Positions 1-64,000 of a DNA stretch of 64,000 nt are shown piece after piece. The stretch's first letter is position 1. Every line of letters starts with the position of its first letter. Position numbers and translations under genes: made by a program. The stretch spans positions 1,354,832 through 1,418,831 of the forward strand of contig NW_002060943.1 in assembly GCF_000150275.1 (NCBI RefSeq), written 5' to 3'. Under the pieces are notes generated by a model. The model saw nothing but the letters and a program-made list of their open reading frames with translations, had not been told where the DNA came from and made no database searches. Source of the stretch: Trichoplax adhaerens (lineage: Eukaryota; Animalia; Placozoa).

Positions 1-1808
1 GCTAGTACCGTAGTAATTGGTAACGTAATCATGACAAGCATAAATTTTCTGCAACTATTCAGCAAGAACTACCAATATACTAATATCTAGTGAATTTCTA
101 ACACAATCTCACAGTACATTTCCATTAATGGTAAATAGTAATTAACAGTAACGTTATCATAACAATAATAGAAGCTTTTCTCATTATTTGACTTGTCAAG
201 ACAACTTTATTGCCGGTGCAGTTGCATCTAAATTATAGGCGTCATTCATTCAGAAGTAAGACGTATTTAAGTTATGTATGCATGCATGCGAGTGCTTTGC
301 AGTGCAATATGATATGCTCTGTAGGCCATTATTGAGTCTTAGAAATGATTAAAGAGGTATTTTCTGTCATTATTTATTCAATTGCAACACCGTACTAAAT
401 AAACATAATTTAAAAATCTGACAGATATACAAGAGAATCAATCATCAGCGTAAATTTGAAAGTATACATAGTCAAGGTATAAACTATGTGAACTCATTAT
501 GATAACATACGTTAAATATTTCAAAGCCAGTAATTTTAGTACAGGATAAGGCTAGCAACAGCCTAAACTCAGCAAATTATTATCCTTCCATATGATATTG
601 AACAAAAGGAAAAAAAAGGAAAATTTAATACCAACGACATTGATTAAGTTCAATTATCAAGACGACATGAGTAAACTGTAAACAGACAAGATATCGCCAT
701 TAATATTAATACCCGCGTGTATTAAAATCTTGATCTTAGTATAAGAAAACCATTATCATTGTTATCTAATTTGAGGAAGAAAAAATGGCATAGCCGCAGT
801 AAAAATATGTTAGAATACCGACGTATGTATCAACATTTAATGGAATCCGGCGGGTTGTCATTTCTTATCAACGCGTACTTTAATACAGTTTGATATTAGA
901 ATTAGCGATTATAGCAGATTTTAACAAGTAAAATGAGCCATTTTGGCGGCTAAGAATAATTAAAGATAAAAATTGAATGAAAATAAATCTTGAGATCATC
1001 TAGTGACTGAAATCTTCTTAAATATTCGTCAAGTTTTACAGTTTGAGCTTAAATTACTGCTATAATTTTACAACCAAAGTGACAGAATTAGCATAAATTA
1101 TAAAGCTCGCATCAGATTAGAAAATGAGAGAGCAAAATTGAAAATCGTTGTCAGTTTGATGAGATCAATCAATCAATGCAATAGTTCGAGAAAAAAATGA
1201 ACCAGAAAACATTCTATCAAAACAGAAATATAGTAAGTTACATTATTTCATTAAAGTAATTGGAAGGTAAATTCAATGATGAACCTTACAATCTCATTCT
1301 ACTAAATCAAATAAAAATTGTTCAGAAGCATATAAGTCAGCATTATGGCTTAACCCGATGATCATGACTATTTCCTATAGCATCAGATCAACTAGTTTAT
1401 GCCATAGGGGATCGAATCATCTTACTTAGGTCAAAAGGTAAGCAAAATGTAAGTTAATAACCGGTAATAATCTTATTTTCTATTGAACTATGTTTAATCA
1501 TCTTCTTATATAGTATCCATTATAAAATAAAATAAATAGTCTATCATCACATAAAATGAACGATGATTTAGCAAACAGACAAAATGAAATAGCATCACCT
1601 TTAATATAATTTTGTAATCCATGGAAAAAAGGAAAGTCAGTTAATGAGATAAAGTCATCCAAATTGCCTGCAAAATGCTGACACAGAAGAGAAACAACCT
1701 TCATTGCCTTGTTTCTTATGCAGCTATCGACGGAAAGAGTTGAGAATAAAAAATCGATCGATAGCAAGAGGAAATGGAGGCGAACCAGCTGCAGTAAATT
1801 CACTGGTT

Positions 1809-2975
1809 TTATTTTCGTTGGCTTGTCTGGCTAACCGATTTACTGTTGGTCAAGTCTTTCATATCTGTCTCCGCAATAACGATAGCTGTTGTCGTTGTTG
1901 TTCTTTCTCGTTGTGAACTATTCTGTACACTCATTTCTCGTACCAAATTTAAATCATGCATTTTACCCCAAAAGATAGGCCGCATGGGTGTCTTACCTAA
2001 GAAATCAAGCAATGCTAATTTCAAGGTAACATTATAATAGGACATTATGAGTGGATTTAAAGCTACATAGAATAAAGCTATCATGCGTAATATAAAGACG
2101 TGGAGTGATGGATCAATTTGAGAAATTGTCATGCCCCAATATTGCTGACTAGCTATAATTGATTGATGTAGTAATGCGATAATATAGGGCAAGACAAATA
2201 CGACATAAATACATAAAAGGTATAAGTTATTACGATAATCCCGATAATATCGTTTGAATCGTGTCAACGATAATGATTTACTACGATAGTAACGCAAACC
2301 GCGTCCACATTTAAAGACTAAACCAACTTTGACGGAAGTGACAAGTAATATCATTAAGGGTAGAAAGTAGAGAAATAGAGTGACCAACGCCAAATAAATT
2401 ATGAAATATACAATTTGAAGAGGGGGTAGACTACATCGTTGGACGTCAATAGAACCAGAAATAGCAATAGGTAAAATTGAAATAAAAACAGCAATCAACC
2501 ATATCACTAATAAAATAATTAAGTAGTGCTTATAACGGCTTGAATACAAGCGATATTTCAATGGTGATACAACAGCAGAATATTTCTCAAAGCTAATAGC
2601 AAATAGATGTAAATTGAGACACATGATAAAGGCAATTTCAAATAGGCTGAAGATGGAGCAAATCCAAGTTACTGGAAAATAATAGCGTAGAATTTGTTGT
2701 GGTAGAATGTATAATATTGAATAAATGATACTGGATATAAACATACTGCATAATATTAATGATGTGGGCATCCACATACGTTTGCTAATAGCAATAATTA
2801 GTAACATGGTAGTATTGGTTAAGAAGATAAAACAGCTTAAACAGCCCCATAAAATAACCTCTGCTAAGTTAAAGTTTGGCCCTGCAGCCATAGTTGCTGG
2901 CTGAGTTGTATCATTATAATCCAAGCTATAAAGGTCCATACTGGTTGCCTCAATGGCTTCTGTCTCCATTTCCAT
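1809..2975 (-). CDS. Single-exon rhodopsin-like (class A) orphan GPCR, 388 aa
   Basis: Intact ORF with seven hydrophobic segments. N-glycosylation sequon NDT in the N-terminus, TM1 Asn (FLTNTTM), Cys at top of TM3 (WICS) and in ECL2 (QRCS), TM3 end FEKYSAVVSPLKY, TM4 Trp (IWLIA), TM5 YFLP, TM6 VLPY, TM7 LNPLIMSYY. Confidence 0.92.
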   Translation of the reverse strand: MEMETEAIEATSMDLYSLDYNDTTQPATMAAGPNFNLAEVILWGCLSCFIFLTNTTMLLIIAISKRMWMPTSLILCSMFISSIIYSILYILPQQILRYYFPVTWICSIFSLFEIAFIMCLNLHLFAISFEKYSAVVSPLKYRLYSSRYKHYLIILLVIWLIAVFISILPIAISGSIDVQRCSLPPLQIVYFIIYLALVTLFLYFLPLMILLVTSVKVGLVFKCGRGLRYYRSKSLSLTRFKRYYRDYRNNLYLLCIYVVFVLPYIIALLHQSIIASQQYWGMTISQIDPSLHVFILRMIALFYVALNPLIMSYYNVTLKLALLDFLGKTPMRPIFWGKMHDLNLVREMSVQNSSQRERTTTTTAIVIAETDMKDLTNSKSVSQTSQRK

Positions 2976-5900
2976 TTCTTCAATACTTGTACTAGAATTT
3001 AGTGGCGAATATATCAGATTAGCACTTTATAATCATTTAAAGAAAAGCTCTTAAATCTCCTTAATTTTACAATATGCTCGACTTTAAGGATTGCTTTTGT
3101 AGATAAACCCTTTAATGCTGCCTGATAAAGGTTAAAATCGTTTCGTATTGCTAAACGCTGAACTTTAGTACTGGATCGATGGAGACTACTACTTTAATGA
3201 TAATGAAACATAGCTTATCGTTATTCCATATAAAGTTGATAGTTTTTGCTCGAAGTTAAAGATTGGGCTCAATCTTTTTAGTAGAATAAGTTGAGTGATG
3301 AATATGAGAATAAAACTGTCCAGGCAAGATTTTATTTTAAAATTTTCCCTTTCATTAATAGTAGACAGGAAGAAACACAGCCGATATAACTTCTTTTAAC
3401 TTATTCAGCGCTATTTAACCAAGCGGTGGGAAAAATTTCCTTGAAAATGAATACTAAATAAACAAAGTTGAAGTAGAAGTAACTTGAAAGGAAAGATTAA
3501 GAAGGAAAAGACCTTGGAATGGAATAAGAATTGAATTAAAGAAGATTGAATAATTATCAGCAAGAATAAAGTACGCCAGATGTTAAATACGAATAGAAGG
3601 GGCAGCAATGAAGAAAAATTACTCGCTCAACTTGGCTGTTAAGGATAGCAATAAGGTTTTAATTTATAACCTTGATTTGTATTCGATATGACGAAATTTA
3701 GTTGCAAATGTCGACTATAATTAATAATCTTCAATGACAAAGGCTGAAGTTGTTAACTAATATGAGAAATGGTTTAAAGATTTTATTAGATAATTTCAAC
3801 TTGCACACTTTGATTCATTAATTCAAAAGGTAAAGCGAGGCAATATTCTACTAGAACAGGAAAAATTTTTTGTACTTAAAGCCTTAAAAAATGGAGATAA
3901 TCTTGCTTTGCGTTAGGAACAGTCTGGATAATTACCGTACTGCTGGATAACACCCGAAAATGCCAACACTAATTGGATGTGAGTTAATTAGAATAATCTT
4001 AAATAAATATGCTGGCAGATAACTAGAAAAATGTTCTAGTTAGTAATTTTGCAATTCAAATGAAAATTTACAACTCAAATGAAATAAAACTATGAAGTAT
4101 CTCATGTACGAGCTTTCATTTTAGTGTCCTTTAATTTAGCATAGGCCGAGTATATTAAGAAAGTGAAATCCACTATACCATCAATTTTAGTCAGAGATTC
4201 CAGCCATACCTTCCAATTACCAAATAAATTCCAAGAATGATAGATTTAGTTGTGTTTGAGCAGTAGGTTTTTCTATTCTCGAGAATAGAATGAATGAAGA
4301 TGAACAGCTAGGCTTGATAAAAATACCGCAATGTAGAAAATCGGCAAATATAAGTTCTTTTTGATTTCATCCAGTTCTCTTCAAAGTAGACCTAGGATAA
4401 CAAATAATGAAAGTCTTCCTTTAATGATACCGTTAACCTACAATAATTAACTGAAGCCAAGAAGAAAAATGTTTCAACTTTGCCAATTTACTGAAAAAAA
4501 TTCCTATTACAGGGAAGAAAAAGAAAGAAAGAAATGAATGGAAGCTGATAGGTTCTATTAAATTAGACAATTCTCAATATGGCCTATACGATGCTTATTA
4601 TAGGACAAGCCATCTTTTGAATTAAATTTAGGGGCTTTTTGTCCTTTTACTCCGGTAGTTATTATTTCAGTTTCAAGACACACAATGCAAAATAATAAAT
4701 AATTCATAGCGTAGGTTTTATTTCTATCATCAGGCTACGGTCGTCATTTTAATTAAATATGATTAAAGATATTAATTAAAGGAGCCGATGTAGGATAATA
4801 GACGACTAGCGATAGAAGATGAATTTGACCGGGAATAAGAAAAACATCAATCTATCACCCTACACAATTAACATTTTTAGTCCTATCCAGTATAAATAGA
4901 GATAATCTAGCGCGACTATATATATTTTTTCTTTCATGCATTATTGTATGGAATTTTATTCATTTTGCTCGATTAAAACAGGCTGAATGCTAAAATCTTT
5001 AGTGAAACATCAAGATTAGATGAAAATGAAAGAACAGTAAAGTACATGACAGTTGTACTACTACATGGTATTTCAACAGGAAGATCACAATCTTGCATTA
5101 TTAGATAATATTAATTTAAGAGTTAGATAAAAGCTTTAAAATGAAAGTGGATAGTAAAAATACCTTCAAACCATAGGGTAAAAAATAATTTGGATACTGG
5201 TCTTACTGGGATAAATTATTGATTCTGCTAAGGTTCAACCTCTTTGATAACTCAGCAAAAAGCAATATAGGTTTGTTGCTGATGATATTACTGTATCCAA
5301 TAACTAAGATCGTAGGGGGAAAACTGATTGCAGCTGTCGAATAAATTAGTCACTACTCGAGCATTCACTGTCTTAGATCATGGACTAATTTTTGCTTTCA
5401 TGCTATCTTTATGGCTTAGAAGAGGCAAGACTAGCATGTTATTGGTGACATTGTAATATCCAATGGCAAATAATAAAGCTCAATAAATTGATACTAGCAA
5501 TGCAATGGATTACAAATTATATCAGTATTAGTTTTAACTAGATAATTTATTGACTCTACTATCATGAAATCATTGTTATTTTAGTAATGCCATACTAACT
5601 TGTTTTTGATACTATTGCAATATTAAGCAACTAAGAGTAAATGTTGATAAATTGATAGGCAACTGTTTCAACTTGAATTCATTATCATTTACACAATCTT
5701 GCGCCACAATGTTAATCTTTAAAGACGATGATTCATCCTTGATGATTGTGACTAAATCTCAGTAAATGAATAGCCGATAACTAAAAATTGCCATGTGCAT
5801 CATATAGAGAAAATAATTTCTTATCACTGATCTATTAGCAGCATCTGGTAGAAAAATCAAACACATTCGGCGTTGGTTCTACGTATGAATGATGAATATT

Positions 5901-7892
5901 GTCAACTTTCATGAATTAAAGATGACTGTTAATAATAGCAAAATAATACTAAAATTTCATCTATTGAAATAATATCAGTTTTCTTATATGTTTTGGAGAT
6001 ATTTACCTATTTCCATCAATAGCAACAGCAAGAATAATATAATTACATGATGGAAATAGTTAACGAACACCTTGAGTTGGCAATAAAATAATTATTGTAT
6101 TATTATGACTTAATACGTTAGTTGAATATTGAAACAACGACGTCATTCTATTAATTTTACACGGATATTATTATTTCACTGAATAGTAAGATAGGAAATT
6201 CTATAGATATTATCAAGCTAATATTAGCTTTTTATTTTATCAAGTACAAGAATAACAAGATATTATTGTTACAAGGAATATTGCAATACAATAGAAACTA
6301 TTCAATTATAACAGATAAGTAGTGATGAATTCATTGATATGAAGATTAATATTGACATGAAAACGTTAGAATAGATAACAAAAAGAATAATTTATTGAAT
6401 TGATTAATAATAGGAACTCATGTGTTTCTATTCCTTTCATCATCTTACTCTTCTATTAATTTTCTAAGCTATTTCAATCTTTAATTTGATTAAATTCGAC
6501 AGTAACAATGATACAATAAGAATATTACCAAAAAAATAGATGAATTATCCTTGATAATTTTCATTTTTCTCCAAAAATAACCGTTATATAAATAGCTTGC
6601 GATAATTAGATGATGAAAACACCTTAAATTTAATCATTATTGATGACTTTTTATTCTATATCTAGTAAATAAGAATGAAAGTGATGGAAAATAAAAATAC
6701 TAAATTGTATCAAGGCTATCCGCATACATCTTAATAACACAGTACTAGATCGAGTACATCGATTGAAGGATTATTCCACCTATTCAAACTCTTTACCGCG
6801 TAGAATATAACTGCAAAGATTACTGCTTTTGCAATCTTTCAATACTTAATTGTAGATTTTCAGATTGAAGAAGAAGCCTGATCGTAGTAACGTATTATAG
6901 GCTTGTTTATTCAAGATAATTCTAGTATCATCATAATTTTTAGTTTCATAAAATACTGTATCGTCCAATTCCATCAACTCAGAGTATATTTCTGCGGTAT
7001 ATATGTTCACATATATATCATAAATCATAATGATGAAATCAATAACGATTCTTTATAAATAATTTTAAGTTCCTGCCTAAAGGACTTATCATGATGATGA
7101 AAAACTAGCTTGAGATACTTTAGATGATTATATTATAATCTAATATCCAGATCTATATTTTAGAATGCTCAGGATGTCAATGACAGAACAACGACATAAG
7201 CCAAAAAATGATTTTATAATCAGCATTACTATGATGACATGTAGATTTACATAACGAAGTTATATTCTATAAAATTATGATGGCATAATAATACAAAATC
7301 AAAATTGATTTACTATAGCTATTGATAAAAAAGTGAAGAGGAAACAGTAACTAATACAAATTTTGAAGAGAATTATAATATTAATTTTCCAAAATGACAA
7401 AAGGTGCGATTTCTTGCTAGTAATAAAAGTGTCTATTCGGCTTTTCATTGCATTAAATGGTAATTTAAATTATCAATTGAGGTTGAAGCAGAGCTTATCC
7501 ATCAGTTCAAGACTTTCATTAACTTAATATGCCGTAATGTTTAATGAAAGTAAGTATAACTATAATATATCAAATGATTAGATATCTTTTAATATATGTT
7601 AATGGGTTCTGCCGTTATTAGAAAAAACTGCAATATTTCGATATTATCTGTTAATGTAGCTAGGATAATTGAATTTTTTCGTCTTGTAATTATTGAAAGT
7701 ATAAATTTAGAATTAATAGAATAGCTGTGAGATGCTGCTTTCTATGTATATTCGGTATCAGCATTCCACTAACTACCATAAAAGAGTAGAATTTGTAGCC
7801 ATTTGTAAGATCCCTGCAGCATTGCTTAGAACTTTAAGAATTTCGAGATAACTTTAGGTATCATATTAGTGCTTACTTTAATAGGCTGTCCT

Positions 7893-8240
7893 CTAATCTT
7901 AACTCATTATCCTCTTATTTGTATATATCAGGTAAGGGCTACAGTATTCATCATTAGACAGATTCATTATTATACAGATTCATCAGTACAGTGTTATTGA
8001 AAGGTATTTTATTAAGACTTTAAAGTAAAACTTGTACAACGGTTCATGATTCGATCTAATCATACAAACGCTATCGTCTAATCTTAACTTTTCATCCTCA
8101 TACTAGTAAGAGTATATCATAGGTAAGTGTTTAAGTATTCATCATTATTCAGATTCGTTAATACACTTTTCTTAATAGATGCTTTATTAAAATTTTTGAA
8201 AAGTAATTTATCTAACTATTCATGATTCGATCTAAATGAT
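7893..8240. repeat. Degenerate tandem duplication, 2 x ~185 bp
   Basis: ctaatcttaact...aggtaag...gtattcatcatta...cagattc...ttcatgattcgatctaa occurs at ~7893 and again at ~8079. Confidence 0.8.
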
Positions 8241-11200
8241 ACGGACCACATAATCTGGAAAAATAATCATGCTCAATGTTAGCTCTATTGCAACTGAAAC
8301 TGTACCTGGCTCTATTCACTAAAATTTATAAGATTCATCAGAATATCTCTCAATGGGGGTGAGTTTCTTTGAAAAAGCCATCTATTATTCGTTATTGTTA
8401 TTCGCTATCGATGATTACCATTTGAAATTGTATACTTACTTTTATGAAAGTTATGAAAGAAATAGACACATAGCATTAAACTGTTCAAACTTTTGTCCCT
8501 CTAAACTAAGAGAAAAGACCGCTGCTACTAACTCTGTTAATGGAATAGTTAAAACTAACCTAATTGACCTCCGAATAAATTTTTCAATAGAATTAGATTT
8601 GAATAGCGCACGTTAATCAGCTACAAAGCTATTGTAATGGTTATATCATAAACCTTAGTGCATGCAGTAGATAAATTAGGCTGGTTGCAGGGTTACGGCA
8701 ACCCATTTATTCTTTTAGGAAGACTATCTTTAATTTATGATCACTATCCATTAATTTCACAGTATACTCAAAAGAACTAGCTAGAGGCAACAATTCAATA
8801 TCGTATAAAATTGGATAGTCCTAGAAATAAGGTTAAAATTTCAGCCTATAATAACCGACGACAATTCAGTAAATATTCATTTTGAATATTTTGAACGAGC
8901 TAATCAGTGGTATATTTTAGGTTTATGCGCAGGTCATATTCTAGAGATAAAAGCAAAATGGTTTCCTTTTTTCCCTAGGGTCATATGAAGTTTAATTCTG
9001 AATAAAGAGCTGCAATATGGCTACAATTAATGTAATGAATAAATGCATATCTATAATTCGCCTTTAGACTTATTGACCTAAGAATCAGCTACTGATTTAT
9101 AAAATTCCTTCGTCTATATATTTATATATTAATATCAGTTTATCATGTAATATTAGCACGATTGTTATTGAAATAAATTATTTAATAAGTTGAAGGTTAG
9201 TATTGTCGGATGATGTCATTACTTTTATACAGAAGCTTTCTGCAGAAAAGAAATTACGTATTACAATATTCGTTTGTAAATTCATAAGTAATTGAGCATA
9301 TTCTGCACCGGGAATGAAATCCAAGCATCCTATTCGTATTATAATGATCCATTTAACACTTACGCATTTATTATAGGTTTAACGATAGAAATTTTGGAGA
9401 CTATTTCCATTTAGACTTAGCAGAAAGTATAATTAATCACTATTACGTAAGTTATGGTGAGGGACGAAGTTAGCCAGTAAAAGGATAAGTATTAATTATT
9501 TGTAATAATCTGCAATTCAGGTCAAAATGATAGTTTATTCCTCCCCTACAGCATAATCATTTCGCCCTAAAAGCACATTATGGCGACCACGATAAAGTTT
9601 TATGACTTACGTACTTTAATTGATAATTAATTATTCGGTGCTACTTAAACTTTATGTTGGCCTTTCAGATTAGACTTTGAACTATTGATATCTTGTAGTG
9701 GATCTAGAAGTATAAGATAGATAAGCAGATCCATGACCTTCACCAGATTTTAGTGCATATTTCTATCGTTTAAATTATTTATAGCTTGATAGACTCAGAG
9801 GGAGCTTTTAATTGTTACCCTTCAGCCTTTTTGACGATAGTGATGAATGATAAAGTCCACTAATGACGTTATCGGTCCTATATAATTTCATTAAAGAGGT
9901 TAAAATACCGGATATAGGTTCATATTTCTTTCAACTCTCCTAAAATTTATTATTATAGCATAAGATCATTATGGTACTAGGTTCTTAAAGATTTTTAATA
10001 CTGGTGTTACATAGACAATGCCAACTCATACTGTATGCATTGCCATAAATGATCCCATTCGTTATTATTACAGCAATTGCAGAGTTATAATCTGCTAACA
10101 ATGTTATTATATTTATATCTAGATCAACTTTCTTGACCTAACACTGTGTAGTCAAAGTTTTCACGTGATGGTAATCTGTCGCAGTCATTAAAATAACTTA
10201 TCTAAGAACTCATAGTTCAATAAGATAATAATTTATTTTAAACTTTTCATAAGTATAAAGTACCACTAGTCAAGATAAATTATGTATGAGATTGTCCTTA
10301 ATTTTCAATATCTATATAATATCTTAACCTAAATAATGCTTTTGTTACTAAAATATACTTATAGCGTAGCAAACATATTTAAACACCTGATAGAGTATAT
10401 AAGTAGGATGATAATCAATAAAAAGTGTTACACATGCTATGCTGTGCTGTGTCTTTCAATGTGCACTTCGTAAAGATTCCAGCTACCCTAGGCTAGAGAA
10501 GTAGTCTATGGACTAAAGTAAATTTACTATATATACCGAATTGTTTCCGTATATCACAAGGGCAGTTATTGCGTAATCGCTGTGCAATTATGGCTGCATA
10601 AGACTAGACAATTTTACCAAATTCTTTTAAACTATCGATTGGTTTGAAGGTTGTTTATGTATATTAGTGTTTTTACTTCAGGTTTAAGCTGTGCAACTAT
10701 TACATTAATCACACGAGATTCAAAAATTGTGAAAGCGTTGAATAGCTAAAAATCATATGCACAATCGAAAAATATAGATGTTATTAGGCTCATGTTATAA
10801 TCCAAATATATACGCGTATTATTATTTGTAGTGTATTTAGAATATCCTGTAACTATATTCTACTTTTAAATATAGGCATGTTGTATTGCTCTTATATTTA
10901 GACATATCTACAGTCTGCTTACTTCACATTCATATATAAGCTACTGTATTTAGTTATTACAGTACTCGCTGTTTGCTACAATCACCAGCTATGTTGTAAC
11001 CTGTCATGGTATATGTTGTATCTAATTCTACAATCCTATTCTCTGCATGTGCTCTATCTTATAAATACCGCCGTTTTCCACCTCAGAAATCGTTAGTTTC
11101 CAGGTTAGTCTTCACACGTTACTCACGACAGCTTGAACGCTAGTCTACCGTAACTACCTCGCTGTACTTTACTACTTAAAATAAAGTATAACTTTTATAC

Positions 11201-14019
11201 AACTTTTGGTGTACTAATTGTAAATGGCAACTTAATCTCAATCCTCCGAGATATTGAACGCTCCATCACAATTATGTTCAGATCTATGATATTACCATCG
11301 GAAATGATTTTGATTGCATAAGTACTGTGCATTTCGCATACCAAACCAGCTTCATAATAGTCTATGGATTAAGGCTTGATATGGCAGCAGATACAATCGC
11401 AGTATCAGTTATTTTTTACATTTAAGCTTAATATTATATTACATAATTGTACAGCGGAACTGTTTTGTTCATAGTTAATACTATATTAGATCAATGGTAA
11501 GCCATTAGATGTAGCTTAATATGACAGAATCGTAATAATAGCGTAGATTACATTAATTTATTTGAACTAGTGCTGAATTTATGAATGTGTCGTAGCAATA
11601 GATTGACTATGGTTTGGCATAGTTCAAGTCTACATATTCGAAAATTAATTAACTGATAAGTATTTCTATAATCCGAACATTTCATGGCGAATAGAATACA
11701 TTACGGCTTCAATATGCAGAATATATCAGGATAATTGATTTACAAGGTAGTACAGTAAGAAATGTACTACAGATATCTTGGTCAATTATTTTTTAAATAT
11801 CTTATGTTTTAATACATCGGAGCTGCATTTTGCTTTTTAAATTGAACGATTTAAACATTTTGGCCTATGTTAAGATTATCATAGTGCTCGATTCTACCTT
11901 TTCTGGTGTCAGCAATTTTAAATTCTAGCTACTTCATATGATTCATATGTCATAATATAGCAAAGTTCAGATCCAGTCGTTCACGATCTATTTATCATAT
12001 ATGCATGAAATTTCTTGCAATATGATATTCTATCAAATAAATTCATTCCCATCTCTAATATAATTAATGTTATAACCATCCCGAATATCCAACATCTTTG
12101 TCCAAGTCACAGTGTCTTTCTAAGATCTTGTGAATTTTTCAGAATATTGCATTTTGGCAAACATATTCGATTTGATAAGAATAATATTCTTTGATTGGAC
12201 TTTAGACTATATTCACTGTTTGATTGCTTAGACACTCTCTTTTAGATCCTTTTTTGGTGAACTCTTAATAAAGAATTGGATGCGAAGTTTAATGTAAGTT
12301 ATTCTATAGGGGTGCAATTGCGACTGATAGTAACGGAAATTGATTGTTGATATATAGGAAGGAAGATATGAAAGGAAACAGGATACAGATAAAGCAAATT
12401 TACAATCTTTTATCTTTATTAATGCCGATGATGATATTCGGAAATCATTTGTTTCCCTGTATACTAACATCTTCGCTATCGTTATCAAGTGTCGGAATTC
12501 ACGTGCTTACAACTATAAAAATAAGTTAGAACAATACAAATCTATAGCAATGATTTTCTCTTAACTTTCACACTCTATCCTACTAGAAAATGACTAAAAC
12601 TCTTAATTATACGTAATACAGATATTGTGGTCAATCCTTTTAATAGATGACTATTACTATACAGTATTTGAATCTTTTTATAAGAGCAAGATAGTGAATA
12701 AGCTGAGAAGAAAACTTATGAATATTTAATGATTAATTACTCTTAATTTAAAGAACTGTTTTATTTTCATGTTCTGTGTGTATTTATTGCAATGAAAGGA
12801 ATTTGAAAAGCTCAATAAAGACTCAATGGCAGCTATCCTTCGCTTTTGATCAATATGTAATATGCCAATTCATGCGAAATTTAAGTGCTTTCAGATTAAA
12901 TTACTGTCCTTAAAATTCCTGTCGTTAAGACAAATGGCATACTTATTTCAAGACAGCATCTACACTTAATTTCATCCACGGTTTTTAACTGTTCGGCATA
13001 AGTTATTTAAATCGCAAAATTAAAACTTAAAATACTTTATTATCAATAAAATATATTCAGCCATTTCCGATGATCTAGCTCATAATAAACGAATTTTCAA
13101 TCTGAATAAAACATGATATAGGCTTATGCAGTTGAAGAAAATGATTTTTGTACGCTAATTTCTTGATATGGCCATCGAGTATTGTTTATTAAGTTTATTT
13201 TATAACAAGATCTTACGGAAAACGTTTTTTAAATACCTTCCTTCGACTTAATTTATAATAAATAAATCCCATAAAGTCAAAGATCAAATACCATGCAGGA
13301 ACTGGAAGGGTTAAATAAAGCGATTTCAAGCAATTTCCGCCAGTTTATTTACAGTAAAACATATAAGTATTAATTTCAATAGCTGAATTTCAATATATAC
13401 AATTTCATTGTTGATCGCGACAAGTCTAATAGTAGACAGTTTAAACTAAAATTATTTTCTCGTATTTCCTGATAACTATGTTGGTTGGATTTAAATTTTT
13501 GGCTAGCTTGCATAGTCTAAAACAATTATTCTATGAGTCTGCTAGTAAATAGTATAGACTAGAATAGCGCCTATTATTCGATGATGATACTCAGAGTATA
13601 TTAATTTTTGGCTAGCTCATAAAATCTCAACTACTCGTATTTATTCACTAAGAAAGAAATTTTCCTCAAATTACTGATACTGTGGTAGTAGCAGGCATGA
13701 AATAAAGTAGCAGCCGTTTTTCAGATGATTGTCCATATTGAAGGAATATCAATATTTAGTCATCATTTCTAACAGTTTATAGAAACCCTGGTCGAACATT
13801 ATTTTTTTAACTAAATTAAGACAGCGATTAATACAAATTATCTAGTGGGATAGCTAAAAATTACTGTAATTGTTTAACAAGTTAATGATGTTTACCATCT
13901 TGAGAAAAAGTAATGAATAGATTGGGTCCATTTTTCATCTCTAAATCGCCCTAAAATTCAAGCTAATTTATTCAGTACTAAATGAAACACGCAAAGGACG
14001 GTATTAAAAAGTTCTTAAG

Positions 14020-14522
14020 ACTCTTTTTAAAGCCTGATCTTGTTATAGTTTAATGTTAATTATGTACAAAGTAGAAATTTTAAAATTTCTGTATTTTGCA
14101 ATTTATCACTAATAAGCTTTCAGTATCCTTTTAAAGCCTACTCTCATCACATTTTGATATTAAACACAATGTTAGAAATTTTCAATGTTCTACTTTTTTA
14201 CTATTTGTCATTAATAAGCTCTCAGTCTGTTTTTAAAGCCTGCACCCATCTTATTTCAATATTAATTGAAGATATGATAAAATTTTGTGAAATTTTCTCT
14301 TTTTTTTATTTGTCACTAAGAAGCTCTCAGTCTTATTTTAAAACCTGCTTCATCATATTTTGATATTAGTTAAACACATAATAGAAATTTTTAAACTTTT
14401 CTGCATTTTGCTTTAGTCACTAGTAATCTCTCAGTCTTCTCTAAAGCCCACTGTCAATAAGTTTCGATATTAAACACATGGCAGAAATTTTAAAATTTCC
14501 TGCTTTCTCCTATTTGTCACTG
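14020..14522. repeat. Degenerate tandem repeat, ~5 x ~103 bp
   Basis: Recurring agaaatttt...ttgtcactaataagctctcagtc...taaagcct...gatattaaacac, with units starting near 14073, 14174, 14280, 14383 and 14483. Confidence 0.85.
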
Positions 14523-17393
14523 CTGTACAGTAGAGATTGACTACCTAATTCGGTTTAAGTCATGTGCATAGTCATCAAGTCAGAAGTCTTGCTATGCCCG
14601 TAGTTAAATATTTATTTACCAAATATTTCAGTAGGATTAAAGATAGGCAAGTTAAGGCAACATATAGCCATTCGAGAAGTTATATAACTACTGGAACGAT
14701 ATTCAAATACCAGGAGTCATCGGTAATGGTACGCTCGTCGATGCACGAGCTTTGCACAAGCCCACTAAGTACACAAATACATAAGTGTTAGTTAGCCCCG
14801 AGTAACTTATTTATTTTTCTTTATTATACATTATGCATAATACTGTTACATGTCGAAGATTTAAAAACCAATAGTCAATATTATAGTATACTACAGGATG
14901 AACTGTAACCTCTCTATACAGCTGGTGAATAACCATTGACTAATTAGTTGATATACACGAGAATTAGCGACGTTATGACGTTTATTTTTCTGTCGGTGCA
15001 ATTGTAATGCTAATATTAATTTATGTTAGGTAAATGTTAATACATGGACACCATCGAATAAATTCAGTATTAAGTTCTGGCTGAATATCTAAAAAATGCA
15101 TCACTTAAGAAAGGAATTTATTTCCGATAAACCGCTCAATTATCAGTATAAAGGCATGAATCGTCAATCAGGAGCTATTAGTTAAACAGAGTTTTCAAAT
15201 AGTATAAAATCTACTTACTGTAACATTATCTATTATGGCACTATCGATAATCTATTACATTTCTTCTTTGCAAAACACCAATCATAAAGGAAAATGCTAG
15301 TAAATACAATTTGATCCAAAAACCATCCCAGATACTCCTATCAATATTTTAAGATGTAAAATGTATTTGATTTATTTGCGAAATACAGCATGAGCAGACA
15401 GGAATCAAGGAGGAAATATTTGAAATTAGATCTACAAATGCTTCTTTTTGAGTACCATAACATCGTAATCATTCTCAGTAGCAATGAAAACTACATTATA
15501 GATTGCAATTGCTATTGTAACTTAGAGCAACAAATATTTGCTATCATAAGCATATTAAGAAATCAGGTTCTACACTAGTTGATTTTAAACGTATACATGA
15601 CGTAATCTCCTGCTGTGCAAGGAAAAGCGATTGGTTTTAGGCTTATAGTGTGTGCATCTGACTGTAAAAATATTTGGTTAGGCCACTTTCAACGTGATAT
15701 AAAATCTATAAGGCTTTCGTTGCTGAATTCCATTCCTGTTATATATACATCAATTATGATTGAATGATACGTATGTACTTTTCATGAATTGCGACTTGTT
15801 TGTATGTACACTGTTAGGTCAAGTTGAAGGTACTGAGAGTATTGGCAGCACTTTAAACCATTTTATCACACTCTCTTACGTTTAGGAATGTGTAATGATG
15901 CAATCTTACAACAAAAATGTCGACCAGAGTTATAAAAGACAGGTTTTTAATGCTCCAAATTTCTAGAATCTTAACCTGTTCCTTTGCAATTATAAATGTA
16001 TTTCCATACACTGTAGAGTAACTGATAATATTTGCAAAGATGGCCCTCTAAAATCTTCATCTAAACTCTTAATTGTTTCTATCTATCGTTGGCTATGTCC
16101 ATTTATATTATTAGCATAGATTTTCATCCATAGCCACTTACTTTGGTAAAATACCTTTCTGGTATCGTATTATTATCTATGCCCATTATTTAATTATAAA
16201 TATAATAATTTCTTACATAGAATCCAAAATCTGCATCGACATTTTTTCCTGGTTATTAACTTTTTCGGTTTCTTAGAGACAATTTGCATATAAACTGTCT
16301 AGAACCTGAAGAAATTTTTAAAGCATATATAGTTCTTTAGCAGTATAGGTGTCACTGTTCTCAAAATTTTTACGATTAATTTATATAAAATCCCCAAAAT
16401 CCTATTCAACATCTTGCATTTATTGTTAAGAATTAAGCCTTACTGTACTCTTTTTAATTTAAATTAGCTTTACTTGATTCTACCAACAGTTATTACTGGC
16501 CTATTTAAATCAATTTTCTTCTTTAAATAAAACTGTCGTTACAATTACCTTAACGGTTTAGCTCGTATATGAAATCAAAAGTAGCATAGAACTGTAAGAT
16601 ATCAGATATAGGATATTGCTTTGCGTGTATTTAAATGAGTCTATCTTGTTTTAAATGATCTAGCTTTATCCAAAACAAATTAATTAATGAAATAAGCACT
16701 GACATTACAATATTGGAGCCAAAGTGCCGGTATTTTTTGATTGATGTAATATTTTTAAATGCGAGTAGATATCAATCACAGTTTTGAAATAGCATATAAT
16801 GATGCTCAACACAATGTAAATATCTGATCAAATATATCATTAGTATGAATAAATTTATTCAGCTAAAATAGACAAACATATCCTACCATTTACGCCAGGC
16901 CGTTTTCTTATCGGTTTACACTTTTTAGATGTGCGTCATTTATGGGAGGTAACATCATAAAATATTGAACGTTCGAATGCAAATAAATGATTGAAAGGGT
17001 AATAAACATGAGCAATTCGCACATTTGAAATAGAAGAAGACATGATCACATTTGAGTTAGCACTTTATCCTTGTGATACTATACATTTATATTTGCATTG
17101 TATCAAAATATCATGGAATAGCAGACGATGTGAATAAATCACTACAGCTTTAGAATGAATAAACTTATTTAGGCGAAATAGACAATAGTATTTATAACAC
17201 TGAAGCTGAACTTTTGTTTAATGATTCTACTCTTTTAGATATACGCAAATTGGGCTATGGAAATTGCATAAAATATTGAAAGATACGAAGAATTTAATAT
17301 ATTATTAGCGTAAATAAATTTATATAATTGATACATGTAGAGACATCATCAAGTTGAAGATCAAGCTTTCTTTATTAAAGCTACTCTGACAGA

Positions 17394-17452
17394 TGCGTGG
17401 ATACTTCCGGTATAGAGCGTTGAAATCGCGTGAAGTGATGCGTGACTCACTT
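17394..17452. promoter_or_regulatory. Candidate promoter element upstream of the ankyrin gene (ETS-like and AP-1-like sites)
   Basis: Small CpG-rich patch in AT-rich DNA containing ACTTCCGGT (17403-17411) and TGACTCA (17443-17449), about 650 bp before the predicted ATG. Confidence 0.3.
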
Positions 17453-18080
17453 AAAATAAATAATTAAATACGCTATCAACGAATATATTTGCTTTACTCT
17501 AATACATTCGGACTTTTAAGCTTAGAATTTCATAATGATATTACTCTTATAGAATTGCTGCATGAACGATGTTTAAGTAATATGAACTGCTAGTCGATTT
17601 AATGCAAACAAGTAATTACAGAAATTATGAGCATGAATAAATTTATTGAATCAGCTTTGCCCCTTATTGGCTAATGACTTCTTGGACATAATCATTTGAT
17701 CGATCTCAAATGCCGATATCCAATCCGGTTTGATTACTGCATAAGGCGCAATATTGTTAATGTTGATTTATGAGCAAGTTTACTATGACAGGAAAATTCG
17801 CAAATTGATTATCGCCTGATGAATACTTTTATAGTGGTAATAGGCAATATTAAATATTACCTAGTTAGACGTTCTAAGTGGAATAAGATCAAAATGAGCG
17901 TTAATTTTTCAGCATTTTTAGAAATAACATATGGAGCGAATGACGTTATTAATCAAAAAATTACCGTAAAAATAATATCAATAAATCAAAAAATTACAGT
18001 TAATTGATGTTGTGTCTAAAATATGAACATTAGATAGAAGGCCTACAGAAAATTTTAACTCCATTTAAAGATTGTATCAC

Positions 18081-20767
18081 ATGATGGCTAGCTTAAGGAA
18101 GGTATAAATTGGTTGTAAAATTATGATTATGATACCATTATTTTGCCATCATGGTAATGAAATATGACAAATATAAAATGATAGTTGAGCAGTGTCAATC
18201 GATATTTGCTGTTGTATTTTGTATCTTATCTTCATGATAGCAATATTGAAGTTTTTCTTTCAATTTATGTAGTTGATGAAGCCGAAAAGAATTGATATTA
18301 TTCGAGCTTCAGAAAAAGCAGATAAAAGAATTTTACAAGTCATAAAAAAGTTGAATATCGATATAGATGTTTATGGTAGAGAAGTAAGTTCAGATGTTGC
18401 AGGACAATTAGATTGAAGTAGTTTGGTCTTGAAATTAAATTATTTTTTAAATTGATTGAATTAGAGCTGGCCTTTTGGTTCCGCTTTACAATATCAGATT
18501 TTTTTTAATAATATTGAAGCCATACGCTTTCTTCTCGAAAATGGAGCAGATCCAAATCATTTAGACGTAAGCTAAGTGAGATATAAATCAGATTTGAGCT
18601 AATTCCTTCATGCTTATTTGATCAATTTTAACAAATTTACCTTATCATTATCCACACTTGGTACATTTGGATAGTAGTACTAGTGATAAAAACCTTAATC
18701 TTATACCGAATAGATTAAAAATTCCGCTAATTTTTTTGCAAATGATTAGAAAGTTGCGTAGAATTTCATTTTTACTGCCTTTAAGATAGGACTGATTCCA
18801 TTTTTTTTAATCTATTTTGGACGTAAATAGTTTAGTTTAACAACTCCAATACATTGGGCAGCCGTCTTTGGCCATTTAGATGCCTTAAAATTAATGTACG
18901 AACATCATGGCGACATTAACATTATGTCTGGAGTAAGCATATTGATATTATTTTAATTATATTAATTTTAGCCTGTAATTTTCATAGCAATCATAGATAA
19001 TCTGCATATTATCAACTTAGCAACACAAAGTTAGAGTAATTTATTCCCTGTGTTATTTATTTGAAGGTTATAATTATATTTTGTCCCTATAAAGTTTTCA
19101 GTATCTAAAGATAGTTGATCGCCGTGATTAAGTTAAAATGGGCGAGCTAAATTCCAGGTTCTTAATAGTTATACAAATTAATGCTAAATATTATGAGATA
19201 GCCAAGTAATGGGATGAATAATTATAATTATAATTAATCATTCAGTAAAAGAACTAAAATATATTAAAGCAGAATAGATGATTGCATTGCTCAGTTTATA
19301 AATTATTAATTGGTCAATTGTAATTATTTATGTATTACTCAAAGGAAGCATTAAATTGAGTAGAAATTTTGTAAGAGAGTTTGCAATTAGTTCATTCACT
19401 TATATCATTAGCTACGTTATCGACTATCTATCTTGGTTGGGTAATCTTAATCCAAATAAAGCATAAATCAAATTTCTTTATTGACAAACTGTTTTTTATA
19501 TTGCAGAATAACCAGACGCCGCTTCTTTTTGCAGCTACAAATGGCGAGGAAGAAGTTATATCTTGGTTGATTGCACAAGGAGCGGATATCCATTGCCATG
19601 ATACGGTAAGTGAGCTACAAGCAGTTAAATTAGACAAGGAATATATACACAAATTCTAACCCTATGCGATTATCGATTCTTATGTACAATCCATGTAAAA
19701 ATAGCCAAATGCATAAATAAAGCAAAAAGTCTAATATATCAACTTACATGAATATTAAAGCAATCTACACTTATAGAATAGAATTATACATATAAGTAAA
19801 ATATTTCAGTCATTTAATGGAATAAGTATATGCAAATATCTAGCCTATCTAGTCTATTGAATACGAAAACATGTGTAAAACAATAAATTCAAAGTAATTT
19901 AATGATAAATGGCCATCTTGACTATTTAATCTATGTAAAATACATGAACATGAGCAAAATGATGAAATTTAATCGTAATCATGTGGAATTCATTTACATG
20001 CACAATTAATGATGGTGTTAATCGATGTCTCAAATTTTATTATTGATCTGTTTAGTTTAGCAATTCCCCTTTACGAATAGCAATCGTTAATGGATTTGTT
20101 GGCTCGATGAAGTTGCTTATAAAATTGGGATTGGATATTGAAGATACCAATTATGTAAGTAGAATCATAGCACCTCTTACATAATATGATACAATTTGGT
20201 TATTTACTGCGTAGTTAAAGATCAATTTTATAATTGATCTAGTGATTGTGTACGTTAATTGATTTTACTTCTCCAATTTTTATGAGTAATCATTTTCAAT
20301 CTTAATCTAAAACATAGAGGTTAGAAACGCCGATCTACGGTGCAATTCGTTATTACGATCCTGATATCAGTCTTGAAATGGTTAAGATTTTATTGGATAA
20401 CAATGCTAATGTTGATCATCAGAATAAGGTAATTATTGTATTTAGATCTCGCTACTAGAATTTCTTTCTTAGAATTCTTGTAAGGAGTAACTGCTAGTAC
20501 TGCATATAATCAGATTTTATTGTGCTTTTAAAATAATCCCAACAAAGGAGCATTACAAAATATGTAAAACTTTCTTATACCTGTATATCAATAATTAATA
20601 CTTTATGGTATAATATCTTCACTGAGGTATCTAATTATCTATTTAATGTTCGTTCCTTTTTAAAATTTTAGTTTGGACAAACACCTTTAGATATCGCTCA
20701 TGATGTCGGAAATCAGCAAGTTGTGAAGGAAATTCTTAATAGTTTAGGCATAGAATTGGATGATTAA
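18081..20767 (+). CDS. Ankyrin-repeat protein, ~246 aa, 8 exons
   Basis: Hand-spliced GT-AG exons 18081-18101, 18273-18383, 18465-18566, 18831-18932, 19507-19605, 20056-20154, 20318-20428, 20672-20767, all phase 0. Ankyrin motifs include FLLENGADPN, TPIHWAAVFGHLDALKLM, TPLLFAATNGEEEVISWLIAQGAD, SPLRIAIVNG, TPIYGAI and GQTPLDIA. Exon 1 is uncertain; the ATG at 18276 is an alternative start. Confidence 0.88.
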
Positions 20768-21592
20768 ATCATGTAATAGTATTTGCTAATATCTTTAAAG
20801 TATTAGATTGGTCATGATGTTGACGATACGTGAAAAACACAAACTCAGCATACGAATTAATCCTTATTGATATATTTGATTTTGTATAGTTAAAAACAGT
20901 GAGATTATGTGATTACCGACTGCTTAAAGCAGCCTGCGTTTTTTTAAACTAATAAAAAAAGATGCAATTACGCAAATTTCATATTGCATTAGTAATGTCG
21001 TAAAGGTTGTTTTCATATTTTATTGAAGATGTGCTCAAAGAAGTTATTAATTGCTTACGTTTCAATAAATTTCAATCAATTGATTTGATCGTACCAATTA
21101 AAACGCAAAAATTTATCCCTTCATAAGATAGATTGTAGTAATTTTAATTAAATTAGATATCAAAACTCCATATGCATAATTAATCATCTGCTTTGGACAA
21201 ACGTTAAAGTTAATTTACATACATTTTAAAAAATAACTTTACAACACTCTATCATCATATTAACCCACGAAAAGTACAAAAGGAATGTATCCTTTAGAAA
21301 TTAGTCTAATGAACAACTATTATATTGCTACTAACGGAGTTCTGATTTATTATATATAAATATATATTTATTGATTGTATAACGTTGAACTTCTTCGTTG
21401 TTTCATAAAATTAAACTACAGCAATTTAACGCAGTACAATTGAAATGAACATCAATAGCGAAGATATGATCATTACAACGATTTAAGTTATCAACTATGA
21501 TAATAACTAAAGACAGTAGATCTTTGATAAAATATCAAAAACAGAAATGATATTTGACTATATACAAAAACAAGATCATGAAATGCTTAAAT

Positions 21593-24500
21593 CTATTTTC
21601 GCTTATTCTTTCCCTGCCGTGATGACGACATGTCCTGCAATTTTGAATTCAATTTCTTTTGTAACAGTTCTTGTTTCAACGCATTCTTAGAGCTACTACT
21701 ACTTTTTGACGTAGACTTAAAATCTTTACGAGCTGCAAGGCGAGCTTCTTGGCCGCATCCATGCAACTCCGGCAATTGATGAGAGAAACAAAATCGACGA
21801 CGACAATGTTGACAAAATAAACCAAGAGTAGCTACAGGCTTTTTACACCCGATCATAGCACAGTGGTTATCTGCAGCAACAGCAGCTTCGATTAAGGCAT
21901 CAAAATCATCACCACTATTCATATTTTTAATCACTGGCTTTAACTTTACTTTTTTACCACCCTTCTTTTTATCAATTGTCTGCTTATCATTACTGTTAGC
22001 CTTTTTACTATTTACATGGCAGCGCAATAAATGAAGGTCTTTATTAGCCAAAGGAATAATTTTAGAGCAGGAATTGCATTTAAAGGAATTAACATCTTCC
22101 GAATAACCTACTAATAATACGTAAAGATAAGGGTTATCGAACATTAATTTGGATATAAAAACGATGAGTAAAAACGATCATATTCATAGTTACAAAAATG
22201 TTCCAGGGTACCTTCTGTTTTAGTTATTTCTAAATCCTTTGACTGGATTGATTTGCCGGCAATATCCACGTGTTCTTGAATACGCTGTAGTAATTCCTTT
22301 TCAACATCAGATTGATCATCTTTGATAGGTTTCTTTATTATGATTCTTCTTTCCTTCCCTTCCCCAATACTACGATGTTCAAGATGCAACGCTTCTGCAA
22401 ATTCATGTACTTTACGACGTTCATACGATGATAAAGTATATGGAAAACTAAGTTCTTGATCCGCTCCTTCTTCCATAAATAAATCTATTCGCTTCTTTAT
22501 TTTATCTACAGAGGAGCTTTTTACTGTTGGTGGAGATGAAGCCGTATCCGATGAACTGTCATGTGGTGTTGCTTTAGTAATAGCTTCCTTACTTGTCTTG
22601 GGCGTCGATTTATTTTCTTCTATGATCAAGTTCTAAACACAAACAAGGTAAAGGTATAAGAGGTTTCACTGCAAAAGCGAAGTTACTTATTAATAATTAA
22701 GACGGATTCCGGCGTTTAATACCGAATTAAATAAATTTGAGCTCCTATCTTTTAAACCGGATAATTTGGCATCTTGGCAGATATCACCTTCAATATATTG
22801 CAATGCTGATCGAACTTCACCAAAGTCATTAAAATATTGTATCAATGTTTCCATATGCTTATCTTTGCTAACTGTTTCAGAATCTCCAATGACAGCTAAG
22901 TGACATCTAGCACGAGTAACTGCAACATTAATTCTTCGATATTCCGATAGGAAACCAACATCGCCTAAGAATTACGATCAGTTTACATACAGACTTTACA
23001 TATGATAGCTTAAGAAAGTATTCACCATAGTATAACATTGTATAAATATCTGAATAAATAAATAAATACCTTTCTCGTTTGATCTAACAAGCGAGATAAT
23101 AATCGCTTCCTTTTCACGACCTTGAAAACCATCCACTGATTTTATTTCAATATTTAATGATACCTTTGCTAGTTTTAGACGTAGTAATTCTACTTGCATA
23201 TTATACGGTGTAATTATTCCGATGTCGGATGATTTTACTCCGGCGTTGATTAATTTTTCGACATGGATAACTACTAGGTTGACTTCATATTCATTACCAC
23301 GAGACGGTTGATCAGGCTCAGTATTTTCCATTTCGTGATAATCACAGCCAGCAGTATCAATCAATACGATTGGAATGCGGGTATTTTCATCGTCGCTAAC
23401 ATTAGGTAAGTCTCTATAGTTTTTAAAAATACAACATGAACACAATTATAGGTATATAAAAGTTATCAGACAGATAGTCTATAAGTAAAGAATTTACAAA
23501 CCTCAACAACTGATTAGCAACATTGGAAGCAGCAACTAATTTGTTCTGGTAGAATTCATTGGACGACCACTGCATTATCTTAGAGTTCATACGATACTGC
23601 GTTTTCAACATTTTGACACACTTTTCATCAAATCTGTTGACAAGTCTTTCCATTAATGTAACAGCTAAGCCTTTATCGGCAGCTTTATCAGATAATATGG
23701 TTGGTGGCAATTGCAAATGATCACCAGCTAAAATACATTTAGAAGAGCGTAGAAGAGCAATCCAACAGCTTGCTTCAATTGCTTGAGCAGCTTCATCAAT
23801 AATAACAACATCAACGTGATTATCGCTCAAGTACTGTAATGGCCCCTCATCCGATGCTCCAGTTAAGGTTGCTAGTATAACGTCAGAATTTGTAAGAGTC
23901 TCGGTCGTTGCTTTCTGTTCACGCTTTTTGAGTTCTTTCCTAAGTAATTTAATTTCATGGCGTATTTGCCTTCTGTCACTCTTAGCTTTATGAAATGATG
24001 ATATCGCTTTGTCTATGTCATTTCGAACATCTTTGATAATATCAGCACTATCCGCTGACGAAAGAACAGCATCTAGAGAGTGAGACTAAAAATGTATAGT
24101 AATATGATTATTATTAGAATTGGTGTTATACGTACCGGATATTTGCTTATTACAATATCAATTAGCAATACAGTGGAATTAAACATAAGCAAGCAATTGC
24201 CAGCAATTTAGTTCAAAACATCTGTCGATGATCAATGATACCTGTAGATGGTTTAACAATCTTGCAGGATGACCAAGGCGTATAAATTTGACTTTATTAT
24301 CTTTGCGTAGACCTTTGTTCAATATCGATAATTTCTCAACCATGTTATCAACGGCAATATTAGAAGGGGCACATGCTAAAACTTTGAGTTTCCACTTGAG
24401 AACCAACTGCAAGATAACCTCCAAGACCACTGTTGTTTTGCCAGTACCAGGTGGGCCGTGGATGATTGCAAGATGAGATTGAGATACAGCAAATTGAACA

Positions 24501-25934
24501 GCCTGTTTTTGATTTTCATTGAGTGATTTGTTAAACCAATAACTACTATCATCATCGCAAATCCTAGCTTCACTATTATCATTGTTATTGAGGGATTTGT
24601 CAATGGATGTGTTATCAGAATAATGTTGTGGCTGAGATAATTTTTTCGTCCTGCCATCTACAGGGGCGTTTCCATAAATAATATCAATTAAAGGAGATGC
24701 GATGCCATCACGATAATTGTCCAATTCTTTGATAGCTCTAATATATTAAAAAGACAAATAAAGTCTACTCAATGCTCATCGTAATGATTTCCGCTCATTA
24801 CAGTACAGCAGATTCATGCATGAAAATATGATAATAGGATACAGTAAACAATTGTGTAGCATCGAAGAGTCGGCTTTACCCATTAGAGTATATGTAGATT
24901 GTGATTTACACTATAAAACAACACACTTGTCCTTTTTGTACTGTGAGTTAGATTGAGAATTTTATGGAGCTAATTATGCCCATTCATTACACTCGTATTA
25001 AATGTACTTATTGGAGGAATAACATAGACATGAAAATATTATATTAAGCAATTTACCTTTACAAGAAACAATTTAGATATAAAATCTATCAAGAGTAAAA
25101 TGATGATTTTAGCGATATTTTTATTACCTCTTTTGCCTGTTGTAGGTGACATCATTGCATAGTTTTATGATATCGTAGGTAGTTTGATAATCCACCTCTA
25201 ATTGTTCTGCACTCTCATCCAATGCGATGCCAACTTGGGTATCGCTCACTTGATTAATAACACCTTGTCCTATATGCTGATTTCGATCGTTTGATAAGTT
25301 GATTCTGACAATGTCCCCTAAATTAAAAGATTTATTATTTTTCAGTATTTTTAGGACATGACTATCATGTAGAGTCCAACTAGAATCATGTTTGTCGAGT
25401 TAGATTGTATGTTTGTACAATTGTCTATTCATTGCTGTTGAGATAAATGTAGATAGTTGTCGGCTTCAGAATTAATTCATGTAATAACATGACATCAACT
25501 AGACAAGAAAGTTCTCATCATTTCATTTTTGAGACACTTGAGTCACAACTACGCGAAATAAGCTTTACCCTATCAAAAATCTTCCATTTCGATACAACAG
25601 ATCCATCTACTGTATACGTATTCAAATTGCCTTTACAATTTTAATCACAGAATTGAGTTGATCAATCCACTTTACCTGCAGTGAATTCATGAGCTGGCAA
25701 TAACTGCCGATTGTACTTATTAAACGTCAATAGTGTCCGTCCATATAATCCTGATCGACAATTGGTCAAATATAATTTGGATAAACATAGACCTAATTTT
25801 TCTAATGTTTTGCAATTTTTCAGCTCTCTTAATGCACGAGACTGGTGGAGTTCTTCTTGCCTCTCTAAAGCTAATAAGTCTAGCGTTTTACTAGTGAATG
25901 AATGAATATCTTCAACAGCCTGACTACATGCCAT
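21593..25934 (-). CDS. IGHMBP2: DNA-binding protein SMUBP-2 (UPF1-like SF1 helicase + R3H + AN1 zinc finger), ~1016 aa, 8 exons
   Basis: Exons 25934-25676, 25317-25128, 24737-24242, 24085-23502, 23413-23070, 22964-22723, 22632-22212, 22107-21593 are phase-consistent. Motifs: Walker [47 protein letters not shown]3H ([10 protein letters not shown]) and AN1 finger ([20 protein letters not shown]). Confidence 0.96.
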
Positions 25935-26059
25935 ATTAACTCTGCAAGAACTACTTCCAACACGATAGAAATGGCAGATTTATATTCTCTACATCCTCCA
26001 ACCACAACAGAATGTCTAAGGGTCTCTAATCCAGCTGATTCGATGATCTTCAATGAATG

Positions 26060-26230
26060 ATTGCCTAGCAATGTAGTGCCTGGTTTCTATTTCCCAGGTC
26101 GGAACGTACTGTACAGGAATTACTATGCTCTACTGAGTACTGTTCAGCATAGTATAGTAGCATACTGAGCGGACAACTTGAAGAAGACCTGGACGGATCA
26201 TTCTTGGACGGACGGACCATTTGGCCTTGC
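26060..26230. promoter_or_regulatory. Putative divergent promoter between IGHMBP2 and CENATAC
   Basis: Lies between head-to-head genes and is locally GC-richer. Contains GTACTGTACAG/AGTACTG motifs and GGACGGA(C/T) copies like those at 56-57 kb. Confidence 0.45.
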
Positions 26231-26667
26231 AAATCTTGCGCCAAACACTGCGTTGTGACAATGCTTTAGTATGAAGATGGTCGATGTTAAATGGACTGCT
26301 TTTTTTCTAAATGAAGTAATATTACGTTGAATCTTATTATCTGTCAGTAAGTTCTACTTGGAAATAGCTATATAAGATCGTCAATGTTATTAAAATTAGT
26401 ACTAGGGATTTAGAAAACAGACACGGATGATCCGTACTAGGTAGCCATTTTTCAATCTTGACAACCTCATCGATTTAGGAAAGTCTGTCTGTCCGAGTGA
26501 TCACTTCACGTCTGAGGGTAGTGTTGCGTACAGCAAGAAAATATAGAGGATTTCTATTGCTTTCGCGTTCGATTTTAATAACTGTATTGATTTCCAGTTG
26601 AATCCAAGCAATGGCGTCATCGCCTTGTAATGCCAATGGAAGCACTTAAGTAGAAAGCAGGTAGAAA

Positions 26668-26990
26668 GTAAGGGTGATCGTATGGCAATCAAGGTCTATT
26701 TAAGCACCTTAGCTATCCTACAATATTGTAAATTGATCGTCATCGATCATGGACTACCTATGTCTAGTATCCAGTCTAGGCAAAGTTGGCCATAATTGCA
26801 TTGCCAGTCCGCATCAGAATTAAAGTGTAAAAAGTGCAAGGGTGATAGTATGGCAATCGAGTTCTATTTGAGCACCTTGGGTATCATACAGTATTTATCG
26901 ATTCATTGCCATCGATCATGGACTACCATGCAGTATCCCAGTCGAAGTTGGCAATAGTTGCACCGCAAGTCCATATCAGAATTAAAGTGT
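26668..26990. repeat. Tandem duplication, 2 x ~160 bp
   Basis: aagggtgat.gtatggcaatc...tctattt.agcacctt...catcgatcatggactacc...aagttggc...atcagaattaaagtgt at ~26668 and ~26835. Confidence 0.88.
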
Positions 26991-27863
26991 CATTGCATGG
27001 CAGAGATTAAGGGTATTGTAGAGCTAACATGAAACTATCGCGCCTTCTTTCCCTCTCTTTCTGTTCATGAACAGCAAGCAGACAGGAAAATACTGACGCA
27101 TAGCAAATGCAATAGATGACAGAAGATTTTGCACATTGGATACTACTCTGTATAGGTAGAGGGAAAAAAGAATGTCACCCATTAGGATGATTGCGCACTA
27201 AGAGATACCATACCTTCATATCGAGGATTTGTGGATGCTAAAATAAGTCAATAACGTATTTATTCTATCGATTTTCTCCAGCATTGCGCGGTTTATACCT
27301 ATCTAGGAAGCATACAGTATATATATACATACAGTAGTAAGAAATAATCTAGCTGGGAAATTCTTTTTAATGTATTGCTTTATGTAGAATACATATATAC
27401 AGTATATACCTATCGATTTGAACGGGAATTTACCTACAGTAGTTAGTAATCATAATTTTCTATGCTAATTTACAGTAAAGACTTTCTCGAGTGTCTCTAA
27501 TTTGCAGTATAGTAGCTGGTTTGGCCACAAGAGTACATGATTTATTCATTTTTATTTTGTAGGCTACGACTATTCAATGACGAGCAAAACTTATGTCATG
27601 TAAAGAGTAGTGTTTACACTAGGCGAAGGATCAATTTACCTGACATGACTTTTTGTCGAGCCTGGCATACAGCAAGACGGACGGAATATACGATACAGCG
27701 AGAGTGTACTGTATCATGCATTCAATACTGTCACTAACATTGTATGAAAGGAACAACCAGTCCGGTCGAGTTAATTTGCAACTGCTTTTACTACAGCATA
27801 ACAGCCCCCTCCGAAAATCCTCGCTCCTAATTGCTATGGTCACCATCAAGGCAAATTCATAAA

Positions 27864-30800
27864 ATGAATGAGCTACCCGCTACCGCTGATTACTGCGAAA
27901 TATGTAGAATTAATCATTGCTGTGGTAAGAAACATAAATACTCCAATAAGCATAAGAAAAAACTAGACATCCTATTGGAGAAATTTCAGCAACATGTAAG
28001 TTACAAATTGTAGCCTTCATTTATATGCGTATTGAAGCACCAGCTACTGCAGTATCCATTATAATGTATATATACATGCTTGCAATTTGCATTAGAAAAT
28101 GGCAACTTGATAAAAGTTTATAGGTGTGATGATTGATTCCTTCGTTCCTGTCCATGACCTGATCTGTATAACAGTGGACATATAGATTTCTAGGACTGTC
28201 TACTGTTAAATGAAATAGCATGACAAGTTGGAAAGATTGGACAGTTATTAATATTTCATGACAGCTCTGGCTTTCACTATATCAATCTAGATTACTAATC
28301 TTCAATGATTGTATGACTTGTAGATTGCAAGCATTCGAGAATTTCTGGTAAAGCCGGTAGTAGAAGATGGCGATTACCAGACCAATTTAACCTTTTGGTG
28401 CCATATTTGTAGATCGAGTGTAACTAAAAATATCACCAATGATCAAGTAACTGTTATAAATGGTGGTAGTTTGGAACATTTGGCAAGGTTAGTAATCATG
28501 AAAGCATTCAGTCTTGTACTATAGAAATTGAACGTTGCTAACAGTATTTATCTTACCTGAAATGATACGTTATCTTACAGTTCAGAACATTACAAGAATA
28601 TGCATAAGTTTTGGATTCGGCATGGCATCGACAATAATAAGAAAAAGGAGTTTTACATCTTAAAAGATGATTTCTCCAAGTAAGAACAAAGTAGCTGAGA
28701 TGTTATATCAATACGAGATATCCTACTCAAATTCCGTTATCACTTGATTTAATAGTATTCAAATACTATCGTAAATGAATAACCCAAGTTTACAGTAGAA
28801 TTAAAAAATAGCCATCATGTTCGTTATCTTATTAGCGGTCCAGCCTGTGTCATAACCTGTAATATTGCTATAGTCTAATACAGTGTAAATTCATAATAGC
28901 AGTATAAAATAATATCAGATTATACGTAGAAATCCAACTAGTCTTATCTCGATCCTCTGTAATTGTAGTACTAATTTTTAATAATGAAAACTGTAACAGA
29001 TTTTAATTCGTACAGTGTGTATGCAAGAAAGATTTTAAAAATATCAAGATCTCGTAGATGTCTTTGATATCTTAAATGAATCATGAGTAGCTCATCGTCA
29101 GGCATTGTTACTATAGCTTTAATCGTCTGACCTTAATTTCATTAGTGGACTGTTTATGTCATTAATCAACTTATTAAATTTAAGGTATAAAGTCACACTA
29201 GATCAGGTATTGGGGCAAATGTTCGATAAACGAGAAGAAGATACCCTCAAGGTAGACCATATGATTAATGCATAAGAAGAACGAATGCCTGTACCATTAG
29301 TAGATAGTTTACTAGAATAGAGTAATAGGACGTTTCTTTATTTTGCAATTGTAGCTGGCTCAGGAAATCAAGCAACAGGAGCAAAACAGGACTAGTATAA
29401 GCAAGGTGCGATATGAAATCAAAAAGACGAAATCCTAAAGTCGCTTATACTGCTAGTATCCTAAAATCAAACCGCCTTACATTACAGACGGTCACTATTA
29501 TTAGCCCCTTAATGATGTACTTTATCAATTTATCTTCAAAAACTATTCCTGAATTTGATTTAGCTTCATCAAGATGTACAACATCACGCTGTTACGTATA
29601 CTACGGTCACTAGCTCTCTTGGTATTTTACAAAATCCGACCGGATGGTTAGACTGCTATTATTGAGATAATAGCACCTGTATTCTATTATTCGTATTATA
29701 GCAACAATTCTGTGTTAAACACACCTTATTAATTAACTGAATAATATTTTATGTAGGCATGATGGCACTCGAGTTTGGGGTGGTGGCATTGTAAAATACA
29801 GGTTATTTAAGCGTATTCTACTTACCAATAATCCATAATACGTATTCAATGAAAGCCTTCAGTGCATGAGCCTCAGTGGTAAAGGAATGATTTTTAAATT
29901 ATTACATTATATCTTTCAGCCGGCAATCTGATCAGTGGTTTCCTTGGCCAATTGATCTTGACGAAGAATCATGTTAGTTAAATGTTGTAATTTTCTTTAT
30001 GTTAATTCTAACCATAATTCTGCTAACATTTCTTACATTGAACAAACTATACTGTACAATGGTCTTGCAAAGCAACAATAAAGTTAAATATATCTTGTAA
30101 ATTTTAAATAGGTAAAGTTCCCGTTCCGATTGTAAGTGCCAGAAAGTATATACTTTGCTGCTATTGAGCTTCCGTCTTCATATCATTTTGTAAGCTTTTA
30201 ATTCTGTAAATTTTTACAAAATTCAAACTTGGCCATACAAATAGGACGATGAAAATGAAGGCAATATTCTATCTGGTAAGCAATGGTAAAGTTTACAATT
30301 AAATGCGATATTAGAATCATTGTGAGCTTCTAAATGTCTTCGTTGATCTGTATGGTTGTATTTTATAGGAGCTACACCCCCTTGGTTGCTACCGGATGAG
30401 GTGTGACAAGACAAAAATTTATTTAATCATGTCAATAACTTAAGATTTCAAAACAGAGCGATCTTAAGTGATCTTAATGTCAATTTTCTTTTGTGAGAAG
30501 GATCAAAAACAAGAAATTGGCCCTTCTCAAGAAGCCTTCCAACAGCAAGGTATGGTGTGTTTCTTGCCGAAGTACCTTACCTAGACTATGATTGCAACAG
30601 TAACTGAAAGCAATTTCTGCTATATATCATTGTAACAGTAGCAAACGAGGAGGCTAAAAGAAAAAACCCTAAAAGAATAGGAGCTAACTATGATAGAACA
30701 ACGACCATTAATGAAAACTGGTAAGTTTTATTTTGTTGCTGTGAGAAACTTGCATAGAAATAAGACTAGATTTTCACTTTGTAATTATTCGGTGTATAGG

Positions 30801-30878
30801 CTTCCACTGTTTGGACAGGTATGGAATTCTGGCCCTCGTTCTCATTCGCGACATGACTTTAAGCATCGCAGAAGGTGA
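27864..30878 (+). CDS. CENATAC: Centrosomal AT-AC splicing factor (CCDC84) homologue, ~328 aa, 14 coding exons
   Basis: Exons 27864-27995, 28324-28487, 28581-28679, 29185-29251, 29355-29405, 29564-29646, 29757-29801, 29920-29972, 30112-30131, 30245-30275, 30369-30400, 30501-30549, 30639-30720, 30800-30878 give one open frame. Two N-terminal zinc fingers (CEIC..H.YS.KH; FWCHIC...LEHLASSEH..NMHKFW) and C-terminal motifs GNILSGATPPWL, IGPS, PKRIGANY and WLPLFGQVWNSGPR match the CCDC84 family. Confidence 0.92.
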
Positions 30879-31551
30879 AACTCGTTAAGTTTTATTAATC
30901 AAACTTTACAGCACGATTAAAATGTTTGCTGAAGCAACTTGCTGTGGTTTAATTGTTCAATTCTATTGGTGTCTTGGGATTAGAAACTAATAATTCCATA
31001 ATTTATTTATATTAATAACTTAATTAAATATTTGTACATAATGTGATATATTGTTTTATTTGTCGTAATAAAAAGGTTGTAGGTATTTATTACCGTATTG
31101 TTACAAAAGTAGACTAATTAGATCAAACTAATAGTAGTTCAATATAAATTAGGGAATATGTTAAATTGCGATTAAAACTTCATTTACACGATAAAAAAAA
31201 GTAACTACAAGTGTATAAGCAATACCGTAAGGCATTTCTTGTCTTAGCTGACGTTTTTAATACATCAGTTCATCGAAAAAAATTATAAAAAATTTAATGT
31301 CCATACCTAGATATATTCGTATATATATTTATATATATACATTAAACAGAACAAACACAAAATTAGTGCTAATGAGCATTTGTATATAAATAACTTCTTG
31401 GCTATCAAAAAATAGCCTATATACATCTTTCAAAAGTAAATATAAAAGTTTAAATTTTTTGAAATTGAATTAAATTTTTTGGAAGAATAATTAGTAATTA
31501 TATTTGTATCACTTCAACACATAATCTGCACTAAGTTCTATATTTGTATGA

Positions 31552-34500
31552 TTATTTGCTGCCAAGGGAAGATATCGATTCGAAAAAGAACTTCAATAAT
31601 ATATCAGCCTAAGAAATGCGATATACGTAAAAATAGTTACTGTTATTGAGTAGTTAATAGGCCAGAGACAGATAATACTGCTCTACGCAGATTGAATTTG
31701 CTATTAAATCCTAGTTATGTAAATTGTGTCTTAAATAAATTTCAAGAATAACCTCTTTTTCCGCCTTAGCCATGAAAATTTCTTTCTCGTGCTTCTTAAT
31801 AATTGAATTTTGATCAAATCTGTACATATAAAAGAGTCATTAACTGCTTTTATTTCGTCATAAATTTCTATTTAATTGATTTGTATCTGCTAGAACTAAT
31901 ATACCTCTCGCAAATTTGATTGCGAAGGCTCTATTTATTACAATCTCGTACAATACCTTTCTATGATGCTATCGAAGCATGAGATAGCATTATCCCTTTC
32001 TGCTGCCATGATTAGACATGGAGCTTGTGTTAAAAGTCCCACCTGTAGAATAGAACGATCTGACTTAGCGATTAACATCGATAAAAAGTTTTAAAATTAA
32101 CTACTAATGACAAAGGAACTTCATGATGAGAGTAAGTCTATTCCAATTTACTAACAGTAATGTCGATAATTGATCGATTCAAGGATTTTGAAAGGAAAAG
32201 TGTAAATGATATCATAAAAATATCGAACCTTTTGTCCAGAATTTTGCGATTTATGATCTATGATCATGTGGAAAAATTGTGCGTGATCCACGGTAAGCCA
32301 GATCATTCGCATGGCTTTTACTTCAAAATTAGCCGACTTGAGGATGTCCAATATTTGTAGGAAAGCAAATTTTGATAATTTTTGAAGTAATGGTGGAGCC
32401 AGAAGTATGCATGTTATTTGTCGTAGGGATAGCTAAGAATGAATAAAGAAATAGACCCAAAATAGATTATAGCATGTATAGCTGATTTATTATCGTAAAC
32501 TTAGATCTAATCCAAATAGTAAAAAATTGACCAAATTATCATCTAAAATTAAAGCGGAACTGAAAGCAAAACAATACTCACTGATGATAAATTTGACGAT
32601 TGCAGTAAAGATTTTGATTGAGCTTTCGCTTGCATTTTTTGAAGATGGCGACGTTGCTTATATGATTCTACTGTCGCATCTACTGCTCGGCAGATAATCT
32701 ATATATAAATAGGGTGGCCAGTTTTTAAATATATGGAGATTACCTTATTTGAATAATTTTATTTACCTTTAAAGGCAAAGTATAATGTGGCAGGATATCA
32801 TGACATATTGTATATATAACGTTACATTTTAACTGGGTATATAAGGGGAGTTAGTAGCTATATTCAATATAGACTAGCTACCTAATCGCTAAACCTAAGG
32901 TACAGCAGTCATAAATCGTGAATTTAAATAAGTTAAACACAGGAAATTAAAAGGGCAAATAGAAGCAATATATTCCATGGCTCCATTTACATTTTATCGG
33001 ATAAATAGCGGATGCAAAGTTTCATCTAATAGGGAATTTCAATCCAATATAACTACTAGATCTTTAGTACAATAATGTGTAGTTGTTGTAAGGGTTAAGT
33101 TTAATAAAATTTTGTTGAAAGAGACTTAATGGCTAGGCTAAGGTAAGAGTACACATAAATCGGAATTTTTAGCTACTAGAGCTAAGTGACAGTGGTTATA
33201 ACCTATGCATGTAATGGAAATATTACTACGAAGTATAATTACTACGCTGAAGCATAAGAACATCTGATACGGAATTCCTAGCTGCCAAGTCTAAAGTTTA
33301 CTATATATAACCTCTAAATTGATTAAATATCTGATGCGGAATTTCTAGCAGTTAGGTCTAAGGTATACTATATATAACCTCTAAATTTCAAGAAAATATT
33401 GTTGATGATGTATACAATATATCAAATAATGCGATGAATAAAATCAAAAAACATAGACGCGGGATGAAAAGTAAATTTACGACTTAAAGTATCACGTTGC
33501 GATCTCATTCACGATTATCATTAATAATTATCTCAAAATAAGGATTAATCATTGAGTTTATTACTACATTGGAATAAATTAAAAAAATGAAAATTTCTAT
33601 TTATGCCCATAACTGTTTTATTATATCGATAGAGTATTAGTTATGCAATGGAAGAACTCTGTAATTTAAATTTTAGCTCATAATTATACCTGCTCATACT
33701 GTAAATACGGATTAAATGGACAGCATAATCCTTCTGGAAAGAGCAACTTGACATCTTGTATTGCCTGCATATAGGATGTTGAGCCTGTAATATCAAAATC
33801 CGTTGTTAATTTCGTATTTTAAATTATAACCGATCAAGATATAATCTCAATAATCTCCTATTTACAGTATAGGCCGTTATGGATGATATTTTGACCATAT
33901 TGAGAACGCCAGCTAAATCCATCCAATTTTCGAGCTTCATCAGGATTTTCCGGACCAGCCAAATCTAATAATTTCTTAACGGCATTAACACGCTGTAAGC
34001 ACAGGACTATCGACGGACCAGCGGTTAGATGATCGATCTAGTATCAGTTACAAGCATTACACAGATTTAAAGACAACTCAGATATCATATCAGACTATTC
34101 TGGAATATGATAGAAAAAATTCATGGCTTCTATAGGAAAATACTTGAAAAATAAACTCTGCACTAGAATAAGTAAAACTAACATGTTCTTCCTTCCTTGG
34201 AAGATCTGTTGCCACCAATTTAATTGCAGTATCATGAGTAAGAACGCATTGCTTTAAACCAACTATTCGGAAAGACTTTTGAACGATTTGTCTTAAAATT
34301 TTATTAACTTTATGGAAAGCATCAGGTTTAATGACCAGGATAGTTACAATACTAATGGGTTGAAGGAATATCTTTTCCAGAAATTTAACTATAATATAAA
34401 AATAAATTAAATTTGTGTTCATTACTACTCTAGCTTACTTACACACACACACTTAAGCGAAATTATAGATAATTGCTATTAAATAGTAATTTTGGCATCC

Positions 34501-37500
34501 TTTAGGCTGGCAATTCACATTCAATAACACTTAGCAATATGCTAACTGTCTATGATAAGGACATGTTAGATTTCGATCAAGAATCAGTTTTACGAAAATC
34601 GTTAAAAAATTATGGAGTAATATATACTTCGAGCGCAACTTAATTATCAAATGCAAGAAAATGAATTTAAACGGATGGCTAAGGTTAAAAATGAGAAAAT
34701 TGGATTATAAAAGGCACTAGCTTACCTTTACTGAATTCGGTCGAGGCTGGAGCTTTCTTGCTACGATTTTTTCTCTTTTTACTAGTATTTGCTTCTCTCC
34801 AATCATCATCAGAATCCTCCTCTATCCATTCATATTCCTCATCCAAAGTACTGGGGATATAAGGTAAAATTGTACGAAGACTGTCGTTGACTGCTAATTC
34901 ACGATTACGAAAGATTAAGCTTGCTTGTCGATAGGCAATTTCCGGAGATTGTGAAATAAGGATAGAAAATGTAAATGTCGATGCTTGGATTTGAGCTACG
35001 TTCTTGCTTAGCAGCTGGAAAGCGTCGATAGCTGCAATGTAGTATACAAATTAGGACAAAAACAAGATAAATATTAAGTCGTATAAGTTATTTTCACGCG
35101 GATATGGAAGCATCGTATAAGCAATTATTTCTTTTTATTGGGTTACAATATTTAAATTATATACTGCAGTCATTTTTGATCGATTCTAAAACCTGCTATA
35201 GGTAAATCATTTTCAATCTTAATGATTCTGTACAGTGAATGTAATATATGGTAATAAAGGCATGCTACTAATTTAAGAATCTTAGTGCAGCTGGATTTTA
35301 TAAAATAGTTACTTTTAAATTGATATAGAAATATTATGGCAGGTCAATTTTGAAAGTTAGGTTAGAGCATTGAATTACGTAGCAGCATTATTTTTAACTT
35401 GATAAGTCAAAATACAATGCGAAAATAATGAATCTTACTAGCTTAGAGTGTCTAAATGTCTATAAAATGATTATATCCAAGTGGATATTTTGAAGATACT
35501 ATGGGTAACTAATCAATTTGATTAGTGTAGAAGACTTGAAATGCTTAGAAATAATTATTTTTCAGGATCATTTTATAATCTGCCATAACTGATTAGTTTT
35601 CTGGTTTCGGGTTCTTTTATTGTGTAGGATAATTATTTTTAAGTCGATATTGTAAATTAATGTAAGTAAAGAACTATTTTACTAACGTAGAATGTTTCAA
35701 CTACAGGTACATTATTTTATTGTGCTTGCTTAGAACATTAAATGCTGCATTTTAAAGTACTAACCTCGGATCAAAATGGATACTGCAGGCCTACCAATCA
35801 TAGCCTGAATACTTTCTTTATAGCCAATATGGCCTACCTCAAACTGCGATAATTCACTAGCAATCACCGCTGGCAATTGAGGGATATATTTCAGCCCAAT
35901 AATCTCTAGCCGACGTTGCAAGACCGTTTCTTCTCCGACCTGATTATGAATTAATTGGGCCATAGCATCCGCACATAGCGATAGTTGCTTAATAGAGGTA
36001 AAATTAACAACAACAACTTGCTCATAATCGGGATAGGAATAAAATGGTGGAAGATTACAATTTAATAGGATTGGATTAGTAGAAGGTAAGAGGCTAAATT
36101 GTCTTGTTATCGATTTTAAATTCTCATCATGATAGGGTAGAATTTTAATTAAATCGCCAGTATTAATTTTACCATCATGGTTTTGAATCCAAGGTGTTAA
36201 ATGTCGAACAATAATTTCAATTAATTGAGAAGATTGATGAAGAGCATTTTCACGTCGTAAATGGAGAAATGTGACACTTGGCGGATAAGCGACATTGTTT
36301 TTAATTTCTCCCTTGAATTTCCAATGATCATTTGAGTAATATTTTTGCATGGATAAACTTGCAATCTGTCCATGGGTTAAACTAGTCCTATGCATATCTT
36401 GTAAAAGAAAGCCATGGCTCAAGCATAGCTTTATAATCTGAGGTAGATGATCAATAGGTATCCACGGAGACAAGATTAGCACAATACTTGTTTCAACACA
36501 AGCTGCTAACAGGAAAATATCTTGTTGACAATTTAATGTGTCAGTAAGAACTTGACCATGCTGATCCAGTGGTATTCGACCACCGAAAATTTGGCATAAT
36601 TCATCTAATGATCTCAACTTTGAATTGGTACAACTGACTAATGGACGATTACTTTGTCGTATTGGACTGCAATATAAGGCAGATAAAGATGTTGGATCCG
36701 TTCGTCGAGCTAGATTAGCATCTAATGGGCCAAGAATTTGGCGGCATTTTTCAATAGCTAAAGGTCCACGTAAGGCAATATAAAGTGTTGGCATCCATTG
36801 ATGATGACGATCTGGAGATGAAGGATCATATAATAGTCGTAGTCCACTAATATCAAAGCCTTGGCTCCAAAATTCGTAAAAAAATGCAAAATTAGTTTGT
36901 GGATTACTATATAATTCATGCTGTAGTCTTAAGATGGTCGTCTGAAATGGATATTCATACGATAATGTCGAATCTTGATAACTTTTACTATCTATAGAAT
37001 CATCTGTATCTAATGTTATCCAAAAGTAGCTATGACGATGATCTAAGCATTGCTGGATAGTCTTTGCATCAGTTTCTACTTTAATAAAACTAGATATAGA
37101 TTGATTGAGTAAAAGATGGAGACCGTCTGGTAAATGAAAATTCACTTGTTTACACTGGGCAATAACATGATTATCCTTCTTGATAATCCAAGGAAAGAGC
37201 TTGTTAAAGTTGGTTGTCGACAGATATTTATAAACACTCTGATAGAAACTTTGTCTAGAATCTCTCCTTTTACGAGTTTTACTATCATCGAGTTCTTGCT
37301 GTTGATGTCGATTTAATTTTTGGCTTGCTGATTCCGTAATAACAACATCGATAGATAATTTGCCATTTATTGTAACTTGTTGTAATCCAACAACAATAAA
37401 AGGCGGCAAAGATGCTAATTTATCAGGGTAATTGGATGTTGCTTTATTCAATAAGGACAGAAGCCATGTTAAAATCAATGAGTAGCAATGGCGTAAGCAT

Positions 37501-40500
37501 AGCCTGGAAAGGATATCGCGCCCAACCGTAGTAACTGATTTGGATTTAACAGAAATATTAGCTTCATTTAACCCAATTAAAGGTAATTTCAGGATCATGC
37601 ATATTTTTTCATTCAAGTCGAAGGGTAAAACAGTAGGAGGTTGAGCAAAGGTAACATCCTATTTGCATATATGAAAAGGTGAGTATGCATACTCTAACGA
37701 AAGAGCGAAATCAGTAATTAATTAAATTATGATATAAATATCCGTATAAATTTGTATATATATATTTTATAATATTAATCATACTGGTATTAATCGATTT
37801 TATTTCTGTGAAAGTGTTTAGTAATATTGCTGGTAAGGACTACACAGGTTTTGTTTTTTCTCTTTAGTAAATAATCATTCTTAACTATGAATGCTCTCAA
37901 TTTAGATTTTAGCCGTAGCATATAGAAGTCAGAAATGAATGACTGCGACTAAATATGAGCTCAAGATCGTTATCTTGAAGCTATAAAGCAGCAAAATATT
38001 ATCACTTATGGGCAAAATACCTGATCAAAGAGGACTGGTGTTTCTACAGCTGTTGGATGGAAACCTAACCAAGAATTTTTAGGCTTCATACTTTTAATTC
38101 TTTTAGCTAATCGTTGACGTTTAGCTTTATCTTGTTGGATGCTTTGTTTAGCATTAGTAGTCTTGGAATTTTTATTATTAACCACACTTATATCAGGCTT
38201 TAATTGGCTTTCCGCTTTATTATTTTTATCCACTAAGTCAACTTTTGATACATTAGTTCCAATCTAAAATTAATAAAACGTTTGATAACTAGATTTAGAA
38301 TTTACTTCGAAGAAATGATCAAGACATTTATTGATTTTCTTCATAATCAAAAAATTTTTGTAATTACCGATCTTGATTGCTTTGGAGCTTCGTAGGGTTT
38401 ATCCTGTGGCTTTTGAATTGTCATAGGAGTAAACTGATCAACTGCAGACATCTGATGTTGTTGGTCTTGCTGCAACTTTTTACTTTCTTGCAAGCTCGTG
38501 CTTTTGATTTTGTTGCGCAGACTGACCCATTGCTTGTTATTACTTTCCTCATCGCTTAGACTGGAATCGCTATCTTGGGAACTTTCACTGTTATATCGGA
38601 TAGAAATCATTAAGTTTATAAAATATTAGACTCTAAATTTAACGACAAATTTCAGCTTATTGATTAAAAAACCATTTCCTTTCCTATACGCTAAAATAGG
38701 GATAATTTTATAGTGCAAAAGACCTATTTTAATCTATTCTTCTTATTCTAGAGCATAACACAATTACTAGATATTGCTAGAGCCCTTTCAGCTTGCTATG
38801 GAGGAGCTTTGGATTTTTCTATGCATCAGAACTATACAACAAAATATGACTAACTTTTCATGTAACACAGCTAATCTAAGATATTAAAGTGCTTTCTTAT
38901 TTGTTGGACAGTTTCACTTTCGGAAATAATTCTTGCATACGATTTACTGTAGACTGGTAGTTTACGCATATGCAAGTATCTATCAAGAAAACTGCAAAGG
39001 ATGCAAAGCCTAGGTGAATTTTGTTTATCATTACGATAATGTCTTTATGGCAGTAATTAGTAACGTAACAAAATATTTTGGGGAGATGAAAGTCTTGAAC
39101 TGGCTCGACTAACGTACAAAGCTTTAAAATAAGCTTGGCCATGATCATTGCTATTATATAGAGTAGCCTAAATTGTTGCGTCAAAAATAAATAAAAACTT
39201 TCCTACTTATACCAGGGACTATACGACCCATAGTTATAATCACTCACTGCTAAATCATAGCTTGAGTGAATATAGGCCGAGTAGTTCCTGCTTATAATTG
39301 ATTACGAGTGTTTTCAAATGTATTAGGCATTAAAATTAAATTCGCTCTTGTCGGCGAATACCTTTGTGCTTTCATTCTGAGTGCCAGTAAACGTTTTCCA
39401 CCTGCTGATAACGAATTCTCCTCCTATAATTACAATTTATCATACATTTAATTTAAATATGATGAATTTTTCCACCCTTATACACGGATAATTATGACTA
39501 TGATTCTACAAGTTCTATACTATGAATTGCCCGAAATAAGGCAGTACTTCCATCGCTAACATAGAATTAATACATTTTGTGATAACAAGGAATCTATGAA
39601 ATAGTAATATTGAACCTGAATTTTCTCTTCCATTGCTTCTTGTCGCAAATCGAGAAAGACAGTCTGCTTATTTTCATCAGCAAGAGTAACTACTGGGTTT
39701 ATCTCGTTGGTATTCTGTAATTGTAATTTCGCAACATTATTTTCGCTCTCTTTCAGCACCTTTTCCTCTTCAGGCTGATAGGAGACAGATATGGAGCTAT
39801 CCAAGTCGTCATTACTTTTAGACGCTGAAGTTTCCGACCTAGATGGTGCTATTTCTCCGCCTTGTTGTATAGCCAATGCCGTTAATTTATCCATTAAGGA
39901 AATATTATCAGTCTCTTCTTCTCGATCGGATACTATTTGATAAAATTTTATCGATACAAACAAATTTATACGTGCAGGTTGTTGATCATTAATATTGAGA
40001 TTAAAGTGTAATATCCGATATATACAATAATTTATTGCAACTAAACTTGAAATACAGATCGAAGAACTATAGCACGATTTAGCTTTACCTTGATAGATAT
40101 CATGGGTGAATTTTTGAATCGGTCTATAAACATGTCTCTGTTCTTTCTTGCCTATTTGATTTACTATTGATTCAATATCACTTTCCTCCAAGTTAGGAAT
40201 CTGTAATACTGGACTTTGAATAGGAATAAAATGGCTATGTAACGTATTTGCTGAAATGATGCTTGAAAAGTCATTGGGTTCTAATTGTATTTCTTTCATA
40301 ATTTCTGCTGGTCTAGCCTTTTGACTACCGCTACCTTCATCATCTTGAGTATTAGAACTAAGATGACTATCGTTGAATTTCTTATTTGACTCATTATTAG
40401 GCTAATACAAGAAATATGCATAACCAATTTATAAAAATAATAATATAAAAGCAATATAAGGTACCGTATGGAGACATATATTAAACAAAAAGAATAAACA

Positions 40501-41190
40501 CGTTACCTAAATCAACTCATTTCAAATATATTTATAAAACAAAATCAAGGGATTAAAAATAACTTAATTTTCTCCGTAGTTTACCTGATCTGCTGTCAAA
40601 ATTTGTTGTTCATCATTTCCATTGAGTGGCGGCTGATTTAATAAAGTTACTTCATGATTTATATATCGATCGAATATTTGAACCTCTTCTTCGCTTCCCA
40701 CCTGTCCGAAAGATTTTTAATTAAATTTTGTCTCATTTAGTGGCAGTGTCAACAAGAGCCGTTTCATCGATCATTGATTTATCGTCGATATCTATCATGA
40801 TGTATAATAGCGCCTAATTCAAGTTAATATCGAGTCAATTTAGGTATTAACAATGACTATCGAGCATCGAATGTTTCGATCTAATTTCAATATTGGACAT
40901 TTAAGTAGTATATATCATTCGATGTAGTACTAATCCTTTCAAATGAAAGCTAATCCTATAGCTTGGATTACTAGTTTTTCTGGAGCTCAAAGTATTATAA
41001 TCATGAATCCCTGAAATGAAACGTTTGGACCGCATATAAAATTAATCATTGTGATTAGAATACTAACATCAGAAGTATCGCTGTCTATGGTGGGTAAGTT
41101 GGCTTCGATTTGATTAAATATACTTTGTAATTCTTGGCCTAAATGATTTGTTACCGTTCCTATATCTTCCTCTTCCTCACTAGAAGCCAT
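31552..41190 (-). CDS. DNAAF8: Dynein axonemal assembly factor 8 (C16orf71/DAAP1)-like protein with C-terminal NDK-like domains, ~1532 aa, 17 exons
   Basis: Exons 41190-41068, 40701-40585, 40401-40089, 39932-39616, 39423-39362, 38587-38368, 38263-38021, 37658-35765, 35031-34726, 34388-34183, 34037-33866, 33784-33690, 32698-32582, 32432-32229, 32042-31957, 31819-31753, 31608-31552 are phase-consistent. The N-terminus LQSIFNQIEANLPTIDSDTSDVGSEEEVQIFDR and the motif TVFLDLR resemble recalled C16orf71 motifs. NDK-fold motifs: TILVIKPDAF, GPSIVLCLQRVNAV, GPENPDEAR, GPLDANLARRTDPTSLSALY. Confidence 0.78.
33262..33387. repeat. Intronic tandem duplication, 2 x ~67 bp
   Basis: atctgat.cggaatt.ctagc....gtctaa.gt.tactatatataacctctaaatt at 33262 and 33329. 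Confidence 0.85.
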
Positions 41191-41382
41191 CTTTCAGCTG
41201 GTAAACTTAAACCACAATCCTTAAAATGCCCTTCCTATTTCTATCTTACGTCTAAGACATCAATTTCATTCCTATACCATGCCCACTTAATTTTAAGATT
41301 GTTTAGTATGATTATGAAATAGCCCAAGCAGTCACATAGTGCAGTACTGAAGCTATAAATTACCTCCATCTTACCGGCCATG

Positions 41383-41395
41383 GTTGCTAAGTAAC
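41383..41395. promoter_or_regulatory. RFX X-box-like site upstream of the DNAAF8-like gene
   Basis: GTTGCTAAGTAAC is an imperfect palindrome matching GTTRCY-N-RGYAAC, about 190 bp 5' of the ATG of a motile-cilia gene. Confidence 0.6.
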
Positions 41396-41767
41396 GCCGA
41401 TTAGATAGAGGTTGGACACACCCTCGCCTTAGCTGAGTTAAATTGATAGAATAAACTTATAATGAATCATATCATAAAATAGCAGCTATCCTTTCTGATA
41501 TTAAGCTGCAGTAACAGGTAGACTTTGTGGTTAATCGGTAAGATTTAAGACTAATAACTACATTATAAAACTGCTGATGACCGGATTGTATCGTCTCTCA
41601 AGTTGAGAGAGGTTAAAAGAATTACTTACAATACTATTATAGTGTCATTATGAATATGGCATGGCTAACATCAAGCTATAGCTAGAGGTGGAAGAAACAT
41701 GATTTAGTTTAATCCATCACTAGTAAATGGAGCTATGGATAGAATGATCACCAGGCTATATTATGAG

Positions 41768-42230
41768 TCAAGCTGGGAACTTTTGAACAATTTTCTAAAT
41801 ATTAATTGTATTACTGGGTGGATTATGGTACAATGGTAGTTTTCGGTTCCTATTATGATGATAATCTATCAGCAGACTACGATTATAAATAGTATTCATG
41901 AAGATGATATAATGTAGATGATCGGTAGAAGCTCAACCTAAAGCATATTCTCATCAATTTGGAGTCACTTTGCAATGCTCACGCAGATGTAGAGAGATAA
42001 CTGTAGTAAATAAAGGTTAAATAATGGTTCAAGCTGGGAAGTATTAAACAATTTTCTAAATATCAATTATATAACTGCTGGATTATGGTACGGTAGTAGA
42101 TTTCGGCCATTATTATGATGATAATGAATAATCCATCAATAGACTATAGTTATAAATATTATTTATAGACTTAATATAATGTCTTTAGAGGATCGGTAGA
42201 AGCTCAACCGAAAGCATATTTTCATGAATT
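41768..42230. repeat. Tandem duplication, 2 x ~200 bp with ~260 bp period
   Basis: tcaagctgggaa...aacaattttctaaatat...ggattatggtac...tattatgatgataat...gatcggtagaagctcaacc.aaagcatatt at ~41768 and ~42028. Confidence 0.88.
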
Positions 42231-43107
42231 TTTGATCAGTTTGCGATACTTTTGTAGTGATTGAATGTATAATGGTGGCTTTAATGCTAAATAAAGGTCA
42301 GCAATAAACATACTGCCAAACAGATCTCAATCTTTTCCTTTTTTTCAAAAAATCCTTCATCGAAGTTCATGTATTGATAGGAAAGCAATTTATTACAAAA
42401 ATGGTCCCTGTTTTTAATCATTTATTATCGTATATTTGCTGATAACTAAAAAGCATGAAAAACACCTTACCAATATTCTACCGTAAAACAATTTCTATCT
42501 TGAGTAATAATCAAGTCATTGATTACTTTATCTGGATAAGTAAGGTAGTTAATAAAAACATAGATGATCTGACATAGGTTCACTATAAACATCAATTATA
42601 CTCGTTAGTCATCCTAAATTTATTATTTAGATCATCTACAATCCGCCTAAACTCATAACATCAATTGCAACACGAAAAAATAGCGGTAGCTTATAGCAAA
42701 ACAACTTGCAGTTGAATTGACATAGTTTTATTTCTATCTGCCTAGCTATAATCTTTTTTAAAATAATATTATGCGAGTAAGAAATAACATTTAATCCCGC
42801 CTTACCGTAATTTATTAACGATATTATAGACGTACTCAAGGTGAATTACTGTTAATATTTTTAAGATAATCCGCAAGCTAGAATTTCTACCAAAGCAATA
42901 CCTGAAAAATAGATAATACTTTAATGAAACTATTTATTAATTTTCGCAAAGTAGGAAGCGAATGGGTTACAAATTGGCAGGCTAATAACAGAAGCCTATT
43001 CAAGTAATCATCGATATAGTACAGTCACTAACTATATGGATCATTATATTGTGATTAACAGGTTAACTTACCATTGTTGAAGATGAAATCAAACTTGAAT
43101 TTAAGAT

Positions 43108-46100
43108 TTATTCACCCCCTTCTGGTGCTTTTTCATCTAAACATTATCATGGATAAAGATAAGGAGAAAATATCCATTGTTAATAAGTGATACACATGAT
43201 TAAGACATCATACATATGCTTTTAAAATACCAAAGTCAAAAGTGGATATGGTTTCCAAGTAATGCTTCAAACACTATCAGTTACACTTACAGCCTGATTT
43301 ATTTTGAACTTTTTCAACAACTTTCTTAGTAACACCAGTATCAAGAGCGAAGTAGAGAATAATATCAGCCACGATTAAAGCACCAACAATGGAGAGGATG
43401 ATAATGATAGCCAAAGTGAAAGGTGCCATAGGAGCTAAAGTTATAATTTATGGCGAAGATTATCAAGAGGGTAGCAAAGCCAGAAACATACAAATAGGAA
43501 ATATCAATTCTGACATTCTACTTAATTTTATAGTTTTATAAGAGCAAATAAAGAAGTTATTAGACAGTAAAATTAAGTATTACTCTACCTGCAGCTGTTT
43601 TCACTGTTTTTAAAGGGCTGCTATAAGTGATACCCGCAGTATTTATGGCACCAACACGAACGTTATAGCTTGTCGATCCATTAAGTTTGGTAACTGATGC
43701 GCTCATGACATCTGCTTTAGTCTATGAAATAATGATTTTTATCTTTACAGTTTGTTTGATATACGGAAAAATGTTCAAAATTCTCCATATGTATTAATAA
43801 AGACTAACAATTTATATTATCACAATAGCTACGGATGAATAGTAAGAATTGTAATTTAAAATTGCGTCATTTTTCCATTTCATCCGTTAAATTTATCTAT
43901 TACATTTATTTTGACTTTAAACTACTTGATACTATACATTTATAATAAAGGCATTAAAAAATTTTAATTTGATAGATTGGATTATACAAAGTCATGATCA
44001 ACTGGGCCACTATTTAATCACAATTTATTCACGTTTGTTAATTTATATTACAGAGAATTGGTTATATCAGTGTTGTTTGCATAAGGTTGGATATTAATTT
44101 ATGACCATCTGAATTATAGTAAATTGCTCAGAGATTATATCTTATCTTACAACTAATATGAGAATATCCTAACATGCATTAAACATAAGGCAAATATATT
44201 TCACAGCCTGCAATTTTTGATTTTCAAATAAAGATACTTGATCTATTGGTGTCTTAGATTCTATACAGCTACAGTTATAATCGAAAAATAGCAGTGGCAA
44301 GAATATGTACAATATATGGATATACTAATACGGCAGGAATGAAGGGGCAAGGATACTTCAACTTGTATTGGACATATCAAAATACTGCTGGTAGATCAAT
44401 TTTAATTTAAGAATATAAAATTGATGACCTATCGGTGATTATTCAACATTCTTTACGGCTCTATTTTTGTCATTGGGAGAAATAACTTATATCTATATGG
44501 TATACTCTTATCGAGGCTAATAAGTGGACTAAGTCATGGATATAATATTGAGAAGGTCTTGAGTAAAGATATAGCACTACGTACAGGTGGCCATTCAATT
44601 TAAACACGTTATGCTGCATGAAATGCCAGATATAGATATTAATTTATCCTTAAAATCCTCAATCTGATTCAACAGTTCACGCTACGCTTAGTACGGATAA
44701 ATCATATACATCAGTATCGACTCACTTGCGTGGAAAACCAATTTTTCGATACAACTTTGCCTGCACGAATTTGATATTCAACCTTATAAGCAGTAATGGG
44801 CGCACCGTTATCACTGATTGGTGCCATCCAAGAAACCGTCATAGAATCATACTTGATATTTTCGATAGAAATATTGCGAGGTGCTGTGGGTGGATCTGCA
44901 AGAATCAATGGATAAAATAGCGTCAAGATTTGGAAAACTACCTGGATATTAGGCTAAGTAATAGGAAACTTGCAGATACATTGTACCTGAATAAGGTAGA
45001 TTGCAATGATTAACTTACTTATAACAATGGTTTTAGTTTGTGATTTCTTTGGCTTTCCCCAACCGATTTGATTCTTAGCAGAGACTTGAATCTGATATTC
45101 CTTATTGTAGGTTAATTGGCTTAGAGTATATGGGGTAGTGGCATTATCGATGGTAATCCAGTTCGCATCGCCAACCATTCGATATTCTAAACGATATTCA
45201 GTGACTTTACGTCCATGATCATTGGTAGGTGGTTTCCATGAAACGGTAATCGAATGATCAGTACTTCTAAGGAAGAGCTCTGTTGGCATACTAGGTTCAG
45301 CTGCAAATAAAATGGAAATTAGTACAATAATATACGTTAATCCATAGATGAGAATAAGGACGAGATATAGAAGAGAATTAATCTAGAAAAATTGATTGAT
45401 TATTTCCAGTTGCAGAATACTTTGAGTGCGTTATGTTACTACCATAGCAGTATATTTATATCAAAAAGTATATAGTATAAGTCAAAGCTCATACTGTATT
45501 AATTGTTGATCCTGAGGTACGAGCGCTAATGAAATGAAATTATTCACATCACTACTCTAAATTCAGTACTTGGAAGAAAGGTCTTTGACTACCAAATAGG
45601 CCATAGTACCTTATTTTACATAAAATACGAGTAGATTATCATAGATGACTCTATGATCACTAACGAAAAGTAATGCATATACATGTAAACGAATAGGATC
45701 AGTATTCAATTTTCCTTCTCATTTTAACTTATTTTTGAAAGAGCAACGCCTGGTAGAGAACAAATATTCAAAGTTGATTTTCATTAAATTACCTAAACGA
45801 AGAGTCATTTCGATGGCTTCATAAGAAGGTCCCCAACATCGTCGATTGTGTGCGGCAACTTTGAATTCGTATTCAGTATTATCTTCAAGACCTGTAATGG
45901 TGATTGGTGATTTCTTTCCTGTTTTCATCACGAAGACCATATCAGTATCATTTTTGCGATAATCTACGCGATAGTCATCAACGGGCGCTCCACCATCAAA
46001 GTCAGGTGGCATCCAAGATGCAACAACATGAGTATAGTAGACATCGAATTTAACTTCTGTAGGTACTCTTGGACATTCTATGATTTACAAAATAAGAGTA

Positions 46101-49100
46101 TATTGAATAAAATGATTATAGATAATTCTATCCAAGTTAAAATGATTGATTGGCAGAATTATTTTAGTGATAATTAGACTAGAAAGGATGAATGTACATT
46201 CGGGGACTCCTAAGACATACTCCAGGAGTTTATCTTAAGAGTCCCTATTGTAGTCAAATTACATAACGATTATTCCAAATTAATTCAATTATAAAGAAAA
46301 TTAATCTAAGCATAAATTCTTTGATAGCATCACTAAAAGAAGGATCATTAGTTCAAAATCTACTTTAAAGGTTATTAATCTATTCATAGAATGGATGAAT
46401 ATTGCCCGCTAAAGATGTTTTGATCAATTTAAATTATATCCAATTTATGACAGATACTGTATAATTGGTTCCTTCAATCCTTTCATATTATCGTAAATAG
46501 AGTGTGGATTAGTTTAAAAACGATATAAAATATAAATATATCAAACATTCTTAAAATTAGGGAGACTAAACTATTCAGACAAGGGGAAAAATACGTGATA
46601 TTAAGGTTAGAATAATAGGATAAATAGCTATGAAAGTAACGTATCCTATCGCTACTTCATGACCAACTTATTCAATGAAAACATAATCATTAAACTTCTT
46701 TTTAATAAGTTTATCAATCATTCTCAAAATTAGATAACTAAGCTATTTAGACAAGGAAAGAAAACATGCCTTTAAGGTAAGAAAAATAGGATAAATAGCT
46801 ATGACTGTAACACATCCTATTAAAGCAATTTAAATCCTATCGCCATCTTATGACCAAACTATTCAATAGGGAATGAGTATTAAACTTTTAAATAAAAAGA
46901 TTAAGTATTCTCAAATTAAGCAAACAAAACTAATAAGACAAGGAAAGAAAACATGGTATTAAGGTAAGAATAATAGTATAAATAGCTACCGTATGGGTGT
47001 AACATGTTGACGAGAACAATTTCAATTCTATCACCATTTGACTAAACTATTCGGTAACGACATGATTGTTAAACTTCTTCTCCTTAATTATCCCTTTCAA
47101 AACTGATTATAAGCTTTAGCTCAGCTTACTATCTCGAAGGCACTTGGGTTTCGTGTTTAGCTAAAGTATCGAGCTTAAGATGAAAAGTCGTTTTTCCTAC
47201 AGTAATCTTGCTATTTTACTTTTTCAATACTAGCTGCAGGCATTATTTTGCCTTCTTGTTAAAACTTTATTGGCAATTACATGTTAGGCCTTGAAGTAAA
47301 TTTGTAAAGAGCAAAAATACTCTTACAGTGATTTCTATTGCTAATCGGCGTCTACTTTAAAGGTAAATTTACTCTAGTACAGAGTTCCAATCGAGTTTGC
47401 CTTCATTCAACTTGGAAATTGGATATGTGCTAATTCTATACCGGTATCATGCTTGCAATGAATTATTATTTCTCTAAAGGTAGAAAGACTCACTTGCTCG
47501 ATTTGTTTTAGCAGTAAAGACTTTAGATTCTGCACCGTAAGCAATATTATTGGATACCGCAAATCTGAAATCATAGCTAGTATCGTCCACTAAACCGGAA
47601 ATATCCACTGGACATTTATATTTGGAGCTTTCAATAATTTTTGTTGTCACATTCATAGGAGCACCGGTGGGCCAGTACATGATCTTGTACTTTGTTGCAG
47701 TCGCTTTCTCAGACTCAGGAATAGTGAAACAGACATTAATATGAGAGAATTTGGCATCCAATTTACATTCACTTGGTGGCTTTGGTAAATCTAGAAAGGA
47801 AAGGAAGGATAAAGAAAGACTTGGATCATCCTTCTTGAATTCAATTTATTTGTTACAACTGGCTTGATCGGTTGGTAAGGCGGATCAATTTGCTTCTATA
47901 CAATCTATTCCTAATTCCTTGATAATCAGTCTATAAAATCTATTTCTATCTAGATTATTACCTGAAATATTCAGTGTTGTAGCCTGGATAGTTTTTCTAT
48001 CCTCTTGAAGAGTTGTCTTGACAATGCACGTATAATTCCCTGCATCTTTTTCAGTGACATTTTTAAATACTAAGTTACCATTCTTAGCTACATCCCTGTT
48101 TGGATCTACCCCCAAAATTTCATGGTGATTAAATTTCCATCGATATCTTACTGCGGATATTCCTTTTCCTTCTCCATGACATACTAAGTATCCAGGACGA
48201 CCAATAATGAGGTATTGGGTTGTAGGAGCAATCGCCTTTAACTTTCCTATTTAAGAGTGAAATAATTGGAAAGTTGAAACCATTTTGTGCCAAAAGCGGC
48301 AATAGAAATTATTGCAGAGTATTCAGTTGCATAATTATACAATTCATTTTTAAATCTGTTCTTAATTATAAACGACAAATCATGATCATTAGCACTTAAT
48401 CTATCATATAATGGATTGAAAGCTACAAACCTACTATAATTTTTTTTATAATAATTCATTCAAGATTGAATTTCAATATCAATATGATTTCCTCTATTTT
48501 TACGATACGCTAATTATCCCGTATTAGCAGATCTAGAAGCATTTATCCAACTATAGTCCAATTAGACTTATTCTATATGGTGTTTGCGTTGATCAATGAT
48601 TGAACAAACTTGTAGAATAAAATGGAAGACTTTGATCATCAACTTTACCATTCTAATTGACAACAATTTTTTCTTGTCTCCATAGAAATCAAAAGGTCAT
48701 TTTTTACTAACCGGAAACATAGAGAACGGCAGGTTCTTTTTGAAGAGAATTTTCGTCTAAATAAACACAGTTATAGGTGCCTGCATCGGATAAAGTGGCG
48801 TTGACAATACGCAATTCTGTGCCATTATTTGTCACAACAGTATGCGGATCCGAATCGGGCAGATGAGTTCCATTAGGCGTTTGCCAATACAAGAATTTAC
48901 CAGGAGGTCCTTTTTGATAGATTGTGCAAGTAAAAGTTATATCTTCGCCCACTAAGATACGTTCTACAGCTGGTTTCACCCTAGCATCTATATTGATCAT
49001 GTTCAAATTGGGAAAAGGATTTATTAGAAATATTCCATTTATTTCAGGCAGTTTAATCCAATCTCAAAGAATCCAATTCAACTTGGCCATAAGAATTAAA

Positions 49101-50842
49101 GTGACAGATAGTAAAACACATAATCGTTTGGATGGACGATTACAAAATAGATCTATTATGAAAACTTCTATCAGCTGCATTATTATCGACAGTAGTGGCT
49201 AATAAGGCAATGTAAAATACAACTCGTAGATCCAATTTTTGCAAGTATTATCTTTAAAATCTTTCGATGATGTGGGATAATACTACAGCTACCAAATACC
49301 CTATTAATATCAACACTTTACTTTTCAAGTCTTAATAGACAGCCATCAGTACAAGACAAATACCGTTCTGTGGTGAAATAAAATTCGATGATTTTAAATA
49401 GTAATACTCTCGGTAATACCTTCATTCGTATTAACACTTAACTTTTCAAGTTTAATGAACTGCCATAAAGTAAGAGACAAATACTATTACCCCTATGGTG
49501 GAAAGAGTTAGAGGATTTGGAATAGAACTACTCTTGTAAAATACCCTATTAGTATGAAAATTTTACTTTTCAAATTTTAATGGATTACTAGAAAGTAAAA
49601 GACAAATGCTATTACTCCTGTAGTAAAAAGAATTCGATGATTTGGAATAATGTTACTCTCGCAAATACTCCAATTAGTATGAACTCAACTTTTCAAGCTT
49701 TAATAGACTGTTATAACGTAAAAGACAGATACTCCAGTCGTGAAATGAATTAGATGATTTGGAATAGTACTACTCTCGCAAGTACCTATAAGTTTGAACA
49801 CTTGACTTTTTAAGCTTGAATGGACTACTATCAAGTAAAGATAAATAGTATTGCAGCACTTCTGTGGTGAAATGAATTTGTAGGACAAAGTGAGCATTAA
49901 GAATCAACTTTTCAAGTCTGAATGGACTACTATTAAGTAACAGAAAATACTGTTACTCATATAGCAAAATCAATTTTTAGGATAAAATGAGTATTAGGAT
50001 CAATATTTCAGGTTTTAATGGGCTGTTGTACAGTAAAAAACAAATTCTGTTACTCCTGTAGTAGAATAAATTTGTCGGATAAATGAGTATTAGGATTCAT
50101 TTTTTTTAACTTCTAATGGACTACTGTAAAATAAAAGACAAATTTTATTACTCCTGCTGTGAAATGAATTTGTAGGACAAAATGAGTATTCCACTTTTTA
50201 AGTTTAATGGATTGCTATCAGTAAAATAATGTCACTCTTGTAGTAAAAATAATTTATAGGAAAAAAATGAAGTTCTTGTTGTAGCTCTACTACTAGTTCA
50301 GTTTATGCCTATAGGCGCATCCATTTTTAAGTTTGAAAGCTCATATTAATCCAATACCTGAACAATTTATTAATGAATTACGTTCATACTCCCATTTTAG
50401 ACATAAAATAGATATATGATCAAAATTTTGGCATGGATAACTAGCAGCAGTGTCGGCATGATGTAAAATAATCGTAGACAAGTTCTGAGAATATTTTAAA
50501 ACAGACTTTTTTTGGTATTAGCTGCCGAAAACAACTTGTAGCTGATCCACAAAATAATTTTTATTACAGGTATATCTTTTCAAAATTTTTTCATTGTACA
50601 GATGCATAACTACAGTCGATACTTGACGGATTATAAAGTTGAATTTCATCGGTTTATGGTCTAATTTTAAGACAATTAATTATGGGAACTAATGTAAGAG
50701 CTTAGTATTAAATGATTGCAGTGCAATCATTTGATCTAAGGTGATTACTTGCTTCTCTTTCCCTCTTTTACTTACATGCAGCACTTGTGGGGCCGACACA
50801 TATGGTGGCCAAGGAAAGGGCGACAATGATCCAGGTCTTCAT
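43108..50842 (-). CDS. NCAM/Fasciclin-II-like type I membrane adhesion protein (signal peptide, 2 Ig, 4 FN3, TM, short tail), ~655 aa
   Basis: Exons: 50842-50776 (signal peptide MKTWIIVALSLATICVGPTSA), 48987-48712 (Ig1, DAGTYNC), 48246-47962 (Ig2, DAGNYTC), 47790-47494, 46077-45793, 45300-45019 (FN3 1-3), 44895-44726 + 43721-43589 (FN3 4), 43434-43291 (TM), 43136-43108. Domain-separating introns are phase 1. A probable non-coding exon ends at 51121. Confidence 0.88.
46203..46245 (-). other. Intronic inverted repeat / RNA hairpin, ~20 bp stem
   Basis: gggactcctaagacatactcc-a-ggagtttatcttaagagtccc; the 21-nt arms are reverse complements with 3 differences. Confidence 0.7.
46560..47080. repeat. 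Intronic degenerate tandem repeat, 3 x ~180 bp
   Basis: agacaagg.aa.aaaa...ttaaggt.aga.taatag.ataaatagcta...tgac.aa.ctattc...taaactt at ~46577, ~46749 and ~46936. Confidence 0.85.
49270..50270. repeat. Intronic degenerate tandem array, ~9 units of ~120 then ~98 bp
   Basis: The anchor cttttcaag(t)...aatggactac...agtaaaagacaaata recurs near 49321, 49442, 49566, 49689, 49807, 49908, 50005, 50105 and 50193. Confidence 0.85.
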
Positions 50843-52040
50843 CTATAGATATTAAACAACGAGGATATAGGATTAAGTTACTATATGCAGACTAACTGCT
50901 ATCCTACGACTAGATGATGTATTACCAATGGGTAGATTAATAAAAATTAAAATTTTTGAAGGATAGCAATTCAATTTCAAGTATTTCTACTCATTAACGA
51001 ATCTTAATTCAATATCAAACTGAATAGGAAAGAGTATCAAGTCCGTCATGGATTATTATTTTTTGCAGTACTCTTCCTTCTTATGGAAAAAAATAGAAGA
51101 CATATTCATTTTCCTCTTACCTTGGTAGTCCTGTCGTTTAGCCAACTTGGAAAAAAGTCTGGCAGAGGTTACTGATAGTAAATATTTTATACTACAGAGC
51201 ATATGGTAGCAGAAATAACTAAACGATGATCTAATAACACATGGTGTATGCTAATTTATGTGATTGTCATCTTTGATCCTACGTCAGTACAATCATATGC
51301 TTGCCAGAGCCGTTCTCATTTTTCACTTCCTTGATATTCCAGTTACAATGTGATTGGTAGAAGAGTAAACATTCAGGGATAAAATATTTAGCACCAAATT
51401 AAAATAATTCTATCCTATTTATCCATTTTCACATTATGATATTGACCGAATATCTACTCATAGACGTATCTCGATAACATGATCGAATATCTGCCTTACT
51501 TATAATTATTTTACCCACATAAGGCCAGCATAATGAATGGCCTCGTTGATAAATATGATTAGTAATTAATCTGGTGAAAAATGGACCAATTCCTGCCAAT
51601 GTTATTAACTAATGATCGATGTATTGTATTAGTATTACGATATCAATGAAAAAATCTTCCATTTTATACCTATTATAAAACAAGAATTTTCATGTTTAAT
51701 ATATAATTTATAATGATAGTAGCAAATTACAGTAGTTGTATATTTTAAAAGTACATTAATAATATGAGAAAGAGAAATATGAAACTCAGGCTAATTGATC
51801 GTTCCGAATTATGTATTATAATTTGTACTATAGATTAATCAATTATGGCTGGTTTAATGAAACAGCATATTTATGTTTAAGGGATTCGTTATGTAACTCT
51901 ACGCGTAGTCATATATCCTCTAGTTGATATTTTTGATAGCTATATTTGATATCATTAGGGTTTATAAGAATAGATATTATCATGATGCTAATGTTAGATG
52001 ATTCTAAATTACGATAGTAGAAATTGCTGATTACTAATAT

Positions 52041-52675
52041 TGTATTAACCAGCTAGCTAAGAATAGTCAATAGATCGATGTGGATTGATATACTATAATT
52101 GTAAAGATCATCCTAGCGGTGTTAGGCATTAACAGAAGGATAATGATATATTAAGCAGACCGATTTGTACCGTAAAACATATTGATAATTATAATCTATT
52201 TAAGGAAAAGTCTTCTGCTTGATGACTCAAGTCTGATTGTAGGCAACTTTATTAGCGTAAATAGATTTAAAAAAATGTACTTAAGAATTGCAGGGATGAG
52301 CTCAAACTTTACTTCTTTTGAGCTTAGAATATTCTAGATTAAATTCTTGTTCATATATTTAGTATTAGCCAGTTAGCTAAGTATGGTGAATAGATCGATG
52401 TGACTTGATATACTATAATTGTATAGATACCCTGCATCTTTACGGTATTAGACATTAATATAATAATGTGATATTAAGCAGACTGATTCGTGTTGTAAGA
52501 CATATTAATAATCTATTTGAGGAAAAGTTTTCTATTTAATGACTCAAGTCTGATTGTTTGCAACTTTGTTGCTCTAAAATAGATTAAAAGAAATGTATTC
52601 ATGACCAGTAGAGATGAGCTTAGACTAGACTTTACTTCTTTCGAGCTCAGGGCACACTAGATTAGATTCTTGTTC
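52041..52675. repeat. Tandem duplication, 2 x ~320 bp
   Basis: gtatta.ccag.tagctaag...aatagatcgatgtg..ttgatatactataattgta...tgactcaagtctgattgt...gatgagct...actttacttcttt.gagct...tagatta.attcttgttc at ~52041 and ~52361. Confidence 0.9.
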
Positions 52676-53489
52676 TCATTGATTTTTACCCCACTATGCT
52701 TAATAACTCTGTAATTAACGCTACTTTTTTATAAATTCTATCTGCCCGAGACAATTCTTTTGGTGAGAATTACACTAAATTGGAAAAAAATATTCCAACG
52801 ATATCTTTATTGCAATACGTTATGGTACGCGTGAGAGAATCAACTACAGATTGATTTTAGAATTCAATCTTGGCATAAACTGAAATGAACACTATTTATA
52901 ACTCCTGCCAATAAAGCACTCAAATTGTTTTTTGATCAAGTGCCAAAGATGCATCTAAAATGTATTCACCTTAGACAGAATAAACTAATTTTTTACATAG
53001 ATATAAATACTATGCATTACATAGTAGATCCAATCTATTTTATCAATGTATATTGCATACTACAATTATTGATAACAATCTAATCCCTACATAATGCATA
53101 TGTGCACATAACAGCGGCTAAGTAATTTTATTGTACAGAATGTTTTATTCAATGTACAGTTAAGACTATTATAACATTTTCAGGTAACAGTCATGATGGT
53201 AACGATAGAGCTTATTAGAATTTGAGAAAAGTCAAGAGAACACATCATACATGAGCAGCATCAATAGCAACTCCTAGGTCATAATTTATATGGTACATTA
53301 ATGATATAAATGACATCATAAAAAATTATTCAATTTTGACAACGTACCTATTTTCATTTATAATAATTTAAAATTACGGGTATAGTAAATGATTGAAGTG
53401 AATCAATCCCATTTTGATGACAGTACAATAGACTAATATTTTACAGTATTGATATACATTGAATACAGTACAAGATCGTTTGAGTTGAA

Positions 53490-55972
53490 TTAAGGATACA
53501 TTGTAAAGTCTATCTCCGAAATGGGTATAAATTCGAGTCTATTAGGCACGGAAAAATTTTCTTCATCATCATCTTGGAAATTTTCCGATGGATTCGCACG
53601 TCCCTGTTTTGATTCGTCCTCTGCTTTGTCCAAGGCAACAGTTGAAATTTCTTTTTCTTTATCGTTTTCCCTTTCTACACTGGCGGTATCATTTTCACTA
53701 TCAGAATCTTCATCGCTGTATGCAACGAGTCCAGGTATTTGCTTCTCTGTTTTCTCCGATAAAACATTGGCACTATCATCGACACCATTATTATCATTAT
53801 CTTGTGCAGCAATCCAATCAGATATGGAATTAAAATCGACTTGTCGGACAAAAGCTTCGCGCGTAAAGTAACCCTATGGATATTTAAAATGTTCAATTTT
53901 TTTATAAATTATACGATTGCAATCGAAGAAAACATTAGTCATCCATTCATCATACCAGCTACAGTCTACAATGACTTTGTTAAGCACAAGCAAGCATTAC
54001 ATAAATATATATATATATATATATAGCCCTTCATCATGCATCATGCCATCACCATCTTTCAAACTACATCACTACTGTAGCTAAGCTGAATTCACACCAC
54101 AATGAAGAAATGATGTGTAATACTATTTACAGTAATTTAATAGTAGCTATTATCATTTGCTTACAGCTTTACTCCAATTTAGCATAGTTCTAGTATCGTA
54201 GGGGCCATGTACCTAAAACAATAACATAATTGTTAGACGTGTGATAACTAATACAAAGTTTCTTTATGATTATCTTCAAAATTATAATAATAAAGTGATG
54301 TTGGTATATCCAATGCAAAAGCCAACCTCAGCATCTTTATCAGAAGACCATTTAAACTCCCATTGCAACGTGGGGCCTACAGAATTTTCTGCTTCTTTGG
54401 CTTTTCTTTTCTCTTCTCTCTTTGCATCACGTAGCTAATAGCAAGAATCATAATTACTTCTATATTCTAATTTGATCGATAGTAAACCAGGTAAAGTTAG
54501 TCAGACACAGCAGCGTACGAACTTCATCAAACTATATCACCTACCGCTTTAGGTTGCCACTCTACAGCACTAACGTAAATATTCCTTCCATCTAACCTCT
54601 AAGAGTGTAGAATGATAAATTTATCAAGCATTATCAAAGTTATCCTCTTATACAAAAGATGTTTGATTTTCAATTGTAGACGCATTGTAGCTTACCGGAT
54701 AATTCATGGCACACCATTTGCGACAATGGAGAGCTACATGAAAGATAAAGCATTATGATATCCCTTTTTCTGATTGAGTTGTAATGATCCACAGTAGAGT
54801 ACAGTAGATCCATCAGTCTTATTTAACTCAATATCAACGATGGCTACACATGAATACCACCATGACGTCACTGTTGGCTAAATTGTTGTTGATGTACAGT
54901 ATGAGACTAATTCAAGTTGCTATAGCTATTTCTGCTTGGGAAAGAATAATATCCACTGCTGATACTAGTCACTTGTACAAAAAAGTCATGATAGTATTAT
55001 ACAGGTAAGAAATGGTAGTATTGAAGTAACAATGGTGTATTGCGTATTTTAACTGACCTTCTTCTGCTGACGAATAAGTCACAAATGCAAAGCCTTTGGA
55101 ATTGCCTGTGTCATGATCTTTAATAATCTTGATATTGGAAAAAAAAATCATTTACTATTATTATCATTTCGTAGAAACAGACTGACAAAGAGCTAAAAGT
55201 AGGTAAAAGGAGTAAAGTGATATGTTGCAATCAAGCAGTCTTGTTCTATGTTAATATGACGTTCAGATCAGTTGTTGATTGTAGGAGTCACCTTAGCATC
55301 CATAAGTTTACCAAAGGAAGAGAAATAATGTGCCAAGGATTCTATATTAATGATGGGCATAAACATCATCCTAGTTAGGACATTATCCTAAGCAATTTGT
55401 AGTGATGGTTATGGTCTATTCTCGAATGAATATGAAGGCAACTGTACCGAATTTCTCTCAACTTGTTGAATCATAATATGACATAACCTCTATATACAGG
55501 TATCCTTTTATCATGACAATATTGTAGTACAAGATACAAGCTCACCTAAGGTAGTATCCCACGACAGATTGCCAATAAATAATTTGGCTGCTGGATCAAC
55601 TATTATTTGGATATTAATACAATATGTCGATTAAGGCAAAGAATTAGCAATAGAAGCTTCTACTGATAACGAGTAGTGCATTCATCAAGTCTGTATAGCA
55701 TTATTTCAAGTCATTGCTTGTCGACATTGGTTGATAACAAGAATGATAGAGGTCAATCTGTTATGGAGAACAGCTGATTGCAAGGTTATTGATTAGCCTC
55801 TATTGCCTATCTTACATTTAAGCCTTTTTCCACTGGTCAAAGTCTCTGCATTATGCGTTTGAGGATGGAGAGGTGCGCTGCGTTTAGCAGCCAGTGGACC
55901 ATTTGCGTTTTCATCGTTTGCACTACGTTTGGTAGCGGTGTACTTCTTATAGCTATAACTGAAGGTAGACAT
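53490..55972 (-). CDS. RRM + CD2BP2-type GYF domain protein, ~320 aa, 9 exons
   Basis: Exons 55972-55816, 55599-55546, 55341-55292, 55127-55058, 54733-54696, 54598-54545, 54434-54327, 54212-54165, 53873-53490 are all GT-AG and phase-consistent. RNP2 KLFIGNL, RNP1 KGFAFVTY, LDGRNIYV; then WEFKWSSDKDAEVHGPYDTRTMLNWSKAGYF and C-terminal EFIPISEIDFTMYP. Confidence 0.82.
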
Positions 55973-56054
55973 GTTGGTTGAATGATGTCTCTCCAGCAAT
56001 CTCTTGCAGCAAATTGGCTTCCTTGGCCACCGGATCGACCGCACTTGCTGCTCT

Positions 56055-57172
56055 GTAGAGTACAGTACAGAGTGCAAGTTTGTACCGTAGAGTACAGTAC
56101 AGTACTGTACACAGTCCTGTGCGGTGTTGTTACTGCACTGTACTGTACAGTACAGTACACTGTACTGTTCAGTACAGTACTGTCAATCCAGGACCCGGGA
56201 CGGACCGGGATCAATCTTCTGGAGCCTCTAAACAATGTACAGTACAGTACAGTGTACTGTAGACATTACTGTACACTAGTGTACAGTACAACAACAATGT
56301 GATTTGTCGAATACTGTACTGTACAGTACATACCGTACAGTACAGTACAGTACTGTACTGTACTACAGTGCTGTACCGCGTGAACCGGTTCGAATCAGAG
56401 TACTTTAAGGTGCCCTAAAATCACAAGAGTGAATCAAAATGTAATAAAAATTATACGAATATAAAGCTGAATAACTTGGCTTTTTAATTTCATTGATTAA
56501 AATGAGGTTAATTAAGTAACTTTTACGTAATATTGTACATAGACTGTGCAATAAGTACAGTACTGTACCCTAAAGGCAAGAAGGAGAACCTACAGTACTG
56601 TACACTGTACAGTGTAGAGTACTATCAATCTAGGACCCGAGACGGACCCGGGATAAGGTACAGTACTGTACAAGTGTACAGTATGTACTGTACATTCACA
56701 CGATGAATTTTTTACAGTACTGTACTGTACTGGATTGATGATTCAAAACTTTTTGCAGTGAACTCTACAGTACTGTACTGTACAGTACAGTACAGTATAT
56801 GAAATCACTGAAATCACGAAGGCTCAAGAAAAAAATTCACCCCTTTTGCTCAGCGCTACAGTACTGTACACTGTACTGCACAGGACATACTGTACTGTAC
56901 AGTACGTTCATGTCATACTGATAATCTATCATCGGAGATATCCTTCTAAGGGTATACTGTACAGTATACTGTACAGTATGTCGTATAAATGTCACATTCA
57001 ATGTAAATACTAGACAGCAATTTCAAGGGAATACTGTACAACTTGGATTTTGGAACGAAAGGGAGACATCGAAAATAATCAGATTGTACAGTACAGTACT
57101 GCACAGCAGAGTACAGTACACTGTACTCTACTCTACTGCAGTGGACTGTAAACCAGCATCATTGTACTGAAC
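56055..57172. repeat. Clustered TACAG/CTGTA pentamer and TACAGTACTGTA palindrome array in the divergent intergenic region
   Basis: Dozens of tacag, agtac and ctgta units in both orientations; the self-complementary 12-mer TACAGTACTGTA occurs repeatedly (e.g. ~56556, 56591, 56659, 56713, 56766, 56857). Confidence 0.9.
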
Positions 57173-57450
57173 TGCTTGCGCACATGGGCAGTACGCTACA
57201 GAAGCTTCACGTCACCAGGGCACGATTGCACCATGCTTCAAATCGGCTTGATAGACGAGCATGTGCTCTCGGCCTACGATGCCTGATGACTAGCGTACCG
57301 GTAACGTCAGTCAAGGCGGTAGTGAGGCTACCAGTGACGTCGGTAGTGACAGTGACTCTTGCAAGGGATGACTGGGTAGGACGATGACTTGAAAGAAGGG
57401 TCATACCACTCTGAGGTCTAGCGCATATCATTATCATTACGATATTGAAA

Positions 57451-60400
57451 ATGGCGTCGGCTGGCGGTCAAGGGAGTCCTCAATTTCCTGGAGGTTTAGC
57501 TCCTCCGCCTCCAGCTGCAAATCCCAGTCATCAATCTGGGCAACAGGATGCAAATGCTGCTAATGGATCGAATAATACACTGAACAACGATTGGGTATGT
57601 CCGGGTTCATTCGAAGAATTACATAAGAAATGCAAAGGTACGAACTCGCAAGACACCATTTCTCCATAAGCATCCTTATACTTTTTGGTGAATTGGAGAC
57701 ATGGATAGAATAAATCAATAAGTCAATTGCAACTTCAACTCTGCCTATGGATATAAGTTTAGCGTATTGTATAGGACATTGCTGATGATAGACGTTAGGC
57801 AAGAAGAGCGCAATCGTCATGTTACAGTAAAAGTCACTTTGATGATGCCACAATGATCGCCAAGACTGCTTGTGCAACAACACCAGTAATATCAGTCAAC
57901 CCCCTGATTTAGTCCATGCTAATCATGATTGCTTGTAGGTAACCGTTATCATAGGCCGATGGTAGTCTTGTTACCTATCTCTCATAGTAACATCCATATT
58001 CCAATGAGTTCATGACTCTGCTATGGTTGCTTTCAAATACTTTCCTTCATATTCCACAGTTGGAAGATGAACTCATACATTCCGTTTTCAATGGAAGTTA
58101 TTGGCCAGTACAGTAGTTTGTTTTCATTAGGCAACTTAGCATAGTGTCATAGTCCATCCGCTGCTGTCTACAGTAGATACGAATAAGGTAATGATTCCAA
58201 TTGAAAATCGACCATGTAATCATGATTTCGCTAGCATCATGACTACTAAGATGCTCGTAACTAGTTTTAGGCGAGCCTGTGCATAGGCTCGATCTTACTA
58301 TTTCAACCTACGATACAAATCTCCTGTTGCCAAATAAATAAATTAGCCTAGGATATCAGCAGAATAGGACGTGCTGAACATGACATTGATATGCCTTAAG
58401 CCAATAGGTTAGCACGCAATAGCTGACTTAATTACTGATCGATCCGAATGTGGTAGAGATTGGCCTTAGCCGTTACACCAGACCTTCCCATTGCATATCT
58501 GCTACTGTATTCTGTAACAACGCTTAGCTTGATGACTTTCTGAAACTTAATATTGAACTACCATGTCGTCGAGTTACAATTTTAATCTTACTTGTTGCTG
58601 AATCGCTACATAGTGATGGAACATCTCTATTAATACCGCTTGCCATCATCAAAACTCACATTCATAGTATATCCTGTACAAGTGAGGAGTTTGCTGTTTT
58701 TCGATACAGATTTGCAATTAGTATAATTAGTTCTTTATAAAGCCAAGTCTACATGACAATCTAGAATGAAACGGATCGCTCATGTTTTCACCTTAATTGC
58801 AATCTAGACGTGTATGTAAATGACTGCTAACAAATGTGATAGCGGTGCGAGTAAAGTATCATCAGCGACGCCATCCAATGAAGATCTGTTAAAATTAATT
58901 GTACAATATAAAGCCGTAAAGTATCGAGGCCGGTAGTTTTACCTTTGTCCAGTTTGTTCAGTATAACTTGGTTGCTTACGATGTCAATTGTGCTACAAAA
59001 AAAGTACATGGTCTTGTTTAACCTTAGCTTTACTCAAACGTTATTTGTAACATGAATCTACTTGTACAGTACATGGTAATTGTATATTCACATTGCACAC
59101 ATCATGGCATCATATCGTACGCCTAGATAACTTTTAGATCACTTCAAATAGTACATAAGATGATGGCATGTTAATGTGTAACAGTTGGTACTGAATGTTG
59201 ATGATATCGCTTTTTAATCTTTTCCCATAACTTGACTTTTTCAGACTTAATGCCACAACCTTTTGAGGGTTGCAAACTACTCATTAATAAAGGTCTTAGT
59301 AGTCACTTTCAAGTCAATCATAGCATCCATTTAAGTTCAGCAAACAATTCTTCCTACCATTTCGGTGCAACTTACGTTGGTAATAAGCAGCTGTCCCCTA
59401 CGGAGGTTTTACAATTTCTAAATTAAGACATTTGTGTTTCAATGAATAGTATGCAAAGAAATGGCATTTCGCTTAACTGACATCATTGATATTATTATTA
59501 CCTATTATCTTTTAAAGGCGTTTCCTGTGCTTGTTGGAGACATGGATAATAATTATAATTTAAACGCTCAGATAATTCATGAAATTGTCCACGGTTTGAG
59601 AACCAAATGTGTCATTCAGGTAAACTCAAGTAAAGAATTGAGAAAATTAAATGATAATTTTGATATGAAAGGAAATGGGAATATTTATAAAAACACATTG
59701 AGTACTTGCATCTATAATATACTGTCAATTTTAATTCAATCCAATGCAATAATCACAGACTCAGAAAGCTGTATGGCAAATGGCTCAGCTAGGTCTAGAT
59801 TACCGTGGTAAAGATTTTGTTGCTAGCGTTACAACAGCAAATCCTAATATTATCGATGAATCTGGTGTAGTAGCCTTTCATTACCTGCAAAGCATTACTC
59901 GGAAGCTTTGTTTAGGAGCTGAATATTTATATCAGTATGGTGGTGGGATGGAAGGAGCAGTACTCTCCCTAGGCGGTCGATATACAGGTAAGAGATAAAT
60001 ATTATTGTCTTCACGTCATAGGCAGCTATTCGCAATGCAAGATACACCGTTGAATACAGTAGTTGGATTGTGAATGAATATAGCCATCAACCTCAACTGT
60101 AGTCATGCAGAGACGTTAGGAGGATTATAAGTAAAAATTTCTATATATCGATTGTTTTATTTAACAGGAAAAAATTGGATTGCTGCTGCAACTGCTAGTG
60201 GCATGAACGTAAATATGACTTACTATCATATTGGGAACGAATCGGTTCGTGCTGGAGTCGATCTTGACGTTAATCTTAGAACAAGGGAAAGTGTAGTTAG
60301 CTTAGGTTATGAATTGGACGTCCAAAAAGCAAACATGACCGTAAAGAATTCAATCGATAGCAATTGGACGATAACGTCGGTGATAGAAAAGAAATTACTA

Positions 60401-60487
60401 CCTATGCCGTTTACTTTAACACTTAGTGGCATACTCAACCATGTATCAAATAAATGCCAATTTGGTGTTGGATTTATTGTTGGATAA
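57451..60487 (+). CDS. TOMM40: Mitochondrial import receptor subunit TOM40, ~332 aa, 5 exons
   Basis: Exons 57451-57637, 59245-59405, 59518-59619, 59759-59987, 60168-60487. Motifs [71 protein letters not shown] and the terminal beta-signal FGVGFIVG. Confidence 0.96.
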
Positions 60488-61343
60488 TGGAAATATTGTA
60501 GATCCTTGACTTCTATTATTGCACACTGTATCTTAGGATGTTGGTTCATCACCGCATGTGAAATTGGTTTCAGGTTCAAGTAACGTAAATTAATTTGTAA
60601 TTACCATCATGTCACTTTGACTAACAGCGCTTCCGGTTCTTCCATATATCTTATACATGAATCGTCAATTTTTTTGCCAGTCTTACAAGATGGACCTGAA
60701 TTGTTGGATTGTGCTTGTATTTTTATGTTTATTTTATAATTTGAGCTTCTATTCAAATCTGGAGAAACATTTTCTTTTGACCAATTTAGAGGAAATGTAA
60801 TATAAAATTAAAAAATTGCTTGCTACTTCAGCTAAAACTACCTTACTCGTGCATTGTCTTCTTTACATGACTCATTTATTAATGCATGCAATAATGTGGA
60901 AATACCAATTTATGCAGCCCATCATCATACTGTATTGCCTTACTGTATGGCCGTCTTGTTTGCTAGAGTGAACTTTTGCTAAGGATGGTAATTTATTTAT
61001 TCGACGAGTCGGTTTGTAGATGAAGAACTAATTTTGGCGTCATCGTTCTTTCAAGTCGTTGTAGGAAATATCATGCATAAGAAGAGGACAAATTCGCTCT
61101 ACTGTAAACTTATTCTAAATACGCGTATATACGATATCATCTTGGAGAAAGGTTGAAGGCATGACCTCTTTAGTAGAGATTTCCAATAAAACCTTCAAAT
61201 AGTTTCTAAATAATTTAAGATGCAAATCCGTTAGATGCCCCCTATTCCATGGCCATCCATAGAAATTGACTCACAATCAGCGTTCCGATATACAGTATCT
61301 CATCATATTAACTACTATCGCTGGTTAGTCTCTTTCAGTTGTC

Positions 61344-61544
61344 TTTTCGTCAGCCATAGTGTTTGATTCAGGTATCTATATTGGAAACCATATCATTTCA
61401 AGTTCTGTCGCCTGTTCGTCTCCTTGACATGCTTTTTCGTTAGCCATAGTATTTGATTCAGGTATCTATAATGGCTACTGTATCATTTGAAGTTCTGTCG
61501 CCTGTTTGTCTCTATCAGTTGCATTTTCGTTGGCCATAGTATTT
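61344..61544. repeat. Tandem repeat, ~2.3 x 90 bp
   Basis: ttttcgt..gccatagt.tttgattcaggtatctata.tgg....tatcattt.aagttctgtcgcctgtt.gtctc at ~61344 and ~61434, with a partial copy at ~61524. Confidence 0.88.
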
Positions 61545-61833
61545 TAGCCTGAATCATGGAGATATAACCTTCTATCTCCATGATCTGAATACTATATCTT
61601 AGCCTACCCTAGTATACTGCCATGGTCGTAATTGTCCAGTCTCGACATTGTAGTTTCTGTCTTGGCAACACTACAGTAATAATCATACTGTAGTAAGTGA
61701 TGGCCTGTGTTATTTTATACAGCTTTGTTAGTAAACAGCACGCTTTGGCAGAGGACGGCCATTCACTATATATTTCATATCGTGCTTTGACCTATACTAT
61801 ACACTGAATAGTGTCTTGTATAAAAGTAGCCTC

Positions 61834-61846
61834 GTAACCTAGTAAC
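61834..61846. promoter_or_regulatory. RFX X-box-like site upstream of the JHY homologue
   Basis: GTAACCTAGTAAC (reverse complement GTTACTAGGTTAC). Nearby are a half-site CTTGGCAAC (61661-61669) and a forkhead core GTAAACA (61731-61737). Confidence 0.5.
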
Positions 61847-62641
61847 AAAGCCTGCGGGGGAACTCCGATGCAATAACGTTTATATGGTATAGTATTAACA
61901 ATATCGCGAGTACTTTAAGCTCGATAGTTAATGTAGACGCCTTTTAACCTACTATCCACTTACTTAGCTATTTATTGCACTATCATAGCGATTCATTGCA
62001 GCACGAATGCTGGCAGTTCCTATCTAAGCGACATACTCGTACTTCACCGTGCGCTGTGGAATATGTGCCAACAGAAAGATGTAAATAACGCAAATCGATG
62101 ATCGAATGTCAATCACGATAAAGGGTACAATCTTTATTCTGTGGATACCGCTGCTATGGTAGCCTTAATATTGCTTAAATAACCCTGAAGGAAAGAAATG
62201 TAAGTTTAGTACCAATTAAAGCTCTGATCGAGAACACTGATATACTTTGAGAAGTAGTTCTGATGATTTTGGTTTGAAAGAAATCAATTGTTGTAGACTG
62301 TTTTGACATTAAACGCAATATTATCAGATTCAATAGGACATTCACAAATCTTTAAAAATATTTACGATTGGGATATCTTGTTCGATTAAAGTAGTAGATC
62401 CATGAAAATAGTGTTTTATGCCTTTACTATATATAAGCTTAATACATGTGAATTATAATGTTGACATCAGATAGAAGTACCATCAAGGCCTTAAGGGTGT
62501 GCTAGCCGAGATATAATTTGCTCATCACATAAAAAGGCTTAATAAAAATAAGCACCATTGGTACATCGGTTTAGTCAAGTTACTCACTATTTCATATTTC
62601 TTTTCCAATTCATTACACAAAATATAATTGCAGAAGGCGAT

Positions 62642-63699
62642 ATGGCTGAGTGGAATCAAAGACAAGAATTATCATATATGACTGATAGTATACCTATAAA
62701 TACATCGATAATTTCCAGTAGCAGTAACAACGAAGATATAGGCAAGAGGTACCATAAAGTGTATGCATATTATCCAATTTTGTCTCGTTTATAAAAGTTG
62801 CAATTTGCTCTTCCTAAATGTAATTATGGTTATACTATACTTCAATCGCTAGTCCTATTCAGAAAGACATCAATTCTCAGAATAAGACATCAGAAGTTGG
62901 CAATCAGTATGTCTATTCTAGAACAAAACCAAAAAGTTACGCATTTATGCATATGAAAAAAAAATTAAAAGATAAAAATAATAAAACATGTAACGACACC
63001 AATAGTATCGATGGCAAAACACTCAATTCGCCAAAGAGGGAAATTCAATTCTCATCCAGAGCGAGCACTCTCTCTAATCAAGACATAATTCTTACTGATG
63101 ATAACGGTGAAAGAGAGTCTACATGGAATTATACAAGCCAACCCCCAACTCAAGTACCGGCACATATTAATCCGAAAGTTTACGAAGAATATGATAATGT
63201 ATACGACTTCGAGCCAAATAATGAATCATTTAATTATGATTATCATTTAGATGAATACCCTAATGAATATAACGATATGGAGAACAGCAACACACCAACA
63301 AATGCCGACTTAAATGTTAGCTATTCTTCCGTAGGTAGTAATATTAGAACATATCGATCAGATCATAGCACAGGGCAAGAATCCAACTACAAGCCATACA
63401 ATTTGCAAGATTATAAACGTATTGCTGACAAAAGTAACAAACTAGGAGGGTTAGGTCCAGATAAACTAAATAATGAATACCAAGAAAAGGTATATGAAGT
63501 GTTATCTAATGCTGAATTATAGCTCTTGTACATCACGCTGATCTTTGATCTATATAACATGTAGCAAGAACGGGCTTTCAAGCAACAAGAATATGCAAAA
63601 TTAATCCGTCAACAACATTTGAAGGAGAAAAAACGCTGGATTAGTAGAAACGCAAATAAGGAAGCTAATAATCAAAATCAACTATCAAGAGCGAAATTG
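62642..63699 (+). CDS. JHY: JHY (C11orf63)-like ciliary protein, 3' partial
   Basis: Exons 62642-62748, 62853-63489, 63565-63699, followed by a GT donor with no stop reached. A low-complexity N-terminus precedes YKPYNLQDYKR..KLGGLGPD..QQEYAKLIRQ, matching the recalled conserved C-terminal JHY motif. Confidence 0.72.
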
Positions 63700-64000
63700 G
63701 TATGGCAATATTGATCAATTATATATCATATGTTACTAAGGACTTTTAAATTGAATGAAAGCATACGTACAAACACATACCCGTATGATTGATTTTGTAC
63801 TATTACAAGCATATATTGCAATTGCAAATTATTTATAGATTATGTCTTATAGCTTTCTTGCATCTTTAGAAAATCCTCCGATCGTGCATTATCTAGTATT
63901 TCGAACTTCTGTAACTAAACCTATACTTTATAATGCTTACGACATGAATTTAGGTACTATTGAAAAGAGAACTATTACTGTAGTGCTGCAATTCATCGAA

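Follow-up and report, generated by a model that had tools for sequence, protein, structure and literature searches.

The interval 53490–55972, on the minus strand of the window analysed here (64,000 nt of Trichoplax adhaerens DNA), raises the question whether an RRM and a GYF domain are encoded by one gene and, if so, what role a protein of this construction might have.

Gene structure and conservation

The interval is a single protein-coding gene of T. adhaerens. All nine exons of the original prediction were found at the places it gave, with GT..AG introns and consistent phases (exon start phases for E1–E9: 0,1,1,0,1,0,0,0,0). Together they provide 963 nt of coding sequence, corresponding to 320 aa and a TAA stop codon. 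The whole codons of every exon equal the corresponding part of a public T. adhaerens protein of 320 aa, XP_002108460.1 (B3RIV1; TRIADDRAFT_51379), which is labelled "uncharacterized", and the same model, again of 320 aa, was annotated independently in Trichoplax sp. H2 (RDD36859.1). RRM_1 and GYF are already precomputed in the public entries. The proposal of an undescribed protein joining an RRM to a CD2BP2-type GYF domain was, therefore, right in placing both in one gene but not in calling it undescribed, as the sequence is public and the protein only uncharacterised. The title of the H2 record, 'Glycine-rich RNA-binding protein 2', is misleading because the C-terminal half consists of the GYF domain and an acidic insert, with no glycine-rich tail. 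Exons were searched singly, while full-length analyses used the database protein XP_002108460.1, which was returned by the search with exon 9.

The first exon, E1 (55816..55972), starts with the ATG at 55972, encodes a basic N-terminus (aa 1–52, pI about 9.9) and ends in phase 1. Its KR clusters resemble a bipartite nuclear localisation signal, and from these basic clusters our guess would be that the N-terminus carries one. The RRM begins in E2 (55546..55599), which includes the RNP2 motif, and continues through E3 (55292..55341; helix 1 region), E4 (55058..55127; beta2–beta3 with RNP1) and E5 (54696..54733; helix 2) to E6 (54545..54598), where beta4 completes the domain and the exon finishes in phase 0, 110 nt ahead of E7. 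The latter exon (54327..54434) leads from a Lys/Glu-rich helical linker into GYF beta1 (WEFKW) and a long beta1–beta2 loop, and lacks an in-frame ATG. E8 (54165..54212) supplies beta2 of the GYF domain and the beginning of its helix (GPY-x4-M-x2-W). The first part of E9 (53490..53873) carries the GYF tripeptide, beta3 and a conserved extra helix (aa 207–220); the rest of this exon encodes an acidic, Ser-rich disordered insert and the closing strand, which bears the Phe plug, and ends with the TAA at 53492–53490.

Comparison with a diverged placozoan-like metagenome contig (L005) provides further support for this gene model. DNA similarity between L005 and the locus is confined to the nine exons, and L005 retains exon lengths (54/50/70/38/54/108/48), phases and all splice sites. 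The proteins encoded by exons 3 and 4 are identical in L005 in spite of 9 and 11 synonymous changes, respectively; exon 2 is 54 nt long in both and shows 94% aa identity, and the end of exon 1 is also conserved. With pS at 0.64 and pN at 0.079, dN/dS is about 0.06, and synonymous sites are near saturation. Exon-only similarity, a retained splice structure and this dN/dS value support one gene under purifying selection, which acts on both the RRM and the GYF halves. The dN/dS value also rules out a degenerating paralogue.

At the junction between E6 and E7, two adjoining genes, one for the RRM and one for the GYF domain, could have been wrongly merged by the gene predictors and by the original prediction alike. 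An RRM-only product is conceivable, since read-through of the E6 donor meets a stop after 5 codons, but several features argue against a separate GYF gene and make such a merger very improbable. The intron between E6 and E7 is merely 110 nt, E7 is devoid of in-frame ATGs in both species, the first in-frame Met past E6 falls within the GYF domain itself, and the ATGs of intron 6 are either out of frame or soon followed by a stop. The phase-0 junction and the exon lengths are, moreover, preserved in L005 even though synonymous sites are close to saturation. The evidence for this junction is comparative, together with the two genome annotations; a contig database search matched no nucleotide contigs encoding XP_002108460.1, and for a second query protein (P0009) the one match was the annotated genome of Trichoplax sp. 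H2, with no transcript contig.

The RRM and a CD2BP2-type GYF domain

Both domains are recognised in the full-length protein by Pfam, RRM_1 (PF00076) with 62.2 bits at residues 59–116 (cut-off 20.7) and GYF (PF02213) with 46.0 bits (cut-off 25.7). These scores, along with the colinear alignment to CD2BP2 described below, place the identity of the two domains far above chance. When exons were submitted to Pfam one at a time, the only domain seen was RRM_1 in exon 4 (26.6 bits, above the Pfam cut-off), and the GYF exons gave no GYF match, being too short singly. A six-frame search of the DNA with the PF02213 profile did find a match at exon 8. In sequence searches of the PDB, E4 matched RRMs; E7 and E9 had no matches.

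The RRM, described as complete in the original prediction, is a canonical one with both signature motifs. Compared with the RNP2 and RNP1 consensus of RRMs, the hexamer LFIGNL (E2) and the octamer KGFAFVTY (E4) both include the aromatic residues. Structure searches returned RRMs of hnRNP A/B, Musashi, CIRBP/RBM3 and plant glycine-rich proteins with 35–43% identity, and Foldseek with the whole AlphaFold model listed RRMs only. These proteins share with the Trichoplax protein a canonical RNP1/RNP2 RRM, but the latter lacks any glycine-rich or RGG tail.

The GYF signature, GP[FY]-x4-[MVI]-x2-W-x3-GYF (PMC10187677), is present at residues 180–196, split across E8 and E9, and fits exactly the narrower GP[FY]-x4-M-x2-W-x3-GYF form that the original prediction had read from the DNA; WEFKW lies in E7. 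The three GYF exons are colinear and contiguous with residues 242–256, 257–270, 273–285 and 297–302 of the CD2BP2 encoded by the same genome, to which the protein is 43% identical over 44 aa (BLASTP). Two subtypes of the domain are distinguished by Kofler and Freund (2006), as quoted in PMC10187677, and the CD2BP2 type is marked by a long beta1–beta2 loop together with Trp at position 8. In the Trichoplax protein position 8 is W170, which aligns to human W287, and the loop matches that of CD2BP2 orthologues in length, aligning ungapped. The Smy2/GIGYF subtype instead has an Asp in this position and a short loop, neither of which is seen here.

Structural comparison points in the same direction. 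In a wide VIA search the model superimposed on the U5-52K GYF domain 4bws_C with Z 10.2 and rmsd 1.9 Å, where 66/66 residues (276–341) were placed on model residues 159..320, and on 1syx_F with Z 10.0, compared to Z 6.8 for the Smy2 GYF domain and Z 6.6 for that of GIGYF1. AlphaFold pLDDT values are 91–96 for the GYF core and 93 for the C-terminal strand (residues 311–320), in a model biased to the CD2BP2 fold by an input alignment made up mostly of CD2BP2 orthologues. The GYF domain is of the CD2BP2 subtype, and the earlier assignment to this subfamily is borne out by the position-8 Trp, the long loop and the better structural match than to Smy2 or GIGYF1. CD2BP2, U5-52K and yeast Lin1 all share with it WExKW, the Trp at position 8, the long loop and the GYF signature.

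Domains of the CD2BP2 subfamily take PPG-type ligands such as PPPGHR or the motifs of SmB, and in the alignment the ligand groove is largely retained (W170, Y182, M187, W190, Y195, F196). Relative to human CD2BP2, Y285 is replaced by Phe and Y296 by His, and as Y285 of the human protein hydrogen-bonds the peptide backbone, ligand preference may differ.

A second peculiarity is found at the C-terminal end of the domain. The GYF fold has a C-terminal Phe plug (defined in PMC10187677), and in the AlphaFold model, derived from a CD2BP2-rich alignment, this plug is packed in the core. It corresponds to F316 in the motif IDFTMYP, close to the C-terminus of the protein, and CD2BP2 likewise ends in an IDFxxY motif bearing its Phe plug. 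In the Trichoplax protein, unlike CD2BP2, about 90–100 acidic, disordered residues are added between the GYF core and this closing strand. The domain is in this respect a natural experiment, indicating that the GYF fold tolerates a disordered stretch of such length between its core and the Phe plug.

Relationship to other GYF proteins

While the GYF domain is of the CD2BP2 type, the protein is not the canonical CD2BP2 orthologue. That orthologue is encoded elsewhere in the Trichoplax genome by a separate, intronless gene, TRIADDRAFT_28719, which carries no RRM, and this answers the question posed with the original prediction as to whether a second, canonical gene exists. BLASTP between the two proteins aligns only the GYF domain, so that the large N-terminal region of CD2BP2, said in the original prediction to be missing, is indeed absent along with its D1 and D2 regions; an RRM is found in place of the latter. 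A GIGYF-type GYF gene is also separate (contig C1409). Given these two separate genes, the RRM+GYF protein is a third GYF protein of Trichoplax.

In human, GYF proteins comprise CD2BP2, GIGYF1 and GIGYF2 only (PMC10187677). The GIGYF proteins and yeast Smy2 resemble the Trichoplax protein in their GYF fold, Phe plug and function as adaptors linking RNA-bound factors to effectors, but differ in the Smy2-type features given above and, for GIGYF, in having no RNA-binding domain of their own. To our knowledge, none of the human GYF proteins binds RNA itself.

Relatives combining an RRM with a GYF domain were not found outside Placozoa by whole-protein word search, GYF-region search, Atlas clusters or JGI metagenomes. 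Both domains were likewise never found together among the best 120 of 426 CD2BP2 relatives, and no such family is described in the literature searched. It is nevertheless conceivable that a wider RRM+GYF family exists outside Placozoa and was missed, in which case the architecture would be ordinary. In the sensitive search of the whole library exon 9 was the sole query, and word-based searches require shared 5-mers, so the coverage is not exhaustive. In addition, a survey of GYF genes in Vanilla planifolia lists RRM_1 among the domains of the family (PMC13132833), which implies that a bare RRM/GYF pair may occur elsewhere in eukaryotes; that paper names neither the member carrying RRM_1 nor its GYF subtype. 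The restriction of the architecture to placozoans thus stands for the searches made here but is qualified by the plant listing. These plant GYF proteins differ in being large and multi-domain (zf-CCCH, Plus-3, SWIB, SET and others). With the consistently negative results set against these points, a wider family is considered improbable.

The GYF tree, built from 72 columns with no outgroup, leaves the Trichoplax domain outside all 63 metazoan CD2BP2 rows, with a branch length of 4.5 substitutions per site. Its grouping with placozoan CD2BP2 is not rejected by the AU test (p 0.26), the same 72 columns, long branch and lack of an outgroup applying to this value.

A possible nuclear adaptor and its alternatives

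The reading we favour, somewhat more readily than not, is that this single gene encodes a nuclear adaptor with its RRM on RNA and its GYF domain on PPG-containing proteins such as SmB. The basic tail, with its putative nuclear localisation signal, would bring the protein into the nucleus, where the RRM would hold single-stranded RNA and the GYF groove would bind PPG-type proline-rich motifs, most plausibly those of the snRNP SmB tail or of other splicing factors. Factors bound in this way would be brought to particular RNAs. Judged from the domains alone, a link between RNA and a proline-rich partner is probably what such a role would consist of. The protein would not be a second U5 snRNP assembly factor, because the D1 and D2 regions, which in human CD2BP2 bind PRP8 (residues 62–130 and 150–233; PMC11102862), are absent.

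The closest functional comparison is with RBM5 and RBM10, which also combine RRM(s) and a reader of snRNP proline-rich motifs in one chain (PMC5127646). The OCRE domain of RBM5, like the GYF domain of CD2BP2, binds proline-rich motifs of SmB (PMC5127646), and the adaptor logic proposed here may by analogy be likened to that of the RBM5 RRMs and OCRE. Homology is limited to the RRM superfamily, as the beta-sheet fold of OCRE is unrelated to the alpha/beta fold of GYF. RBM5 is also much larger, with many domains, and its OCRE binds the proline-rich tails of SmN/B/B'.

A more far-reaching version is that the protein represents a third animal GYF class, a bridge from RNA to snRNPs in which a phosphorylatable acidic loop gates the GYF domain, and which is either ancient and lost elsewhere or a placozoan invention. 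This is possible but clearly more tentative than the nuclear adaptor itself. If true, it would offer a simple natural model for the recruitment of snRNP proline-rich tails to specific RNAs.

The partner of the GYF domain might instead be DIM1 (U5-15K), bound through a second, non-proline face as in the case of the CD2BP2 GYF domain, so that the protein would either bring DIM1 to RNA or compete for it with CD2BP2. In the best structural matches, 4bws and 1syx, the GYF chain of U5-52K comes from a complex with DIM1, the CD2BP2 GYF domain is known to deliver DIM1 to the U5 snRNP (PMC11102862), and DIM1 is present in the Trichoplax genome as a separate, highly conserved gene. The long GYF branch suggests, however, that surfaces have been altered. 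A predicted complex of residues 155–320 with Trichoplax DIM1 scored 0.00 in a run with no controls, and so speaks neither for nor against an interaction. DIM1 as the relevant partner appears unlikely.

Rather unlikely, too, is a cytoplasmic role, in which the protein would sit on mRNA and recruit PPG-motif repressors or decay factors, as a one-piece GIGYF system. In translational repression, GYF adaptors do connect RNA-binding proteins with effectors (PMC10187677), and the RRM belongs to a general class, that of hnRNP A/B, Musashi and glycine-rich proteins, which also acts in the cytoplasm. The GYF domain of the present protein is, on the other hand, of the nuclear CD2BP2 type, in which the Trp at position 8 closes the cavity used by Smy2-type domains for PPG-Phi ligands; the N-terminus resembles a nuclear localisation signal, and the genome already has a GIGYF-type gene.

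The interest of the protein lies in the combination of an RRM with a GYF domain of spliceosomal type, under strong purifying selection in a very simple animal, which would be a compact and testable case of RNA recognition coupled directly to recognition of proline-rich motifs. The gain is modest, as the two domains are familiar ones, shuffling of domains is a frequent event, the sequence is public and the suggested function is read from sequence.

The genome was also inspected for possible proline-rich ligands. The pattern PPPGMR was not found in the Trichoplax genome, and the looser pattern PPPGM occurs mostly in formin FH1 regions. One exon bearing PPPGM, on the strand of the best Sm-domain match and 3.4 kb downstream of it, is a candidate SmB tail by proximity only.

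Gene structure and integrity

The RRM-GYF gene lies on the minus strand of an AT-rich window (G+C ~32%; contig C1414) and extends from nt 55972 to nt 53490 as nine exons: E1 (55972–55816), E2 (55599–55546), E3 (55341–55292), E4 (55127–55058), E5 (54733–54696), E6 (54598–54545), E7 (54434–54327), E8 (54212–54165) and E9 (53873–53490). Joined, these total 963 nt, i.e. 320 codons plus TAA. All eight introns are bounded by GT..AG, their phases are compatible, and no stop occurs across the joins. The whole codons of each exon are identical to a stretch of a public 320-aa protein, P0001 (TRIADDRAFT_51379, XP_002108460.1, EDV29258.1, B3RIV1; NCBI, UniProt), and the model of the original prediction is therefore the public annotation. 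Pfam places RRM_1 at residues 59–116 (62.2 bits) and GYF at residues 166–206 (46.0 bits) of P0001, so the predicted joining of RRM to GYF across nine phase-consistent exons is upheld. Exon 4 passes the RRM_1 threshold (Pfam) on its own, and exon 8 emerged when the 105.6-Mb assembly was scanned in six frames with the GYF profile. The term 'undescribed' applies only in part: the sequence was already public, while the protein is uncharacterised, and a literature search found no account of it or of any RRM-GYF family.

A diverged placozoan-like orthologue is carried by a metagenome contig from ENA (L005; 3097 bp, 31.9% G+C), which matches the tail of E1 and the complete E2–E9, in order (tblastn). 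The two loci are alignable as DNA at the exons only, with edges no more than a few bases from the exon boundaries, and L005 keeps exon lengths of 54, 50, 70, 38, 54, 108 and 48 nt together with AG at every acceptor and GT at every donor. Because pS is 0.64 (synonymous sites near saturation) while pN is 0.079, dN/dS is about 0.06 (whole codons); the protein is nearly invariant over the RRM exons and under evident constraint over those of the GYF (pN 0.09–0.23). All of this counters a reading in which an RRM gene and a GYF gene have been merged, which on the sequence appears very improbable. One gene is also argued for by the short intron between E6 and E7 (110 nt), by the absence of an in-frame ATG from E7 in both species, by the ATGs of intron 6, which are out of frame or stopped at once, by the first in-frame Met downstream of E6, which sits within the GYF domain, and by a separately annotated 320-aa model in Trichoplax sp. 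H2 that differs at three residues. The gene and its RRM-GYF architecture are real and conserved.

The 167-aa ORF called on L005, P0002, is really exon 9 of the diverged orthologue, and the start chosen by the gene caller falls inside intron 8. P0002 (and P0010; L005:2206–2709) is an artefact of a prokaryotic gene caller on a eukaryotic gene, with genuine coding sequence only from about residue 23 onward.

The RRM and the distribution of the architecture

The RRM is canonical (RNP2 LFIGNL, RNP1 KGFAFVTY). Its nearest sequences and structures are the RRMs of hnRNP A/B, Musashi, CIRBP/RBM3 and plant glycine-rich proteins (35–43% identity), and the closest paralogue in the Trichoplax genome shares 35% identity. 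Unlike glycine-rich RNA-binding proteins, P0001 has no glycine-rich region. The H2 orthologue (RDD36859.1, on NOWV01000305.1), labelled 'Glycine-rich RNA-binding protein 2', carries a GYF domain and no such region either; the name is a misleading best-hit label.

Among 1.84 billion cluster representatives, phmmer with exon 9 as the query recovered two proteins, P0001 and P0002. No second protein with both domains was found by whole-protein word search, by search with the GYF region, among the best 120 of 426 CD2BP2 relatives, in ESM Atlas clusters or in JGI metagenomes, which speaks against a wider RRM+GYF family missed by the searches. Such a family seems quite improbable, although the exon 9 search was the sole exhaustive, profile-free one, the remainder require shared 5-mers, and a Vanilla planifolia survey lists RRM_1 among the domains of the GYF family, member unspecified (PMC13132833). 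For these reasons restriction of the architecture to placozoans is rated only as likely. In the searches run, the architecture appeared in placozoans only, and the protein may be either lineage-specific or lost elsewhere, as was proposed.

GYF subtype and relation to CD2BP2

CD2BP2-type GYF domains are defined by Trp at position 8 together with a long beta1-beta2 loop, those of the Smy2/GIGYF type by Asp and a short loop; the hydrophobic core of both includes a 'Phe plug' near the C-terminus (human CD2BP2: F337) (PMC10187677). P0001 has Trp at this position (W170, in WEFKW), a loop of CD2BP2 length, and the end IDFTMYP where CD2BP2 has IDFDLYT. The GYF parts of E7–E9 align contiguously with residues 242–285 and 297–302 of Trichoplax CD2BP2, and the core is 43% identical to it (44 aa, E 2e-11). 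In an AlphaFold2 model, which leans towards the CD2BP2-type fold because its input alignment was mostly CD2BP2 orthologues, the U5-52K GYF ranked first among 48,161 PDB representatives (4bws_C, Z 10.2, rmsd 1.9 Å, 66/66 residues, model range 159–320; 1syx_F, Z 10.0, rmsd 1.5 Å, 62/62 residues), ahead of Smy2 (3fma, Z 6.8) and GIGYF1 (7ruq, Z 6.6). Together with the sequence features, this ranking bears out the assignment to the CD2BP2 subfamily. In the ESM Atlas single-sequence model, residues 144–320 align to a chordate GYF cluster.

About 100 residues, absent in CD2BP2, separate the GYF core from its closing strand. This insert opens with a conserved helix (residues 207–220, FNSISDWI...), followed by a Ser-rich acidic stretch (28% Asp+Glu, pI 4.1) that has diverged in L005, where the motif YSD[ED]DSD and the closing LEFIPISE[IV]DFT[ML]YP are kept. 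The pLDDT of the AlphaFold2 model is 91–96 at residues 161–210, 93 at 311–320 and <50 at 223–293.

A separate, canonical CD2BP2 is present in the same genome (P0011, TRIADDRAFT_28719; 303 aa, intronless, contig C1406). Its orthologues are clear across Metazoa and, as stated in the original prediction, CD2BP2 has no RRM: P0011 and every orthologue among the matches listed carry GYF only. A GIGYF-type GYF is encoded on contig C1409, which makes P0001 a third GYF protein of Trichoplax. CD2BP2 regions D1 (62–130) and D2 (150–233) bind PRP8 (PMC11102862). Similarity between P0001 and P0011 is confined to GYF, with nothing else in common, in keeping with the predicted absence of the large N-terminal region; P0001 therefore lacks a PRP8-binding feature by which CD2BP2 orthologues are defined, and was rejected as one of them.

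The GYF-domain tree gives P0001 a very long branch, which falls outside the whole set of 63 metazoan CD2BP2 rows; its grouping with placozoan CD2BP2 sequences is not rejected (AU p 0.26). It may be either a duplicate that has evolved fast within placozoans or an old paralogue. CD2BP2 itself (L001:1453–2364; region C1406:2500404–2500535) is one uninterrupted ORF, while its RRM-GYF paralogue has eight introns. DIM1 (L007:1492–1917) is also intronless, and a second, spliced DIM1-like gene occurs on C1413.

Possible function and neighbourhood

The RRM-GYF protein is a new variant assembled from known modules, with a function that we infer. Somewhat favoured is an RNA-bound adaptor, in which the RRM would hold RNA and the GYF would recruit PPG-motif splicing proteins. 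The acidic insert may serve such an adaptor as a loop for regulation, possibly through phosphorylation. A nuclear site is suggested by the nuclear subtype of the GYF and by the basic N-terminus, where the spacing of KR clusters resembles that in a bipartite nuclear localisation signal. The proline-binding groove is largely intact in alignment (W170, Y182, M187, W190, Y195, F196), with Phe and His at the equivalents of human CD2BP2 Y285 and Y296. SmB proline-rich motifs are reported ligands of the CD2BP2 GYF, and RBM5 likewise pairs its RRMs with a module for these motifs, the OCRE domain (PMC5127646). By proximity only, a PPPGM-bearing exon of the Trichoplax genome is a candidate SmB tail; it shares the strand of the best Sm-domain match and lies downstream of it, at 3.4 kb. 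The same motif search surfaced two ORFs with long poly-proline PPPPPGM/PPPPGI repeats (C1410:4978107–4978400; C1402:598519–598569), typical of formin FH1 regions.

CD2BP2 delivers DIM1 via its GYF (PMC11102862), and P0001 could act as a DIM1 tether or decoy, though this is unlikely. A cytoplasmic mRNA regulator is improbable, given the nuclear subtype of the GYF and the putative nuclear localisation signal.

Between the gene start (nt 55972) and a divergent neighbour (nt 57445–60487, plus strand), the gap is filled by densely arrayed palindromic repeats of the TACAG/CTGTA type (nt 56055–57172). From ORF translations, this neighbour resembles a TOM40-type mitochondrial import channel. Downstream (nt 45719–49006, minus strand), several exons encode parts of a cell-surface protein, with Ig-like and with fibronectin-III-like segments.
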